From the UHGV virus genome UHGV-0003692: a stretch of DNA of 28,503 nucleotides; one strand, written 5' to 3'. Shown one piece after another: positions 1 through 28,503 of the stretch. Origin of the DNA: a virus. The notes beneath the pieces were generated by a model. The model was not told the DNA's origin, made no database searches, and was given only the letters and a program-made list of their open reading frames with translations. The position numbers were made by a program, and so were the translations under genes. Positions within the stretch are counted from its first letter, which is position 1, and every line of letters starts with the position of its first letter.

Positions 1-90
1 TCACTCTGCCAGATGGCGCAATGCCATCTGGTATCACTTAAAGGTATTAAAAACAACTTTTTGTCTTTTTACCTTCCCGTTTCGCTCAAG
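1..90. other. Host chromosomal flank (B' side of a lambda-type attB)
   Basis: Sequence directly abutting the att core on the side away from phage genes; minus-strand reading after the core is CTTGAGCGAAACGGGAAGG..., which matches my recollection of the E. coli attB B' arm. Contains a 9-bp inverted repeat at 8-33. Confidence 0.55.
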
Positions 91-105
91 TTAGTATAAA
101 AAAGC
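91..105 (-). mobile_element. attR: Prophage attachment site attR core (lambda-type 15-bp core)
   Basis: Plus strand TTAGTATAAAAAAGC is the reverse complement of GCTTTTTTATACTAA; phage-type P-arm sequence on the high-coordinate side and host-like sequence on the other gives POB'. Confidence 0.75.
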
Positions 106-251
106 TGAACGCGAAACATTAAAAACCATTAATATCAATGTGTTACAATATATTTAGTCTAAAAAATAGACTACATAATGCTACAAAACACAACATATCC
201 AGTCACTATGAATCAACTACTTAGATAGTATTAGTGACCTGAGACAGAGCA
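106..251 (-). promoter_or_regulatory. att P arm (Int arm-type, IHF and Xis site region)
   Basis: AT-rich, non-coding; minus-strand reading closely resembles the lambda attP P arm as recalled (AGGTCACTAATAC...TCTAAGTAGTTGATTCATAGTGACTG...). Individual protein sites not mapped. Confidence 0.55.
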
Positions 252-291
252 TTAGCGCAAGGTGATTTTTGTCTTCTTGCGCTAATTTTTT
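252..291 (+). terminator. sib/tI-like intrinsic terminator
   Basis: Perfect 10-bp inverted repeat TTAGCGCAAG (252-261) / CTTGCGCTAA (276-285), 14-nt loop, then TTTTTT (286-291) on the plus strand; position just beyond the P arm matches the lambda sib retroregulation site. Confidence 0.6.
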
Positions 292-383
292 GTTATCAAA
301 CATGTCGCACTCCAGAGAAGCACAAAGCCTTGCAATACAGTGCAAAGCTTTGTGCGTATCAGTTTTGTCCTGTGCGCCGGATG

Positions 384-830
384 TCATCTGGCCTGAACTG
401 CCGGAGGAGTAGGCCATTCAATATCTGGCGCACTGGAAGTATCGACCAGTTCCAGTGCGTCCAGATAATCCAGCCACAAATTATATTGCGCCAGTTCCTC
501 ACCTTTCAGACGACCAATAGCGGCTTTACCGGGCCACTGCTTACTATTGATATAATAGTTAGCCTGCTCAATACGGGACCTTTTTTCGGCGTCAGCAGTT
601 CTAACAAGTTCTTCGTGAGTCGGTTTAGGTTCATCTACCCATTCAGGGAAGCCATCATTCCCTGCTGCACGTATCTTGCCATCCGGTGCATTTTCTGCTT
701 TCCAGGAGATAAATCCGTCCTCATCAAAATCGACTCCCTCATCAGGCCATTGCCCGCTTGCCAGGTAGCTATCCTTAAGGGAGTAAGGGAAAAATTCGTT
801 TGTAACTGCTGAGTATCTGTATTTGGTCAT
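384..830 (-). CDS. Tail fibre assembly protein (Tfa-like chaperone)
   Basis: 148-aa ORF immediately downstream of the tail-fibre gene; translation reads like Tfa family proteins (W/P-rich C-terminal part). ATG at 830. Confidence 0.65.
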   Translation of the reverse strand: MTKYRYSAVTNEFFPYSLKDSYLASGQWPDEGVDFDEDGFISWKAENAPDGKIRAAGNDGFPEWVDEPKPTHEELVRTADAEKRSRIEQANYYINSKQWPGKAAIGRLKGEELAQYNLWLDYLDALELVDTSSAPDIEWPTPPAVQAR

Positions 831-850
831 ATTTATTTCCCTATGGCTAT

Positions 851-1522
851 CTAGGCAATTTCTGCTCCTGGAGTGCTCCAGTTGGCAATTCGGATTGTTG
901 AAAGATCAGCTGACGACACGCCAACTGGTTTTGAAGGTGAGGGGTCTGAACTCCAGAACGAAGCAAGAACAATATAGCCTGCGGTAGTAAAAGGGATTGG
1001 CAGCGTCCTTACCGCAATCTGTCCTGCCGCCATGGTTGTCCTCCCGCTCTGAATAATTGTCCCGTCTGGAAACTTTGCCCACCCACTACCACTGGTCCAT
1101 GCAGACATGTCTGGTAGTTGGTTAGCACCTGTTCCGACATCTCGTTTCGCCGCTTCGCCCAAACCAAGATTTGAGAGAGCCGTTTGCACAGTGCCATCCG
1201 ATTTGATATCGCCAAACGGATTCTTGCGGCTCAGGTATTCAACAGCAAACCCCGATCCCAGCAATTCAACAAAACCGGGCAGATCACCATTATCAAGCAC
1301 ATCCCGTTGAGTTTTATCACTTACAAACTGGGCCAGAGCTGCAGCAATAAAGCTGGCCTGCCGAATAACCTTATTGACTTGCGCACTGGAGGCTTTCCCT
1401 GCTGTAAATCCGGATAAAAGCGCAGGCAACGCTTCCCATTCCTCCTGCGACATAACATTGGCATTTCGATCCGTTGCAAACGCTTTAAAGTCATTTTTCG
1501 CCATCAGAGTAATACTCCCCAT
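851..1522 (-). CDS. Tail fibre protein
   Basis: 223-aa ORF between a baseplate-associated gene and tfa; Gly/Ser/Ala/Thr-rich. ATG at 1522; an alternative ATG at 1504 overlaps the upstream stop by 1 nt. Confidence 0.5.
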
Positions 1523-2184
1523 GCTCCTACATCAAAACCACTGATGAATTCGTTATCCATATCAAAACCAAAAAATTTTGAGCCTTCCGATGGGGCTTCC
1601 ACCGAAGGTGTTTCAATGCCGCCCGCCAACACACCGGCGGCTTTTACTGTGAGATATCCCTGTTTAATTGCAGCAATTAACTCACGCGATACATCTGAAA
1701 TATCATTATCGGGAAAGACCCAGACCGATATCGTCATGTCCTGGTTATCGACTATCTGCATTCGCAGCCCGGATCCTGCTGTTGCAGCGTCAAGAATTGC
1801 CGGAAGCGAATCATTCCGTCCGTCCCAGTTATTAATCGCAATCTTCGCTTTAAGGATGACACGATAAGTTTCATCGCTGAGGTACATGTATCCGGAATCA
1901 GGATCGTATGGCCCCTGCCATACACCCTGATCATATCCAAGCCCGTCGGCATCCCAGCTGAAATAGACACCTGAAATAGGCTGGCTGACAACACGGCTAC
2001 GTCCGATCCACAATCCCAGAATGTCAAGTTGCACACCAACCGCAGAGTCAATATCAAATGCAGTAATCAGCCCTCTGGTGGCAGCCGCAACATCAATAAG
2101 CGGTCGGGTCATCAGATCAACATGTGCAAGAAATTTAGGTTTGGTGGCGTGGTAGTTTGTGATTAGTTCGGTGTATTTGCTCAT
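1504..2184 (-). CDS. Baseplate/tail protein (P2 gpI / Mu gp48-like position)
   Basis: 226-aa ORF directly after the baseplate J-like gene with ATGA start/stop overlap at 2181-2184; assignment by synteny. Confidence 0.45.
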
Positions 2185-3380
2185 GACTCCACCGTTATAA
2201 CGATATTTTCCGGGGTACAGGACGCAGATTCGTTGTATCTGATATCAATGTTTGATGACGACAAAGCCCCCGGGGATTTCCCAATCGTCAGTTCCTGAAT
2301 ATCGTAATAGCGTGCATTCCCGCCACTCACCACGCCAAGATTCGCCGGTGAGTAAATGCGACTTAAAAGGACCGAATCACCAATCATCAGACTATTGATA
2401 TAGTCGGAAATAGCCTGCTGGATCTGCTGCCCTATCTGTGAGGTATAACCCGTAAAAACTTTTAATTTAATCCGGGCATAAACAGGTACATCACTGGAAC
2501 GCGAGAATTTGATTACATGGGGATTGCCGTATTTATCCGGAACCGTAACGGATGTTGTACCGTGAGTGGCTGTCCCCTGGCCTTTATTCCCTCTGATAGC
2601 CTGAGCAATATCCGTCACATCACCGCCATCCACAATTACAGCAACAGAGTGTGGCGGTAACCCGTTACCGTCCTCCGAACCAGTATCGTTTTCATAGAGT
2701 TTGTGGCGGGTTACACCGGTAACATTAGAAACGGCACCATCCAGTGCTTCAAATGGGGTTATTGATGGCAACGCAACACTTTGCGACTGGCGGATACGTA
2801 ACTCCGCATCAGTTTCTGCTGGAGTGCCTACAGTAGCTGCAGCAGGATTGGTTACCGAAACCCAGCCACGGGTTGGCGTATTAATTTCAGTGATAGTTCC
2901 AGCCAGCGCCGCCACTGCACCACTGACGGAACATGTTGCGGTCACCATCACTGTACCATCCACGCCGACCACCACTGAAGCAGGCAAACGCCATATCACA
3001 TTATTACTGTCTTTCACGCTGCCATTAATGATGGTTGTTCCGGCAGTTCCTGTAAGAAGCAAATCAACCGTAGAGTTCGTCGCGCCTTTACGTGAAATAC
3101 CATTTATTTTCACGTTACTGGTCAGTGCAGCCCCATAGCCGGTTGCCGGTGAAAAACAGTTGTAGACAGTTATCGCCGTATTATTGGCATCATGAATCGC
3201 CAGCGCCATCAGAGCCACCATCTGGCCGTCTTTGCTGTCCGGTTCGAGGTAGGCATCACTGCCATAAATCTGCTGAAAATAGCTAATCAGGGTGCTGAGT
3301 ATCGTCTGATAATCAGGCGCACTGATCCCCTCCGCGGTTACCTTTGCAGATAAACCGAGAGAATCAAGGTTCAGAGCCAT
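2181..3380 (-). CDS. Baseplate protein J-like
   Basis: 399-aa ORF in conserved V-W-J order of contractile-tail baseplate modules; size and position fit gpJ/Mu gp47. Confidence 0.55.
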   Translation of the reverse strand: MALNLDSLGLSAKVTAEGISAPDYQTILSTLISYFQQIYGSDAYLEPDSKDGQMVALMALAIHDANNTAITVYNCFSPATGYGAALTSNVKINGISRKGATNSTVDLLLTGTAGTTIINGSVKDSNNVIWRLPASVVVGVDGTVMVTATCSVSGAVAALAGTITEINTPTRGWVSVTNPAAATVGTPAETDAELRIRQSQSVALPSITPFEALDGAVSNVTGVTRHKLYENDTGSEDGNGLPPHSVAVIVDGGDVTDIAQAIRGNKGQGTATHGTTSVTVPDKYGNPHVIKFSRSSDVPVYARIKLKVFTGYTSQIGQQIQQAISDYINSLMIGDSVLLSRIYSPANLGVVSGGNARYYDIQELTIGKSPGALSSSNIDIRYNESASCTPENIVITVES

Positions 3381-3733
3381 TACGCCTCCGATGTAACAGT
3401 CGTTATTCCATAAAGAGTGTCGATTTCAGCGGAAAACATGACACGTCGGGTCGTGGTATCCACCGTCGTATTGAAAGAGAGGATTGATTTAACGCCCCGC
3501 GTTTCGAGGATGCGCTTACGGATCGCCAGGTTGTAGGTTTCCGGCTTCTGCTTACCGAGTACGGACTGGATCCACGGAGTCCCTTCGGTGGTATCGAGAA
3601 ACCATTGCCCATACCACAATTCGAATCGCGTTTTTACCGCCTGCGCCACGGCCTCCGGTGAGTTAATCAGCCAGGTGTCATCACCGCTGCCAAAGGTATA
3701 ATCGCCATCGGCGTCTTCACGTCTGTATCGCAT
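3380..3733 (-). CDS. Baseplate wedge protein (gpW/gp25-like position)
   Basis: 117-aa ORF between spike (V-like) and J-like genes, 1-nt start/stop overlaps on both sides. Confidence 0.45.
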   Translation of the reverse strand: MRYRREDADGDYTFGSGDDTWLINSPEAVAQAVKTRFELWYGQWFLDTTEGTPWIQSVLGKQKPETYNLAIRKRILETRGVKSILSFNTTVDTTTRRVMFSAEIDTLYGITTVTSEA

Positions 3734-4488
3734 CAGTTAGGCGCTCCTGTGTTACCGCCGCCGGTCTGTACTCCGCCGTGCGTGTGCGTCATCAGGCTCT
3801 TACCACCAGCTTTTACATCGTTAGTCACCGTGACAGGGCCAAGCATCGTCGCGGTGCCGCCGCTTTCGCCCATCCCCTGAGAGAGATTCCCGTTTATTGT
3901 CACGTTGCCGTTTAGCGTGATGGTGGGTGATGTGATCGTGGTTCCTCCTTCTGCTGTCGCCGTCAGCGCGCCGGGGGTTTTAACCGTGATGTTATGGCCT
4001 GCGGCAACTTCCACAAACGCAGCGCCATCATCAGTACGCAGTTGCGCGGCGCTGGTGCTGATTCCGCTGATTTTCTGCGCCTGAGACTGCGGACCGACGA
4101 TACAGAACGCATCCGATAAATCATGCATTCTGTCATCGACCGGTTCCTGTATTCCGCCGCTCTGCCACCAGAAATCAATACAACGATCGGCAAAAACAAC
4201 AAGACACTCATCCCCGGCTTTAATCGGAAACGTTAGCGTACATCCTCCGCCACGTGGGAATACCACTGGAACATCCACCAACAATGGGTAATTTTTGGTA
4301 ATGCGGTTGCCGTCATTATCCTTTTCAACCGAACGGATAGCAGGCTGCACAACCGCCGTCACCGCATCAGGATCGAATGACTGAATAATGCCAGGCAAGG
4401 CGACACGGATCTGATTCTTTGTTGTTTCCCGTTCAGATTTGAATGTTTCGGCAAGGTCGCCGCTGCGGGTCTGGTCAGATACTGCCAT
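3733..4488 (-). CDS. Baseplate spike / assembly protein V-like
   Basis: 251-aa ORF; Gly-rich C-terminus with ...MTHTHGGVQTGGGNTGAP typical of gpV-type spikes; ATG at 4488. Confidence 0.6.
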   Translation of the reverse strand: MAVSDQTRSGDLAETFKSERETTKNQIRVALPGIIQSFDPDAVTAVVQPAIRSVEKDNDGNRITKNYPLLVDVPVVFPRGGGCTLTFPIKAGDECLVVFADRCIDFWWQSGGIQEPVDDRMHDLSDAFCIVGPQSQAQKISGISTSAAQLRTDDGAAFVEVAAGHNITVKTPGALTATAEGGTTITSPTITLNGNVTINGNLSQGMGESGGTATMLGPVTVTNDVKAGGKSLMTHTHGGVQTGGGNTGAPN

Positions 4489-4507
4489 TTAGTAGGCTCC
4501 AGAAAGC

Positions 4508-4532
4508 AAAAAACCCGCCGGGTGGCGGGTTT
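4508..4532 (-). terminator. Intrinsic terminator closing the moron cassette
   Basis: Minus strand reads AAACCCGCC-ACCC-GGCGGG followed by TTTTTT; GC-rich stem with U-tract, overlapping the stop of the upstream gene. Confidence 0.7.
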
Positions 4533-4947
4533 ATGAATCGTAGGTTTTCAATTTTTCGAGTTCATCAGGAGGAAGTTCTATGAAGGTTTCCTCTGCTAAT
4601 TTTATCAGCCGGGGAAGCATCGAATCAGCTTGCTGATGAGCGTTTGGGCTGATGATTGCCAATATCTGATAGTGTTCATCGATATAAAGATGCTGAGCAT
4701 ATACCAAAAAATTATCACATGTCCGTTCACTCAGAGATGCTTCTGGAGGCCAGGGTTTATCGCCAGGTAGCTTTAAGTGAATTTTCCTGATGTTGGCAGC
4801 CATCGCATCATAGTTACGTTCAAAACCGCCTAACGAACCAAAACACCAGAACTGGGAACCCTTTGAAATATAATCGGCAAGCATTTGAGCATACTTATGT
4901 GCTGCAGCTAAATGACGCAATTCTCCCGTGATACTGACTTTTGCCAT
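4531..4947 (-). CDS. YafO-family toxin-like protein (putative type II toxin, mRNA interferase family)
   Basis: 138-aa ORF, ATG at 4947, 1 nt after the upstream stop. Shares motifs along its length with E. coli YafO as I recall it (ADYIS vs ADFISY; IHL...P.PP; LVYAQ...DE...ILAII.P..H vs LVYCQ...DE...LIAIL.P..H). Gene region visibly AT-richer than flanking tail genes. Confidence 0.55.
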   Translation of the reverse strand: MAKVSITGELRHLAAAHKYAQMLADYISKGSQFWCFGSLGGFERNYDAMAANIRKIHLKLPGDKPWPPEASLSERTCDNFLVYAQHLYIDEHYQILAIISPNAHQQADSMLPRLIKLAEETFIELPPDELEKLKTYDS

Positions 4948-4948
4948 G

Positions 4949-5521
4949 TCACATCCATTTAGGGGCGTTGGCTCCCAGCATCTTATGCGATGTTGAGATC
5001 AGTTCAATAGCCTCTTCACGGGTAACATTATCTGACAAGAGCTCAGCCTGGAAAGGCTGCGATTGCCTAACTTCAGCGGCCAACTGAGTTGCAGTGTTCT
5101 CGACGGCGGTCAACGCACGAACATATTTGCGTTTTAATGGGCGCAACATTTGCAGATGGCCTTGCCACATAGGGGACCTTTCCGCTTCAGAGAACATATC
5201 CACTAAATGTCCTTTAGCATTTCGGCATGCCTTGGCAAGACCTTCGAGATGGGATAAAAACTCTTCCGGAAGCTCATCAACAATGATTCTCCCATTTCGA
5301 AAAGCTTCGAGATGAGACATGCCTTCCTTCGCGGTATTTTCGATTTCTTGAGCGCGTGCAGCAATCGCGGTACAACGACGAAATACCTCTTCAGCATCTA
5401 ATCGTTGTGGCAGTTCACAAGCATTAGAGATCAGGGGTTTGAAAGCACCGTTAACAGCTTCCTGAACCTGATTCATTTGTTGTGTAATTGTTGCCAGCGC
5501 AAATGCGTAGCTAATCGCCAT
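4949..5521 (-). CDS. Hypothetical protein, putative partner/antitoxin of the YafO-like gene
   Basis: Track ORF begins with TTG at 5527; first ATG at 5521 is preceded by GAGGG at good spacing (190 aa from ATG). Predicted helical, no family recognised; stop is 1 nt before the downstream ATG. Confidence 0.5.
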   Translation of the reverse strand: MAISYAFALATITQQMNQVQEAVNGAFKPLISNACELPQRLDAEEVFRRCTAIAARAQEIENTAKEGMSHLEAFRNGRIIVDELPEEFLSHLEGLAKACRNAKGHLVDMFSEAERSPMWQGHLQMLRPLKRKYVRALTAVENTATQLAAEVRQSQPFQAELLSDNVTREEAIELISTSHKMLGANAPKWM

Positions 5522-5534
5522 ACCCAATCCCTCT

Positions 5535-5613
5535 GTCGTTTTAAACGACTATACACCACTTATTCAAAGTTAGCTGAGCGCTAAAAGTTCGCAAAGTTTA
5601 GTGATCATGCAAC
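5535..5613 (-). promoter_or_regulatory. Candidate promoter and palindromic operator for the two-gene cassette
   Basis: In a 162-bp AT-rich gap: minus-strand TTGCTA (5608-5613), 17-bp spacer, TAAACT (5585-5590); 15-bp palindrome GTCGTTT-A-AAACGAC at 5535-5549 just upstream of the ribosome-binding site; three AACTTT direct repeats. Confidence 0.35.
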
Positions 5614-5689
5614 CACCTAGCAAGCGATAAAAAATCATTATTTAGTGAATGTGAACAAACTCAACACTATGCAGAAATGTAACTTTTGG

Positions 5690-6031
5690 TTAACCATCAA
5701 CCTTTTTACACGGGAAGGAGCCGATGATTTTCGGCGCATCCATGCTGTTCTGCAGCAGTTGCACATTCAGGAATCGCGTTTCGGTACCAGGGCGACGAAT
5801 GTATTCAAACCCATAGTTGTTGCCATCTTTAGCAGGCATCAGTCCCATATCTATCTTAATGCCATCAGCACCAAGATTTGTAATTTTCTGCGATGTGACG
5901 CGCTCACCGTTAATCATGTCCATTTCACCCAACCTTGCAGTGATGGTGTAAGGCCCACAATAAGCGGTGTACCCGCTTGCTGATGCCCCAAATGACATAA
6001 AGGCAACAATTAAAATGGCTAAGGCTTTCAA
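5690..6031 (-). CDS. Small secreted protein with N-terminal signal peptide (moron)
   Basis: 113-aa ORF; N-terminus MKALAILIVAFMSFGASA then SG (signal-peptidase I-like). Start is TTG at 6031, preceded by GGGGG ribosome-binding site; no in-frame ATG preserves the signal peptide. Begins 2 nt after the upstream baseplate gene. Confidence 0.5.
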   Translation of the reverse strand: MKALAILIVAFMSFGASASGYTAYCGPYTITARLGEMDMINGERVTSQKITNLGADGIKIDMGLMPAKDGNNYGFEYIRRPGTETRFLNVQLLQNSMDAPKIIGSFPCKKVDG

Positions 6032-6033
6032 AT

Positions 6034-7095
6034 TTACCCCCGATTAAGCGAGTCCTGCGTGCGGAGATCCGCCGCGCCACGCGCTTCGCACATCATATCC
6101 ATGTACCACGCCTGGCCCCTTGTGTCGCCAGTGTACATAATCCCGCGCACAATATAAACGCCATCCGTTGCGATGCTGGCAGGCTGCGCCGTGGTGCCGC
6201 TGAGCGTGATATTTCCGTCTGTGTTCTGGTCGGTGATCTGCCCACCAGCCATCGCGATATCATTGTTCGACAGCGCGGTGCGGTACACGGAAGCCTGATC
6301 CAGCTGAATAAGCCCGTTAACCCGGATGTTCGGATTAATAAGAGCGCGGACGTTTACGCCGTTACCGATAGTCTGCTGCGGCATGCCGATAAGCCCGGTG
6401 GCGCTGTTGAGCACAATCGCGTCGTGAACATACTCGTTATTCGCCACCATCTGGCGCTGACCGTCCACAAATTGCCATGTTGCGCCACATTGTCCGGCCA
6501 CGTTATCCATAAGATGCCGTGTCATGCCGAACAGCACCCGCCCTCGAGGGTATACGGTAGCAGGCATTTCAGGCGTCAGTCCTTCGGTCGCGCCTTTGGC
6601 CTCAAAGTCTTTCATCAGCGCACGGTTCACATCTGCGACTGTGTAACCGGCAGCCAGCGTCTGTGAGGTTATACTGGTGGCAAATGCCAGATCAGTATCT
6701 GCTGCCTGAATCAGGACGTAGGTATCAACCGGACTGTCTTTTCCTGTGACCGAGTAGCGAATTTCTCCGCTGAAAATCAGCCCGTAGTTGCGGCCATCAC
6801 TCTGGCCCACGTCCGCCGCGTCAACTTCCCGCACAGTCCCGACGTCGCTTGCTGCCACCTCCGGCGCGATACCGTCGTAACCGGCAATCAGCCGCACTTT
6901 CGAAAACTCCTGCCCGGTAATTCGGTTCACAGTATCTGCCGAAAGGTTATAAATTTTGATAGTCCCTACCCGGGACGCGCTGCTGATGTTGAACCAGTCG
7001 ATCGTAAAGGTGACTTTGAAATCACTTAGCTCAATTCCCTTACCGTTCCCGTCCACAAGCTGCAGCTCGAAATGTCTCATCCAGTTCTGTGACAT
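6034..7095 (-). CDS. Baseplate hub / tail protein (P2 gpD / Mu gp44-like position)
   Basis: 353-aa ORF downstream of tape measure and two small tail genes; ATG at 7095; assignment by synteny and size. Confidence 0.45.
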   Translation of the reverse strand: MSQNWMRHFELQLVDGNGKGIELSDFKVTFTIDWFNISSASRVGTIKIYNLSADTVNRITGQEFSKVRLIAGYDGIAPEVAASDVGTVREVDAADVGQSDGRNYGLIFSGEIRYSVTGKDSPVDTYVLIQAADTDLAFATSITSQTLAAGYTVADVNRALMKDFEAKGATEGLTPEMPATVYPRGRVLFGMTRHLMDNVAGQCGATWQFVDGQRQMVANNEYVHDAIVLNSATGLIGMPQQTIGNGVNVRALINPNIRVNGLIQLDQASVYRTALSNNDIAMAGGQITDQNTDGNITLSGTTAQPASIATDGVYIVRGIMYTGDTRGQAWYMDMMCEARGAADLRTQDSLNRG

Positions 7096-7097
7096 GC

Positions 7098-7400
7098 TTA
7101 CTCCGTTGATACCAGCAAATGACTGCGCCCGCCCAGGTCAGTTTTCGTGGGATAATCCTGTGTGTTGTCATCGCAGACCACCAACAGCTTAAAACCAAGT
7201 CCCATACAGGCGTACTGCGCCAGCAGATCAGCGCCAGTGACGAGAGGAATACCGGAGATTACCGGCTCTCCTCTGTCGTTCTGCAGGTCCATAATCCAGT
7301 AAGGATCGCGCCATATGATGCTAATCTGCCAAGTGACACCACCCAGGACGATGCTGAACTGCTGGTTGTCCGCTGTCAGCGGAATTTCCTGAATTGTCAT
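7098..7400 (-). CDS. Tail/baseplate-associated protein
   Basis: 100-aa ORF, ATG at 7400 overlapping the upstream stop by 1 nt; within the tail operon. Confidence 0.4.
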   Translation of the reverse strand: MTIQEIPLTADNQQFSIVLGGVTWQISIIWRDPYWIMDLQNDRGEPVISGIPLVTGADLLAQYACMGLGFKLLVVCDDNTQDYPTKTDLGGRSHLLVSTE

Positions 7401-7987
7401 TAGCCGCCTCCCAGTAATGACGCCACGTTACCAGTGATGCTTTTCAGCAGTGAAGTATCTGGAGGCTTTGTGGTTTTGTTGCCGCTGTTCTGTAGCGCCG
7501 ACGTGCTGGCCCCTTCCTTCATGTTGGTTTTATCCGCGACGGTGATCTGCTGTGTCCGGGAGATAAGGACCTCCCTCAGGGTGAGGACGGCGGACAGGAC
7601 GTTTTCGGTTGTCTTGTCCGTCGTCACTTCCAGCGCCCGGATCAACATGTTGCTGTACAGTCGTTTACCGGTTACCACATCGAAGGGGATACGGCTTTCC
7701 TGCAGATCCAGTAGCTCCTGATACGTCTGCTGAGGACTCAGGACGAGCAGGCTGGTAGCCGTCAGATTACTGGCAAAATCCAGCAATGCGCCGCCACCGG
7801 CGAAACCAACCTCCATCACCACTTCTGACGGTTTTTTATAGGCATGATCAGCGACAGCGGCCCCAACCTCTACCGGATGCTCTGTTATTTCAAGCATATC
7901 TGTATGCTTCTCTGAAATAACAACACTGGGAACAATCATTCCTATTTTTCTGCTCTGCTGATGAAAAAGTGTAGAGAGAATATCCAC
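7400..7987 (-). CDS. Tail protein (post-tape-measure, gpU-like position)
   Basis: 195-aa ORF; start is GTG at 7987 overlapping the tape-measure TAG stop, with purine-rich ribosome-binding site GGTGAGGGTGGG upstream. Confidence 0.4.
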   Translation of the reverse strand: MDILSTLFHQQSRKIGMIVPSVVISEKHTDMLEITEHPVEVGAAVADHAYKKPSEVVMEVGFAGGGALLDFASNLTATSLLVLSPQQTYQELLDLQESRIPFDVVTGKRLYSNMLIRALEVTTDKTTENVLSAVLTLREVLISRTQQITVADKTNMKEGASTSALQNSGNKTTKPPDTSLLKSITGNVASLLGGG

Positions 7988-9975
7988 TAACCCACCCTCA
8001 CCTGATTACTTCGCATGACCTGAGCATTTGCAGACTGTTGCCGACGTGCAACCTCATTACCGACAGCGTGCGGGTCTCCGCCACCGTAAATGTGGTAGGT
8101 ATTTTGCTGGTTAACCTCTGTCACTTTGCCACTAATTCCCGCCACGGCAGCCTTATTAATCAGCTCTCGAGAATAGATATTTCTTCCATTCTCATGCTGG
8201 ATAATGCTGCTCATCAATGCTGACATGGTTTGCGGATCGCTCATATTCAGGGCAGCCCGGGGATCCACTCCCAGTCGTTGCGATACAGCCCTGATATACG
8301 CAGTTGTGTTGTTATTATCAGACGCAGGTGCCCAGGTAGAGATAATTTTCTCCACGCTGTTTATTCCACGTCCGGCGTACAGCATTAACTGACGAGCAAG
8401 AGCCCGTAATCCATCAAAAGCAGTTTCAAATCTGGCAAATCGCCCGCCCGGGCGTTCAAGAGAAGCCCCTGCCTGACCAGCAAAATTAAGGTTTCCCGGA
8501 TTGTTATTCCGTTCTCCTCGTTTCGTAGCCTGTGCATATTGTTCCGGCTCATCATCACCAAACCAGCCGCGTACCGTCCGGCCCACGCTGCGAGGATCGA
8601 ATCCCCAGTGCTCTTTAATCCAGTCGGCAGTACTGTTAGCGCTGTCTGTAACCATCGGCATCGCTGACGGATTTTCGCTGCCCTGATTAAGTATCTGTTT
8701 GCTGATGCTGACTGCATCAGCCCAGCGGCCATCTTTGATAGCGTTGAGCAGGTCGGCGATCATGTTCAGCATTTTGCTGAATTCGCCCATCTGGTCGATG
8801 AAGTTGCTGAAATCCCACTTCAGGGACCATGATTTGGGGTCAATATTGAGCAGTTTCGCCAGCGCTTTCGCCAGTTCATTAACAGACCCTTTCAGGTCAC
8901 GAACCATCTTCAGCGCGGCATCGACCTCCGGCTTCCACTTGCCCCAGTCAATCAGGCTGTCGCCGCCTTCCTTCCAGGTCTGATAGTCCTCCCACAGAAG
9001 GGCAATCCCCGCCGCCAGCGCGGTAATGAGGCCAATCGGCGACATCCAGAACGTACTGTTTAGAATGCGCAGCGCAATCGTCAGCGCGCCAAACAGCGAG
9101 ATGAGCTCCCGCGTTTGCTTATCCAGCGATTGCCACCAGGTGATAAGGCTGGATGTTCCCTCAATTAGCCTGAAGAACAGCCGCCCGATGATGTCTCCGA
9201 TCGCCAGAATGCCTTTTATGGCTTTCGTCAGGGTCTGCTCGATACGAGGGAAGTTGTCCAGGATATGGCGGCGCAGGGTGTCCAGCGAACCAGCAAGCCC
9301 ACCCGCAAGATTAGAGCCGATTTTGTCACGGGCCATGCCTGCCATCGCGCCGAACTCGCGCAGGGAGGTCATGAATTTGTTGGAGCTTCTGGCCGCCTCG
9401 TCAGCATTGAAACCGATAGCTTTCGCCATTGCGCTGTACTGCCCGGAGAAACCACCCACACCCCGGCGCATCGCCATAAGGGTATTTTCGTCAATGCCCA
9501 GCATCTGCGCATACTGGTTAGCCCGGTAATACGGCATGCCGCTGAGCTTCTGGCCTACACCCGTAAAAATAGCGGCCATGTCACGCATGTTACCGCTGGC
9601 ATCACGGGTCTGTACGCCCAGGCGATTCAGAAAGCCTTCTGCACCGGGATTGTTACGAATAAACCGGGAGAGGCTTTCCAGAGAAGATCGCGCAGCGTCA
9701 ACACTGCCGCCAACCTGCGAAACCGCATAGCCAATAGACTGAATCCCCTGGACTGTCGCGCCGGTGCGCTGTGACGCCCGGTAGAGATTATCCAGACCGG
9801 AGGCGATCTTAGCCGTGAAGGCCACCACGGACAGCGCAGCTCCTTCAACAGCCAGCCCCATTTTGATGACATTTGCAGTTGTACCGGCGAGGACAGAACC
9901 GAACTTTTTCGCTCCTGCATCATCCACATTGAAGCCAAGCGAGACGAGGAAATCTTTAATAGTTTCAGCGTTCAT
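7987..9975 (-). CDS. Tail tape measure protein
   Basis: Largest ORF of the tail module, immediately after the chaperone; Ala/Gly/Leu-rich helical N-terminal part. ATG at 9975 (MNAETIKDF) preceded by GGAGAGAGG; the track's earlier start at 9996 lacks a ribosome-binding site. Confidence 0.7.
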   Translation of the reverse strand: MNAETIKDFLVSLGFNVDDAGAKKFGSVLAGTTANVIKMGLAVEGAALSVVAFTAKIASGLDNLYRASQRTGATVQGIQSIGYAVSQVGGSVDAARSSLESLSRFIRNNPGAEGFLNRLGVQTRDASGNMRDMAAIFTGVGQKLSGMPYYRANQYAQMLGIDENTLMAMRRGVGGFSGQYSAMAKAIGFNADEAARSSNKFMTSLREFGAMAGMARDKIGSNLAGGLAGSLDTLRRHILDNFPRIEQTLTKAIKGILAIGDIIGRLFFRLIEGTSSLITWWQSLDKQTRELISLFGALTIALRILNSTFWMSPIGLITALAAGIALLWEDYQTWKEGGDSLIDWGKWKPEVDAALKMVRDLKGSVNELAKALAKLLNIDPKSWSLKWDFSNFIDQMGEFSKMLNMIADLLNAIKDGRWADAVSISKQILNQGSENPSAMPMVTDSANSTADWIKEHWGFDPRSVGRTVRGWFGDDEPEQYAQATKRGERNNNPGNLNFAGQAGASLERPGGRFARFETAFDGLRALARQLMLYAGRGINSVEKIISTWAPASDNNNTTAYIRAVSQRLGVDPRAALNMSDPQTMSALMSSIIQHENGRNIYSRELINKAAVAGISGKVTEVNQQNTYHIYGGGDPHAVGNEVARRQQSANAQVMRSNQVRVG

Positions 9976-10605
9976 TATCCTCTCTCCATTTCTCAATGCG
10001 CCGCTGGTTATCCGCTTTTACCGCCAGATGGTCATTCAAGAGAGCAATGTCGTACAAATCGACAGAGCCATCTTTAAGTGCTGTATAAGGAATTAACCCG
10101 GCGTCAACCGGATTGAGAAGGTAAGACAGCCCGTCCGGCAGGCTGTTAAACGTCAGCCCTGTTGCAGGCTCTGCGTCGTGCTGGTAAGGGGTGTAGGCAA
10201 AAAATTTCCCAGCGAATCGGCGACCACCCGCGCCACCAGATGCAGCATGACCAGCAAGTCAATATCATCAAACATCAGTTCGCCCCGGGTAAATACCGGA
10301 ACCCATCCGTCCATATGACGCCGCGATACCACCGCAAGACAGGGATGAATAATCGCACTGGTGTCATCTTCTGTCAGGGAAGACAGTTCCTCAGCGATAC
10401 GCGGGAGCATGGTTTCAAACACCGGTTTTAACTGCTCGAATTTCACGGTGTCGATTTTGCCATCAGCAGGCAAACGGGAGCGAATGCTCCCGAAATCTGA
10501 CATCATTCCTGCCAGCACCGGCAGAAGTTTGCGGGTCACTTTCAGCTGATCAAAAACGCTGAGTTTTGCCGCGCGATATTTCACGCCTTTGATTTCGAAT
10601 TCCAT
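9965..10605 (-). CDS. Tail assembly chaperone -1 frameshift product (lambda G/GT-like)
   Basis: Near the 3' end of the chaperone gene the minus strand reads CTG-GGA-AAT-TTT-TTG (slippery G_GGA_AAT, complement of plus 10204-10210). The -1 frame is open from there for about 80 codons and ends at TGA 9965-9967, just inside the tape-measure start. Confidence 0.45.
10153..10605 (-). CDS. Tail assembly chaperone
   Basis: 150-aa ORF between tail tube and tape measure genes; ATG at 10605. Confidence 0.55.
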   Translation of the reverse strand: MEFEIKGVKYRAAKLSVFDQLKVTRKLLPVLAGMMSDFGSIRSRLPADGKIDTVKFEQLKPVFETMLPRIAEELSSLTEDDTSAIIHPCLAVVSRRHMDGWVPVFTRGELMFDDIDLLVMLHLVARVVADSLGNFLPTPLTSTTQSLQQG

Positions 10606-10608
10606 GTA

Positions 10609-11049
10609 TTAAAACTCCCCGAGAACCTGGTCAATCTTGCCGCAGTCAAACACCCACGGCATCGTATTACCGGTTTTAGCGTTGGCATTATCCGGTTGTT
10701 TCTGGAACGCAACACTACGTGCCGTGATGATGTCGCCGCTGACCTTGTTTCGGATCACAATAACGTTATTCCCCCATGTGTCAGAAGACTGGCTCTGTGC
10801 GTTATACGCCAGCGACAATTTTTTATTTGTCGGTGATGTCTTCAGAAGGTTAACGGTAATCGTCCCGCTTTTATCTGCATGGAGACTGTGCATCACTTCG
10901 CCATCAGCACCGATGGTCATGGTGTTTTTAGGACCGCCCATCGCAACCACAATCCCCTCTTCAGAACTTGCCGAACCGTACCCGAGGTCAATCGAACCGG
11001 TCGGCCCGGTCAGCGTCGCAGTGACATCCATAAAAGAATAGGTAGACAT
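10609..11049 (-). CDS. Tail tube protein
   Basis: 146-aa ORF immediately downstream of the sheath gene; ribosome-binding site GGGGAAG before ATG 11049. Confidence 0.55.
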   Translation of the reverse strand: MSTYSFMDVTATLTGPTGSIDLGYGSASSEEGIVVAMGGPKNTMTIGADGEVMHSLHADKSGTITVNLLKTSPTNKKLSLAYNAQSQSSDTWGNNVIVIRNKVSGDIITARSVAFQKQPDNANAKTGNTMPWVFDCGKIDQVLGEF

Positions 11050-11059
11050 TCACTTCCCC

Positions 11060-12205
11060 TTAGCGAACAACGTTAATCTGTACGTCAGCGTAATGAACCG
11101 CGCCTGCAAGTTTTATTGCAGCCTGAATCACCGGAGCCTTACGGGCTTCACGTTCTGATTGTGCCTGTTCATCCAGCGGCTGGGCGTATACGTAATAACC
11201 TTTGGGCAGCGTGTCACCTGATGACAACTGACCAAGGTCGCCCCCGTTCCATACGCCCGGAGCAATCAGTCCATTCTGAACGGCCTGATCCAGTGATTTT
11301 TCAACATTTGATAACAGTCGGGTAATACCGGCTTCAGTCTGGGGAACCTTCGTGGTGCTGGTATAAAGCAGGTTATAGAGGTTGGTCTGCACATAATTCT
11401 GTAACCAGTCCAGGCCGTGGCGTTCATCAAAGAAATCGCCGTTAGCCATCACTCCCTGCTGGAGGATAGCCGTATCATTCTGGTAGTACACGAACACATT
11501 GCAGTTTTTTGCATCAAGTGCCGATGCCTGGCTGACTGTCAGTGTTTCATACCCGACACCCGGCTCCTGCTTAAACTTGAGCGTAATCGCGGTATTACTG
11601 CCATTGAAATTAACCGTGAATGCCCGGCCAAATGCAGATAACGCAGCGTATTTATTACCAGATGAATACTGAATAAAACTGCGTGAATATCCGGCGGTTT
11701 TCAGTTTTGATGCCAAATCATCGCTGGATGCAGTCTGCAGGCATTTTTCATCGCTTGTCGTAATCGCCAGAATACGGCTTACAGAAGAGGATTCGATCGC
11801 CGCAGCCACTTTCAGCCAGTCTGCATCCGGAATATCTGCATCGTCTGCAATCCCCAGCCCATACCATGAAGTATAATCAAGCATGGCATTCACAGCCTGC
11901 TCCAGCGTCTCAGTCGTGGCCTGTTCGCTGTCTCCCTTCGTTTTCACCCAACGACCAACAAAAACCTCCTGAGGTTTCGGTGATTGTGAGAAAAACACCT
12001 GCGCAGCTTTATATTCTGGTGATTCCACGCCAAAATCTTTTCCAATATCTTCCGCGGCAGAATAACGACGAATGCGCTCACTTACCGGAATGATTGTGGA
12101 CGGGCCGAGAATGAGTAATGCACCAAAATTTCGCCCTGATGCTGCACGCGGCGACATGATCACATCAACATTAACAACGTTTGATACAGGCAAGCCCTGT
12201 GCCAT
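11060..12205 (-). CDS. Tail sheath protein
   Basis: 381-aa ORF followed by tube, chaperone and tape-measure genes, implying a contractile tail; family membership (DUF3383-type sheath) is recalled, not searched. Confidence 0.55.
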
Positions 12206-12208
12206 AGC

Positions 12209-12772
12209 TTAATCTCCGAAAAAGATGACTGGTGCTTCCACCAGCGATTTAATACCGTACTCGCGCACAACCTTCCGGCGCAGACGCACCGTCATATCGT
12301 AGCGGCGGACCCATTGCTGATTAATAAGTTCAGGGAAGGGAGTCAGACCTGTGTAATCGCCAAGAGACAGCCCCAGCGCATTCAGTGCTGCGTTGTTCTG
12401 CGGTACAGATATACCGTCACGAAACCGGGACGCATACACCATCCCAGCCGGACCATAAAACGAAGCCATACACACAATCGTTTCATGCCGCCAGAGCTGA
12501 GAGCCATCATCGGTCTGTCTGGTGAATGCCGGACTGTCATCACCTGACCATCCGATAACCCCAAACGCACACCAGTTCGTTTCAACCGGTAGCAGTGGCG
12601 GCTGCTCTTTCTGCCAGCGCGGACGAACCATCCCGGCAGACAGACCGGAAACGTTACGCATCCACTGGCTTAACAGCCTGTCGAGCGCTTCGTCATAATC
12701 CGGATCGCCACTGGTTGGTATTAACCATCCGCGCTCTGTACTGGTGTTATTGCTCAACCGGAGTTCCCCCAT
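12209..12772 (-). CDS. Phage structural protein (head-tail joining / tail completion region)
   Basis: Track ORF starts with TTG at 12775; first ATG at 12772. Lies between capsid-proximal genes and the sheath. Confidence 0.4.
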   Translation of the reverse strand: MGELRLSNNTSTERGWLIPTSGDPDYDEALDRLLSQWMRNVSGLSAGMVRPRWQKEQPPLLPVETNWCAFGVIGWSGDDSPAFTRQTDDGSQLWRHETIVCMASFYGPAGMVYASRFRDGISVPQNNAALNALGLSLGDYTGLTPFPELINQQWVRRYDMTVRLRRKVVREYGIKSLVEAPVIFFGD

Positions 12773-13136
12773 CAAACGGCATCAACTCACAATGCGCCTG
12801 AACGAATCCGGCCCCATAAGCTGTATACGGGTCGACGAAGGTCACACGATAATCACGGCCCTGATACGTCACGATATCGGCATCACGGCCAGTCTGTCCC
12901 TGCGTCAGTCGCTCAGTCGTCACAATCAGAATTGCACCGCTGATTACCTGCCCTGCCTGCATACGGCGGTTTTCCAGAGAGCGATCAACAGTTACGACTC
13001 CGGCAAACTGCTTTTTAACTTCGCTGTCGCTGCCGATCCCGTCCTCATCCACCGTTTGCACTCGGCGTGTTACCCACAAATTGAAGTCGCAAAAATCGGG
13101 GTCAAAAAGCACATCTGTTACATCAAGAGTCGGCAT
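12747..13136 (-). CDS. Phage structural protein (head-tail joining region)
   Basis: 129-aa ORF, ATG at 13136, overlapping neighbours by 14-26 nt; same operon and strand. Confidence 0.4.
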   Translation of the reverse strand: MPTLDVTDVLFDPDFCDFNLWVTRRVQTVDEDGIGSDSEVKKQFAGVVTVDRSLENRRMQAGQVISGAILIVTTERLTQGQTGRDADIVTYQGRDYRVTFVDPYTAYGAGFVQAHCELMPFDGGTPVEQ

Positions 13137-13677
13137 TTTTATCCCTCACAACATGGGTAATCGCTCTGCGATATTGCCCGGTGTCGATTAGCGGTTTCAC
13201 CAGATCGGTTCCAGGAGACTCACCAGCAGCTCGCCGCGCAAGTTCCGCTTTTGCCCCTTTGCGCCCTCGACGTGCACGGGCTTCAACAGTGCTGTCAGCA
13301 AGCGGCGTAAAGCCGGTAATAGTCATGTAACGCCTGACGCCATTAGCGGCCAGCGTTCCGGCTCGGTTGAGCGCTCTTTCCGCCCCCGCCGCATTTCCAT
13401 CAAGCGCAGCCTGCGCCGCTGCTTTGAGCTGCGGCACTGTCTGTCCCTCTACCGATTTAACGCCGGGGGTCAGGTGCGGGCGTGGGGGGATGTTTTGCGC
13501 TGGCGAGCCGTATTCGTTGACGTAACCGATCCCGGCATTACCAAACGGAACATCCTCACGCTCGCTGTCTGCTTCCGGGATACCCACCAGCACTTCTTTT
13601 TTACTGATGGATTTGAGCGCATCCAGAATGGCCTGAGCGTTATCCACCCTCGTTGTTACACCGCTTTTGAAACTCAT
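13123..13677 (-). CDS. Phage structural protein (head-tail joining region)
   Basis: 184-aa ORF with ATGA start/stop overlap with the upstream gene at 13674-13677. Confidence 0.4.
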
Positions 13678-14081
13678 AGCTGGCGACCGCCCGCACCGAA
13701 CATCGTGATCAGCTGATAAAATTCAGCGCCATATCGGGTGTTATTCCAGAAGCCTGCGTCATGGTTTAGCGTCGCGCTGGTGTCATAGCTGACGCTTACC
13801 TTGTCAACAGACTTAGAGGATTGAACACCATTGGTTGAACCGCCCGGGCCGCCAACCAGCATTGCCCGACTATCTGCCGCCCATAGCGTCATGTAGTGAG
13901 CCACGAACAACCCGGCAAAGTACGGAAACAACTTTTTGCCGGTGACGTTTTCGCTCAGCAGTTCATCGGCCAGATTCAGACGAAACTGGATTTGCGCTTC
14001 GGGATATTTGGCAGGGTCAGCAAACTGCGGGAAGTCGCGGCGAAAATCACTTACCGCTGGCAGACTTTGATTCTTTGGCAT
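13674..14081 (-). CDS. Head-tail adaptor-like protein
   Basis: 135-aa ORF shortly downstream of the major capsid gene; ATG at 14081. Confidence 0.4.
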
Positions 14082-14268
14082 TTTTTACCTCGTTACGCGC
14101 GTCTGTGGCTTTGCCAACGGATACTTCCGCGTGCGCACGAGTGAACCAGTGCGTGGCAACGTCTTCCTCCACAGCATGACGGCCTTTAACAAACTCGCGC
14201 CGAGAACCGTCGGGAAGCGTGAGCACAAACGGGGTATGTACGTGTATTACTGCATCATTTTTTGCCAT
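14047..14268 (-). CDS. Small phage protein (capsid-proximal)
   Basis: 73-aa ORF with AAGGA ribosome-binding site 8 nt before ATG 14268. Confidence 0.35.
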
Positions 14269-14309
14269 CGGGTCATCCTTAATGGCCCCACCAGGGGGCC
14301 ATGTGGCTG

Positions 14310-15251
14310 TTAAATGCCATCAACGTACGAAATGGTTTCTTTGTACACTGGCTCGACTGCACCCAGCTTGCCGTAGTAAGTGACGATCTGATACAGACCG
14401 CGATACTGCACCGGCACGCTCTGAAGCGGAACCAGCGGGTAGCGGACGTATTTTTTATCGTTGGTGTACGCAACCATGCGATCCTTTTTCCCCACACCAC
14501 GGCCTTTCAGCCATTTAACCGCGCGGATATTCAGCGGAACACCGTTCTGGTGATAGCTGATGGTGTTGGTCTGAAGATACGTCAACAGGGACTGGTTACC
14601 CGCAGATGAAACGATGATGCTGGACAACAGAGCAAACTGCTCAGGCGGGATCAGCAAATCACGCGGAACCACAGAGTAACCGGAAGCGGCCCACGCATCA
14701 GACAGCACCTGGTTAATGCTTGCGCGGATTTCGTCCGGTGTTGAGGTTGCCCACGTTTTGGCAGCGTTGTTGACAGGCACGCCGTCCAGGGTAACAAGGC
14801 CTTTCAGGTTTAATGCGGAATCGCCAACATATACCTGTTCATCGTTATCCATCTGCCATTTCAGTTGCATACCGTCATACTTCTGCGTATCAATCGGGCG
14901 GCCGACCTGCTGAGCAGCCTGCAATTCTATGACCGTCCAGCCAAGTTCCATCCCCCACAGGTTCAGCGGGTTACCGGATTTGCCGATATCCACGTTCACG
15001 CCAGCAATAGCGGTTGAGTCTTTGCCTACCCAGTTTTTGCCATTCGGATTTGCACCAGTACCCGCAGCGGCGAAGCTGGTATTCGTCCAGCTGGAAATGT
15101 CATCTGCGATAGAGACATCTTCACGCAGTTGGATATCGCGGGTCCAGGTGTACCCCACCAGTGGCAGGTGCAGTGTCTGGTCGAGTCGTTCCAGCTCCCC
15201 GATGAGAAAGGCACCAGAGCTGTCAACGGTTGCCTGATCAAAAGTAATCAT
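14310..15251 (-). CDS. Major capsid protein (candidate)
   Basis: 313-aa ORF downstream of portal, morphogenesis and scaffold-like genes; size and position fit a major capsid protein. Confidence 0.5.
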   Translation of the reverse strand: MITFDQATVDSSGAFLIGELERLDQTLHLPLVGYTWTRDIQLREDVSIADDISSWTNTSFAAAGTGANPNGKNWVGKDSTAIAGVNVDIGKSGNPLNLWGMELGWTVIELQAAQQVGRPIDTQKYDGMQLKWQMDNDEQVYVGDSALNLKGLVTLDGVPVNNAAKTWATSTPDEIRASINQVLSDAWAASGYSVVPRDLLIPPEQFALLSSIIVSSAGNQSLLTYLQTNTISYHQNGVPLNIRAVKWLKGRGVGKKDRMVAYTNDKKYVRYPLVPLQSVPVQYRGLYQIVTYYGKLGAVEPVYKETISYVDGI

Positions 15252-15262
15252 TCGTCTGTTCC

Positions 15263-15766
15263 TTAAATCTTCCAGGAAATTTCTGCATTGCCGTTAGCAT
15301 CACCGGCACCTGTGAATTCAGCGTTGGTCAGCACCACATTTTTGCCACTGACTGACGTGGACATGAATCCACCCAGCGGCACTTTGATGGATACATCAGT
15401 GGAGACGACAACGTATACCGGGTCGCCTTTTTTGATGGTGCTGGCATCAAAATCAGAACCGAGATTAACGGTCACGTAGCCACGCTTCATTGCGTCGCCC
15501 GGGAAGTTCTTGCCACTCCCCACCTGGCGAACCATGTCCGGCTGCGACGTGGTCGGATAAGGGCGCACATAGATCCCCTTCACCTTGTCTGCGGTATCAC
15601 CATCTGCCAGCGGTACGAAAAAACCGTCAGCATCGTATTTACCAGCCAGCCCATAGGCAGCAAAGGCGTTATCGGATTTAAGGACCACCGGTTCGACGGT
15701 TAAGTCCTGCGGGCGAGAGATAGCCCCGGCAATGCCAACAGGCATCCGGTACAGATATGCAGTCAT
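15263..15766 (-). CDS. Head structural protein (decoration/accessory candidate)
   Basis: 167-aa ORF between the scaffold-like and capsid genes; ATG at 15766. Confidence 0.35.
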   Translation of the reverse strand: MTAYLYRMPVGIAGAISRPQDLTVEPVVLKSDNAFAAYGLAGKYDADGFFVPLADGDTADKVKGIYVRPYPTTSQPDMVRQVGSGKNFPGDAMKRGYVTVNLGSDFDASTIKKGDPVYVVVSTDVSIKVPLGGFMSTSVSGKNVVLTNAEFTGAGDANGNAEISWKI

Positions 15767-15770
15767 TGGA

Positions 15771-16991
15771 TTATCCTTTGCGGTTAGACCAGAATTCGGC
15801 GTTTTGTTTGTTCAGGGAAGCGATGCTGGTCATGCCCATGTTTGGGCGCTGTGCATCGCCGGTGGTGGCGCGGGTGTTTCGCCCTTTGGCAATCTCAGAC
15901 ACGGCATTAAACGCCATGTTGACCGATTGTTTCGGTAATTTGCGGATATCCGCATCACCGACTATCTGGCGAACCAGCGTTTTATCTGCGGAAGCCAGAA
16001 CCTCGCGTTTGAACGCGGTCGGTTTCATCTTACGGCTCAGATCGATACCCGGAACGATAACTTCGGCACGCCAGGCTGAGTCACCAGTAATCGTGGTTTC
16101 CTCTTCATCGTCCTCGCCGTCACCGGTCGGATTATCGTCAGGCTTATTGTCGTTATCGCCCGTCGCATTTCCTTCCAGCTTAGCCAGCAGGGCTTTCAGT
16201 AATGTTTTGAGGTCATCATCACTGTCGCCGGTTGGACCTCCACCCATCTCTGGTGCTTTGTCCGGTAGTGGTTGCTGCGGGGACAGGTTGATGTTGAGAT
16301 TAACGCCCTGCGGCAAATCCCCCTCATCTCCTGTAACCGATGCGGGAGCCGACTCCACCAGTTCGTTCATGGTGTCGGCATCTCCTGTCTTGATGGCTGC
16401 ACGCATGCGGTTCCACCAGTTTTTCTTTTGATTTGCCATTGTGTCTCTGTCTCCAATTGCACAACGATTTCCGGCTCTGCCTTTGGGGACAAGAGCCACA
16501 TGGTTTCCGGTAATATCGACCTGCTCGGCTTTACCTGGCTCGGTCTGCTCGTACTCCGCGTCATAGCCGCACGACACTTCACGCAGGCCATCTTCGATAA
16601 GCTGAATGGCGTTTTCGTCTTTGACGATAAGGTCAGCCAGCATCAAATCAGACTGCTCACCCGTCCCGCGCCGGACATTCTGGAGGTGCCCGACAGCAAG
16701 CTCTTTCCAGTTCTCGGGATTTACCAGCCGCACATTCCCGTTTTCATCTTCAGGATGCAGGATCGTGATGCTCATCCCTTCGAATGAGGCAAGCGTGGCC
16801 GGATGGAATACCTGCTCAGGAGAACGCGTGACGACTATTTCACCTAACTTATCGGGTTTCAGTTTTGGCAGATCATCAGCACCATAGAGCTGCTTACCTG
16901 TTCGTCCTATCGGCACGTCTTTGCACAGCAACGAGCCGTCAGCCAGCTGGTAGCGGGTTTCTCCCAGCCGGGTATTGAAAAAATATTTCAT
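15771..16991 (-). CDS. Head scaffolding / maturation protein (candidate)
   Basis: 406-aa ORF with a long acidic low-complexity stretch (GDSDDDL...GDNDNKPDDNPTGDGEDDEEE), typical of scaffold proteins; between the morphogenesis and capsid genes. Confidence 0.45.
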   Translation of the reverse strand: MKYFFNTRLGETRYQLADGSLLCKDVPIGRTGKQLYGADDLPKLKPDKLGEIVVTRSPEQVFHPATLASFEGMSITILHPEDENGNVRLVNPENWKELAVGHLQNVRRGTGEQSDLMLADLIVKDENAIQLIEDGLREVSCGYDAEYEQTEPGKAEQVDITGNHVALVPKGRAGNRCAIGDRDTMANQKKNWWNRMRAAIKTGDADTMNELVESAPASVTGDEGDLPQGVNLNINLSPQQPLPDKAPEMGGGPTGDSDDDLKTLLKALLAKLEGNATGDNDNKPDDNPTGDGEDDEEETTITGDSAWRAEVIVPGIDLSRKMKPTAFKREVLASADKTLVRQIVGDADIRKLPKQSVNMAFNAVSEIAKGRNTRATTGDAQRPNMGMTSIASLNKQNAEFWSNRKG

Positions 16992-17005
16992 GGGTTACCT
17001 GCGAT

Positions 17006-17779
17006 TCAGGCGGGATAAGATTGGGAGGTGGGAAAAACGATTTCTTTATAACAGCGACAATTCGGGAGCTCGCCAGCGTGACCGGTCATGCCATCAAGCG
17101 TTGGAGGTTTGCCCCATTCGACAAATTTACCTTCCATTTCCCGATGAGAATGCCTGACGTCACCATCTTCGGCTGTACGCCAGATATAACCATTCGAACC
17201 AATTGACAGCGCACGCGCCTGATCCAGCGCGCCGGTTGCACGTCCAAGTTCAGTACGGGCGATAAGGTTCGCTCGTGAGCGTGACACGTCACCGGACGCA
17301 GCTATCTCTTTCGCGAATGGCTCAGCGCGGCCACCAGACACAACGGCCTCGATGGCCTTGTTCTGAATGTCATACACCCGATCGGCGGCCTCAAGAGGCA
17401 GTGACTTGATGTACTTAATTTGCTCGGCGACGATGGATTTCATCACCTGGCCTACCGGGGCGCGGTCGACCATGTTGCGCAGCTCTGCGCTGATGTTCCT
17501 GCTGTGCTGACGCCACTGCTTTTCATTCTGGCGCGCAATGTCGGCGGTAAAGTTCTCAGCAACCTTCGTCGCCCAGGGGGTGATGATTTCGCTGTAGCGC
17601 TCCAGCGCATCCATTATTTCGGTGACACTGTCATTTGAACCATCGTAGCGACCATTTACGATATCCCCGACCGCCCGCGCTATCTGCCGTAGGCTCGTTC
17701 GATATCGGATCTCCGCCTGGCGACTCTGGCGGTTTGTCGCCAAGTTCGCCGATGCCTGGCGGCGCTTCGTCTTCGGCAT
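17006..17779 (-). CDS. Head morphogenesis protein (Mu F / SPP1 gp7-like)
   Basis: 257-aa ORF directly after the portal gene; ATG at 17779 with GAGGA ribosome-binding site; overlaps the portal 3' end by 149 nt in another frame. Confidence 0.5.
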   Translation of the reverse strand: MPKTKRRQASANLATNRQSRQAEIRYRTSLRQIARAVGDIVNGRYDGSNDSVTEIMDALERYSEIITPWATKVAENFTADIARQNEKQWRQHSRNISAELRNMVDRAPVGQVMKSIVAEQIKYIKSLPLEAADRVYDIQNKAIEAVVSGGRAEPFAKEIAASGDVSRSRANLIARTELGRATGALDQARALSIGSNGYIWRTAEDGDVRHSHREMEGKFVEWGKPPTLDGMTGHAGELPNCRCYKEIVFPTSQSYPA

Positions 17780-19097
17780 TCTCTATGTCCTCGTCGGTAA
17801 TGGATGCCCCGATGCCGGTTACGTCAGAATTTTCGCGCAAATCGGTCATAGCGGCTTTCAGTGTCATCAGACCATCACCCAGCGCCGTACTGATTGCGTT
17901 GGTAGTGTTTAACGCCACCGTTGAGCGATCGACATCAGACATTTGCCAGAGCGGGTTAAACTCAAACGTGAAATCGTCCGGCAGCGGCTTACCGAGTTCC
18001 GAGCGGTGCATAATGTCCAGTATCCGGCGCATCGGCAGCCGTAAGCGGCGCTCCTGCAATGAGCTCACCCGGTCGTAATAGTTGGCGAGGTCTGCGTCAC
18101 CAGTAGAGAAGCCTTTCGGGGATTGACCGAACAGTCGCACCAGCGGGATACCAACGGCACCGCTGATCTGCTCAGCGAACTGCGAAAGAATGTCATCCAG
18201 ACCGCTGAAGCTGTACTGGTGGGTTTCGAACTTATCCCGCGAGTCCATGAGCGTCATGCCTTCATTGCTCTGGAACTGGCGGATCAGGTCGATGTTCTTC
18301 AGCAGCGCTTCATACGCAGGACCACCAAGTGCGATAAGCTCGCGTAGCTTCTCCACGCTGTAGGTACGCAAATGCGCTTTGTAGACCAGCTGCGCCGCGC
18401 CGACAGTGGCGCTGTCGAACGCAGTAAGCCGATCCCAGATACGCTCTACAACCGACATTCCCCATTCGTTTTCGGTCATCTTCTGCTGGAATGGCAGCGT
18501 CACCCCGTCGAAGCGAATCAGGCGACTGTGATGGATGCGCCAGGCTGGAATGCCCGTGGCAGTGGTCACCACATCGTAAAACTCAGGTTTGCCGAGATCC
18601 GGCCCCATCTCTTTAATGCGGCGGGTCAGCACCGGGTTAATCATCCAGCGGTCGAGCGGGAGAATGCCCTTAAACTTGCCTTCTCCAATGGTTTCGAGCC
18701 GCAGCGGGGTCATTGGTGCCTGCCCCTCGATCATGATGAAGCCGACCGCGCCGCCGTAGAGGCGCGACCATTTCAGCACGTCGTTCAGCGCATCCCAGAT
18801 CTGCAACTCATCCAGTTGTGATTCGAGAATGCCGCGATCTTTTGCATCAATTTCCGAAGTGATGCGAATGCCTTTGCGGGTCATATCATCCGGGATAGCG
18901 TCGACCGCTTCGCCGATGATCCAGGACGAACGATAGGACCATTCCACCAGCATGCGGTTGCGGCTGGTGAAGTTAGCCCGGTAGGTCGATGCTGAGTGTT
19001 GGTTAGGCGTCTGCATCCCCACGCGGGCGACAAAGTTCTCATAGCCATCAGCGGTGGCCTGTGCCGTTCGCCGCGTGGCTTGTTTGTTTCGTGCCAT
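17631..19097 (-). CDS. Portal protein
   Basis: 488-aa ORF immediately downstream of the large terminase gene; ATG at 19097 shares one nucleotide with the terminase stop; acidic C-terminus. Confidence 0.65.
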   Translation of the reverse strand: MARNKQATRRTAQATADGYENFVARVGMQTPNQHSASTYRANFTSRNRMLVEWSYRSSWIIGEAVDAIPDDMTRKGIRITSEIDAKDRGILESQLDELQIWDALNDVLKWSRLYGGAVGFIMIEGQAPMTPLRLETIGEGKFKGILPLDRWMINPVLTRRIKEMGPDLGKPEFYDVVTTATGIPAWRIHHSRLIRFDGVTLPFQQKMTENEWGMSVVERIWDRLTAFDSATVGAAQLVYKAHLRTYSVEKLRELIALGGPAYEALLKNIDLIRQFQSNEGMTLMDSRDKFETHQYSFSGLDDILSQFAEQISGAVGIPLVRLFGQSPKGFSTGDADLANYYDRVSSLQERRLRLPMRRILDIMHRSELGKPLPDDFTFEFNPLWQMSDVDRSTVALNTTNAISTALGDGLMTLKAAMTDLRENSDVTGIGASITDEDIENAEDEAPPGIGELGDKPPESPGGDPISNEPTADSAGGRGYRKWSLRWFK

Positions 19098-20719
19098 CAG
19101 GCCTGTCTCCCTAGCAGCTCCCAGATGTTCAGGGCTGAATTCATTGGCGCGTAGCTGATCATCACCGAGTCGGCAAGGTTTGGCGACCGGGTTCCATCAG
19201 GCTGTTTATCAATAACGATTTTCCCCACACCATTAATGGAATAGGTCGGCTGCGAAAGCTCGATGATGAGTTTATCTTTGAGTGCCATGCCACTGCTGAT
19301 TGAGATGATTTCGTCCGGGTTGTAAGCCATACCTTCAACCACGGCGCGCCAGGTATTCTGAAAAAGTTTACGTAACCGCCACCAGCTCTGGGCTTTGGCG
19401 TTAGCGAAGAAGTCCTTGTTCAGACGTGCGGCTTGCCCGTTGTCCCCGCGAACAGCTTCATCATCCGGATCAAATACCGCACCACTACCTCGAAACGGTG
19501 TGGCGAGTATTGACGGTCGGCGCGCAGCGTTACGCAGTTCGTTGATAGCGCGTGCATCGCCGCGAACGCCAGCGCCCAGCCCGTCCTCGTCAAAGCGAAA
19601 CTCCTCGAGGTTGTCCTGTTCGCAAAAGCCGAAAACCTTCTCGACGGACTGATAAATGTCGCTGCCCACACCAGACCATTCCCGCACATTTTCCAGGAGG
19701 AAGCCATGACGGGTGGAAAAGGCATTTTTGTCCCTGCCTTCATCAGCGACATCCATCGCGCCAAGTCGTTTGCCTGTTGGCTGGATACCCAGTTTGATAT
19801 GTGCATCAACGGCAGCCTGTACCCATTCGGATGGAATCAGAACGCCTTCCGCTGATGCGCTGTAGTTCAGATCAAGTTCCTGTGCCACCACCACCGGATT
19901 ATCGATTTTCTCGCATTCCCTGCGATACCACTCTTCATCCTTGCGAGGATCATCCCGCCAGTGGAATGTGAATACCGGTATCTTCCCGCCATGACGCTTC
20001 TGAGCGAACGGGTTAGCCATGCCGTTAACTGAACTCAGGTCGATACGGCAACGCGTCGTTTGTGACAACGCCGCATCAATCAGCAGAGGACGCTGAAGGA
20101 ATGCAGCCTCATCAACCAGATAAAGCGTGGTACGGTCACCACGACCAATATTATCGCCAGCCTCGCCTTTGATAACGGCACCAGTTTCAGGAAACTCAAC
20201 ACGCATATATGGCGCGTGCTTCTTCTCGCTCCACGAACCGCGAAACTCTACAGGTAGCGTTTCCACGAACTTGCGTGCCTTCCAGAACAATGCTTTCGGG
20301 TCACCAGTGCTGTCGACGTATTCCTCTTTACGGGAGCCGAAACCGATAACCATTTCTTTGTTGAAGAGACAAAGCGAGCAGGCCAGTCCGATCGCGGTCC
20401 AACTGAGCCCCATTTCACGGGATTTTTCGGTAATACCATTCTCCCGATTGCCCCAGCGTTCCATAATCCAGTGGATCCACTCCTCCTGCTTAGGGAAGAG
20501 TAAAAACGGAATGGTCACCGGCAGGCCATAATCAATATTACGCGGGTCCGTTGTCATGCCCCAGTCGATGATGAACTGAGCCGGATTGGTTCGGTAAAAC
20601 TGTTTTAGTGCAGGCAATATTTCAGGATTCTGGCGAATGCGCTGTAAGCGTTCCATCCGCCATTCAAAAACCATCTGGTAATCAGGATGTTTAAAATCGA
20701 AGGGGAATGGTAACGGCAT
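19097..20719 (-). CDS. Terminase large subunit
   Basis: 540-aa ORF following the small subunit gene; ATPase-like N-terminal half and nuclease-like C-terminal half by composition and length. Confidence 0.7.
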
Positions 20720-20721
20720 AC

Positions 20722-21276
20722 TTAGCCCATCATTTTTCTATACGCCTCTGCAGCCTGCTCCGGCGTTAAGTTGGTAATTTCTGTTCTGACTGGTCCTCCA
20801 TCAGCGCCAGTCACTTCATTTTTGACGTTGTCTTTAAACGCCTGAACAGAAACATGACGCCCAAGCAACTCAAGGTTTTTAACCTTATCAGGCCATTTGA
20901 TTTTCTTCAGGAGAGCAGCACTATCTGCTGATGCCATCTCGACGACATCCATTCCTGATAGCGTTGTACGCCACACCTTAGGCCAGTCTTTAATCGGCTT
21001 CAGTTCGCCATTGGCAAGCAGAATGTCAAGCACGTCCATCTGATCGATTTCAGTCAGCCGTCGCAATACATAGGCAGCGTCTATACCTACCTCTTCATTG
21101 CGTTCAGCCTTTAGCTCAGCAATGCGTTTTGCGATATTAGGTTTTATAAGGTTCTCGCACCCCTGTGAGGCGGCAGAATCCTCGCTGTAACCCGCCCTGA
21201 TAGCTGCCTGAGTAGCGTTTAAATCTTTCAGGTACTCACGGGCAAACAGCTCTTGTTTGTCTGTGAGCTTTGCCAT
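20722..21276 (-). CDS. Terminase small subunit
   Basis: 184-aa ORF; N-terminus [31 protein letters not shown] is a hallmark of one small-terminase family; directly upstream of the large subunit. Confidence 0.7.
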
Positions 21277-21573
21277 TATTTGTGCTCCGTTTATCCGTTA
21301 AAAGGGATATCAGTTAAGTTATCCCGTGTAGGGTATAAGCCATTGTCGAGACCACTCATTGAATGGCCTCTGCAATAACCGATGTCTTTCCATCAGTCCG
21401 CCACCACAAAGAATCTTTTTTGCCATAAGGCAGGAGGTTCATCTTTCAGTGGCTGCCAGTGTTATTTCCCCACTTTCTGGCTTGGGTTGTTTCGTGGTAC
21501 TGCCGTTAACTGGTGGCCCAGAATAAATTCCGGTTTCATTATCAAGCCCACCCGTAAATGGGCTTTGTAATGG

Positions 21574-21837
21574 CTACTTCACTTTTGCTTTTGCTTCCGC
21601 TCGCTTACGCCGGCGCTCTTCTTTCCTCTCGGCTTTTGCCATGTCCATGAATGCCTGCATGATCGAGTTCCGCATCATGTAGCTAACAAAGTGATGATTG
21701 ACACAGCCGTTGAGGCGCAGCTGCTCGCCAAACTCATCCACCGAGGCCAATGCTTCCATCATGCCCTTCTCGCCTTTCATGAACTCTGAGAAGTCGCGCC
21801 CCGCTCTGGAGGCGCATTCAATGACACGATCACTCAT
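21574..21837 (-). CDS. Hypothetical protein with basic C-terminal tail
   Basis: 87-aa ORF; ATG at 21837 overlaps the upstream stop (ATGA); C-terminus ERKEERRRKRAEAKAKVK. Confidence 0.4.
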   Translation of the reverse strand: MSDRVIECASRAGRDFSEFMKGEKGMMEALASVDEFGEQLRLNGCVNHHFVSYMMRNSIMQAFMDMAKAERKEERRRKRAEAKAKVK

Positions 21838-22331
21838 CCCGGAAGCCCGGGGATCGTAATCTGCAGCTGGTTAGCCAGGGAGTTAATCTCAGCGACCAAC
21901 ACTGGCTTCGTATAGCGCCATGCCGCCAGCCCTTGTCCGCAGAAGCTCGCCATGTCTTTCTTCTGGTCAAACTCATGACATTTCATGTTGAGCTGCGCAC
22001 TTAAGCTGTTGCGATGCTGAAGTTCTCCGGTGAAGTAGTCATCGAGGACTTTATAAGCCGCGTACTTGAACCCGGGGTTTAACCAAGCCGCATAATCGTA
22101 AGCAACAAACTTCCCGCCATATGTTCCACCGTGTACACCGCGCTCAGTAAAAACCACAGATTCGTGGTTTTTCTCCAGCTCGGCTAAGAACTCTTTGGTC
22201 TGCTTGTTTCGCAGGTAGTGGTAAGGCGATTCAGATTCACTTTTACCACTGGCTTTCCACATATCAGTGAGGCAGATCATGCCATCTTCACCGATACGAA
22301 TTGGTTGATTGAAGAGGGTTAATGATTTCAT
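21834..22331 (-). CDS. KilA-N domain-like protein (candidate)
   Basis: 165-aa ORF between the lysis cassette and terminase; N-terminal region (FNQPIRIGEDGMICLTDMWKASGK...) resembles KilA-N/Bro-N type domains by recollection. Confidence 0.4.
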   Translation of the reverse strand: MKSLTLFNQPIRIGEDGMICLTDMWKASGKSESESPYHYLRNKQTKEFLAELEKNHESVVFTERGVHGGTYGGKFVAYDYAAWLNPGFKYAAYKVLDDYFTGELQHRNSLSAQLNMKCHEFDQKKDMASFCGQGLAAWRYTKPVLVAEINSLANQLQITIPGLPG

Positions 22332-22454
22332 AGCGTGTACCTACTCTTTGAAATGAACCTTTGCCGCACAGGAAACCAGCCCACCGAGGCTCGCCAGCAC
22401 TAACTGGTATCCTCAAAGGCCCATTCCAAAGGGGCAGGTTCGGTGTAAAAAACA

Positions 22455-22500
22455 TGCGTTGCGGTACGCATTTATTGCAAAAAGCCCCGCATCGCGAGGC
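22455..22500 (-). terminator. Tandem intrinsic terminator candidates downstream of Rz
   Basis: Minus strand: GCCUCGC-GAU-GCGGGGC (one G-U pair) followed by UUUUUGC, then ATGCGT-ACCGCA-ACGCAT followed by GUUUUUU. Confidence 0.45.
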
Positions 22501-22532
22501 TCATTAAATGGACTTTGTGATTTGCAAAAAAA

Positions 22533-22970
22533 TTATTTCAGGCATTGCGTCCTGATGTATTCCTGCAGGTAGTTAACCTGCGCGGTTATCTTGTCGATTC
22601 CACTTCGGAGACGGTAATAATTGAGTTCAGCATCTGCTGTAAGTCCTGGGCTTTCTCCATCGCCCATGCCGCTGGCTCCGGTCGTTGACTTTGCACAGGT
22701 GGCGGCGACTTGCAGGCGCTTACGCCCAGCAGAAACATCATCACGGAGACTTTCGATAGTCGCGTTAGCATCAGCAAGCTCCTTTGTATATCTGGCATCG
22801 AGTTCTGCTACATCACGTTGACGCTTCTGCATGTCAGCGATAATGAATGCGGCCTTATCGCGCTGTTCTTTGTAGGTCATGGCGTTATCACGGTAATGAT
22901 TAACAGCCCATGACAGGCAGACGATGATGCAGATAATCAGAGCGGAAATAATCGCGGTGACTCTGCTCAT
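22533..22970 (-). CDS. Rz: Spanin inner-membrane subunit Rz (i-spanin)
   Basis: 145-aa ORF; N-terminal 30 residues ([30 protein letters not shown]) nearly identical to lambda Rz as recalled; ATGA overlap with the endolysin stop. Confidence 0.8.
22586..22771 (-). CDS. Rz1: Spanin outer-membrane lipoprotein Rz1 (o-spanin), embedded in Rz in +1 frame
   Basis: ORF nested inside Rz; from the internal Met gives signal [19 protein letters not shown] followed by Cys (lipobox VSAC) and a Pro-rich mature part. Start among three in-frame Met codons is uncertain. Confidence 0.6.
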
Positions 22971-23443
22971 ACCTCAATCTCTCTGACCGTTCCGCCAGCC
23001 TCTTTGAATTTTGCAATCAGGCTGTCAACCTTATGCTCGAACTGACCATAACCAGCGCCCGGCAGTGAAGCCCAGATATTGCTGCAACGGTCGATTGCCT
23101 GACGGATATCACCGCGATCAATCATCGGCAAAGCGCCACGCTCCTTAATCTGCTGCAATGCAACAGCATCCTGGCTTTTCGGAGAGAAGTCTTTCAGGCC
23201 AAGCTGCTTACGATAGGCATCCCACCAACGGGAAAGAAGCTGGTAACGTCCGGCTGCCGTTGATTTGAGTTTTGGGTTTAGCGTGACAAGTTTGCGAGGG
23301 TGATCGGAGTAATCAGTGAATAGCTCTCCGCCAACAATGACGTCATAACCATGATTTCTGGTTTTTTGACGTCCGTTATCAGTTCCCTCTGACCACGCCA
23401 GCATATCGAGGAACGCCTTACGTTGATTATTGATTTCCACCAT
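22967..23443 (-). CDS. R: Endolysin R (lytic transglycosylase, lambda R-like)
   Basis: 158-aa ORF; translation almost identical to lambda R as recalled ([39 protein letters not shown]...). Confidence 0.9.
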
Positions 23444-23750
23444 CTTCTACTCCGGCTTTTTTAGCAGCGAAGCGTTTGATAAGCGAACCAATCGAGTCAG
23501 TACCGATGTAGCCGATGAACACGCTCGTTATATAAGCGAGATTGCTACTTAGTCCGGCGAAGTCGAGAAGGTCACGAATGAACCAGGCGATAATGGCGCA
23601 CATCGTTGCGTCGATTACTGTTTTTGTAAACGCACCGCCATTATATCTGCCGCGAAGGTACGCCATTGCAAACGCAAGGATTGCCCCGATGCCTTGTTCC
23701 TTTGCCGCGAGAATGGCGGCTAACAGGTCATGTTTTTCTGGCATCTTCAT
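23427..23750 (-). CDS. S: Holin S (lambda S107/S105 dual-start holin/antiholin)
   Basis: 107-aa ORF beginning Met-Lys-Met (ATG at 23750 and 23744), essentially identical to lambda S as recalled. Confidence 0.9.
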
Positions 23751-23867
23751 GTCTTACCCACAATAAGGGGATTTGCTCTATTTAATTAGGAATAATGTCG
23801 ATTACTGATAGAACAAATCCAGGCTACTGTGTTTAGTAATCAGATTTGTTCGTGACCGATATGCACG

Positions 23868-23905
23868 GGCAAAACGGCAGGAGGTTGTTAGCGCAACCTC
23901 CTGCC
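23868..23905 (-). terminator. tR'-like intrinsic terminator downstream of the late promoter
   Basis: Perfect 12-bp stem GGCAGGAGGTTG / CAACCTCCTGCC with 6-nt loop (23876-23905), followed on the minus strand by GUUUUG. Confidence 0.7.
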
Positions 23906-24149
23906 ACCCGCTTTCACGAAGGTCATGTGTAGAAGGCCGCAGCGTAACTATCACTGATGAATTCAGGATAGCCAGTGGCTACGGCTCAGTTTGGATTGTG
24001 GCGACCGGTGCTGATCTCCGGTTTGCTGCAACTGCCTACAGCGGGCTACGTGGCCACACCGAATCCAGCGAAAGATTCTTGCCCTTACACATCAGCCTGT
24101 GCATTCACCACAACGATAAGAGCACTGCGCGGCACCTTTCACCTATTCC

Positions 24150-24249
24150 GCGAGGTCTGCGGGTTCAATGCTCTTACCTGTTATGCAAACAAAAAAAGCC
24201 ACCGTTGCAACTTAAGAGTCACTAACGGCAGCTTACCCTCTAATTATGG
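24150..24249 (-). promoter_or_regulatory. Late promoter PR' / Q-utilisation (qut) region (approximate)
   Basis: Non-coding stretch immediately downstream of Q containing TTGCAA and a nearby CATAAC/TGCATAA element on the minus strand; exact -35/-10 and start site not resolved. Confidence 0.3.
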
Positions 24250-24768
24250 CTAAATGGCTAATTGCATGTCAAGGCTTTTAACAGCAACATGCTTAACTTT
24301 CTCAACACGTTTACGCATTTTGAAAGCGTTTTGCATTGGCTGGTACAAAACAAATAACGACGCTTTCAGGATGTCGTCAATTTCGTTTCTACAGGTTGCC
24401 AGTGAAGGTTTTCTCCATCCCTCACCACCACGTCCACACATCTTGCGTGGCTTTGCAGTCGCGTGATAGTAGGATGCAATTGCTCGCTTAGATGAACCAT
24501 GAGCGTAGTAGCTGAGGAGGATGCCAAAGGCTTTCTTGTCAATGTACATGACGGAATCGACGACCTGAGAAATCAACATTCCATCATCATCATTGCACAT
24601 TGGCCTTGTCATAACTCTTCCCGGCTCTACGCTCTCCATGAACTTCGCTATTACGCTGCTCATGCGCTTTTCCAGACGACCTGAATAAACCCATGCGCCC
24701 CACAGTTCAAGCCAGCCATTCAGCCACTCGTGCTGCTCTTTGGTGAGGTTTAGTTCTCTTATGCCCAC
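24250..24768 (-). CDS. Q: Late-gene antiterminator Q (phage 82/21-type family)
   Basis: 172-aa ORF upstream of the lysis cassette; shares LE.WGAW and RP.C.DDD motifs with 82/21-type Q proteins as recalled. Start is GTG at 24768 with GGGAGAAGG ribosome-binding site; first in-frame ATG would delete the conserved N-terminus. Confidence 0.6.
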
Positions 24769-25430
24769 GCGCCTTCTCCCTGTACCTGAATCAATGTGAG
24801 GTTTCCGCAGAACACTGCGCCGGTATCGATATACATCTGGTTGGCAAACTTGAGTGGTTTCACTGCTGGCGTATGACCAAAGATGAACGTGTCCGCTCCT
24901 TTGATTTCTTTCACGATCCCGTCTTGTGAGTTGCTGATTCGTTCGCGGTTCCAGATTACCTGCTGATGATCAACTGACTTTCCAAACTCGTATTCGTTAC
25001 AAGGATAATCGGCGTGGCAAATGACATATTTTTTATCTTTGCTCACCAGCTCGATGATTAACGGAAGTTCATCTGCTTTATGGGCAAGAGCTTTAGCCAG
25101 AATTTCTTTGTCGTAATCGAGATTAAAGAACCAGCCACCGCCATTAAACAGCCAGTGATTGACGTTTCCACGCTCTGATAAGCCATCAATCATCATTTGC
25201 TCATGGTTTCCACGTACAGCTCGGAACCAGGGGAATGTGATTAATTCCAGACATTCGACGTTCTCTGTACCGCGATCGACCAAATCGCCAACCGAGATAA
25301 GCAGGTCTTTTTTGGTGTCGAATCCTATCGTCTCCAGTTTTTTCATCAGGTTCGTGTAGCATCCGTGCAGATCGCCAACTACCCAAATATTTCGGTATTT
25401 GCTGCCATCAATTCTTTCGTAATAGCGCAT
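24759..25430 (-). CDS. Ser/Thr protein phosphatase (lambda phosphatase, NinI-like)
   Basis: Translation from the internal ATG at 25430 ([29 protein letters not shown]...GNHE...) is nearly identical to lambda protein phosphatase as recalled; metallophosphoesterase motifs GDLHG, GDLVDRG, GNHE visible. Confidence 0.85.
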
Positions 25431-25614
25431 CTCTTTCACTCCATCCGCGATGAACCATAAGAACGTCGTTGACGATGGCGTGCATTTTCCCGTCTTTATC
25501 ATCAACGTATTTTCTGACCGTACCGCGACTACATTTCAGTCTGCGTGCTACTTCTGTCTGGTTTCCGTATGCTTCAACGAGCATGTCTGGAATGGTTTTT
25601 ACTGAGAACGTCAT
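25408..25614 (-). CDS. ninH: NinH protein
   Basis: 68-aa product from ATG 25614 ([37 protein letters not shown]...) matches lambda NinH as recalled; ATGA overlap with the rusA-like stop. Confidence 0.8.
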
Positions 25615-26006
25615 GCGGCCTCCAGTAGCTCTGTAATCATTGGCAAACTGCCGCATGTTTCAGTCACAACCAACAAAAGCATTCCGCCTTTAATCGCCTG
25701 ATAGCGAATGACGCGCATATCGTCTATCTGACCGTCATCCAGCCAGAAGCCCGCACTGGTGAGTGCGTCAAAAACGGCTTTTGGCAGATTGTCCAAATCT
25801 CGTTTGCGGTTATCGGGAGGTGCTGCGTGGATGGTTATTCTGATGCGAGGTGTGATTTTGATGTCTAGCTGTTGTTGCTGGATTAATTCGATTACTTCTT
25901 CTTGGTATCTCTTCCCCCAGTCGCTGATGTAGTGGATCCCTCTTGAGTGTCGCCAATATCGGTTGTTTGAAGGAGGCCACGGCAATTTTATTCGGTAGGT
26001 TTTCAT
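25611..26006 (-). CDS. rusA: RusA-family Holliday junction resolvase
   Basis: 131-aa ORF with LPWPPSNNRYW and RDLDNL motifs and FWLDDGQ, characteristic of RusA. Confidence 0.75.
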   Translation of the reverse strand: MKTYRIKLPWPPSNNRYWRHSRGIHYISDWGKRYQEEVIELIQQQQLDIKITPRIRITIHAAPPDNRKRDLDNLPKAVFDALTSAGFWLDDGQIDDMRVIRYQAIKGGMLLLVVTETCGSLPMITELLEAA

Positions 26007-26293
26007 GACTTAATCTTCCCCTCCTTCAGCAGTATCGCCTGCGTCCTGATCACGCCTTCGAGGTGGTAAAGTCTGGCGTCTTTGTTGTCGAGGTTATGGG
26101 TGCGTCGGTCGATTTCATCGTGACACGCGCTACAAGCCCATGCGCCGATCAGGTCGTCAGGCTTCATTCCCGTTCCGCAAATTCCAGCCATCCGGTAATG
26201 TGCCAGAACTGTAGTTTCAGGATTACCATTGCATATGCCGTAAATACGTACCTGGCATTCTCTGCCGCGCGCTTCTTTGCGTAGATTAGCCAT
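26003..26293 (-). CDS. DUF1364-family protein (YbcO-like, Cys-rich)
   Basis: 96-aa ORF; RGRECQVR...CNGNPET...CSACHDEIDRR resembles E. coli prophage protein YbcO as recalled; ATGA overlap with the rusA-like start. Confidence 0.6.
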   Translation of the reverse strand: MANLRKEARGRECQVRIYGICNGNPETTVLAHYRMAGICGTGMKPDDLIGAWACSACHDEIDRRTHNLDNKDARLYHLEGVIRTQAILLKEGKIKS

Positions 26294-26512
26294 TTAATAC
26301 TCCAGTTCAGGGTCATTTTTTAGGTCATGTTTTTTGCAGAATTGCTGCCACTCTCTTTCCAGCCGCTTACCTGTAAATTTCACTCTGCATTTTGAGTAAG
26401 TGCTAATGGCATTAAATGGTGCTGAGCCTTCAAGAAATCGAGAGCGGAATACTTCTGCCACAGGTACTAAAACCAAATACAAATAATCAGAGCTACTAAA
26501 CGAATCACTCAT
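26294..26512 (-). CDS. Hypothetical nin-region protein
   Basis: 72-aa ORF; ATG at 26512 lies within the last codons of NinF (8-nt overlap); no family recognised. Confidence 0.4.
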   Translation of the reverse strand: MSDSFSSSDYLYLVLVPVAEVFRSRFLEGSAPFNAISTYSKCRVKFTGKRLEREWQQFCKKHDLKNDPELEY

Positions 26513-26681
26513 CGTCTTCTTCCTCGTACATTGAGCTATTCGGATCGCTCATCAGTTCTGCGCAGCAGTGCTCACACACGTGAACTTCCAGCACATGCAG
26601 CTTCTGACCGCAGTTAGCGCACGTTAAAGCCCGCTCGACGCTTTCTTTCTGGTATTGAAGGGATTGGGATGGGCTAAGCAT
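26505..26681 (-). CDS. ninF: NinF protein
   Basis: Not in the supplied track (58 aa). Hand translation from ATG 26681 gives MLSPSQSLQYQKESVERALTCANCGQKLHVLEVHVCEHCCAELMSDPNSSMYEEEDDE, stop TGA 26505-26507; matches lambda NinF as recalled. Confidence 0.7.
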   Translation of the reverse strand: MLSPSQSLQYQKESVERALTCANCGQKLHVLEVHVCEHCCAELMSDPNSSMYEEEDDE

Positions 26682-27040
26682 TATTGGATTCTCTGCATCA
26701 TGAGAAAGACAATCATGGCGGCGCGGAGGGGATTTTCATGTATAGCTCGCTTAGATTTACAGTAGGCCACACCGCGTGCACCCCACTCGTCTTCATCGAG
26801 ATTGATAATGCTAATCCTGTATTTTTCAATAATCGGCCATGCGTCTGCTGGGTTTGCGCATGGGTTAAAGGATCCGCGCTCAACTTCTACTTCAACTGCG
26901 TCTCCGTTTACAATGTCTCCCTCAAATGAGATAAACACCATCGCGCCATTCTCACCTTCTTTGTAATCCGGTGATCCGTTATGAATGGCTTCGAATACCG
27001 CCACGTTAATTTCAAAATCACTTAACTGTGAATAATCCAT
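26681..27040 (-). CDS. Hypothetical nin-region protein
   Basis: Track ORF 26681-27082; ATG at 27040 (MDYSQLSD...) is best placed relative to GAGGAA; ATG at 27046 would form an ATGA overlap with the NinE stop. Acidic protein, no family assigned. Confidence 0.45.
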   Translation of the reverse strand: MDYSQLSDFEINVAVFEAIHNGSPDYKEGENGAMVFISFEGDIVNGDAVEVEVERGSFNPCANPADAWPIIEKYRISIINLDEDEWGARGVAYCKSKRAIHENPLRAAMIVFLMMQRIQ

Positions 27041-27042
27041 TG

Positions 27043-27219
27043 TCATTTCCTCGCACGATGTCTTAGCCACCGGATATCCCACAGGTGAGCTGTGTAATTG
27101 AAGGTTTTTACGTCAGATTCTTTTGGGATTGGCTTGGGTTTATTTCTGGAGCGTTTCGTTGGAAGGTATTTGCAGTTTTCACAGATTATGTCGGTGATAC
27201 TTCGTCGCTGTCGTCTCAT
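27043..27219 (-). CDS. ninE: NinE protein
   Basis: 58-aa product from ATG 27219 ([27 protein letters not shown]...) matches lambda NinE as recalled; AGGAGGG ribosome-binding site; ATGA overlap with the methyltransferase stop. Confidence 0.75.
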
Positions 27220-27743
27220 GCCGCCCTCCTGACGCCCTGCCCGATCGCCATCAATGCCGCTTTGGATACGGTAGTAAACATCCGTCGAGGACTGATGAAC
27301 GGTCGCCAAATCAGCAGCATGGAGCCTTTGCTGTTTCCCTTCTTCTCCAGCCCCGTCGATGGTTCGATAAAATTAATCCGTCCATCAGTGATAATGCGAA
27401 CTTCGTCGACACTCTCCAGAGCCTTGCTGAACCATCCGACTGACATATCCTCTGGCACAAGCATCACTACCGTCTGTCGCTGTTGTATGCACTGCTCAGC
27501 GGCTTTTTCCACCCACGGCCTGATATTGCTGTACGGTGGGTTATTCCAGATTGCACCGTGGCTTATCCACTCAGAATTGAGCGCGTCGTCGGCCTCAGTT
27601 AGCCAGTGAGCACACAGAGCATTTTTGTCGCTCGCTGCCGAATCCAGCCAGAATCCAAACTCAATATCCAGTGCATCAAAAAGCCAAAGCGGCGTTTGCC
27701 AGCAGTCCTTGTCGTGTGCTGGCGTATTTGATTTGATAGTCAT
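27216..27743 (-). CDS. DNA N6-adenine methyltransferase (phage Dam-like)
   Basis: 175-aa product from ATG 27743 (ATGA overlap with the NinB stop); contains the NPPY catalytic motif (WNNPPYS) of N6-adenine methyltransferases. Confidence 0.7.
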
Positions 27744-28180
27744 GCAGCCCGATCTCCCCATCGCGCTTTCCACTCCAGAGCCAGTCGCGCTTCGTCTGAC
27801 CACTTAACGCCACGTTCTGTACCGAATGCCTGTATAAGCTCTAATAGCTCCGCAAATTCGCTTACACGCATCCTGCTGGTTGACTGGCCTATTACCACAA
27901 AGCCATTCCCGGCAAGGTTAGGAACAACATCCTGCTGCTTTAATGCTGCGGTAAACACACACTTCCAGCTTTCTGCATCCAGCCAGCGACCATGCCATTC
28001 AACCTGACGAGAGACGTCACCTAAGCAGGCCCATAGCTTCCTGTTTTGGTCTAAGCTGCGGTTGCGTTCCTGAATGGTTACTACGATTGGTTTGGTTGGG
28101 TCTGGAAGAATTTGCTGTACTGCGTGAATAGCGTTTTGCTGATGTGCTGGAGATCGAATTTCAAAGGTTAGTTTTTTCAT
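27740..28180 (-). CDS. ninB: NinB recombination protein (Orf family)
   Basis: 146-aa ORF; translation (MKKLTFEIRSPAHQQNAIHAVQQILPDPTKPIVVTIQERNRSLDQNRKLWACLGDVSRQVEWHGRW...) essentially identical to lambda NinB as recalled. Confidence 0.9.
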   Translation of the reverse strand: MKKLTFEIRSPAHQQNAIHAVQQILPDPTKPIVVTIQERNRSLDQNRKLWACLGDVSRQVEWHGRWLDAESWKCVFTAALKQQDVVPNLAGNGFVVIGQSTSRMRVSEFAELLELIQAFGTERGVKWSDEARLALEWKARWGDRAA

Positions 28181-28373
28181 GACTTCCCTTTCTAACAGAT
28201 TTCAGGTTATTCCACTCCGTTACCGCACTGCGATAATTCGCGGCCGCCACAGCAGCGTGGTTAGCGCAGTAGATTTGGCACCCGTTCTCCATGTCGAATA
28301 TTGTCGGTGATTTTCCGCATTTACATTTCTTGGCACGCGGTGCGTCTGAACACATTCCGTTAACGGTGTCCAT
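28161..28373 (-). CDS. Small Cys-rich hypothetical protein (putative zinc-binding)
   Basis: 70-aa ORF upstream of ninB, overlapping it by 20 nt; cysteine pairs C-x-C and C-x4-C; ATG at 28373. Confidence 0.4.
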   Translation of the reverse strand: MDTVNGMCSDAPRAKKCKCGKSPTIFDMENGCQIYCANHAAVAAANYRSAVTEWNNLKSVRKGSHEKTNL

Positions 28374-28458
28374 CAGGATTCCCCTCGTTCTTAATCCAAT
28401 AAAAAAGGGCTACTGTGTAAATAGCCCCTGTTATTAGCTCAGTGATGTAGATGGTCAT
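28360..28458 (-). CDS. Candidate small hydrophobic peptide (32 aa)
   Basis: Hand translation from ATG 28458 (preceded by AAAGGAGGA): MTIYITELITGAIYTVALFYWIKNEGNPDGHR, stop TAA 28360-28362; overlaps the start of the next gene by 14 nt. Confidence 0.25.
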   Translation of the reverse strand: MTIYITELITGAIYTVALFYWIKNEGNPDGHR

Positions 28459-28503
28459 CAGAATCCTCCTTTCTTCTTGGACTGCGGTTCCTCGCGTTCA
28501 CGT

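Follow-up and report, generated by a model that had tools for sequence, protein, structure and literature searches.

The left end of this DNA raises the question of where the prophage that it carries stops and the host chromosome begins, and at which site the prophage was inserted. The window analyzed in this study (the whole stretch of 28,503 nt) is a cut of a 35,093-nt contig from a Hadza gut metagenome (ERZ15264218 NODE_2971), which has about 6.5x coverage according to the contig name. Our results indicate that positions 1 to about 360 are very probably the attR (P-O-B') of a SEN34-like lambdoid prophage, which would have been integrated by Int at attB(lambda), between ybhC and ybhB/bioA, and which carries the tI/sib hairpin of lambda. 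The features of this end are listed in Table 1.

Table 1. Features at the left end of the window, from the host flank to the last phage gene
Feature	Position	Strand	Basis
Host DNA (B' arm and remainder of the attB-ybhB intergenic region)	1-90	-	Identity to K-12 MG1655
B' core-type Int half-site TAACTTG	87-93	-	Identical to K-12 attB
Common core GCTTTTTTATACTAA	91-105	-	Exact match; aligns with lambda 27724-27738, annotated misc_recomb
7-bp overlap TTTATAC	94-100	-	Inside the 15-bp core
C core-type Int half-site CAGCTTT	101-107	-	Identical to lambda; 6 of 7 columns invariant in 13 lambda-att sites
H2 IHF site TATCAATGTGTTA	133-145	+	Matches consensus WATCAANNNNTTR; homologous to lambda H2
Xis-binding region (X1 165-177, X1.5, X2/Fis 149-161)	149-177	-	X1 12/13 and X2 9/13 identical to lambda
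P2 arm-type Int site CAGTCACTAT	200-209	+	Homologous to lambda 27620-27629, inside the annotated 'int 2' region
H1 IHF site AATCAACTACTTA	211-223	+	Exact IHF consensus; identical to lambda
P1 arm-type Int site AGGTCACTAA	231-240	-	Identical to lambda P1, inside the annotated 'int 1' region 27583-27602
Extended stem (236-250 with 287-306), predicted in read-through RNA only	236-306	+	Minimum-energy structure and centroid
tI terminator / sib retroregulator core (stem 251-261 with 276-286, then T-run to 291)	251-291	+	Lambda identity and fold
Second hairpin, between tI and the tfa stop codon	315-360	-	20-nt arms, 85% complementary; z -3.7
Tail fibre assembly gene (tfa), last phage gene before att	384-830	-	148-aa ORF; Pfam Caudo_TAP

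The 15-bp lambda core was found as a single exact match in the 28.5-kb window, for which the chance expectation is about 0.03 matches even with two mismatches permitted. From the attB core (K-12 807328) rightwards, the core and B' flank of E. coli K-12 MG1655 were identical to window positions 1-105 (105 of 105), and the base preceding the ybhB stop codon corresponded to window base 1. In GZ2408P and FJ_Ec_21, the end of ybhB lies directly left of the sequence that matches window base 1, and ybhB, bioA, and bioB come straight after the flank in closed genomes with the same arrangement. Judged from this identity, the flank is the bio-side (B') arm of E. coli attB(lambda) itself, between the core and ybhB/bioA. 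The junction reads CAGCTTT-TTTATAC-TAACTTG, that is, C-O-B'. Lambda attP has TAAGTTG (C') at the position where the window and K-12 attB have TAACTTG (B'), the B' half-site being defined as is established for lambda.

All long ORFs of the window are on the minus strand, including nin/Q-type genes (right) and genes for lysis, terminase, head, sheath/tube, baseplate, tail fibre, and tfa. On the same strand, the left end shows the order of lambda attR (P-O-B'), namely the last late gene, hairpin, P arm, core, and flank. Relative to the lambda map, this minus-strand layout means that attR, the 'right' end of the prophage, is found leftmost in the window. A preliminary description of this DNA had proposed the lambda core at 91-105, a lambda-like P arm on the prophage side, a B'-like host flank on the other, and hence the right end of a prophage integrated at a lambda-type attB. 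These proposals were all upheld, with a P-O-B' junction at the ybhB side, and one of the checks fixed in advance, namely a match of positions 1-90 to the chromosome beside attB(lambda), was run and gave identity to K-12 with ybhB adjoining. For the flank the result went beyond the proposal, since it is not only B'-like but the B' arm of E. coli itself.

Within the B' flank, a perfect 11-bp host hairpin was observed at 7-33, just downstream of ybhB (dG -19.4, z -4.5), and is probably the terminator of ybhB. An Rfam scan at the gathering threshold gave no Rfam family in the whole window. Likewise, ARAGORN identified neither tRNA nor tmRNA in the window, and thus no tRNA is associated with the att site, as would be expected from lambda. 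A tRNA-Thr/tRNA-Asn pair is present between Q and the holin gene in GZ2408P, FJ_Ec_21, and EC2001, and is absent from the window (about 23990-24190).

On the prophage side of the core, the reverse complement of window 106-354 aligned without gaps to lambda 27475-27723, which comprises the P arm and tI/sib (window position = 27829 - lambda coordinate). Identity to lambda was 59/63 left of the hairpin, 51/55 from P1 to P2, 57/76 from X1 to H2, and 21/22 over C and the core. The sites P1 and P2 are in inverted orientation, each at the position homologous to that in lambda; the 10-mer of P2 is identical to lambda, with one mismatch nearby but outside it, and is the sole exact match to the arm-type consensus in the 28.5-kb window. 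The IHF consensus had two exact matches in the whole 28.5 kb, which are H1 and H2. The consensus positions of H2 are kept relative to lambda and its N positions are changed. The lambda record has binding features ('int 1-3') that match the positions of P1, P2, and the core. The X1 and X2 positions follow the Xis footprints and are approximate. On this alignment, window 106-354 is a lambda-family P arm in which the Int arm sites, IHF sites, X1, and C appear intact.

For the analysis of conservation, 13 natural lambda-att sites were aligned (lambda, 434, HK106, 720R6, and nine attR sites from E. coli with inner-arm identities of 76-99%), and two degraded fossil sites were added for comparison. 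Among the 13 sites, all columns were invariant in P1 (10/10), the overlap (7/7), and both stem arms of the hairpin (11/11), as were 12 of the 13 columns of H1. H2 showed changes at the four N positions alone, apart from one sequence with a change at the terminal W, and the spacers varied freely. This pattern across P1, H1, H2, the stem arms, the overlap, and C is what would be expected under functional constraint.

One segment of the P arm departs from lambda, namely X2/Fis, which is TTTTTTAGACTAAAT in the window versus TTTTTTATGCAAAAT in lambda. The window-type segment was common to all 12 non-lambda sequences aligned, including 434, HK106, and 720R6. In every site examined except lambda, X1 and the X2 position form the inverted repeat AGTCTATTTTTTAGACT (AGTCT-N8-AGACT). 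The window-type inner arm was present at an identity of at least 80% in 1,692 complete E. coli genomes, and the lambda-type inner arm at an identity of at least 90% in only 206. The count for the lambda type was restricted to these 206 matches; a total of 4,304 matches to the lambda inner P arm in E. coli, at about 75% identity, were judged spurious, as those sampled were not at the ybhB junction. By these counts, lambda is the minority form at X2/Fis, and the wild-type P arm differs there, which is a mildly new point. GZ2408P combines the window-type arm with an Int and a Xis that are identical to those of lambda at 353 of 356 and 71 of 72 positions, respectively (99%), and lambda-like Int and Xis would probably work on the window-type P arm. 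It is conceivable, although in our opinion unlikely, that Xis and Fis assemble differently on the common arm, in which case the canonical model of the excisive intasome would describe an atypical variant. Such a difference, if true, could concern stoichiometry, orientation, or Fis dependence.

The tI/sib hairpin has a stem of 11 perfect pairs plus one G-U pair and, together with its flanking A and T runs, is identical to lambda tI/sib at 48 of 48 positions. The + strand folds with a dG of -27.7 kcal/mol (z -4.9), and none of 200 shuffled sequences folded as well. The hairpin is located at -154 to -194 from the centre of the overlap, the distance and orientation being those of lambda. Its stem arms are unchanged in phages with quite different neighbouring genes, which suggests that the hairpin travels with the att/int module. 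A rule-based terminator scan missed the hairpin because its loop exceeds the 8-nt limit of the scan, and the sole call of the scan was a weak candidate on the minus strand (325-305). A U-run follows the stem on the + strand only, and the hairpin is therefore predicted to terminate only + strand transcripts, which is the direction of int transcripts.

In the circular phage, the hairpin would be downstream of int, some 190 nt past the core. As in lambda, transcripts from pI would stop at tI and yield stable int mRNA, and N-antiterminated transcripts from pL would read through and form the longer stem, which by analogy with lambda would be the RNase III substrate of sib; its cleavage would lead to degradation of int mRNA (retroregulation). 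In the integrated state, the hairpin would have no effect on int because the whole prophage separates the two. According to the passage of PMC5300877 that cites Schindler and Echols (1981), sib retroregulation lowers Int synthesis, and in the prophage sib is apart from int, so that induction yields both Int and Xis.

The hairpin could instead serve mainly to terminate neighbouring transcription, either at the end of the late operon or as insulation from ybhB, in which case the retroregulation of int would not be its chief function. Its place 92 nt past the last late gene would suit such a role, as would the fact that in the prophage this + strand terminator would face read-through from host ybhB. 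However, the minus strand has GCUCUGU in place of a U-run and a weaker fold, and thus the hairpin is not an intrinsic terminator for the late-operon transcripts. Moreover, in sequence, orientation, and distance from the core it equals lambda tI/sib, and its stem arms do not vary among phages whose neighbouring genes differ. Insulation from ybhB would be compatible with the role of sib and would not replace it. Accounting for the hairpin by neighbouring transcription is thus quite improbable in our assessment, and we continue to regard it as the tI/sib element of lambda.

On the phage side of the hairpin, tfa has its stop codon at 384-386, separated by 92 nt from the T-run and by 278 nt from the core, and all but about 30 nt of the interval between tfa and the core is DNA homologous to att/sib. 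No b-region genes were found between tfa and att. In lambda, about 5.2 kb with ea47, ea31, and ea59 separate tfa (which ends at 22557) from the core, compared with 278 nt in the window; HK106 likewise lacks the b region and has only about 0.5 kb. The preliminary description had given the hairpin and its T-run as 252-291, oriented as in lambda sib/tI, with the tail fibre assembly gene ending about 90 bp away and the b region essentially absent. The coordinates were right to within a base (the stem starts at 251), and the orientation, the distance, and the near absence of the b region are all in agreement with our results.

The second hairpin in this interval begins 24 nt past the tfa stop codon. 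It is kept in lambda (27475-27520) and HK106 and is replaced in 434 and GZ2408P, and neither strand has a clear U-run after it. Two other ORFs, at 217-417 (minus strand) and 330-812 (plus strand), were rejected, as they had no support and overlapped tfa or the conserved att/sib DNA. The RefSeq annotation of relatives contains only an 84-nt pseudogene fragment there. In addition, the window and the stored ENA copy of the contig differ at a single base, position 852 (T versus C, respectively); this difference changes the tail-fibre stop codon TAG to TGG and adds six residues. Among other samples, C was found in L010 and T in L006, L008, L009, and L011.

The structural module, from terminase to baseplate, had 96% identity to E. 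coli phages of the vB_EcoM-611R5 type and 83% identity to SEN34. Salmonella phage SEN34 is a temperate, lambda-related phage with Myoviridae morphology (PMC5261728). These identities characterize the window phage as a SEN34-like, contractile-tailed myovirus with lambdoid early genes. The structural modules of SEN34 (Brunovirus) and the vB_EcoM-611R5 type are homologous to that of the window, but in E. coli this module is mostly found at other chromosomal sites, whereas the window, GZ2408P, FJ_Ec_21, and EC2001 have the lambda att. This indicates that the lambda att is one of several integration cassettes of the group. Within the baseplate gene block, a gene for a YafO-family toxin (138 aa) and an upstream 190-aa ORF were identified at 4531-5527 on the minus strand. 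At the same spot, FJ_Ec_21 carries a DUF4236 gene and EC2001 carries Arc repressors and a P22AR antirepressor, and the spot looks like an insertion hotspot for morons.

Compared with lambda, the window has the same core, C, P1, H1, P2 consensus, tI/sib, spacing, attB(lambda), and B' arm, whereas it differs in the X2/Fis stretch and in the spacers that surround H2, and its virion module is unrelated. The P-arm variant of the window, TAGTCTATTTTTTAGACTAAA, is present in the attP of 434 and HK106 and in the attR of 720R6. Over the P arm and sib, the phage record closest to the window is that of HK106 (93.7% identity, window 87-369), and the P22-like prophage vB_EcoP-720R6 shares the P-O-B' junction, with ybhB and bioA adjoining. 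Unlike the myovirus of the window, 434 and HK106 are siphoviruses and 720R6 is a podovirus. The P arm and sib of the window type adjoin prophage ends of quite different kinds, those of T28R and of a P22-like prophage among them. The sequence just outside the hairpin is of at least two types, one shared by lambda, HK106, and the window and the other by 434 and GZ2408P; the two types switch at the A-run of the hairpin, which indicates a mosaic joint there. In 1,922 of 5,426 complete E. coli genomes (about a third), at least 80% of window 41-300 was covered at one place, and on this coverage these genomes hold a P-O-B' junction of the same family.

The source contig ends in the nin/replication region, before attL, int, and xis are reached, and its 60-kb sibling likewise ends about 28 kb into the phage. 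An exact look-up of the NinB protein in the direction of attL matched only unrelated lambdoid prophages and was uninformative because NinB is common to thousands of contigs. The 420-base junction was identical in three other contigs from other samples, where it runs on into ybhB and bioA, and the arrangement was also present, with small differences, in the closed genomes of GZ2408P, FJ_Ec_21, and EC2001. GZ2408P has direct repeats of the core at 591-605 and 41227-41241 of L004, about 40.6 kb apart, and FJ_Ec_21 has them at 605-619 and 42300-42314 of L027, about 41.7 kb apart. In both genomes the structural module of the window occupies this att site, with xis (72 aa) and int (356 aa) adjoining ybhC, and the P' arm of GZ2408P is identical to that of lambda. 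The other check of the preliminary description, a further core copy at the opposite prophage end, thus turned out positive in these two relatives. By analogy with them, there is good support for its proposal that int and xis are located past the right edge of the window. Among the relatives, EC2001 has the tfa-sib joint most similar to that of the window, and its prophage exceeds 50 kb owing to an inserted element. This element, which is satellite-like and 12 kb long, lies among the head genes of the related prophage at the same att site (about 17000-29200 of L026) and has genes for two integrases, AlpA, a DUF927 primase, and a few baseplate-like proteins. A further contig with the same phage end (L008, ERZ28614141 scaffold_4243) stops at window position 91, the outer edge of the core. 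Such a break would be expected if P-O-B' coexists in that sample with P-O-P' or with a different flank.

The ability of the window prophage to excise is likewise suggested by its relatives. If excision proceeds as in lambda, Int would bridge B' to P2, IHF would bend the arm at H2, and three Xis, helped by Fis, would cooperatively bend the X1-X2 stretch (X1-X1.5-X2). The attR complex would then synapse with attL (B-O-P'), and recombination would restore attP and attB. How the P-arm sites act in excision and integration has been described, with attP using P1, H1, and H2 in integration (PMC4880445).

It should also be considered that this end is an attR by origin but now the fossil of a defective or stranded prophage, in which attL, int, or xis has been lost or replaced. 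The other prophage end is indeed absent from the contig, and fossil P-O-B'-like sites are known in the prophages PPompW and OkiPb01711, beside genes for T3SS effectors. The P arm of the window also adjoins rearranged tail-fibre remnants in many E. coli, such as T28R, where P arm and sib are identical at 259 of 260 positions and adjoin a diguanylate cyclase gene and an invertible tail-fibre segment. Nevertheless, the late-gene set is unbroken from the nin region to tfa, and every site of the P arm appears intact, unlike those of the degraded fossils. The 420-base junction is identical in several independent samples, attL, xis, and int are kept in both complete relatives examined, and the end of the contig from another sample coincides exactly with the edge of the core, which would be expected if alternative junctions coexist. 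A stranded prophage is thus very unlikely, and we retain the interpretation of this end as the attR of a SEN34-like prophage integrated by Int at attB(lambda).

The sites in PPompW (LC567818.1, about 2990-3260 of L022) and OkiPb01711 (L035) are themselves degraded P-O-B'-like sites in another lambdoid prophage. They have a host-specificity gene on one side and genes for the T3SS effectors (espO, nleG, and espM) on the other, and comprise the core GGCTTTTTATACTAA together with sib, a P arm, and a B'-like flank that has diverged. This arrangement looks like what remains of an old, aberrant excision event through which the phage picked up flanking DNA and cargo.

The notion that metagenome assembly joined phage and E. 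coli reads into a chimera through the AT-rich core, which is common to attP and attB, would accord with the low coverage of about 6.5x per contig name but is effectively refuted, since three other contigs from other samples have the identical 420-base junction, the closed genomes GZ2408P, FJ_Ec_21, and EC2001 contain it with small differences, and 1,922 of 5,426 complete genomes cover at least 80% of window 41-300.

For annotation, these results place the prophage boundary at 91-105, assign bases 1-90 to the host, and designate attB(lambda), at ybhC/ybhB, as the integration site; the junction further predicts lambda-type int and xis past the end of the contig. The junction itself is textbook lambda biology, already known, at a very commonly occupied site, and leaves the current understanding unchanged. 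Taken together, these results suggest that the att-int-sib cassette of lambda moves as a mosaic unit among lambdoid phages with siphovirus, podovirus, and myovirus virions.

Follow-up and report, generated by a model that had tools for sequence, protein, structure and literature searches.

The 28,503-nucleotide viral sequence analysed here (UHGV-0003692, hereafter the window) carries three minus-strand, co-directional open reading frames between a baseplate hub gene (6034–7095) and a membrane-puncturing spike gene (3733–4488), and raises the question of which of these genes belong together and what they do there. The analysis shows positions 4532–5689 to be a horizontally mobile two-gene cassette (moron), which occupies a cargo hotspot in a temperate, SEN34/E217-like myovirus of E. 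coli. This cassette is most likely a type II toxin-antitoxin operon in which a YafO-family toxin would be held by a partner acting as an antitoxin of an undescribed family, a reading that we consider probable while well short of certain. The undescribed partner family is the new element; this kind of toxin and the toxin-antitoxin layout were already known. The features of the locus are collected in Table 1. The hub gene, assigned through PHROG, also scored 24.6 bits against Pfam E217_GP41, slightly under the cut-off of 27.

Table 1. Features of the hub-to-spike region and the Q gene of the same prophage, in window coordinates.
Feature	Position	Strand	Basis or remark
Mobile cargo (moron): leader, partner gene and toxin gene	4532..5689	-	Homology breakpoints, low GC, patchy presence
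YafO-family toxin gene, 138 aa, RelE/HigB-like fold (predicted model)	4531..4947	-	
Partner gene, 190 aa, putative antitoxin of undescribed family	4949..5521	-	PHROG 35514, function unknown
STY1065/STY2022-family gene, 113 aa, secreted; backbone, outside cassette	5690..6031	-	PHROG 3443, function unknown
Baseplate hub gene, upstream flank of hotspot	6034..7095	-	PHROG 196 'baseplate hub', E 1.9e-89
Membrane-puncturing spike gene, downstream flank of hotspot	3733..4488	-	Pfam PF18352 150 bits and GpV Apex motif 32.9 bits
Intrinsic terminator, directly before the ribosome-binding site of the spike gene	4501..4532	-	Hairpin 4511-4532, T-rich tail 4501-4510
Candidate promoter P2: TTGCTA (5623-5618), 17-nt spacer, TAAACT (5600-5595)	5595..5623	-	Read from sequence
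Alternative promoter-like site P1: TTGAGT-16-AATAAT	5637..5664	-	Promoter scan, 9/12 matches
Inverted repeat TTAGC-N5-GCTAA in leader; candidate operator or RNA hairpin	5570..5584	-	Read from sequence
Palindrome GTCGTTTAAAACGAC, just upstream of Shine-Dalgarno GAGGG (5533-5529)	5535..5549	-	Read from sequence
Lambda-type Q antiterminator, same prophage	24250..24768	-	Pfam Phage_antitermQ 90.3 bits vs cut-off 26

The limits of the cargo were found by comparison with its relatives. Homology (blastn) with SEN34, vB_EcoM-689R2 and YP3 stops exactly at 4531/4532 and 5689/5690, and the enclosed segment has a GC content of 44.1% (hub gene 55.7%, spike gene 54.4%), the minimum among all 1158-bp segments of the 28.5-kb window (lowest 0.2%). 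As is typical of a moron, some related phages have the cassette between conserved neighbours and others lack it, and its composition deviates from that of its flanks (44.1% vs 54–56%). Among 5426 complete E. coli genomes, 37 carry it with an identity of at least 98.4%, and 248–316 carry the flanks. SEN34, 689R2, YP3 and E. coli prophages of differing cargo encode a copy of the 113-aa protein (64–96% identical) after the hub gene, and its gene is not beside the pair in any other context of the pair. The GC content of this gene (46.2%) is lower than that of its neighbours, and a signal peptide, MKALAILIVAFMSFGASASG, was read from the protein sequence. Judged by its distribution, the 113-aa gene is part of the conserved phage backbone and not cargo.

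In relatives, the hub-to-spike slot holds at least seven alternative cargos. When the slot's other cargos were searched with PADLOC and Pfam, one matched DUF4282 and another had an insignificant match to HEPN_IX; these cargos are small and of unknown function. On the downstream side the slot is bounded by the hairpin at 4511–4532, which has nine pairs, six of them G-C, followed by T6GCTTTCT (terminator scan) and a fold energy of -15.6 kcal/mol. An identical hairpin precedes the spike gene in relatives with other cargos, and unrelated phages keep a hairpin after the toxin gene whose stem has changed in a compensating way (CCGCC/GGCGG vs CCACC/GGUGG), as seen when the hairpin of each cassette copy was folded separately rather than through MAFFT column-wise pair counts. 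Shared by all cargos of the slot and also carried along with the cassette in phages that are unrelated, the terminator looks like a junction used in common rather than a signal of one cargo alone, and it forms the fixed edge of the cargo hotspot. A search of Rfam with positions 4300–6200 gave a single chance match, at the terminator.

These comparisons bear on several claims of the initial annotation, which had described an AT-rich three-gene block with a strong terminator of its own and had proposed a survey of related prophages for presence or absence of the insert. The difference in composition was borne out, and the survey (37 genomes in comparison with 248–316) showed that the tail module does not include the pair as a conserved structural component. 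The three co-directional reading frames do lie between two baseplate genes, but the cargo consists of only two of them, with the breakpoint at 5689/5690 leaving the 113-aa gene in the backbone; likewise, the hairpin is strong but not private to this cargo.

The pair itself was found in at least eight distinct flank contexts, both phage and non-phage, including siphovirus tail modules (at various positions), a lambdoid nin region, and a non-phage locus. In a different myovirus (L056), a copy of the cassette lies right after a spike-like gene. In a prophage whose sheath region carries an interrupting insertion sequence (L032), the cassette is retained intact.

The protein encoded by the second cassette gene is readily classified. 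It matches Pfam PF13957 (YafO_toxin) with 62.6 bits (cut-off 25, E 4e-17) over profile positions 12–98 of 101, and near-identical E. coli proteins carry the PGAP label 'YafO family toxin'. Against NCBIfam NF007377, the equivalog model for K-12 YafO, it scores 31.4 bits, under the cut-off of 153, and its identity to K-12 YafO is 25%. By these profiles it is a member of the YafO family and not an ortholog of K-12 YafO. Residues H57, R75, P101, H104 and E119 are invariant and common to K-12 YafO, while a 16-residue C-terminal extension is present in this toxin clade in comparison with K-12 YafO. The predicted model is confident and resembles the HigB, YafQ and RelE RNases, thus showing a RelE/BECR-type fold at the level of prediction. 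No match was found among the PADLOC-DB 2.0 defence models. To our knowledge, the YafO family has no solved structure, and its catalytic residues have never been defined, so that toxin activity cannot be judged from sequence.

The partner encoded by the first gene matches nothing described. Its start is the ATG at 5521 rather than the TTG at 5527, giving a length of 190 aa; usual type II antitoxins are about half this size. Searches of Pfam, NCBIfam and PADLOC returned chance-level matches only (EAD5, E 0.0033; DinG; Cas7, E 0.019), no Pfam domain was matched, DUF4065 included, and sequence searches of the PDB (single and profile) gave nothing below E 0.03. The Phd/YefM profile (PF02604) did not match the partner up to E 1, with K-12 YafN as a control scoring 31.5 bits, and BLASTP of the partner against YafN gave nothing. 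An AF2 model (pLDDT 78.7) predicts four long helices, a disordered linker at residues 155–167, and a C-terminal helix at 168–181, with no strands. Foldseek with this model found generic helical bundles only (E of at least 0.1, TM of at most 0.48). Weak Foldseek matches to HepT/HEPN toxins were followed up and this identity was rejected because the partner is missing the Rx4-6H motif. A DNA-binding domain was not detectable by Pfam, in the AF2 model or by Foldseek. The family is very small, with 34 clusters at 90% identity; a profile search of 1.84 billion representatives gave 14 matches and no relatives beyond YafO-linked proteins. Residues W119, M125, L137, I175, S178, H179 and W189 are invariant even in the remotest homologs. 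The most conserved part, behind the disordered linker, is the C-terminal helix and tail (I175, S178, H179, W189), which from this pattern is the likeliest toxin-binding element.

The evidence that the two proteins function together comes from their inheritance. The partner gene ends one base before the ATG of the toxin gene, and all partner homologs inspected lie directly upstream of a PF13957 gene with a spacing of -1 to +2 nt, including the remotest homologs, P0072 and P0073 (E ~1e-4). Among viral loci (IMG/VR), 45 of 46 are paired with a 1-nt gap. As far as seen, the partner is monogamous, with a YafO-family toxin beside every homolog. Pairwise identities of toxin and partner are closely correlated (r = 0.95), and in 35 of 36 pairwise comparisons the partner had diverged more than the toxin; faster divergence of the antitoxin than of the toxin is expected of type II systems. 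The genes are small, adjacent, co-directional, tightly spaced and always together, as is usual for type II toxin-antitoxin pairs. Taken at the level of sequence, these observations strongly support an obligate two-gene, toxin-antitoxin-like unit.

The regulatory signals upstream of the pair are less clear. A generic promoter scan found four sites, in comparison with 4.1 expected from shuffled sequence; promoter-like sites thus being no more numerous than in shuffled sequence, P1 is weakly supported. P2, with 8 of 12 matches, lies under the scan threshold. A TACACT or TAAACT hexamer is, however, present 77–84 nt upstream of the partner ATG in all 45 of 45 viral cassettes. Other cassettes carry TTGAAG-17-TACACT, and the E. 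coli copy has an 11-bp deletion in this otherwise conserved promoter region. The conserved -10-like hexamer thus suggests a candidate promoter belonging to the cassette. The two short palindromes of the leader were read by eye from the sequence, the repeat-finding program having missed both. The palindrome at 5535–5549 is conserved in related cassettes; for the repeat at 5570–5584, Klebsiella and Leclercia leaders retain TTAGC-N5-GCTAA, and in the Flyfo phage both arms have changed symmetrically, to CTAGC-N5-GCTAG. A structured leader RNA in the E. coli copy was considered and dropped: this leader folds no better than its shuffles (z = 0.81), and a five-sequence leader consensus gave a positive covariation term. 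The inverted repeats are partly conserved; on the partner's side, where no DNA-binding domain is detectable, classic autoregulation is unsupported. With regard to the initial annotation, its recognition of the last gene as YafO-like (PF13957, 62.6 bits vs 25) and of a tightly coupled 190-aa partner unlike YafN/Phd and in no described family (Pfam, NCBIfam, PADLOC, PDB) was confirmed. Of the promoter and palindrome it had placed at 5535–5613, the palindrome at 5535–5549 stands, together with the inverted repeat at 5570–5584, while the promoter is a candidate only, with the scan at chance.

A type II mechanism would work as follows. The 190-aa all-helical partner, encoded first, would act as the antitoxin, and the toxin gene, second, would be translationally coupled to it across the 1-nt gap. 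When free, the 138-aa YafO-family endoribonuclease would cut mRNA, leading to a stop of translation. In a lysogen, a promoter in the leader, about 80 nt upstream and belonging to the pair itself, would drive transcription as far as the hairpin 4511–4532, leaving the spike gene silent. In lytic growth, polymerase modified by Q would continue past this terminator. Lambda Q lets late transcription pass terminators, which is the basis for proposing read-through here. What points to neutralisation of the toxin by its partner is gene order and co-evolution only. We infer toxicity, neutralisation by binding, promoter use and read-through in this scheme, and also some benefit to the host, for example the exclusion of other phages or the retention of the prophage.

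What that benefit might be can be framed in two ways. It is possible, though we regard it as rather unlikely, that the pair is a prophage abortive-infection or superinfection-exclusion system, in which the four-helix bundle of the partner would sense an incoming phage component, by being bound or destabilised, and so release the RNase of YafO type. On this reading, SEN34/E217-like prophages would have a defence hotspot between hub and spike, where cargos would be exchanged by recombination at the shared terminator. A second reading, to which we give similarly tentative credence, is that of a purely selfish or prophage-stabilising addiction module, with a stable toxin that outlives a labile partner and kills cells that lose or inactivate the prophage segment, and without any part in defence against other phages. 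The gene layout is that of classic type II systems, neither protein matches a known defence model (PADLOC), the cassette moves among many unrelated elements in the manner of selfish modules, and it is kept intact in the prophage with the interrupted sheath region (L032). The data, however, do not separate addiction from defence, and both could hold together; moreover, the other small cargos of the slot fit a lysogen-benefit hotspot equally well.

It is improbable, in our estimate, that the partner is instead a cofactor, regulator or specificity subunit needed by the YafO-like RNase, the two forming a phage-benefit enzyme for host translation shut-off or late RNA processing. The partner is unusually large and has no antitoxin or DNA-binding signature, both genes lie inside the late operon that Q-modified polymerase would transcribe, and obligate pairing with co-divergence would suit any stable heteromer. 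However, a first-encoded protein that diverges the faster of the two, and whose gene is coupled to the next across 1 nt, fits the pattern of type II antitoxins, and the cassette is dispensable, being missing from most related prophages. It also occurs in the lambdoid early (nin) region and at a non-phage locus, so it is not tied to late functions.

The position of the cassette between hub and spike genes, a copy that comes directly after a spike-like gene in another myovirus (L056), and the report of a YafO-like cargo gene from a Pseudomonas R-tailocin cluster (PMC4684702) would be consistent with a structural or injected tail cargo, in which the toxin would be loaded near the hub or spike and delivered to target cells with the partner as immunity protein or chaperone, as for T6SS or tailocin effectors. 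This is nevertheless very improbable: the same cassette occurs at various positions of siphovirus tail modules, in the nin region and outside phages, most relatives with the same baseplate genes are without it, it appears to have its own transcription signals, and there is no sign of an attachment or packaging domain. Least credible of all is a three-gene unit in which the secreted 113-aa protein works with the pair, since, although the genes are adjacent and co-directional and the 113-aa gene is also low in GC, this gene accompanies every alternative cargo, elsewhere the pair occurs without it alongside, and homology with relatives ends exactly at its stop codon.

The strict and exclusive linkage of the partner to a YafO clade can be used at once as a rule for annotation and makes the pair well suited to experiments, and a structure of YafO together with its partner would close a structural gap in the RelE/ParE superfamily. 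The cargo hotspot lies in a common group of E. coli and Salmonella prophages; should the pair or its slot neighbours protect lysogens from other phages, the slot would be a place to seek new defence genes. Should the pair be an addiction module only, it would be a modest extension of known toxin-antitoxin diversity.

Among known systems, the closest is YafN-YafO of the K-12 dinB operon. An order of antitoxin then toxin has been reported for the YafO family (PMC11980606), and K-12 YafO has been reported as an mRNA endonuclease, although its ribosome dependence is now questioned (PMC8546651). The cassette and the K-12 pair have in common a toxin in PF13957, the antitoxin-then-toxin order, and near-abutting genes. 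In contrast, the cassette's toxin is only 25% identical to K-12 YafO; YafN has 97 aa and a Pfam PhdYeFM match of 31.5 bits, whereas the partner has 190 aa, is predicted to be all-helical and has no Phd/YefM match; and the cassette is phage-borne, while the K-12 pair resides in the SOS dinB operon. The difference from RelBE, HigBA and DinJ-YafQ, with their RelE/ParE toxins of the BECR fold, is greater: the cassette's toxin has no sequence-level match to these and Foldseek gave nothing significant, and their antitoxins have RHH, HTH or Phd-type DNA-binding domains, none of which is detectable in the partner.

Two further comparisons concern the choice of antitoxin and the manner of carriage. The Panacea (PanA, DUF4065) antitoxin domain pairs with many toxin families, and antitoxin swapping occurs in type II systems. 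The cassette is similar in that unrelated antitoxin families would serve one toxin family, and in having a compact helical antitoxin, in systems that are often phage-associated; it differs in that the partner has no DUF4065 match and is monogamous with YafO-family toxins as far as seen. Phage morons, such as lambda bor and lom and the HK97 morons, have their own promoter and terminator and a deviant composition. Like these, the cassette is inserted between two late-operon genes, present or absent among relatives, and below its flanks in GC, with a terminator at its downstream end and a candidate promoter upstream; unlike these, its terminator is common to all cargos of the slot.

Lastly, YafO toxins have been reported before as 'orphans'. 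In Pseudomonas prophages, a YafO toxin has been annotated for which no antitoxin was named (PMC10449497), and an E. coli survey distinguished 6 YafO toxin clusters with 13 partner clusters, only 8% being known antitoxins (PMC10790755). In neither report is a partner family defined or examined; the present analysis delimits one (~190 aa, all-helical by prediction, with no Pfam entry and no solved structure) and finds it strictly linked to a YafO clade, offering an answer for the 'orphan' YafO toxins of prophages.

Every gene in the 28.5-kb window lies on the minus strand, and together these genes make up most of a temperate contractile-tailed prophage. They comprise early and regulatory genes (Dam methylase, YbcO, RusA, a phosphoesterase and a lambda-type Q antiterminator), lysis and packaging genes (holin, Rz, a KilA-N gene and the small terminase subunit) and tail genes (sheath (DUF3383), tube, tail chaperone, tape measure, Dit-like protein, baseplate plug, hub, spike, sheath initiator, baseplate J, DUF2612, fibre and fibre chaperone). 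The nearest sequenced phages are Salmonella SEN34 (Brunovirus), Escherichia vB_EcoM-689R2, 606R2 and 611R5, and Yersinia YP3, and near-identical copies of the prophage are present in E. coli chromosomes. The KilA-N/ORF11CD3 domain gene, located between the lysis genes and the small terminase subunit, has unusually long intergenic gaps on both sides and is possibly another accessory insertion. Beyond the tail-fibre assembly gene, at the left end (window 1-400), GC content falls to 37.8%, which could mark either the end of the prophage or one more accessory region.

The interval between hub and spike holds three open reading frames, described in the initial annotation as one low-GC block. The composition was borne out: segment 4532-5689 has 44.1% GC (hub, 55.7%; spike, 54.4%), lower than any other 1158-bp window of the 28.5 kb. 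In blastn comparisons, however, homology to SEN34, 689R2 and YP3 ends at 4531/4532 and restarts at 5689/5690, the latter being precisely where the 113-aa gene has its stop codon. That gene directly follows the hub in all SEN34/E217-like relatives examined, whatever the cargo, and is backbone; the mobile unit is two genes rather than three. The 113-aa protein (PGAP name STY1065/STY2022 family; PHROG 3443), with two conserved cysteines, bears a Sec-type signal peptide and is a secreted protein encoded within a baseplate operon; its gene, at 46% GC, is also lower in GC than its neighbours.

Features of the hub-to-spike interval and other genes discussed in the text
Feature	Position	Strand	Remark
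Spike gene	3733-4488	-	
Hairpin and T-run	4511-4532, tail to 4501	-	-15.6 kcal/mol
Toxin gene (138 aa)	4531-4947	-	
Partner gene (190 aa)	4949-5521	-	start at ATG 5521, not TTG 5527
Palindrome GTCGTTTAAAACGAC	5535-5549		
Inverted repeat TTAGC-N5-GCTAA	5570-5584		
Best candidate promoter	5623-5618 and 5600-5595		TTGCTA, 17-nt spacer, TAAACT
Generic promoter scan	5664-5637		TTGAGT-16-AATAAT; sole site reported
113-aa protein gene	5690-6031	-	
Hub gene	6034-7095	-	
KilA-N/ORF11CD3 gene	21834-22331	-	
Q antiterminator gene	24250-24768	-	

The 138-aa protein had been likened to YafO toxins, and it does match the Pfam YafO_toxin model (62.6 bits against a threshold of 25); PGAP likewise names it a YafO toxin in E. 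coli genomes. It is not an ortholog of K-12 YafO, since identity is 25% and the NCBIfam YafO equivalog model gives 31.4 bits, short of the cut-off of 153, while H57, R75, P101, H104 and E119 are unchanged throughout its clade and in K-12 YafO. A confident AlphaFold model (pLDDT 94.9, from 25 sequences) had no significant Foldseek match, and the PDB contains no YafO-family structure. K-12 YafO is an mRNA endonuclease whose dependence on the ribosome is now questioned (PMC8546651), and earlier studies went no further than recording YafO toxins without a partner in prophages and, in E. coli, numerous YafO partners of unknown identity (PMC10449497, PMC10790755, PMC4684702).

The partner was reported initially as unlike YafN/Phd antitoxins and as belonging to no recognised family, and this stands. 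The partner is unrelated to YafN, which itself matches the Phd/YefM model. Searches of Pfam, NCBIfam and PADLOC gave the partner no curated match, no PDB entry resembles it in sequence, and the literature searched contains no description of its family. Its only family is PHROG 35514, which lacks a function label. The start codon was assigned to ATG because all homologs open with MAIS or MSIG. This very small family is restricted to Enterobacterales and their close relatives. It comprises 34 clusters at 90% identity, with 14 matches among 1.84 billion representatives, and homologs in 3 of 185,579 species-representative genomes and 1 of 50,697 phage records; nonetheless, the E. coli version is common in assemblies. 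The predicted structure (pLDDT 78.7) consists of four long helices (3-31, 43-75, 86-115 and 123-154), a disordered linker (155-167), a further helix (168-181) and a conserved tail, and a fold search with it returned generic helical bundles only. W119, M125, L137, I175, S178, H179 and W189 are invariant out to the most distant homologs, and the C-terminal segment forms the conserved core.

Partner and toxin travel together. A single base separates the partner TGA from the toxin ATG, and a PF13957 gene lies directly downstream of every partner homolog inspected, in Pantoea, Klebsiella, Leclercia and Serratia prophages, the Flyfo siphovirus and metagenomic contigs; this holds for the two remotest homologs (E about 1e-4), one of which occupies a non-phage locus that also contains a transposase. 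In 45 of the 46 IMG/VR loci, a gap of 1 nt separates the genes for a 190-193-aa partner and a 137-138-aa toxin. The sole exception (L079, IMGVR_UViG_2875262337_000001) has no intact pair from the matched start, its partner match (44% identity) having a reading frame of only 80 codons; either decay of this copy or a misassigned start could explain this. Pairwise identities of partner and toxin are correlated (r = 0.95); in 35 of 36 comparisons the partner is the less conserved of the two, as in the Serratia copies (35% identity for the partner, 49% for the toxin). Flank clustering placed the cassette in at least eight contexts, including the hub-to-spike slot (27 loci, in some of which the partner shares just 62-65% identity with that of the window), siphovirus tail modules on either side of the tape measure gene, another type of myovirus baseplate, a lambdoid nin region and a non-phage site. 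Small signal-peptide or lipoprotein-like genes, one with a BamE-like domain, lie just downstream of the cassette in several other phages (L060, L062, L006, L005, L009), which suggests clusters of lysogenic-conversion morons.

The slot between the 113-aa gene and the spike (window 4489-5689; equivalents in loci L001-L004 and L024-L027) accepts at least seven unrelated cargos: the YafO pair, a 79-aa DUF4282 membrane protein, a 256-aa plus 131-aa pair (EPEC E2348/69), a 257-aa protein, a 170-aa protein (689R2), a 138-aa membrane-anchored protein (SEN34) and a 266-aa protein (YP3). Among 5426 complete E. coli genomes, the flanks occur in 248-316 and the cassette in 37 (at least 98.4% identity), so that presence or absence between conserved flanks, raised initially as a comparison to make, is seen directly. 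The slot is a cargo hotspot worth exploring. The sequence RNNLFH in the 689R2 cargo fits the Rx4H pattern of HEPN RNases but is not significant; nor is the weak HEPN_IX match (E 0.009) of the 131-aa EPEC cargo. In the copy in E. coli TUM1880 (L032, CP135706.1), a defective prophage retaining the YafO cassette, an IS (DDE transposase) gene occupies the sheath-gene position and the baseplate genes are intact.

A promoter and palindrome of the cassette's own had been proposed; the palindrome is present, but a generic promoter scan gave four sites against 4.1 expected from shuffles, showing no excess. Other cassettes carry a conserved promoter-like element, TTGAAG-17-TACACT, and in 45 of 45 viral copies the partner ATG is preceded, at a distance of 77-84 nt, by the hexamer TACACT or TAAACT. 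In the E. coli cassette, an 11-bp deletion about 80-110 nt upstream of that ATG (window 5595-5625, compared with L011, L021 and L022) has removed the otherwise conserved GGTAATACACT element and altered promoter geometry, so that TTGCTA-17-TAAACT is the best candidate; given their high identity, all 37 E. coli genome copies presumably share the deletion. The leader repeats are partly conserved, with a symmetric change in the Flyfo copy, and the whole leader RNA is not unusually stable. The conserved element may serve as promoter and the repeats as operator. Leaders from Serratia (L012-L016), Pantoea (L005/L023) and L006 have a terminator-like hairpin and U-run between the -10-like hexamer and the partner's Shine-Dalgarno sequence, suggestive of attenuation; the E. 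coli leader has no equivalent.

The strong terminator noted initially is real, and it is shared rather than private to the cassette. The hairpin (AACCCGCC-ACCC-GGCGGG, then T6GCTTTCT) directly precedes the spike gene's GGAG ribosome-binding site and is found there with every cargo except that of YP3. The same terminator, GCTTTCT tail included (window 4501-4532), also lies 3' of the toxin gene in unrelated phages, namely Flyfo, a Klebsiella lambdoid prophage and Serratia siphoviruses (L009, L011, L012-L016, L022, L071-L072). Compensating stem changes (CCGCC/GGCGG versus CCACC/GGUGG, plus G-U wobbles), with every copy still folding, indicate a real conserved RNA hairpin, which may provide the homology used for cargo exchange. 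A terminator midway through the late operon fits with the prophage's own Q; lambda Q is known to read through terminators, and by analogy this one would be read through as well.

The evidence best supports a mobile type II toxin-antitoxin cassette, in which a new all-helical antitoxin, dedicated to the YafO-clade RNase, would neutralise that enzyme, probably with its own C-terminal helix and tail. The lysogen would express this cassette as a moron, with the terminator shielding it from the spike gene. Toxin and partner match no known defence system in PADLOC, and for the lysogen the cassette might exclude other phages, help to retain the prophage or have no effect. The initial reading was largely right, with two points to correct: how far the unit extends and whether the terminator belongs to it. 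The pair is clean, experimentally tractable and structurally uncharted. Antitoxin replacement is a familiar theme, and here the toxin family and standard layout are known, while the putative antitoxin family is new and so far undescribed.

Follow-up and report, generated by a model that had tools for sequence, protein, structure and literature searches.

What does a perfect palindrome do between the promoter and the ribosome-binding site of a toxin–antitoxin-like gene pair: is it the DNA operator of an autoregulated promoter, or does it act in the transcript? This question is raised by a 168-bp gap (positions 5522-5689) in the window, the 28,503-nt stretch of viral DNA analyzed here, which belongs to a SEN34-like (Brunovirus) prophage and forms its late (structural) region. 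In the first-pass annotation, a 15-bp palindrome, three AACTTT direct repeats and a second palindrome, GGTTAACC, had been listed within this gap, and their arrangement had been taken as the architecture expected for an autoregulated toxin–antitoxin (TA) promoter.

All genes near the gap are carried on the minus strand. A baseplate hub gene (7095-6034) is followed by an ORF for a secreted-looking product of 113 aa (6031-5690; stop codon at 5690-5692), by the gap itself, by the gene for a 190-aa protein (phrog_35514; 4949..5521), the presumed antitoxin or partner, and by the gene for a 138-aa YafO-family toxin (4531..4947), whose ATG is located 1 nt past the stop codon of the 190-aa gene. A terminator scan identified an intrinsic terminator, AAACCCGCC-ACCC-GGCGGGUUUUUU, at 4508..4532 of the same strand; it begins in the YafO stop codon and is followed by a baseplate spike gene (4488-3733). 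The gap had previously been given as 162 bp, which fits a TTG start at 5527. However, the ATG at 5521 is the start common to all homologues and to RefSeq and yields the 190-aa product, and the gap measured from it is 168 bp long.

The 138-aa protein matched Pfam family PF13957 with an E value of 4e-17 (62.6 bits; cut-off 25) and carries the RefSeq label 'type II toxin-antitoxin system YafO family toxin', while its score against the NCBIfam YafO equivalog was 31 bits, below the cut-off of 153. By these profile scores, it belongs to the YafO family without being orthologous to YafO of K-12. SEN34_21, another 138-aa protein encoded in the same slot, was considered as a YafO homologue and discarded as unrelated. 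The family of the 190-aa gene comprised 34 clusters, all of them enterobacterial, about 190 aa long, 48-97 % identical and matching phrog_35514. Its AlphaFold2 model consisted of five long helices (pLDDT 78), according to which the protein is an all-helical bundle. Neither a known domain (Pfam, NCBIfam and further profile and fold searches) nor a DNA-binding domain (RHH, HTH, AbrB/SpoVT or Phd/YefM) or DNA-binding fold was detected in it. Further, PADLOC returned no defence-system match, and a literature search by RefSeq protein accessions found no paper. In 14/14 loci examined across contexts, the 190-aa gene was followed by a YafO-family gene (137-138 aa) after a gap of 1 nt. Judged by its sequence, the cassette resembles a type II TA pair, with a YafO-family toxin and a conserved 190-aa partner. 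One locus (L067) showed a frameshifted 190-aa gene beside an intact YafO gene, which could be a sequencing error.

All the listed elements of the gap were indeed found. The palindrome GTCGTTT-A-AAACGAC is present at 5549-5535 of the minus strand, with 7-nt arms and one central base. The AACTTT copies are at 5598-5593, 5589-5584 and 5571-5566, and a fourth, inverted copy is at 5681-5686. Taken as sequence alone, none of these elements was significant and all were near chance level: counting perfect palindromes with arms of 7 nt or longer around a loop of 0-3 nt, the window contained 8, as compared to 7.3 ± 3.1 in dinucleotide shuffles, such a palindrome occurred in 5 % of shuffled gaps, and some hexamer occurred three times in 13 % of them. 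The three repeats did not behave as a conserved set. Copy 1 lies in the -10 box and copy 2 spans the predicted transcript start and the 5' flank and arm of the first leader stem-loop described below, both within conserved sequence, whereas copy 3, on the 3' flank of that stem-loop, is not conserved. As for GGTTAACC, the window holds two copies, and the one at 5688-5695 straddles the stop codon of the 113-aa ORF. By comparison with related loci it is not part of the conserved mobile module, since the junction at which cargo is swapped in SEN34 and L006 is at 5687-5690 and homology elsewhere begins only at 5600-5632.

We then compared the upstream regions of 17-19 distinct leaders, taken from homologues 48-97 % identical over the 190-aa gene. 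These had in common a -35 hexamer, TTGCTA in the window (5618..5623, minus strand), whose TTG was invariant in 17 distinct leaders, and a -10 hexamer, TAAACT in the window (5595..5600, minus strand) and TACACT in other clades. In the -10 box, 5/6 columns did not vary among homologues with 54-100 % protein identity, and the hexamer was retained in the most distant clade (44-52 %). The spacing between both boxes was fixed at 17 nt, with 18 nt in two distant relatives, and the 17-nt spacer contained no invariant column. The general pattern across leaders was TTGnnn for the -35 and TA(A/C)ACT for the -10 box. Strong conservation extended from the -10 box through the first stem and included an invariant column (A39 of alignment A2) at the predicted start. 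Because of the position of the -10 box and this conserved block up to the first stem-loop, the transcription start was placed at approximately A5588/A5589 (5587..5590, minus strand), 6-8 nt past the -10 box. SNPs between near-identical copies fell in the promoter spacer or created a U·G pair. We infer from this pattern a conserved sigma-70-type promoter for the cassette, its activity and start site both being predicted. A simple promoter scan missed it, as TTGCTA/TAAACT matches the consensus at 8/12 positions only.

Two other candidates were rejected. The single hit that the scan gave within the gap, TTGAGT-16-AATAAT (5664-5637), was conserved only at identities of at least ~89 % and is located outside the shared module, and TATAGT (5553-5548), considered as a -10 box, has no matching -35 box and was not conserved beyond the nearest clades. 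TATAGT is nevertheless a decent -10-like sequence in the clade of the window and, if used, would place the start inside the palindrome. No LexA box of the type CTGT-N8-ACAG, as in yafNO, was seen in the gap by inspection, and no conserved inverted repeat was found in the promoter core (-35, -10 and start) among the leaders compared. The palindrome had been described as lying between a promoter and the ribosome-binding site, which is true of the conserved promoter (5623-5595) and the Shine-Dalgarno sequence (5534-5529).

Transcription from the predicted start would give a leader of approximately 67 nt with two stem-loops (5584-5570 and 5549-5535). Stem-loop 1, TTAGC-GCUCA-GCUAA (5570..5584, minus strand), was obtained with RNAalifold and had a free energy of -4.5 kcal/mol (z -1.3). 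Across the leaders, 98.8 % of its cells were paired and its loop was unconserved; 2/5 pairs had changed on both sides, namely U-A to C-G in L019 and L129 and G-C to U-A in the L015 clade, and the distant clade has ACAGC/GCTGT as its equivalent. The segment of about 20 nt between the hairpins was poorly conserved. The Shine-Dalgarno sequence, AGAGGG (5529..5534, minus strand), precedes the ATG by 7 nt, and a purine-rich GAGG/GGGG block was present in all leaders. Both hairpins of the leader are of modest predicted stability, and as a whole the leader did not fold better than shuffles (z -0.26). A search against Rfam 15 gave no match in 5519-5689, even at E values up to 10. The leader motif gave 36 hits in IMG/VR, all upstream of the 190-aa gene family except for one chance hit in coding sequence, and a covariance model of the leader also found hits only upstream of this family. 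We discarded a type III-like RNA antitoxin in the gap, which lacks tandem repeats, as well as an anti-Shine-Dalgarno or alternative pairing of the loop or 3' arm of stem-loop 1 with the region from the Shine-Dalgarno sequence to the ATG, seen in single-sequence folds and not conserved in other leaders.

Stem-loop 2 is the flagged palindrome itself, GUCGUUU-A-AAACGAC in the transcript (5535..5549, minus strand). In the window it ends directly 5' of the Shine-Dalgarno sequence, occupies positions of approximately +40 to +54 from the predicted start, and has a free energy of -5.7 kcal/mol (z -3.2). Because MAFFT and covariance-model alignments placed the L015 clade, with its shorter hairpin, out of register, stem 2 was tabulated directly. 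Its pairing was kept in every distinct leader. Compensatory changes comprised U-A to A-U in the L015 clade (hairpin GTCGA/TCGAC) and, at an otherwise invariant core pair, G-C to C-G in L125 (GTCCA/TGGAC). In the model-fitted alignment, 96.3 % of the pair cells of both stems were standard pairs, as compared to at most 53 % when the partners were slid, the few unpaired cells of stem 2 being those of the misaligned L015 clade; the observed covariation score was reached by 0/500 shuffles. Such compensatory changes point to selection for complementarity, which is expected in an RNA stem and in a co-evolving DNA palindrome alike.

What discriminates between both is the kind of mismatch that was tolerated. 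Stem 2 showed 5-6 independent changes from U-A to U·G and no A·C. Taking both stems together, all non-Watson-Crick changes were U·G on the sense strand, with no A·C (8-9 independent events only, hand-counted on a small tree, in a sample of ~19 distinct leaders; one-sided binomial p ~0.004). The asymmetry is informative because in a DNA site the mirror-image A·C would be equally likely. The distance from GTCG to CGAC was 7 nt in most leaders, 5 nt in L015, L049 and L125, 6 nt in L048 and 8 nt in L042 and L043, thus differing even among close relatives. The distance from the hairpin to the ATG ranged from 11 to 27 nt, so that the hairpin does not directly adjoin the Shine-Dalgarno sequence in every leader. 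The outer GTCG/CGAC core was nearly invariant, which may reflect sequence-specific recognition by some (protein) factor. In the clade of 44-52 % identity (L008, L011 and L064), the same promoter is followed, at the position of the palindrome, by an unrelated GC-rich hairpin and a T5 run, which by its sequence resembles an intrinsic terminator acting as RNA. The U·G-only asymmetry, the variable arm spacing, the position within the transcript and this replacement in the distant clade together favour an RNA stem over a DNA operator. In silico, the conservation, the covariation and the strand asymmetry of the wobble pairs were direct observations; the palindrome appears to evolve like an RNA hairpin, and an operator is less likely.

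The boundaries of the unit to which this leader belongs were also delimited in silico. SEN34, L005 and L006 have the hub and spike flanks in common with the window and a different cargo between them. Comparison with SEN34 and further prophages of this type placed the exchange junctions at 5687-5690 and 4531-4534, which gives a swapped block of 5689-4532. Among 5,426 E. coli genomes, 36 carried the full block and approximately 210 others the flanks only. GC content was 0.43-0.49 over ~4450-6050, as compared to 0.52-0.58 in the flanking baseplate genes. The 190-aa and YafO genes also occurred together in the same baseplate slot, between hub and spike, of Cronobacter and in SEN34-like myovirus prophages; in siphovirus tail operons, where they either follow the tape-measure gene or separate it from the tail-tube or chaperone genes; in the lambdoid nin region in Klebsiella; and adjoining a type I R-M (restriction) gene in Serratia. 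A scan of genome contigs yielded only 3 loci.

In these other contexts, the upstream region and, in most cases, the terminator recurred with the gene pair. DNA homology to the window began at 5600-5632 and in many of them reached ~4500, a stretch that covers the promoter-proximal part of the gap and the terminator. In most of them, YafO was followed by a terminator similar to that of the window, with compensatory changes; it was missing in L049, L017 and the distant clade. The terminator at 4532-4508 also comes after unrelated cargo in the same phage slot. In most contexts, the genes are accompanied by a conserved promoter-like motif, of predicted activity, and by an intrinsic terminator. With its putative promoter, the terminator found in most contexts, its swapping between constant flanks and its lower GC content, the cassette appears, on sequence grounds, to be a self-contained, mobile phage moron.

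As a whole, these observations are best explained if the gap is the control region of this moron, made up of a promoter and a leader RNA whose hairpins play a post-transcriptional role; we hold this reading to be somewhat more likely than not. The promoter probably allows the cassette to be transcribed in the repressed prophage, from near position 5588. The leader of ~67 nt would fold into two short stem-loops, the second being the palindrome, whose last base would directly precede the Shine-Dalgarno sequence. Downstream of it, the mRNA would encode the 190-aa protein and a translationally coupled mRNA interferase of the YafO family, and end at the terminator at 4532-4508. The action of the hairpins, which is inferred, is likely post-transcriptional. 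The one adjoining the Shine-Dalgarno sequence plausibly fixes how the region of translation initiation is folded, and could set or insulate translation initiation of the first gene and the stability of its mRNA. Such an effect would hold alike for a transcript from the cassette promoter and for read-through from the late operon. In the most distant relatives, the terminator-like leader hairpin would instead attenuate transcription into the genes.

The operator reading, in which a dimer of the 190-aa antitoxin, with or without YafO, binds the palindrome and represses the promoter as in type II TA autoregulation, seems unlikely to us. The promoter-like element and the TA-like pair of the proposed architecture were found, the genes being ordered and coupled as in a type II system, and in yafNO of K-12 and at other RelE-type loci autoregulation works through inverted repeats within the promoter (PMC2814082). 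Likewise, GTCG/CGAC stayed almost the same amid diverging surroundings, and changes on both arms, as in the L015 clade and L125, are also expected when operator and repressor co-evolve. However, the palindrome covers neither the -35 box nor the -10 box or the start, since it is located some 40-54 nt into the transcript, and it evolves in the manner of an RNA stem. Its arm spacing shifts by 1-3 bp even in close relatives (7 vs 8 nt; 5 vs 6 nt), which a rigid dimer would not tolerate; the arm asymmetries all preserve pairing of the sense-strand RNA (8-9 vs 0); an unrelated GC-rich hairpin with a U-run takes its place in the distant clade; and the 190-aa protein showed no DNA-binding domain or fold. 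Stem-loop 1 (TTAG-N7-CTAA, approximately +5 to +19) would make the more plausible operator of the two: the spacing of its arms was constant in the main clades and its position, relative to the predicted start, is more typical of an operator, for which it could qualify. The two palindromes are unrelated in sequence, so one protein would not bind both.

Feedback could also be exerted on the RNA of a type II-like TA system, if the 190-aa partner or the YafO ribonuclease recognised the GUCG...CGAC hairpin and thereby set the translation or decay of its own mRNA, a job that the leader terminator would do in the distant relatives; this we regard as distinctly unlikely. Very unlikely, in our judgement, is a mainly transcriptional hairpin, that is, a pause site, an attenuator or a decayed leader terminator that limits entry of the polymerase into the TA genes. 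L008, L011 and L064 would fit it, with a stem of 7-8 pairs (-10 to -14 kcal/mol) and TTTTT about 28 nt before the ATG, at loci without a terminator after YafO. In the clade of the window, by contrast, no U-run is present and AGAGGG comes after the stem, whose 6-7 A/U-rich pairs would not be expected to terminate transcription, and no conserved alternative, antiterminator pairing was found. Finally, the shuffle statistics given above and the lack of conservation of the third AACTTT and of GGTTAACC are what would be seen if the palindrome and the repeats were chance features of an AT-rich leader. For the palindrome this is highly improbable, as its pairing persisted in every distinct leader over a range of 54-100 % protein identity in which the loop, the segment between the hairpins and the spacer from the Shine-Dalgarno sequence to the ATG diverged, and as the changes in the stems were compensatory or limited to wobble pairs.

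The favoured reading, a moron control region with a structured leader, can be compared to several known systems. Stem-loops in 5'-UTRs, such as those of the ompA leader, stabilise or insulate bacterial mRNAs. The cassette leader resembles this one in having short hairpins, the first close to the 5' end and the second immediately before the ribosome-binding site, and in that structure is conserved more than sequence; it differs in that its hairpins are weaker and that stem-loop 1 does not begin at the predicted 5' end but ~5 nt away. In type III TA loci such as toxIN, a leader terminator throttles read-through. L008, L011 and L064 are similar in their order of promoter, short structured RNA and terminator-like hairpin before the genes of a toxin system. 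Unlike toxIN, the cassette has a protein partner and no tandem RNA-antitoxin repeats, and the hairpin in the clade of the window has no U-run.

The closest comparison for the genes themselves is yafN-yafO of E. coli K-12, a type II TA operon of the RelE superfamily (PMC2814082; PMC11980606). In common with it, the cassette has a PF13957 toxin downstream, the order antitoxin-then-toxin, tight coupling and a dedicated promoter immediately upstream. In contrast, its 190-aa all-helical partner is unrelated to YafN, an antitoxin of the Phd/YefM type, and has no DNA-binding motif that could be found. The operators of yafNO, higBA and mqsRA sit in the promoter itself (PMC2814082), while the cassette has neither a LexA box nor an inverted repeat over the -10 box and start, and its palindromes are in the transcribed leader, where they evolve like RNA stems.

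As a genetic element, the cassette is best compared to the phage moron, an element with a promoter and a terminator of its own whose first description came from a tail operon (PMC3594210). The tail operon of HK97 carries one of these, gene 15, with gp15 encoded between the tail-tube/chaperone genes and the tape-measure gene (PMC3594210). Like the HK97 moron, the cassette is an extra block of lower GC between conserved late genes, in the orientation of the late operon, with a promoter-like element and a terminator, and has been swapped horizontally among unrelated phages; in some relatives, it even occupies the same place as gp15, between the tail-tube/chaperone genes and the tape-measure gene. 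Unlike the HK97 moron, its cargo is a two-gene pair with a YafO-type toxin, preceded by a conserved two-hairpin leader, and its expression in the repressed prophage is predicted.

As it stands, the gap is best read as a well-behaved moron control region of a familiar class. Its analysis delimits a complete mobile expression unit, composed of a predicted promoter, a structured leader, two genes and a terminator, and provides exact coordinates for reporter and mutational work. It also advises caution, in that a palindrome upstream of a TA pair is not always an operator. If the hairpin were the target of autoregulation at the RNA level, this would be an unusual mode of control for a protein–protein TA system, and a portable control of this kind would explain how the cassette copes with so many different transcriptional contexts. 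The unit joins a YafO-type toxin to a partner from an uncharacterised family, phrog_35514, and is exchanged among enterobacterial phages that are unrelated to each other.

The slot between the baseplate hub and baseplate spike genes of SEN34-like prophages (7095-6034 and 4488-3733 in the window) is a hotspot for cargo, with slot sites at 4508-4532 and 5687-5690 of the window and in the compared loci L003, L005 and L006. One common terminator, AACCCGCC-loop-GGCGGGTTTTTTGCTTTCTGGAGCC, ends the hub-spike cargos of SEN34, CS6L and RM13514 alike and looks like a shared right-hand exchange joint. With regard to individual occupants, SEN34 carries an unrelated 138-aa gene in this slot, E. coli CS6L a pair encoding 142 and 243 aa, and O145:H28 RM13514 a DUF4282 gene.

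Immediately upstream of the gap, a 113-aa ORF (5690-6031, minus strand) matches phrog_3443, has a signal-peptide-like N-terminus and shares the low GC of the cassette; a homologue is labelled 'STY1065/STY2022 family phage-derived protein' in RefSeq. This ORF is mosaic, as other prophages have a different 5' part with the joint near 5914, and locus L004 keeps just its last 55 bp, fused to another gene. It is probably a second moron, separate from the cassette.

The same cassette, leader included, was also found in the Serratia chromosome (loci L013/L014, 3001-3991), where it does not lie among phage structural genes. There, folD-side genes flank it on one side and the R-subunit gene of a type I restriction enzyme on the other, a setting that resembles a defence island.

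Within the gap, the promoter scan returned a sole sigma-70 consensus match, TTGAGT-16-AATAAT (5637-5664, minus strand), located upstream of the conserved module and retained in near-identical prophages only. This match could have arisen by chance or could mark an additional promoter specific to that lineage. Among the cassettes that diverge most (protein identity 44-52 %), the leader 5' of the 190-aa gene contains an intrinsic-terminator-like hairpin followed by a T5 run (L008, 2952-2980; L011, 2951-2980; also L064), positioned downstream of the conserved promoter and upstream of the ribosome-binding site, which could act as a transcription attenuator or yield a short leader RNA. In these three loci, no terminator follows the YafO gene.

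No known domain was detected in the 190-aa family (4949-5521, minus strand, in the window). In protein alignment A1, residues C35, C50, H70, W119 and W189 are invariant and the C-terminal tail is conserved (SHxMLG..PKWM); metal binding or a disulfide is a possible role of the invariant Cys and His. In a single IMG/VR contig (L067, 2501-3073), the 190-aa gene is frameshifted and contains several in-frame stops, while the YafO gene downstream is intact. If this frameshift is not a sequencing error, the need for the 190-aa protein in toxin neutralisation would be questioned.

Follow-up and report, generated by a model that had tools for sequence, protein, structure and literature searches.

The DNA analysed here, referred to as the window, is a stretch of 28,503 nt from the virus genome UHGV-0003692. 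It contains a lambda-like late region with all genes on the minus strand. The early part encodes, in order, NinB, a methylase, RusA, a NinI-like phosphatase, a Q antiterminator (24250..24768), holin, endolysin and Rz, and the terminase and head proteins. The tail module follows with genes for the sheath, tube, chaperone, tape measure, Dit-like protein, plug and hub, then a cassette, and then the spike, sheath initiator, J, wedge, fibre and fibre chaperone. The gene of interest lies directly after the hub gene, at the start of this cassette, and encodes a predicted exported protein. Besides its PHROG assignment, the hub shows a match to PF22759 (E217_GP41) that stays below the gathering cut-off. 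The features of the locus are listed in Table 1. Since the exported-protein gene is on the same strand as, and downstream of, the lambda-like Q gene, it is presumed to be part of a Q-dependent late operon. Late co-transcription with the tail genes, as proposed in an earlier note on this DNA, is a reasonable inference from this single same-strand operon after the Q, lysis and head genes, and the coupling to the hub gene supports it as well. A role of the exported protein in lysis was considered and rejected, as a separate and complete holin-endolysin-Rz cassette is present at 22533..23750.

Table 1. Features at the hub-spike junction of the window, in the order of transcription
Feature	Position	Strand	Basis and remarks
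Baseplate hub gene, 353 aa	6034..7095	minus	phrog_196 'baseplate hub', E 1.9e-89
Candidate sigma-70 promoter, TTTATA-17-TACACT, 8/12	6130..6158	minus	In the hub coding sequence, ~100 nt upstream of the TTG
GGGGG Shine-Dalgarno-like run	6037..6041	minus	5 nt upstream of the TTG; overlaps the last hub codons
Exported-protein precursor gene, 113 aa	5690..6031	minus	TTG start 6031-6029, stop TGA 5692-5690; PHROG 3443 match
Signal peptide coding part, residues 1-18 (MKALAILIVAFMSFGASA)	5978..6031	minus	Rule-based n/h/c analysis; predicted cleavage after ASA
Mature 95-aa domain, predicted 8-stranded beta-barrel	5693..5977	minus	Cys25 at 5957-5959, Cys108 at 5708-5710
Promoter-like site, TTGAGT-16-AATAAT	5637..5664	minus	In the AT-rich spacer of 162 nt that separates the exported-protein gene from the 192-aa gene
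Cargo pair: 192-aa protein (4949..5527, phrog_35514) and YafO-family toxin (4531..4947)	4531..5527	minus	PF13957, E 4e-17; PHROG matches
Intrinsic terminator, hairpin AAACCCGCC-ACCC-GGCGGGTTT and T-run	4511..4532	minus	Downstream edge of the cassette, ~20 nt before the spike gene
Baseplate spike gene	3733..4488	minus	N-terminal spike domain PF18352 (E 2e-44) and Apex motif PF18946; the conserved tail module resumes

On the minus strand, the junction between the hub gene and the exported-protein gene reads ...AAT CGG GGG TAA AT TTG AAA GCC..., with the hub stop codon TAA at 6036-6034 followed by two nucleotides (AT) and the TTG. The position of the open reading frame, its length, its TTG start and its distance of 2 nt from the hub gene were therefore read correctly in the earlier note, and so was the GGGGG run before the TTG. 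This GGGGG context is identical in all TTG and GTG copies of the window allele. An in-frame stop is located five codons upstream of the TTG, with only non-initiating codons in between, while the next possible start, an ATG at codon 12, would remove the n-region and most of the hydrophobic core. As a consequence, the TTG is indeed the sole start that retains the signal peptide. Based on counts from the per-locus listings, the window allele starts with TTG in eight loci (the window included) and with GTG in another eight. It has GTG in E. coli E2348/69, where the NCBI annotation spans the full 113 codons, and in other alleles the equivalent start position is occupied by ATG or GTG.

Among close alleles, the variable sites are distributed 4/2/19 over codon positions 1/2/3 of the exported-protein frame. 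The same sites fall 19/2/3 over the codon positions of an antisense ORF (5645..5983, plus strand), which is considered spurious because of this reversed pattern. Given the third-position bias and the full-length PHROG match described below, the reading frame is conserved across relatives, and ORF 5690..6031 is a real gene under purifying selection. Gene callers tend to shorten this gene and thereby drop its signal peptide: 42 of 187 database representatives are called from an internal ATG, and SEN34_20 is annotated from an internal position as well, giving a 77-aa product.

Sec signal peptides were called using explicit rules for the n-, h- and c-regions, i.e. a positive n-region, a core of ~10-15 residues, small residues at -3/-1 and no lipobox. 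The precursor starts with MKALAILIVAFMSFGASA followed by SGYTAYCG, and cleavage is predicted after Ala18, before S19. The n-region contains one lysine (K2), the hydrophobic core ALAILIVAFMSF comprises 12 residues with Kyte-Doolittle values up to 3.2, and A-S-A is found at -3/-1, in line with the canonical cleavable signal peptide noticed earlier. No lipobox ([LVI][ASTVI][GAS]C) is present in the window protein, its first cysteine being located 7 residues past the predicted cleavage site. Across the 145 full-length representatives of the PHROG 3443 family, a hydrophobic core, the absence of acidic residues from the n- and h-regions and a C-terminal cysteine are found in all 145, an AXA-like site in 144 and a positive n-region in 135. 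These properties are kept despite differing allele sequences (MRGIIFLLAVFSACSVWA, MKRLCLALVMMVTAPAMA, VKLVIFTIAALFSFQAIA and others). The two cysteines reported for the mature part are Cys25 and Cys108; they are its only ones, and both are invariant in the family. Judged from these features, the 113-aa product is almost certainly sent to the periplasm through its predicted Sec signal peptide.

It is very improbable that the protein stays in the cytoplasm as a baseplate assembly factor or minor virion protein, using its hydrophobic N-terminus as a membrane-inserting or protein-protein segment. The gene is located among baseplate genes, as would be expected for such a role, and in the related E217-type baseplate, gp42 is encoded between hub and tip and goes unmentioned among the virion components in the cryo-EM study. 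However, E217 gp42 is unrelated and has neither a signal peptide nor a hydrophobic N-terminus, and it was rejected as an equivalent occupant of this position. Furthermore, true export is indicated by the AXA site, a core that is short, two cysteines that never vary and the alternatives with a lipobox found at the same position in other loci.

PHROGs places the gene in an existing family of unknown function, phrog_3443 (E 2.5e-46), with residues 2-112 aligned to profile positions 2-114 of 115. In E. coli TUM1880, the same position is occupied by WP_062810240.1, which is ~73% identical to the window protein (judged from the near-identical cluster P0111) and carries the NCBI name 'STY1065/STY2022 family phage-derived protein'. 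Neither the window protein nor three homologs matched an NCBIfam HMM, even at E 10, and the family name probably stems from a rule outside the NCBIfam HMM library. The homology search suggested in the earlier note yielded 393 homologous clusters at 90% identity in a protein search and 700 in a profile search. All named homologs originate from Enterobacterales, namely Escherichia, Salmonella, Klebsiella, Raoultella, Kluyvera, Yersinia, Serratia, Photorhabdus and Pantoea. The family is nevertheless narrow, as only ~30 genuine clusters are left at 50% identity. Long repeat proteins (4267, 5298 and 1524 aa, and others) also appeared in the search of the representative library; they aligned over many short stretches, were judged to be composition-driven and were discarded. 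Pfam, NCBIfam and PADLOC-DB gave no match for the exported protein, nor did the PADLOC-DB defence models match its two downstream neighbours. A literature search on STY1065/STY2022, SEN34, Brunovirus, Mulock and PHROG 3443 returned no functional study.

The slot between hub and spike was compared in two sets of loci. The first set comprised 87 loci: 80 viral contigs with hubs >=96% identical to the window hub, phage records and one E. coli genome. The second consisted of 45 contigs whose hubs share 61-97% identity with a Salmonella hub. In the first set, 75 of the 87 loci carry a PHROG 3443 member directly after the hub, in at least seven N-terminal variants, and the other 12 hold a different exported protein; an empty slot was never encountered (0/87). 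In these 12 loci, the slot is filled by a 241-aa lipoprotein or by a secreted protein with an annotated length of 153-180 aa, which would be ~154 aa if the likelier start is used. In the second set, an exported protein is encoded right after the hub in 45/45 contigs. Here, the slot contains the family itself, a 289-290-aa lipoprotein whose C-terminal domain corresponds to the family, a 214-aa or 239-aa lipoprotein, a secreted protein of 154-183 aa or an 80-aa Cys/Thr-rich secreted peptide. The presence/absence comparison across related prophages that had been advised thus finds an exported protein in the slot in 132/132 loci. The alternative slot proteins have no Pfam match, and PHROGs, searched with two of them, gave no more than a marginal match. 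In the lipoboxes of the slot lipoproteins, the +2 residue is never Asp. By the usual sorting rule, a lipobox not followed by Asp directs a lipoprotein to the outer membrane, which suggests that the slot lipoproteins are located there.

Homologs directly after the hub were also found in phages SEN34, Mulock, YP3, vB_EcoM-683R1, ST340-VIM1phi10.1 and Omnitron, the latter placed by reading the ORFs of an unannotated record, and in Salmonella, Yersinia and Photorhabdus prophages. In some E. coli prophages, as well as in those of Yersinia and Salmonella, hub and spike are separated by the family gene alone. In nearly all loci, the start codon is located 2 nt past the hub stop or overlaps it, and weak TTG or GTG starts are frequent among slot genes. 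One locus (L073) carries a frameshifted copy of the slot gene, and a decayed Photorhabdus prophage remnant has lost the hub while retaining the family gene. Overall, the slot gene is a near-universal, replaceable and always-exported occupant of a fixed slot. The PHROG 3443 family is the usual first gene of a variable hub-spike cassette in SEN34-like temperate myoviruses of Enterobacterales.

For the mature part of the protein, AlphaFold2 produced an all-beta model from a 55-sequence alignment (pLDDT 89.5, pTM 0.79), with seven strands of at least three residues and additional short bridges, together forming a small 8-stranded beta-barrel. Cys25 and Cys108 are placed in the first and last strands of this model, making it plausible that a disulfide between them closes the barrel. 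Using Foldseek, no match at E 0.001 or better was obtained against the PDB and viral models. The best viral match was a 113-aa "lipoprotein" of Serratia phage Scapp (E 6e-3), and the top-ranked structural chains share 5-14% sequence identity with the exported protein. The structure prediction proposed in the earlier note thus resulted in a confidently modelled small beta-barrel without an informative structural relative. Avidins, PliC/MliC lysozyme inhibitors and the Cap15 barrel are small 8-stranded meander barrels too, a generic resemblance that is not evidence of shared function. As modelled, the barrel fold is generic and no function can be read from it.

The tape measure of the window phage has an endolysin-like muralytic domain at its end (residues ~490-630), which makes it conceivable that the exported protein inhibits incoming tail lysins in the manner of Spackle. 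The exported protein would then be a periplasmic protein that, like T4 Spackle or PliC/MliC, inhibits the cell-wall-cutting domain of an incoming tail tip. PliC/MliC are barrel inhibitors of lysozyme, and this generic fold resemblance is the one point in favour of such a function. For the exported protein, neither a Pfam MliC match nor a specific fold match was found, and we regard this function as improbable.

Sequence variation is distributed unevenly over the mature protein, with a mean entropy of 1.37 bits in residues 1-45 (variable) versus 0.77 bits in residues 46-95 (conserved). Between two common allele types of E. coli, identity amounts to 62% over the first half and to 98% over the second. 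The variable N-terminal half, as well as the occasional replacement of the protein by unrelated secreted proteins and lipoproteins, fits an arms race rather than a structural role.

The slot type was also compared with the types of the surrounding tail proteins. Its adjusted mutual information with the tape-measure, Dit-like, plug, spike, J and wedge types is 0.13 or less, and the comparison, which also took in the sheath-initiator and fibre types, gave weak associations throughout. For the fibre tip, with 42 fibre types in 58 loci, the association is not robust, with a permutation z of only 2.2. Shared fibre-tip clusters occur with different slot types, such as F12 with S2 and S4, F1 with S1 and S4, and F3 with S1 and S2. 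Among the tail-protein types compared, no matched phage partner of the slot type is visible. The slot allele does not track the fibre type, which speaks against a blocker of the T5 Llp kind that is paired with the receptor-binding protein of the same phage.

The cassette has sharp borders. Homology between loci breaks ~30-55 nt before the hub stop (window ~6065-6088) and resumes exactly at the hairpin and T-run of the terminator (4532->4511). This hairpin is found in all but one of 120 related loci, with stem variants that preserve pairing (GGCCGC/GTGGCC, GCCCAC/GTGGGT, ACCTGC/GCAGGT and AGCCGC/GCGGCT). In loci without extra cargo, it is located directly 3' of the slot gene; in the window, the YafO pair intervenes. 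The pair of the 192-aa protein and the YafO-family toxin is also present in Photorhabdus prophages. The two to four C-terminal residues of the family protein go with the downstream cargo and not with the N-terminal type, and loci with the 154-aa replacement have kept a 51-nt remnant of the family 3' end. Based on these two observations, the conserved 3' half of the gene appears to act as a recombination joint. With its conserved borders, the hub-spike junction is a cargo hotspot that can be useful for mining toxin-antitoxin and defence genes.

The earlier note had described the gene as a periplasmic moron, a label that holds in part. The low G+C content of the gene (0.462, compared to 0.557 for the hub and 0.544 for the spike) and the terminator agree with it. 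The occurrence does not, as the gene is not sporadic: family members fill the slot in 75/87 loci and other exported proteins in the remaining 12/87. The classic moron of this locus, with its own promoter-like site in the 162-nt spacer (G+C 0.364), is the neighbouring pair of the 192-aa and YafO-family genes and not the exported-protein gene.

The exported-protein gene has no intergenic promoter upstream. Within the final 200 nt of the hub gene, the best match to a sigma-70 promoter was taken as the candidate promoter (Table 1). The motif, often with the better TATACT, is present at the same place in 136/137 loci. It overlaps the conserved hub peptide GVYIV..I.YTG, so amino-acid conservation explains part of its conservation. 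Codon usage was analysed over the whole hub in 59 sequences (>=4% diverged), with 85 degenerate codons at invariant residues and a median codon entropy of 1.2 bits. Only 2 of these 85 codons show no codon variation; the Tyr TAT in the -35-like hexamer is one of them. In the -10-like hexamer, the final T does not vary and persists in sequences that have Ser (AGT) in place of Thr (ACT), while other nearby Thr codons in the hub use all four codons. Over a 78-nt stretch, the only invariant degenerate third positions are the two in the hexamers. These patterns indicate a constraint at the nucleotide level on two hexamers 17 nt apart in the hub gene, for which a promoter is the simplest reading, although still a candidate one. 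The -35-like hexamer matches the consensus poorly and its invariant T deviates from it, so that a cause other than a promoter could underlie the constraint. A promoter-like motif held by synonymous-site selection within a structural gene would be a case of overlapping coding and regulatory information.

With the embedded candidate promoter and the conserved terminator, the exported-protein gene may also be expressed in lysogens. The slot, bracketed by these two elements, may form a complete transcription unit that could run in the lysogenic state. If expression were purely late, as the start 2 nt after the hub stop would allow, exclusion in lysogens would not apply. The protein could then be solely a late periplasmic helper of its own phage cycle, masking debris or receptors for released virions or conditioning the envelope before lysis. 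The tight spacing or overlap with the hub stop in nearly all loci, the location in the Q-dependent late operon and the frequent weak starts fit a late-only helper, and a slot that always holds an exported protein suggests a benefit to the phage itself. However, the covariation with the fibre tip expected of a receptor-masking factor is missing, a complete lysis cassette is already there, the conserved terminator and constrained promoter-like motif point outside the late programme, and one locus carries the gene in a frameshifted form. On balance, a late-only function is quite unlikely.

The protein might also serve the lysogen outside phage-phage conflict, as a lysogenic-conversion or host-fitness factor that binds a small molecule or host-derived factor in the periplasm. 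Lambda Bor and Lom, for example, aid the bacterium in an animal host. The predicted fold falls in the class of ligand-binding barrels (avidins, fatty-acid-binding proteins, lipocalin-like proteins), the layout with low G+C and a terminator is moron-like, the gene is kept in the Photorhabdus prophage remnant that lacks the hub, and it is present in pathogens such as EPEC E2348/69. On the other hand, the near-universal link to one tail module across the lifestyles of E. coli, Klebsiella, Yersinia, Photorhabdus and Pantoea favours a phage-centred role. In addition, the slot protein can be swapped for unrelated secreted proteins and lipoproteins, and no Pfam avidin, lipocalin or Ail/Lom match was found. 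A host-fitness function is therefore considered unlikely, albeit not far-fetched.

An accessory role in envelope-level exclusion or progeny protection is tentatively put forward as the most likely function, its likelihood being set somewhat short of even. It is favoured because of the strict export, the variable N-terminal half, the lipoprotein alternatives, the moron-like composition, the candidate promoter and terminator, and the documented coliphage analogues; the probable disulfide is counted among the grounds as well. Homology, fold matches, PADLOC models and the literature provided no tie between the PHROG 3443 family and exclusion. In the proposed mechanism, the precursor would be exported by the Sec pathway and cut by signal peptidase I after Ala18. 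The mature 95-residue protein would then fold in the periplasm into a soluble 8-stranded beta-barrel with a Cys25-Cys108 disulfide. Expression would be late, given the Q-dependent operon and the coupling to the hub stop codon, and possibly also take place in lysogens from the weak promoter in the hub 3' end, with transcripts ending at the terminator before the spike gene. The protein would bind a periplasmic or outer-membrane component, or the incoming tail tip, and this binding would hinder the entry of superinfecting phages and/or spare progeny from loss on cell debris.

A more far-reaching combination of these elements is possible but doubtful. In this joint reading, the locus would be a self-contained cassette running from the hub promoter to the terminator, with an obligatory exported first product. 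The PHROG 3443 barrels would represent a new periplasmic family that blocks contractile-tail entry at a step that does not depend on the receptor, for example the crossing of the wall or the passage through the inner membrane. The hypervariable N-terminal half would be shaped by phage conflict, and the 3' half would serve as the recombination joint by which defence and toxin cargo is shuffled.

If the proposed exclusion or protection role is true, the slot proteins, including the unrelated replacements, would form a class of envelope-level phage-exclusion factors that is widespread and easy to recognise. Prophages of E. coli, Salmonella, Klebsiella and Yersinia would then carry such factors, a point of relevance to the failure of therapeutic phages on lysogens.

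Several known phage proteins can be compared with the exported protein. T4 Spackle (Sp) is a periplasmic inhibitor of the gp5 tail lysozyme, a helical signal-peptide protein of ~100 aa encoded by a virulent phage. The exported protein is likewise a signal-peptide protein of ~100 aa with a predicted periplasmic location, and the window phage has a tail-tip muralytic domain as well. Its predicted all-beta barrel, however, differs from the helical Spackle. Cor of phi80, N15 and T1 is an exported exclusion protein whose gene lies within the structural cluster of temperate Enterobacterales phages. The Lpp proteins of the mEpimmI temperate coliphages share with the slot proteins that they are exported, encoded inside the structural cluster of phages of Enterobacterales and present in several sequence types (PMC11893012). 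These lipoproteins exclude cognate phages, also when expressed alone (PMC11893012). Lpp and Cor are siphovirus lipoproteins tied to particular outer-membrane receptors, whereas the protein described here is a predicted soluble periplasmic barrel of myoviruses.

The moron concept, including HK97 gp15 and lambda lom and bor, was reviewed in PMC3594210. Like these lambdoid morons, the exported-protein gene is inserted in a late operon, has a lower G+C content than its neighbours, is followed by a terminator and perhaps has its own promoter. In contrast to morons, which are sporadic and have intergenic promoters, it is near-universal, lacks upstream intergenic space and has its candidate promoter inside the hub coding sequence. 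Regarding the proposed benefit to progeny, prophage exclusion proteins can protect progeny (bioRxiv 10.1101/2024.03.05.583538). T5 Llp, a lipoprotein that blocks FhuA and excludes phages, is also a small exported protein whose gene is located beside tail-tip genes and is found throughout a phage lineage (PMC9586334). Unlike Llp, the exported protein has no lipobox and shows no sequence or fold match to it. Moreover, Llp is paired with a receptor-binding protein gene, whereas the slot allele does not track the fibre tip. Nevertheless, the exclusion and progeny protection proposed for Llp are the same roles as those suggested here for the exported protein.

Alleles of the family gene, which encodes the 113-aa predicted exported protein directly after the hub gene, can differ in their 5' halves and still carry near-identical 3' halves, and the final few codons go together with the downstream cargo. 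At L041, a locus in which the gene has been replaced, a 51-nt remnant of it is retained (5035-5085). The 3' half thus resembles a joint at which recombination could shuffle cassettes.

In the window, the cassette between the hub and spike genes holds a gene for a 192-aa protein, immediately followed by one for a 138-aa YafO-family toxin (PF13957, E 4e-17). The 192-aa protein matches phrog_35514, while a Pfam search returned no family for it; if it is the antitoxin, it would be one without any family match marking such a role. This pair recurs in the same cassette in Photorhabdus prophages.

In prophage locus L073 (contig shared with L156), what appears to be a frameshift has shortened the family gene to 87 codons and given its product a different C-terminal end; the gene is therefore able to decay. 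In Photorhabdus prophage remnant L091 the hub gene is gone, as are the tail genes upstream of it, yet an intact family gene (5001-5354) is retained beside the spike and sheath-initiator genes. Two related contigs, L109 and L157, have approximately 4-5 kb of additional DNA between tail genes that are adjacent elsewhere.

Annotation of the family is affected by start choice. An internal ATG was called as the start, with loss of the signal peptide, in SEN34_20 of phage SEN34 (L001) and in 42 of the 187 database representatives (e.g., clusters P0025, P0030 and P0038). The antisense ORF overlapping the gene was ruled out as coding, with variation by codon position of 19/2/3.

Two elements could bear on transcription. 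Only one of the 120 related loci, which represent several genera, lacks the hairpin with its T-run, and the stem variants preserve pairing. Since the hairpin lies in the middle of the tail operon, late transcription must read through it, presumably by polymerase modified by Q, the lambda-like antiterminator encoded in the window. Within the hub gene, the synonymous bases of a promoter-like motif show zero variation across hubs down to 61% identity, making a regulatory element overlapping the coding sequence possible.

Coordinates of the features discussed (window unless a locus is named)
Feature	Position	Strand	Remark
192-aa/YafO-family toxin gene pair	4531..5527	-	phrog_35514; PF13957
Promoter-like site of pair	5664->5637	-	
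Family gene, 3' half	5690..5860	-	near-identical between alleles
Antisense ORF, 112 codons	5645..5983	+	overlaps family gene
SEN34_20	L001 4109-4342		misannotated family gene; internal ATG start
Strong hairpin, T-run	4511..4532	-	just upstream of spike gene
Counterpart hairpins	L017 4926-4947; L218 5370-5391; L089 5501-5518		
Promoter-like motif	6130..6158	-	within hub coding sequence
Tape-measure gene	7987..9996	-	predicted wall-cutting domain in last ~180 codons
L109 tail genes	J 12858-14048; wedge at 18959		
L157 tail gene	fibre at 18980		

Finally, the C-terminal domain of the tape-measure protein, missed by the Pfam search, is predicted by homology to be a tail-tip wall-cutting domain, being related to an endolysin (7q47_A, E 1e-13) as well as to Gp29 in entry 9vvp (E 2e-20).

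Follow-up and report, generated by a model that had tools for sequence, protein, structure and literature searches.

The window analysed here, a 28,503-nt stretch of viral DNA (UHGV virus genome UHGV-0003692), belongs to a SEN34-like myovirus prophage of E. coli and makes up its late region; it gave no matches in Rfam and tRNA scans. Its minus strand carries, in this order, genes for a tail sheath, a tail tube, a tail assembly chaperone and a tape-measure protein (Table 1). A further ORF, in the -1 frame relative to the chaperone gene, overlaps the 3' end of that gene, and the overlapping ORF pair lies between the tube and tape-measure genes, where a G/GT-type pair is expected. The chaperone matches the Pfam family Phage_TAC_15 (PF21822; E=7e-30, 104.6 bits against a gathering cut-off of 22, residues 6-138) and phrog_1688, 'tail assembly chaperone' (E=3e-64). 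The -1 frame translation matches DUF6889 (PF21829; E=1.3e-20, 73.3 bits against a gathering cut-off of 23.9, residues 41-79) and phrog_4364 (E=2e-23). A preliminary description of this DNA had put the open -1 frame at about 80 codons, with a stop just inside the tape-measure gene. Indeed, the frame runs for 81 codons from position 10210 (GKFFAYTPYQ...WREDNER) and ends at a TGA (9967-9965) located 11 nt beyond the tape-measure ATG. The two reading frames overlap here, the ATG lying at 9975-9973 (ATGAACGCTGA), and the overlap is kept in enterobacterial relatives.

Table 1. Features of the tail gene region and of the chaperone overlap, in window coordinates
Feature	Position	Strand	Basis or remark
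Tail sheath gene	11060..12205	-	Pfam DUF3383 E=5e-101; phrog_205 'tail sheath' E=1e-135
Tail tube gene, directly upstream of the chaperone gene	10609..11049	-	Pfam KPP10_Orf10 E=6e-60; also listed as Phage_Tube_PhiTE
Tail assembly chaperone gene, frame 0, 150 aa, 'G'-like product	10153..10605	-	Phage_TAC_15 and phrog_1688
Predicted -1 frame extension, 'T'-like domain, 81 codons including two re-read	9965..10210	-	Pfam DUF6889, phrog_4364
Tape-measure protein gene	7987..9975	-	phrog_2276 'tail length tape measure protein' E=9e-282
Slippery run GGGAAATTTTTTG, 13-mer	10198..10210	-	Three overlapping in-phase heptamers
Heptamer 1, G_GGA_AAT	10210-10204	-	In X_XXY_YYZ phase, more T after it
Heptamer 2, A_AAT_TTT	10207-10201	-	3 nt downstream of heptamer 1
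Heptamer 3, T_TTT_TTG	10204-10198	-	P2 T6G motif
Block in which synonymous variation is suppressed (slip site plus about 45 nt on its 5' side)	10198..10257	-	Same-codon fraction; includes SD-like GGTGGTC

Near its end the chaperone gene reads TCG CTG GGA AAT TTT TTG CCT in frame 0 on the minus strand, and the three heptamers within this stretch stand 16-18 codons ahead of the frame-0 stop codon. The first, G_GGA_AAT followed by a T-run, is the shift site that the preliminary description had proposed, as a heptamer of the same form as lambda G_GGA_AAG. It is present in the correct phase of the 150-aa ORF, and it shares the lambda pattern, but the analogy is imperfect because the A-site codon is AAT (Asn) and A_AA.U is not one of the six tetramers found to be shift-prone in E. 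coli measurements (PMC4066793). In the same measurements, motifs of the form H_HH.U_UU.Y, including A_AA.U_UU.U, are among the most efficient (PMC4066793). The slippery run itself stands as described, with G_GGA_AAT as only one of three overlapping heptamers, and we favour A_AAT_TTT as the better candidate shift site, since it belongs to a class that is efficient in E. coli and since the N_NNT_TTT type is conserved across the family. The third heptamer is the T6G signal of P2 E/E+E' (PMC3931495). A slip on heptamer 1 or heptamer 2 would give the same 213-aa product (..SLGNFFAYTP..), and one on heptamer 3 would give ..SLGNFLAYTP.. instead. For E. coli, G_GGA_AAT has a poor A-site tetramer.

The preliminary description had suggested conservation of the -1 frame in related phages as a check, and a conserved stop in that frame was found in none of 21 annotated relatives and none of 80 diverse IMG/VR loci. 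The arrangement is kept in all 21 annotated relatives and in 78 of the 80 diverse loci, where the extension lies in the -1 frame behind an ORF of 122-236 aa; of the two remaining loci, one is at a contig end and the other was missed by our script and checked by hand. Relatives with a -1 frame extension behind the chaperone include those from Escherichia, Acinetobacter, Burkholderia, Bordetella and Ralstonia. Phage_TAC_15 was matched by all eight distant upstream ORFs that we tested, and DUF6889 by all 14 diverse extensions. When the predicted fusion was used as a tblastn query, 40 phage records matched, all of them in two pieces; in each of the 20 phage records read, the pieces were in frame 0 and frame -1. 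Among relatives the extension keeps its amino acids while its codons vary. To judge by these sequence comparisons, purifying selection acts across Proteobacteria on the -1 ORF, which encodes a real protein domain.

The slippery run is conserved more tightly than its surroundings. The 13-mer is identical in the window, in 10 distinct phage genomes and in an E. coli prophage (55-97% protein identity), whereas the adjacent 5' Ser and Leu codons vary. Among close IMG/VR relatives, 75 of 80 were scored T6 and none of those scored had T5 or T7; a 1-nt deletion occurs in one of 77 scorable close relatives. Across 50 dereplicated lineages, a perfect in-phase heptamer stands at the same L-G-N/P-F position in 44, and the other six have a near-heptamer N_NNT_TTT, so that N_NNT_TTT, rather than the lambda-type heptamer, is the conserved signal of the family. 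A -1 frame stop lies 3 nt 5' of GGGAAAT in three relatives, and the frame-0 stop follows the anchor codon (TTT, directly behind G_GGA_AAT) at a distance of 30-66 nt; together, these stops box the shift into the slippery run.

The window has 37 ORFs on its minus strand, 8405 codons in all, and in these we counted 27 in-phase heptamers, giving a chance of about 10% for one in an overlap of about 35 codons. A reading in which both the heptamers and the open frame behind them are a coincidence or a relic, with only the 150-aa chaperone being made, is consistent with this figure and with the failure of folding and RNAalifold to find a stimulatory structure. Nevertheless, behind the other heptamers of the window the -1 frame is open for only 3-29 codons, with one exception at 27339. 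We set that heptamer aside, as its long -1 ORF is the next gene, with its own ATG. The 81-codon -1 ORF studied here matches a Pfam domain at E=1.3e-20, which puts the arrangement as a whole far beyond chance. Purifying selection on that domain across Proteobacteria and the invariance of the 13-mer amid varying neighbour codons argue further against a relic, as does the match of the 1.2-kb region around the locus to 315 of 5426 complete E. coli genomes (293 of these at at least 95% identity). We strongly disfavour this reading, and consider it the least probable of those discussed here.

RefSeq/PGAP and several GenBank records treat the DUF6889 ORF differently, as a separate small gene with its own, possibly non-canonical, start codon. 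In every RefSeq record inspected, the extension is listed as a free-standing "DUF6889 family protein"; PGAP calls a 54-aa protein of this name from a CTG at window position 10129, a CTG being the start in the one record whose sequence was read. Other records annotate ORFs of 41-69 aa at the locus, some Klebsiella prophage records label the extension "NTP pyrophosphohydrolase", and phrog_4364 is itself a family of such stand-alone calls. However, in the window no ATG, GTG or TTG precedes codon 52 of the -1 ORF, that is, none lies ahead of the DUF6889 domain. The called starts are at differing, non-homologous positions (CTG in RefSeq, an internal ATG in the Klebsiella records) and often exclude the conserved LPxGED motif. 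Of the 50 lineages, 21 have no start codon ahead of this motif, and the rest carry starts at non-homologous positions. Moreover, in all cases the ORF occupies the -1 frame and overlaps the 3' end of the chaperone gene at a slippery run, neither of which an independent gene would need. We therefore regard a separate gene as very unlikely.

The same fusion could in principle arise at the level of transcription, if RNA polymerase added one extra U on the T6 run to give an in-frame mRNA. The run is present at the site, and a T7 DNA variant (P0001, L013) encodes exactly the predicted in-frame fusion, so a transcript with one extra U would yield the same protein. Efficient transcriptional slippage usually requires a run of some 8 or more bases. 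A long run is lacking in relatives that share the architecture: this is so for the Bordetella type (GGGAAATAC), and the Acinetobacter (AAATTTTATT) and Burkholderia (CCCTTTTATT) types have only T4. What is common to all relatives is the codon phase of the heptamer, which matters to ribosomes and is irrelevant to RNA polymerase. We give transcriptional slippage slightly less credence than a separate gene, and retain slippage of the ribosome as the preferred reading. We considered P0001 as a natural in-frame fusion and did not use it as evidence; it is the only fused protein found, it comes from one Logan contig and it has T7 for T6. The T7 version has no full-length, full-identity match among complete E. 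coli genomes and was found in none of 75 scorable close IMG/VR relatives, and for this reason we treat the contig as likely to carry a homopolymer error or a rare mutation.

Our search for stimulators gave no downstream RNA structure: folding z-scores were -0.25 for the 97 nt 3' of the site and +0.66 for the 101 nt around it, and neither a 3' helix nor covariation appeared when 10 relatives were run through RNAalifold. We do not take the missing 3' structure as disqualifying, since a low level is also described for lambda G/GT frameshifting (PMC5009743). In the conserved block (Table 1) the same-codon fraction is 0.82-0.86, compared with 0.56 gene-wide, and synonymous conservation peaks at the site. 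The part of this peak just 5' of the slip site is unexplained. An SD-like element, GGTGGTC (10228-10222), lies 11-14 nt upstream of the heptamers and forms the strongest anti-SD duplex in the gene (-7.1 kcal/mol). We did not adopt it as a 5' stimulator, as the anti-SD match is present in only 23 of the 50 lineages and the sequence stems from Val-Val codons.

The E. coli dnaX -1 frameshift has a 5' Shine-Dalgarno-like stimulator and a 3' hairpin. Compared with the dnaX stimulators (PMC10885494), the possible SD-like GGUGGUC of the window has a spacing fit for a dnaX-type stimulator, but there is no 3' hairpin here, and the SD-like match is weak (no GGAGG core) as well as patchy among lineages; we regard the likeness as a lead and not a finding. 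It is conceivable, though we think it rather unlikely, that three stacked heptamers and a conserved 5' element (10211-10257, with the SD-like GGUGGUC) tune the frameshift in place of a 3' structure. The stacked in-phase heptamers would then offer ribosomes three successive chances to slip, and the 5' element would influence the translating ribosome in the manner of the dnaX 5' stimulator. If this were true, the 5' peak of synonymous conservation would represent a new class of 5' stimulator for phage tail-chaperone frameshifts.

The preliminary description had likened the locus to the G/GT-type arrangement, and this likeness is borne out by the gene order, the startless overlapping -1 ORF, the in-phase run and the conservation, all of which fit a predicted frameshift of that type. 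As in lambda (Levin, Hendrix & Casjens 1993; Xu, Hendrix & Duda 2004, 2013, 2014; as summarised in PMC5009743), two overlapping ORFs lie between the major tail (tube) and tape-measure genes, the second startless and in the -1 frame; no downstream stimulatory structure is apparent in the window. The window differs from lambda in having no detectable sequence similarity (a Pfam scan at E<=0.01 gave only Phage_TAC_15 and DUF6889, and none of the lambda gpG/gpT families), in a heptamer that ends in T, with Asn AAT in the A site in place of the highly shifty Lys AAG, and in the overlap of this heptamer with two further ones. In addition, its phage is contractile-tailed, whereas lambda is a siphovirus. 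P2, like the window phage, is a contractile-tailed E. coli phage with a chaperone pair just ahead of the tape-measure gene, and the T6G slippery sequence of gpE/gpE+E' is the window's third heptamer (Christie et al., 2002, as described in PMC3931495); in that description E' has no ribosome-binding site and runs into the beginning of the following gene, as does the extension here. By contrast, we detected no sequence similarity to the P2 pair, and the conserved element here is N_NNT_TTT rather than T6G, many relatives having only T4.

The closest parallels are Klebsiella phage Mulock (MN098327, CPT_Mulock_014/015) and Burkholderia phage Magia (MT701587, CPT_Magia_015/016), which share both Pfam families and the gene order with the window. 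The Mulock 13-mer is identical to that of the window and Magia has C_CCT_TTT in place of the window heptamers; their orthologues are 57% and 36% identical, respectively, to the predicted fusion of the window. Both GenBank records contain a joined CDS, 'tape measure chaperone frameshift product', and these annotations are predictions. We found no paper describing the Mulock and Magia frameshift annotations, phage Mulock or DUF6889, the SEN34 paper does not mention a frameshift, and our literature search found no detection of a fusion product for the SEN34-like lineage.

We infer that a programmed -1 frameshift very probably adds a C-terminal DUF6889 domain to the chaperone in a minority of ribosomes. 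Most ribosomes would stay in frame 0 to the end, producing the 150-aa chaperone; a minority would slip back one nucleotide on GGGAAAUUUUUUG and go on in the -1 frame, giving a 213-aa fusion of chaperone residues 1-134 and a 79-residue extension with DUF6889. The shift would most likely occur on A_AAU_UUU, with tRNA-Asn re-pairing from AAU to AAA and tRNA-Phe from UUU to UUU, and some slips may take place on G_GGA_AAU and the P2-type U_UUU_UUG. Lambda gpG/gpGT suggests, by analogy, that the chaperone part may bind the tape-measure protein and that the extension may recruit the tube protein, starting tube polymerisation, with neither the 150-aa product nor the fusion expected in the finished virion. 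An AlphaFold model of the fusion (input: P0001 and 20 chaperone homologues) has a mean pLDDT of 60.7, and below 50 in the extension. Foldseek gave no match to this poor model in the PDB at E<=0.001, and a PDB sequence search gave no match. With an unreliable model of the extension and no fold match, the proposed binding roles are drawn from analogy alone.

A frameshift of this kind is already known, and the novelty here is low. Our understanding of frameshifting or of tail assembly is unchanged, and the significance is chiefly for annotation: on the sequence evidence, DUF6889 can be assigned as the probable frameshift-added "T" domain of Phage_TAC_15 chaperones in simple myophage tails of the Pam3/E217/phiTE type.

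On sequence evidence, a programmed -1 ribosomal frameshift of the lambda G/GT type best explains the junction between the chaperone gene and the ORF behind it. As the preliminary description proposed, the G/GT-type arrangement is reproduced: in gene order, in an in-phase slippery run, in a -1 ORF without a start, and in conservation among relatives. The genes surrounding the putative frameshift site all lie on the minus strand. A 99% identical E. coli prophage (PGAP annotation) carries lambdoid late-control and lysis genes, terminase, portal and head genes, then the tail module. The nearest named phages are Escherichia vB_EcoM-606R2 and relatives (97%), Yersinia YP3 (85%) and Salmonella SEN34 (76%), the last a myovirus whose early genes resemble those of lambda (PMC5261728); the 1.2-kb region is matched in 315 of 5426 complete E. 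coli genomes.

Tail genes around the putative frameshift site
Feature	Coordinates	Strand	Matches
Tail sheath	12205-11060	-	Pfam DUF3383; phrog_205 "tail sheath"
Tail tube	11049-10609	-	KPP10_Orf10
Tail assembly chaperone, 150 aa	10605-10153	-	Pfam Phage_TAC_15, E=7e-30; phrog_1688 "tail assembly chaperone", E=3e-64
Tape-measure gene	9975-7987	-	phrog_2276, E=9e-282
Baseplate genes, Pam3/E217 type	beyond tape-measure gene	-	

In Pfam, a weak PhageMin_Tail match is the only one to the tape-measure gene at E<=0.01. Residues ~442-650 of its product, the C-terminal third, match phrog families named endolysin and tail injection transglycosylase, and PGAP names an orthologue 'lytic transglycosylase catalytic'. 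In locus L183 (E. coli LWY24 prophage orthologue), the RefSeq product name at 24696-25448 is 'xxxxx family membrane-puncturing spike protein', in which 'xxxxx' is apparently a leftover annotation placeholder.

In the chaperone frame, the minus strand reads TCG CTG GGA AAT TTT TTG CCT. The G_GGA_AAT originally proposed as the slippery heptamer (10210-10204) is present in the correct X_XXY_YYZ phase, but two overlapping in-phase heptamers had been overlooked; the 13-mer GGGAAATTTTTTG (10210-10198) consists of G_GGA_AAT, A_AAT_TTT and T_TTT_TTG in succession. The -1 frame is open for 81 codons from 10210 (translation GKFFAYTPYQHDAEPATGLTFNSLPDG...IEKWREDNER) and ends, as had been described, just inside the tape-measure gene, at a TGA (9967-9965) 11 nt beyond the start of its ATG (9975-9973). 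This stop and start overlap as ATGAACGCTGA (9965-9986, -), and GGAGAGAGG, the tape-measure ribosome-binding site, lies within the last codons of the extension. Since the overlap is common to enterobacterial relatives, it suggests that the extension and the tape-measure gene are translationally coupled. Across 8405 codons, the window's 37 minus-strand ORFs contain 27 in-phase heptamers; a single heptamer within the ~35-codon overlap, expected by chance about 10% of the time, is therefore unremarkable. After the window's other heptamers the -1 frame shuts within 3-29 codons, except at 27339, where an in-phase G_GGA_AAC within a Dam-like methyltransferase ORF (27216-27803, NPPY motif) precedes 98 codons open in the -1 frame (27043-27339, -). 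We rejected a second frameshift there: the -1 ORF is an adjacent gene with its own ATG, presumably ninE-like, and the arrangement is a coincidence.

The -1 ORF is a real coding region. Translated, it scores 73 bits with Pfam DUF6889 (cut-off 24; E=1.3e-20) and also matches phrog_4364 (E=2e-23). When the codons of ten enterobacterial relatives are aligned, many positions retain a single amino acid through three or four different codons, indicating that purifying selection acts on the -1 frame. Conventional initiation is impossible, because the window's -1 ORF has no ATG, GTG or TTG ahead of codon 52, itself inside the conserved domain. PGAP nonetheless calls the extension as a separate, independently initiated gene, a reading at odds with the absence of start codons, the non-homology of the called starts and the invariance of the -1 phase. 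RefSeq/PGAP gives a free-standing 54-aa 'DUF6889 family protein' from CTG (9965-10129; 2272-2436 in the related locus L002), and Klebsiella prophage records start the ORF at an internal ATG and call it 'NTP pyrophosphohydrolase'; in both cases the gene caller seems to have worked around a frameshift that is not annotated.

The 13-mer is identical in the window, in ten distinct phage genomes (Mulock, YP3, SEN34, GZ7, ST16-OXA48phi5.2, Wanchaivirus PDP110P2, Omnitron, ST11-VIM1phi8.3, EKP1 and Hafnia yong1) and in one E. coli prophage. In all of them the -1 frame is open up to the tape-measure start, and these relatives show 55-97% identity to the predicted 213-aa fusion. The Ser/Leu codons directly 5' of the 13-mer vary freely (TCG CTG, AGC TTG, AGC CTG, AGT CTG, TCA TTG, AAC CTG). 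Three relatives have a -1 frame stop just 3 nt 5' of GGGAAAT, so an earlier shift is impossible. Used as a tblastn query, the predicted fusion matched 40 phage records, every one in two pieces, with identity down to 31-39% in Bordetella, Providencia, Ralstonia, Acinetobacter, Burkholderia and Edwardsiella phages; in records whose sequence was read, the pieces lay in frames 0 and -1. The upstream ORF is Phage_TAC_15 in 8/8 tested relatives and the extension DUF6889 in 14/14. Scanning IMG/VR with an alignment of the extension gave 80 diverse loci, 78 of which have it in the -1 frame behind an ORF of 122-236 aa; one of the other two is a contig end, and the second, a script miss, showed the same arrangement on manual check. 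Dereplication left 50 lineages. In 44 of them, one or more perfect heptamers stand in phase at the same L-G-N/P-F position, and the remaining six carry N_NNT_TTT near-heptamers; in 21 of the 50, no possible -1 frame start codon precedes the conserved LPxGED motif. Stops in the -1 frame of related phages had been named as evidence against a frameshift; the frame is instead open across the relatives examined, apart from L045 (IMGVR_UViG_643348546_000003), where one base is missing from GGACGGGCTG, some 85 nt 3' of the slippery run. This deletion, in 1 of 77 scorable close relatives, shortens the -1 ORF to 38 codons; the simplest explanation is a sequencing error or prophage decay.

Transcriptional slippage on the T6 run could also yield a fusion, but is contradicted by relatives that have T4 or no run and still keep the heptamer phase. 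Among 80 close relatives the run is T6 in 75 and T5 or T7 in none, with five unscored owing to different locus offsets. One Logan contig (SRR23924998; locus L013, 98% identical) supplied the sole in-frame chaperone-DUF6889 fusion found (P0001, 213 aa); at 1895-1910 it reads GGGAAATTTTTTTG, with T7 instead of T6. No complete E. coli genome matches this T7 version over its full length at full identity, and it probably reflects a homopolymer error or a rare mutation.

For ribosomal frameshifting, the choice of heptamer hardly matters to the product: slippage on either of the first two would give ..SLGNFFAYTP.. (213 aa), and on the third ..SLGNFLAYTP... Bordetella-type lineages have only G_GGA_AAT (TTG GGA AAT ACT), some Acinetobacter lineages only A_AAT_TTT, Burkholderia types C_CCT_TTT, Ralstonia types G_GGT_TTT and T_TTT_TTC, and Providencia types T_TTT_TTT. 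In 47/50 lineages a Phe TTT codon follows a T, giving N_NNT_TTT, to which the window's middle heptamer corresponds. In E. coli, tetramers rank A_AA.G > U_UU.Y > C_CC.Y > A_AA.A, others being barely or not shift-prone, and the most efficient heptamers listed include H_HH.U_UU.Y and V_VV.A_AA.R (Sharma et al., 2014, PMC4066793). By these rules A_AA.U_UU.U belongs to an efficient class and G_GG.A_AA.U does not, because its A-site tetramer, A_AA.U, is poor; U_UU.U_UU.G was weak in the E. coli assay (PMC4066793), and T6G is the reported signal for the P2 E/E+E' frameshift (PMC3931495). Because N_NNT_TTT is common to most of the family and A_AA.U_UU.U is of an efficient class, A_AAT_TTT ranks first as the likely slip site, and the other two may contribute. 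The lambda-like G_GGA_AAT favoured earlier is in phase and the sole heptamer in Bordetella types, but ranks lower on account of its tetramer.

Across ten relatives, synonymous change is rarest in the ~20 codons that end at the slip site (10257-10198, -): in 12-codon windows starting at codons 117-126 the same-codon fraction is 0.82-0.86, versus 0.56 gene-wide, the highest in the entire fused reading frame. Dual coding was rejected as the cause, the -1 frame being untranslated there; possible explanations are a 5' stimulator, a weak hairpin and a recombination block. Within it, 11-14 nt 5' of the heptamers, lies an SD-like GGUGGUC (10228-10222, -), encoded by Val-Val codons, whose computed pairing with the 16S 3' end (-7.1 kcal/mol) is the strongest in the gene. 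A comparable match at that distance occurs in only 23/50 lineages, and we regard this candidate 5' stimulator only as a lead. A 3' RNA structure is unsupported (minimum-free-energy z-scores -0.25 and +0.66); RNAalifold on ten relatives found no helix 3' of the slip site and essentially no covariation, and an Rfam scan of the window gave no match.

In lambda, gpG and gpGT are made at ~30:1 and are both absent from the virion; the G part binds the tape-measure protein, and the T domain binds and recruits the major tail subunit (Atkins et al., 2016, PMC5009743). The arrangement is conserved in long-tailed dsDNA phages despite low sequence similarity, with frameshifting 2-3 fold more efficient in P2-like phages (PMC5009743). 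By analogy of position and architecture, the chaperone and extension may play these roles; in an AlphaFold model of the fusion the extension has pLDDT below 50, too poor to test them, and PDB searches by sequence and by fold gave no match.

This kind of feature is textbook, and GenBank has joined "tape measure chaperone frameshift product" CDSs for the orthologous genes of Burkholderia phage Magia and Klebsiella phage Mulock, whose 13-mer is identical to the window's. We found no paper on DUF6889 or on frameshifting in the Phage_TAC_15/DUF6889 family, and among the matches listed the frameshift is unannotated in RefSeq, the SEN34 record and four Escherichia phage records. What emerges is a refined likely slip site, with A_AAT_TTT ahead of G_GGA_AAT, and a corrected annotation in which DUF6889 is a frameshift-added domain of Phage_TAC_15 chaperones.
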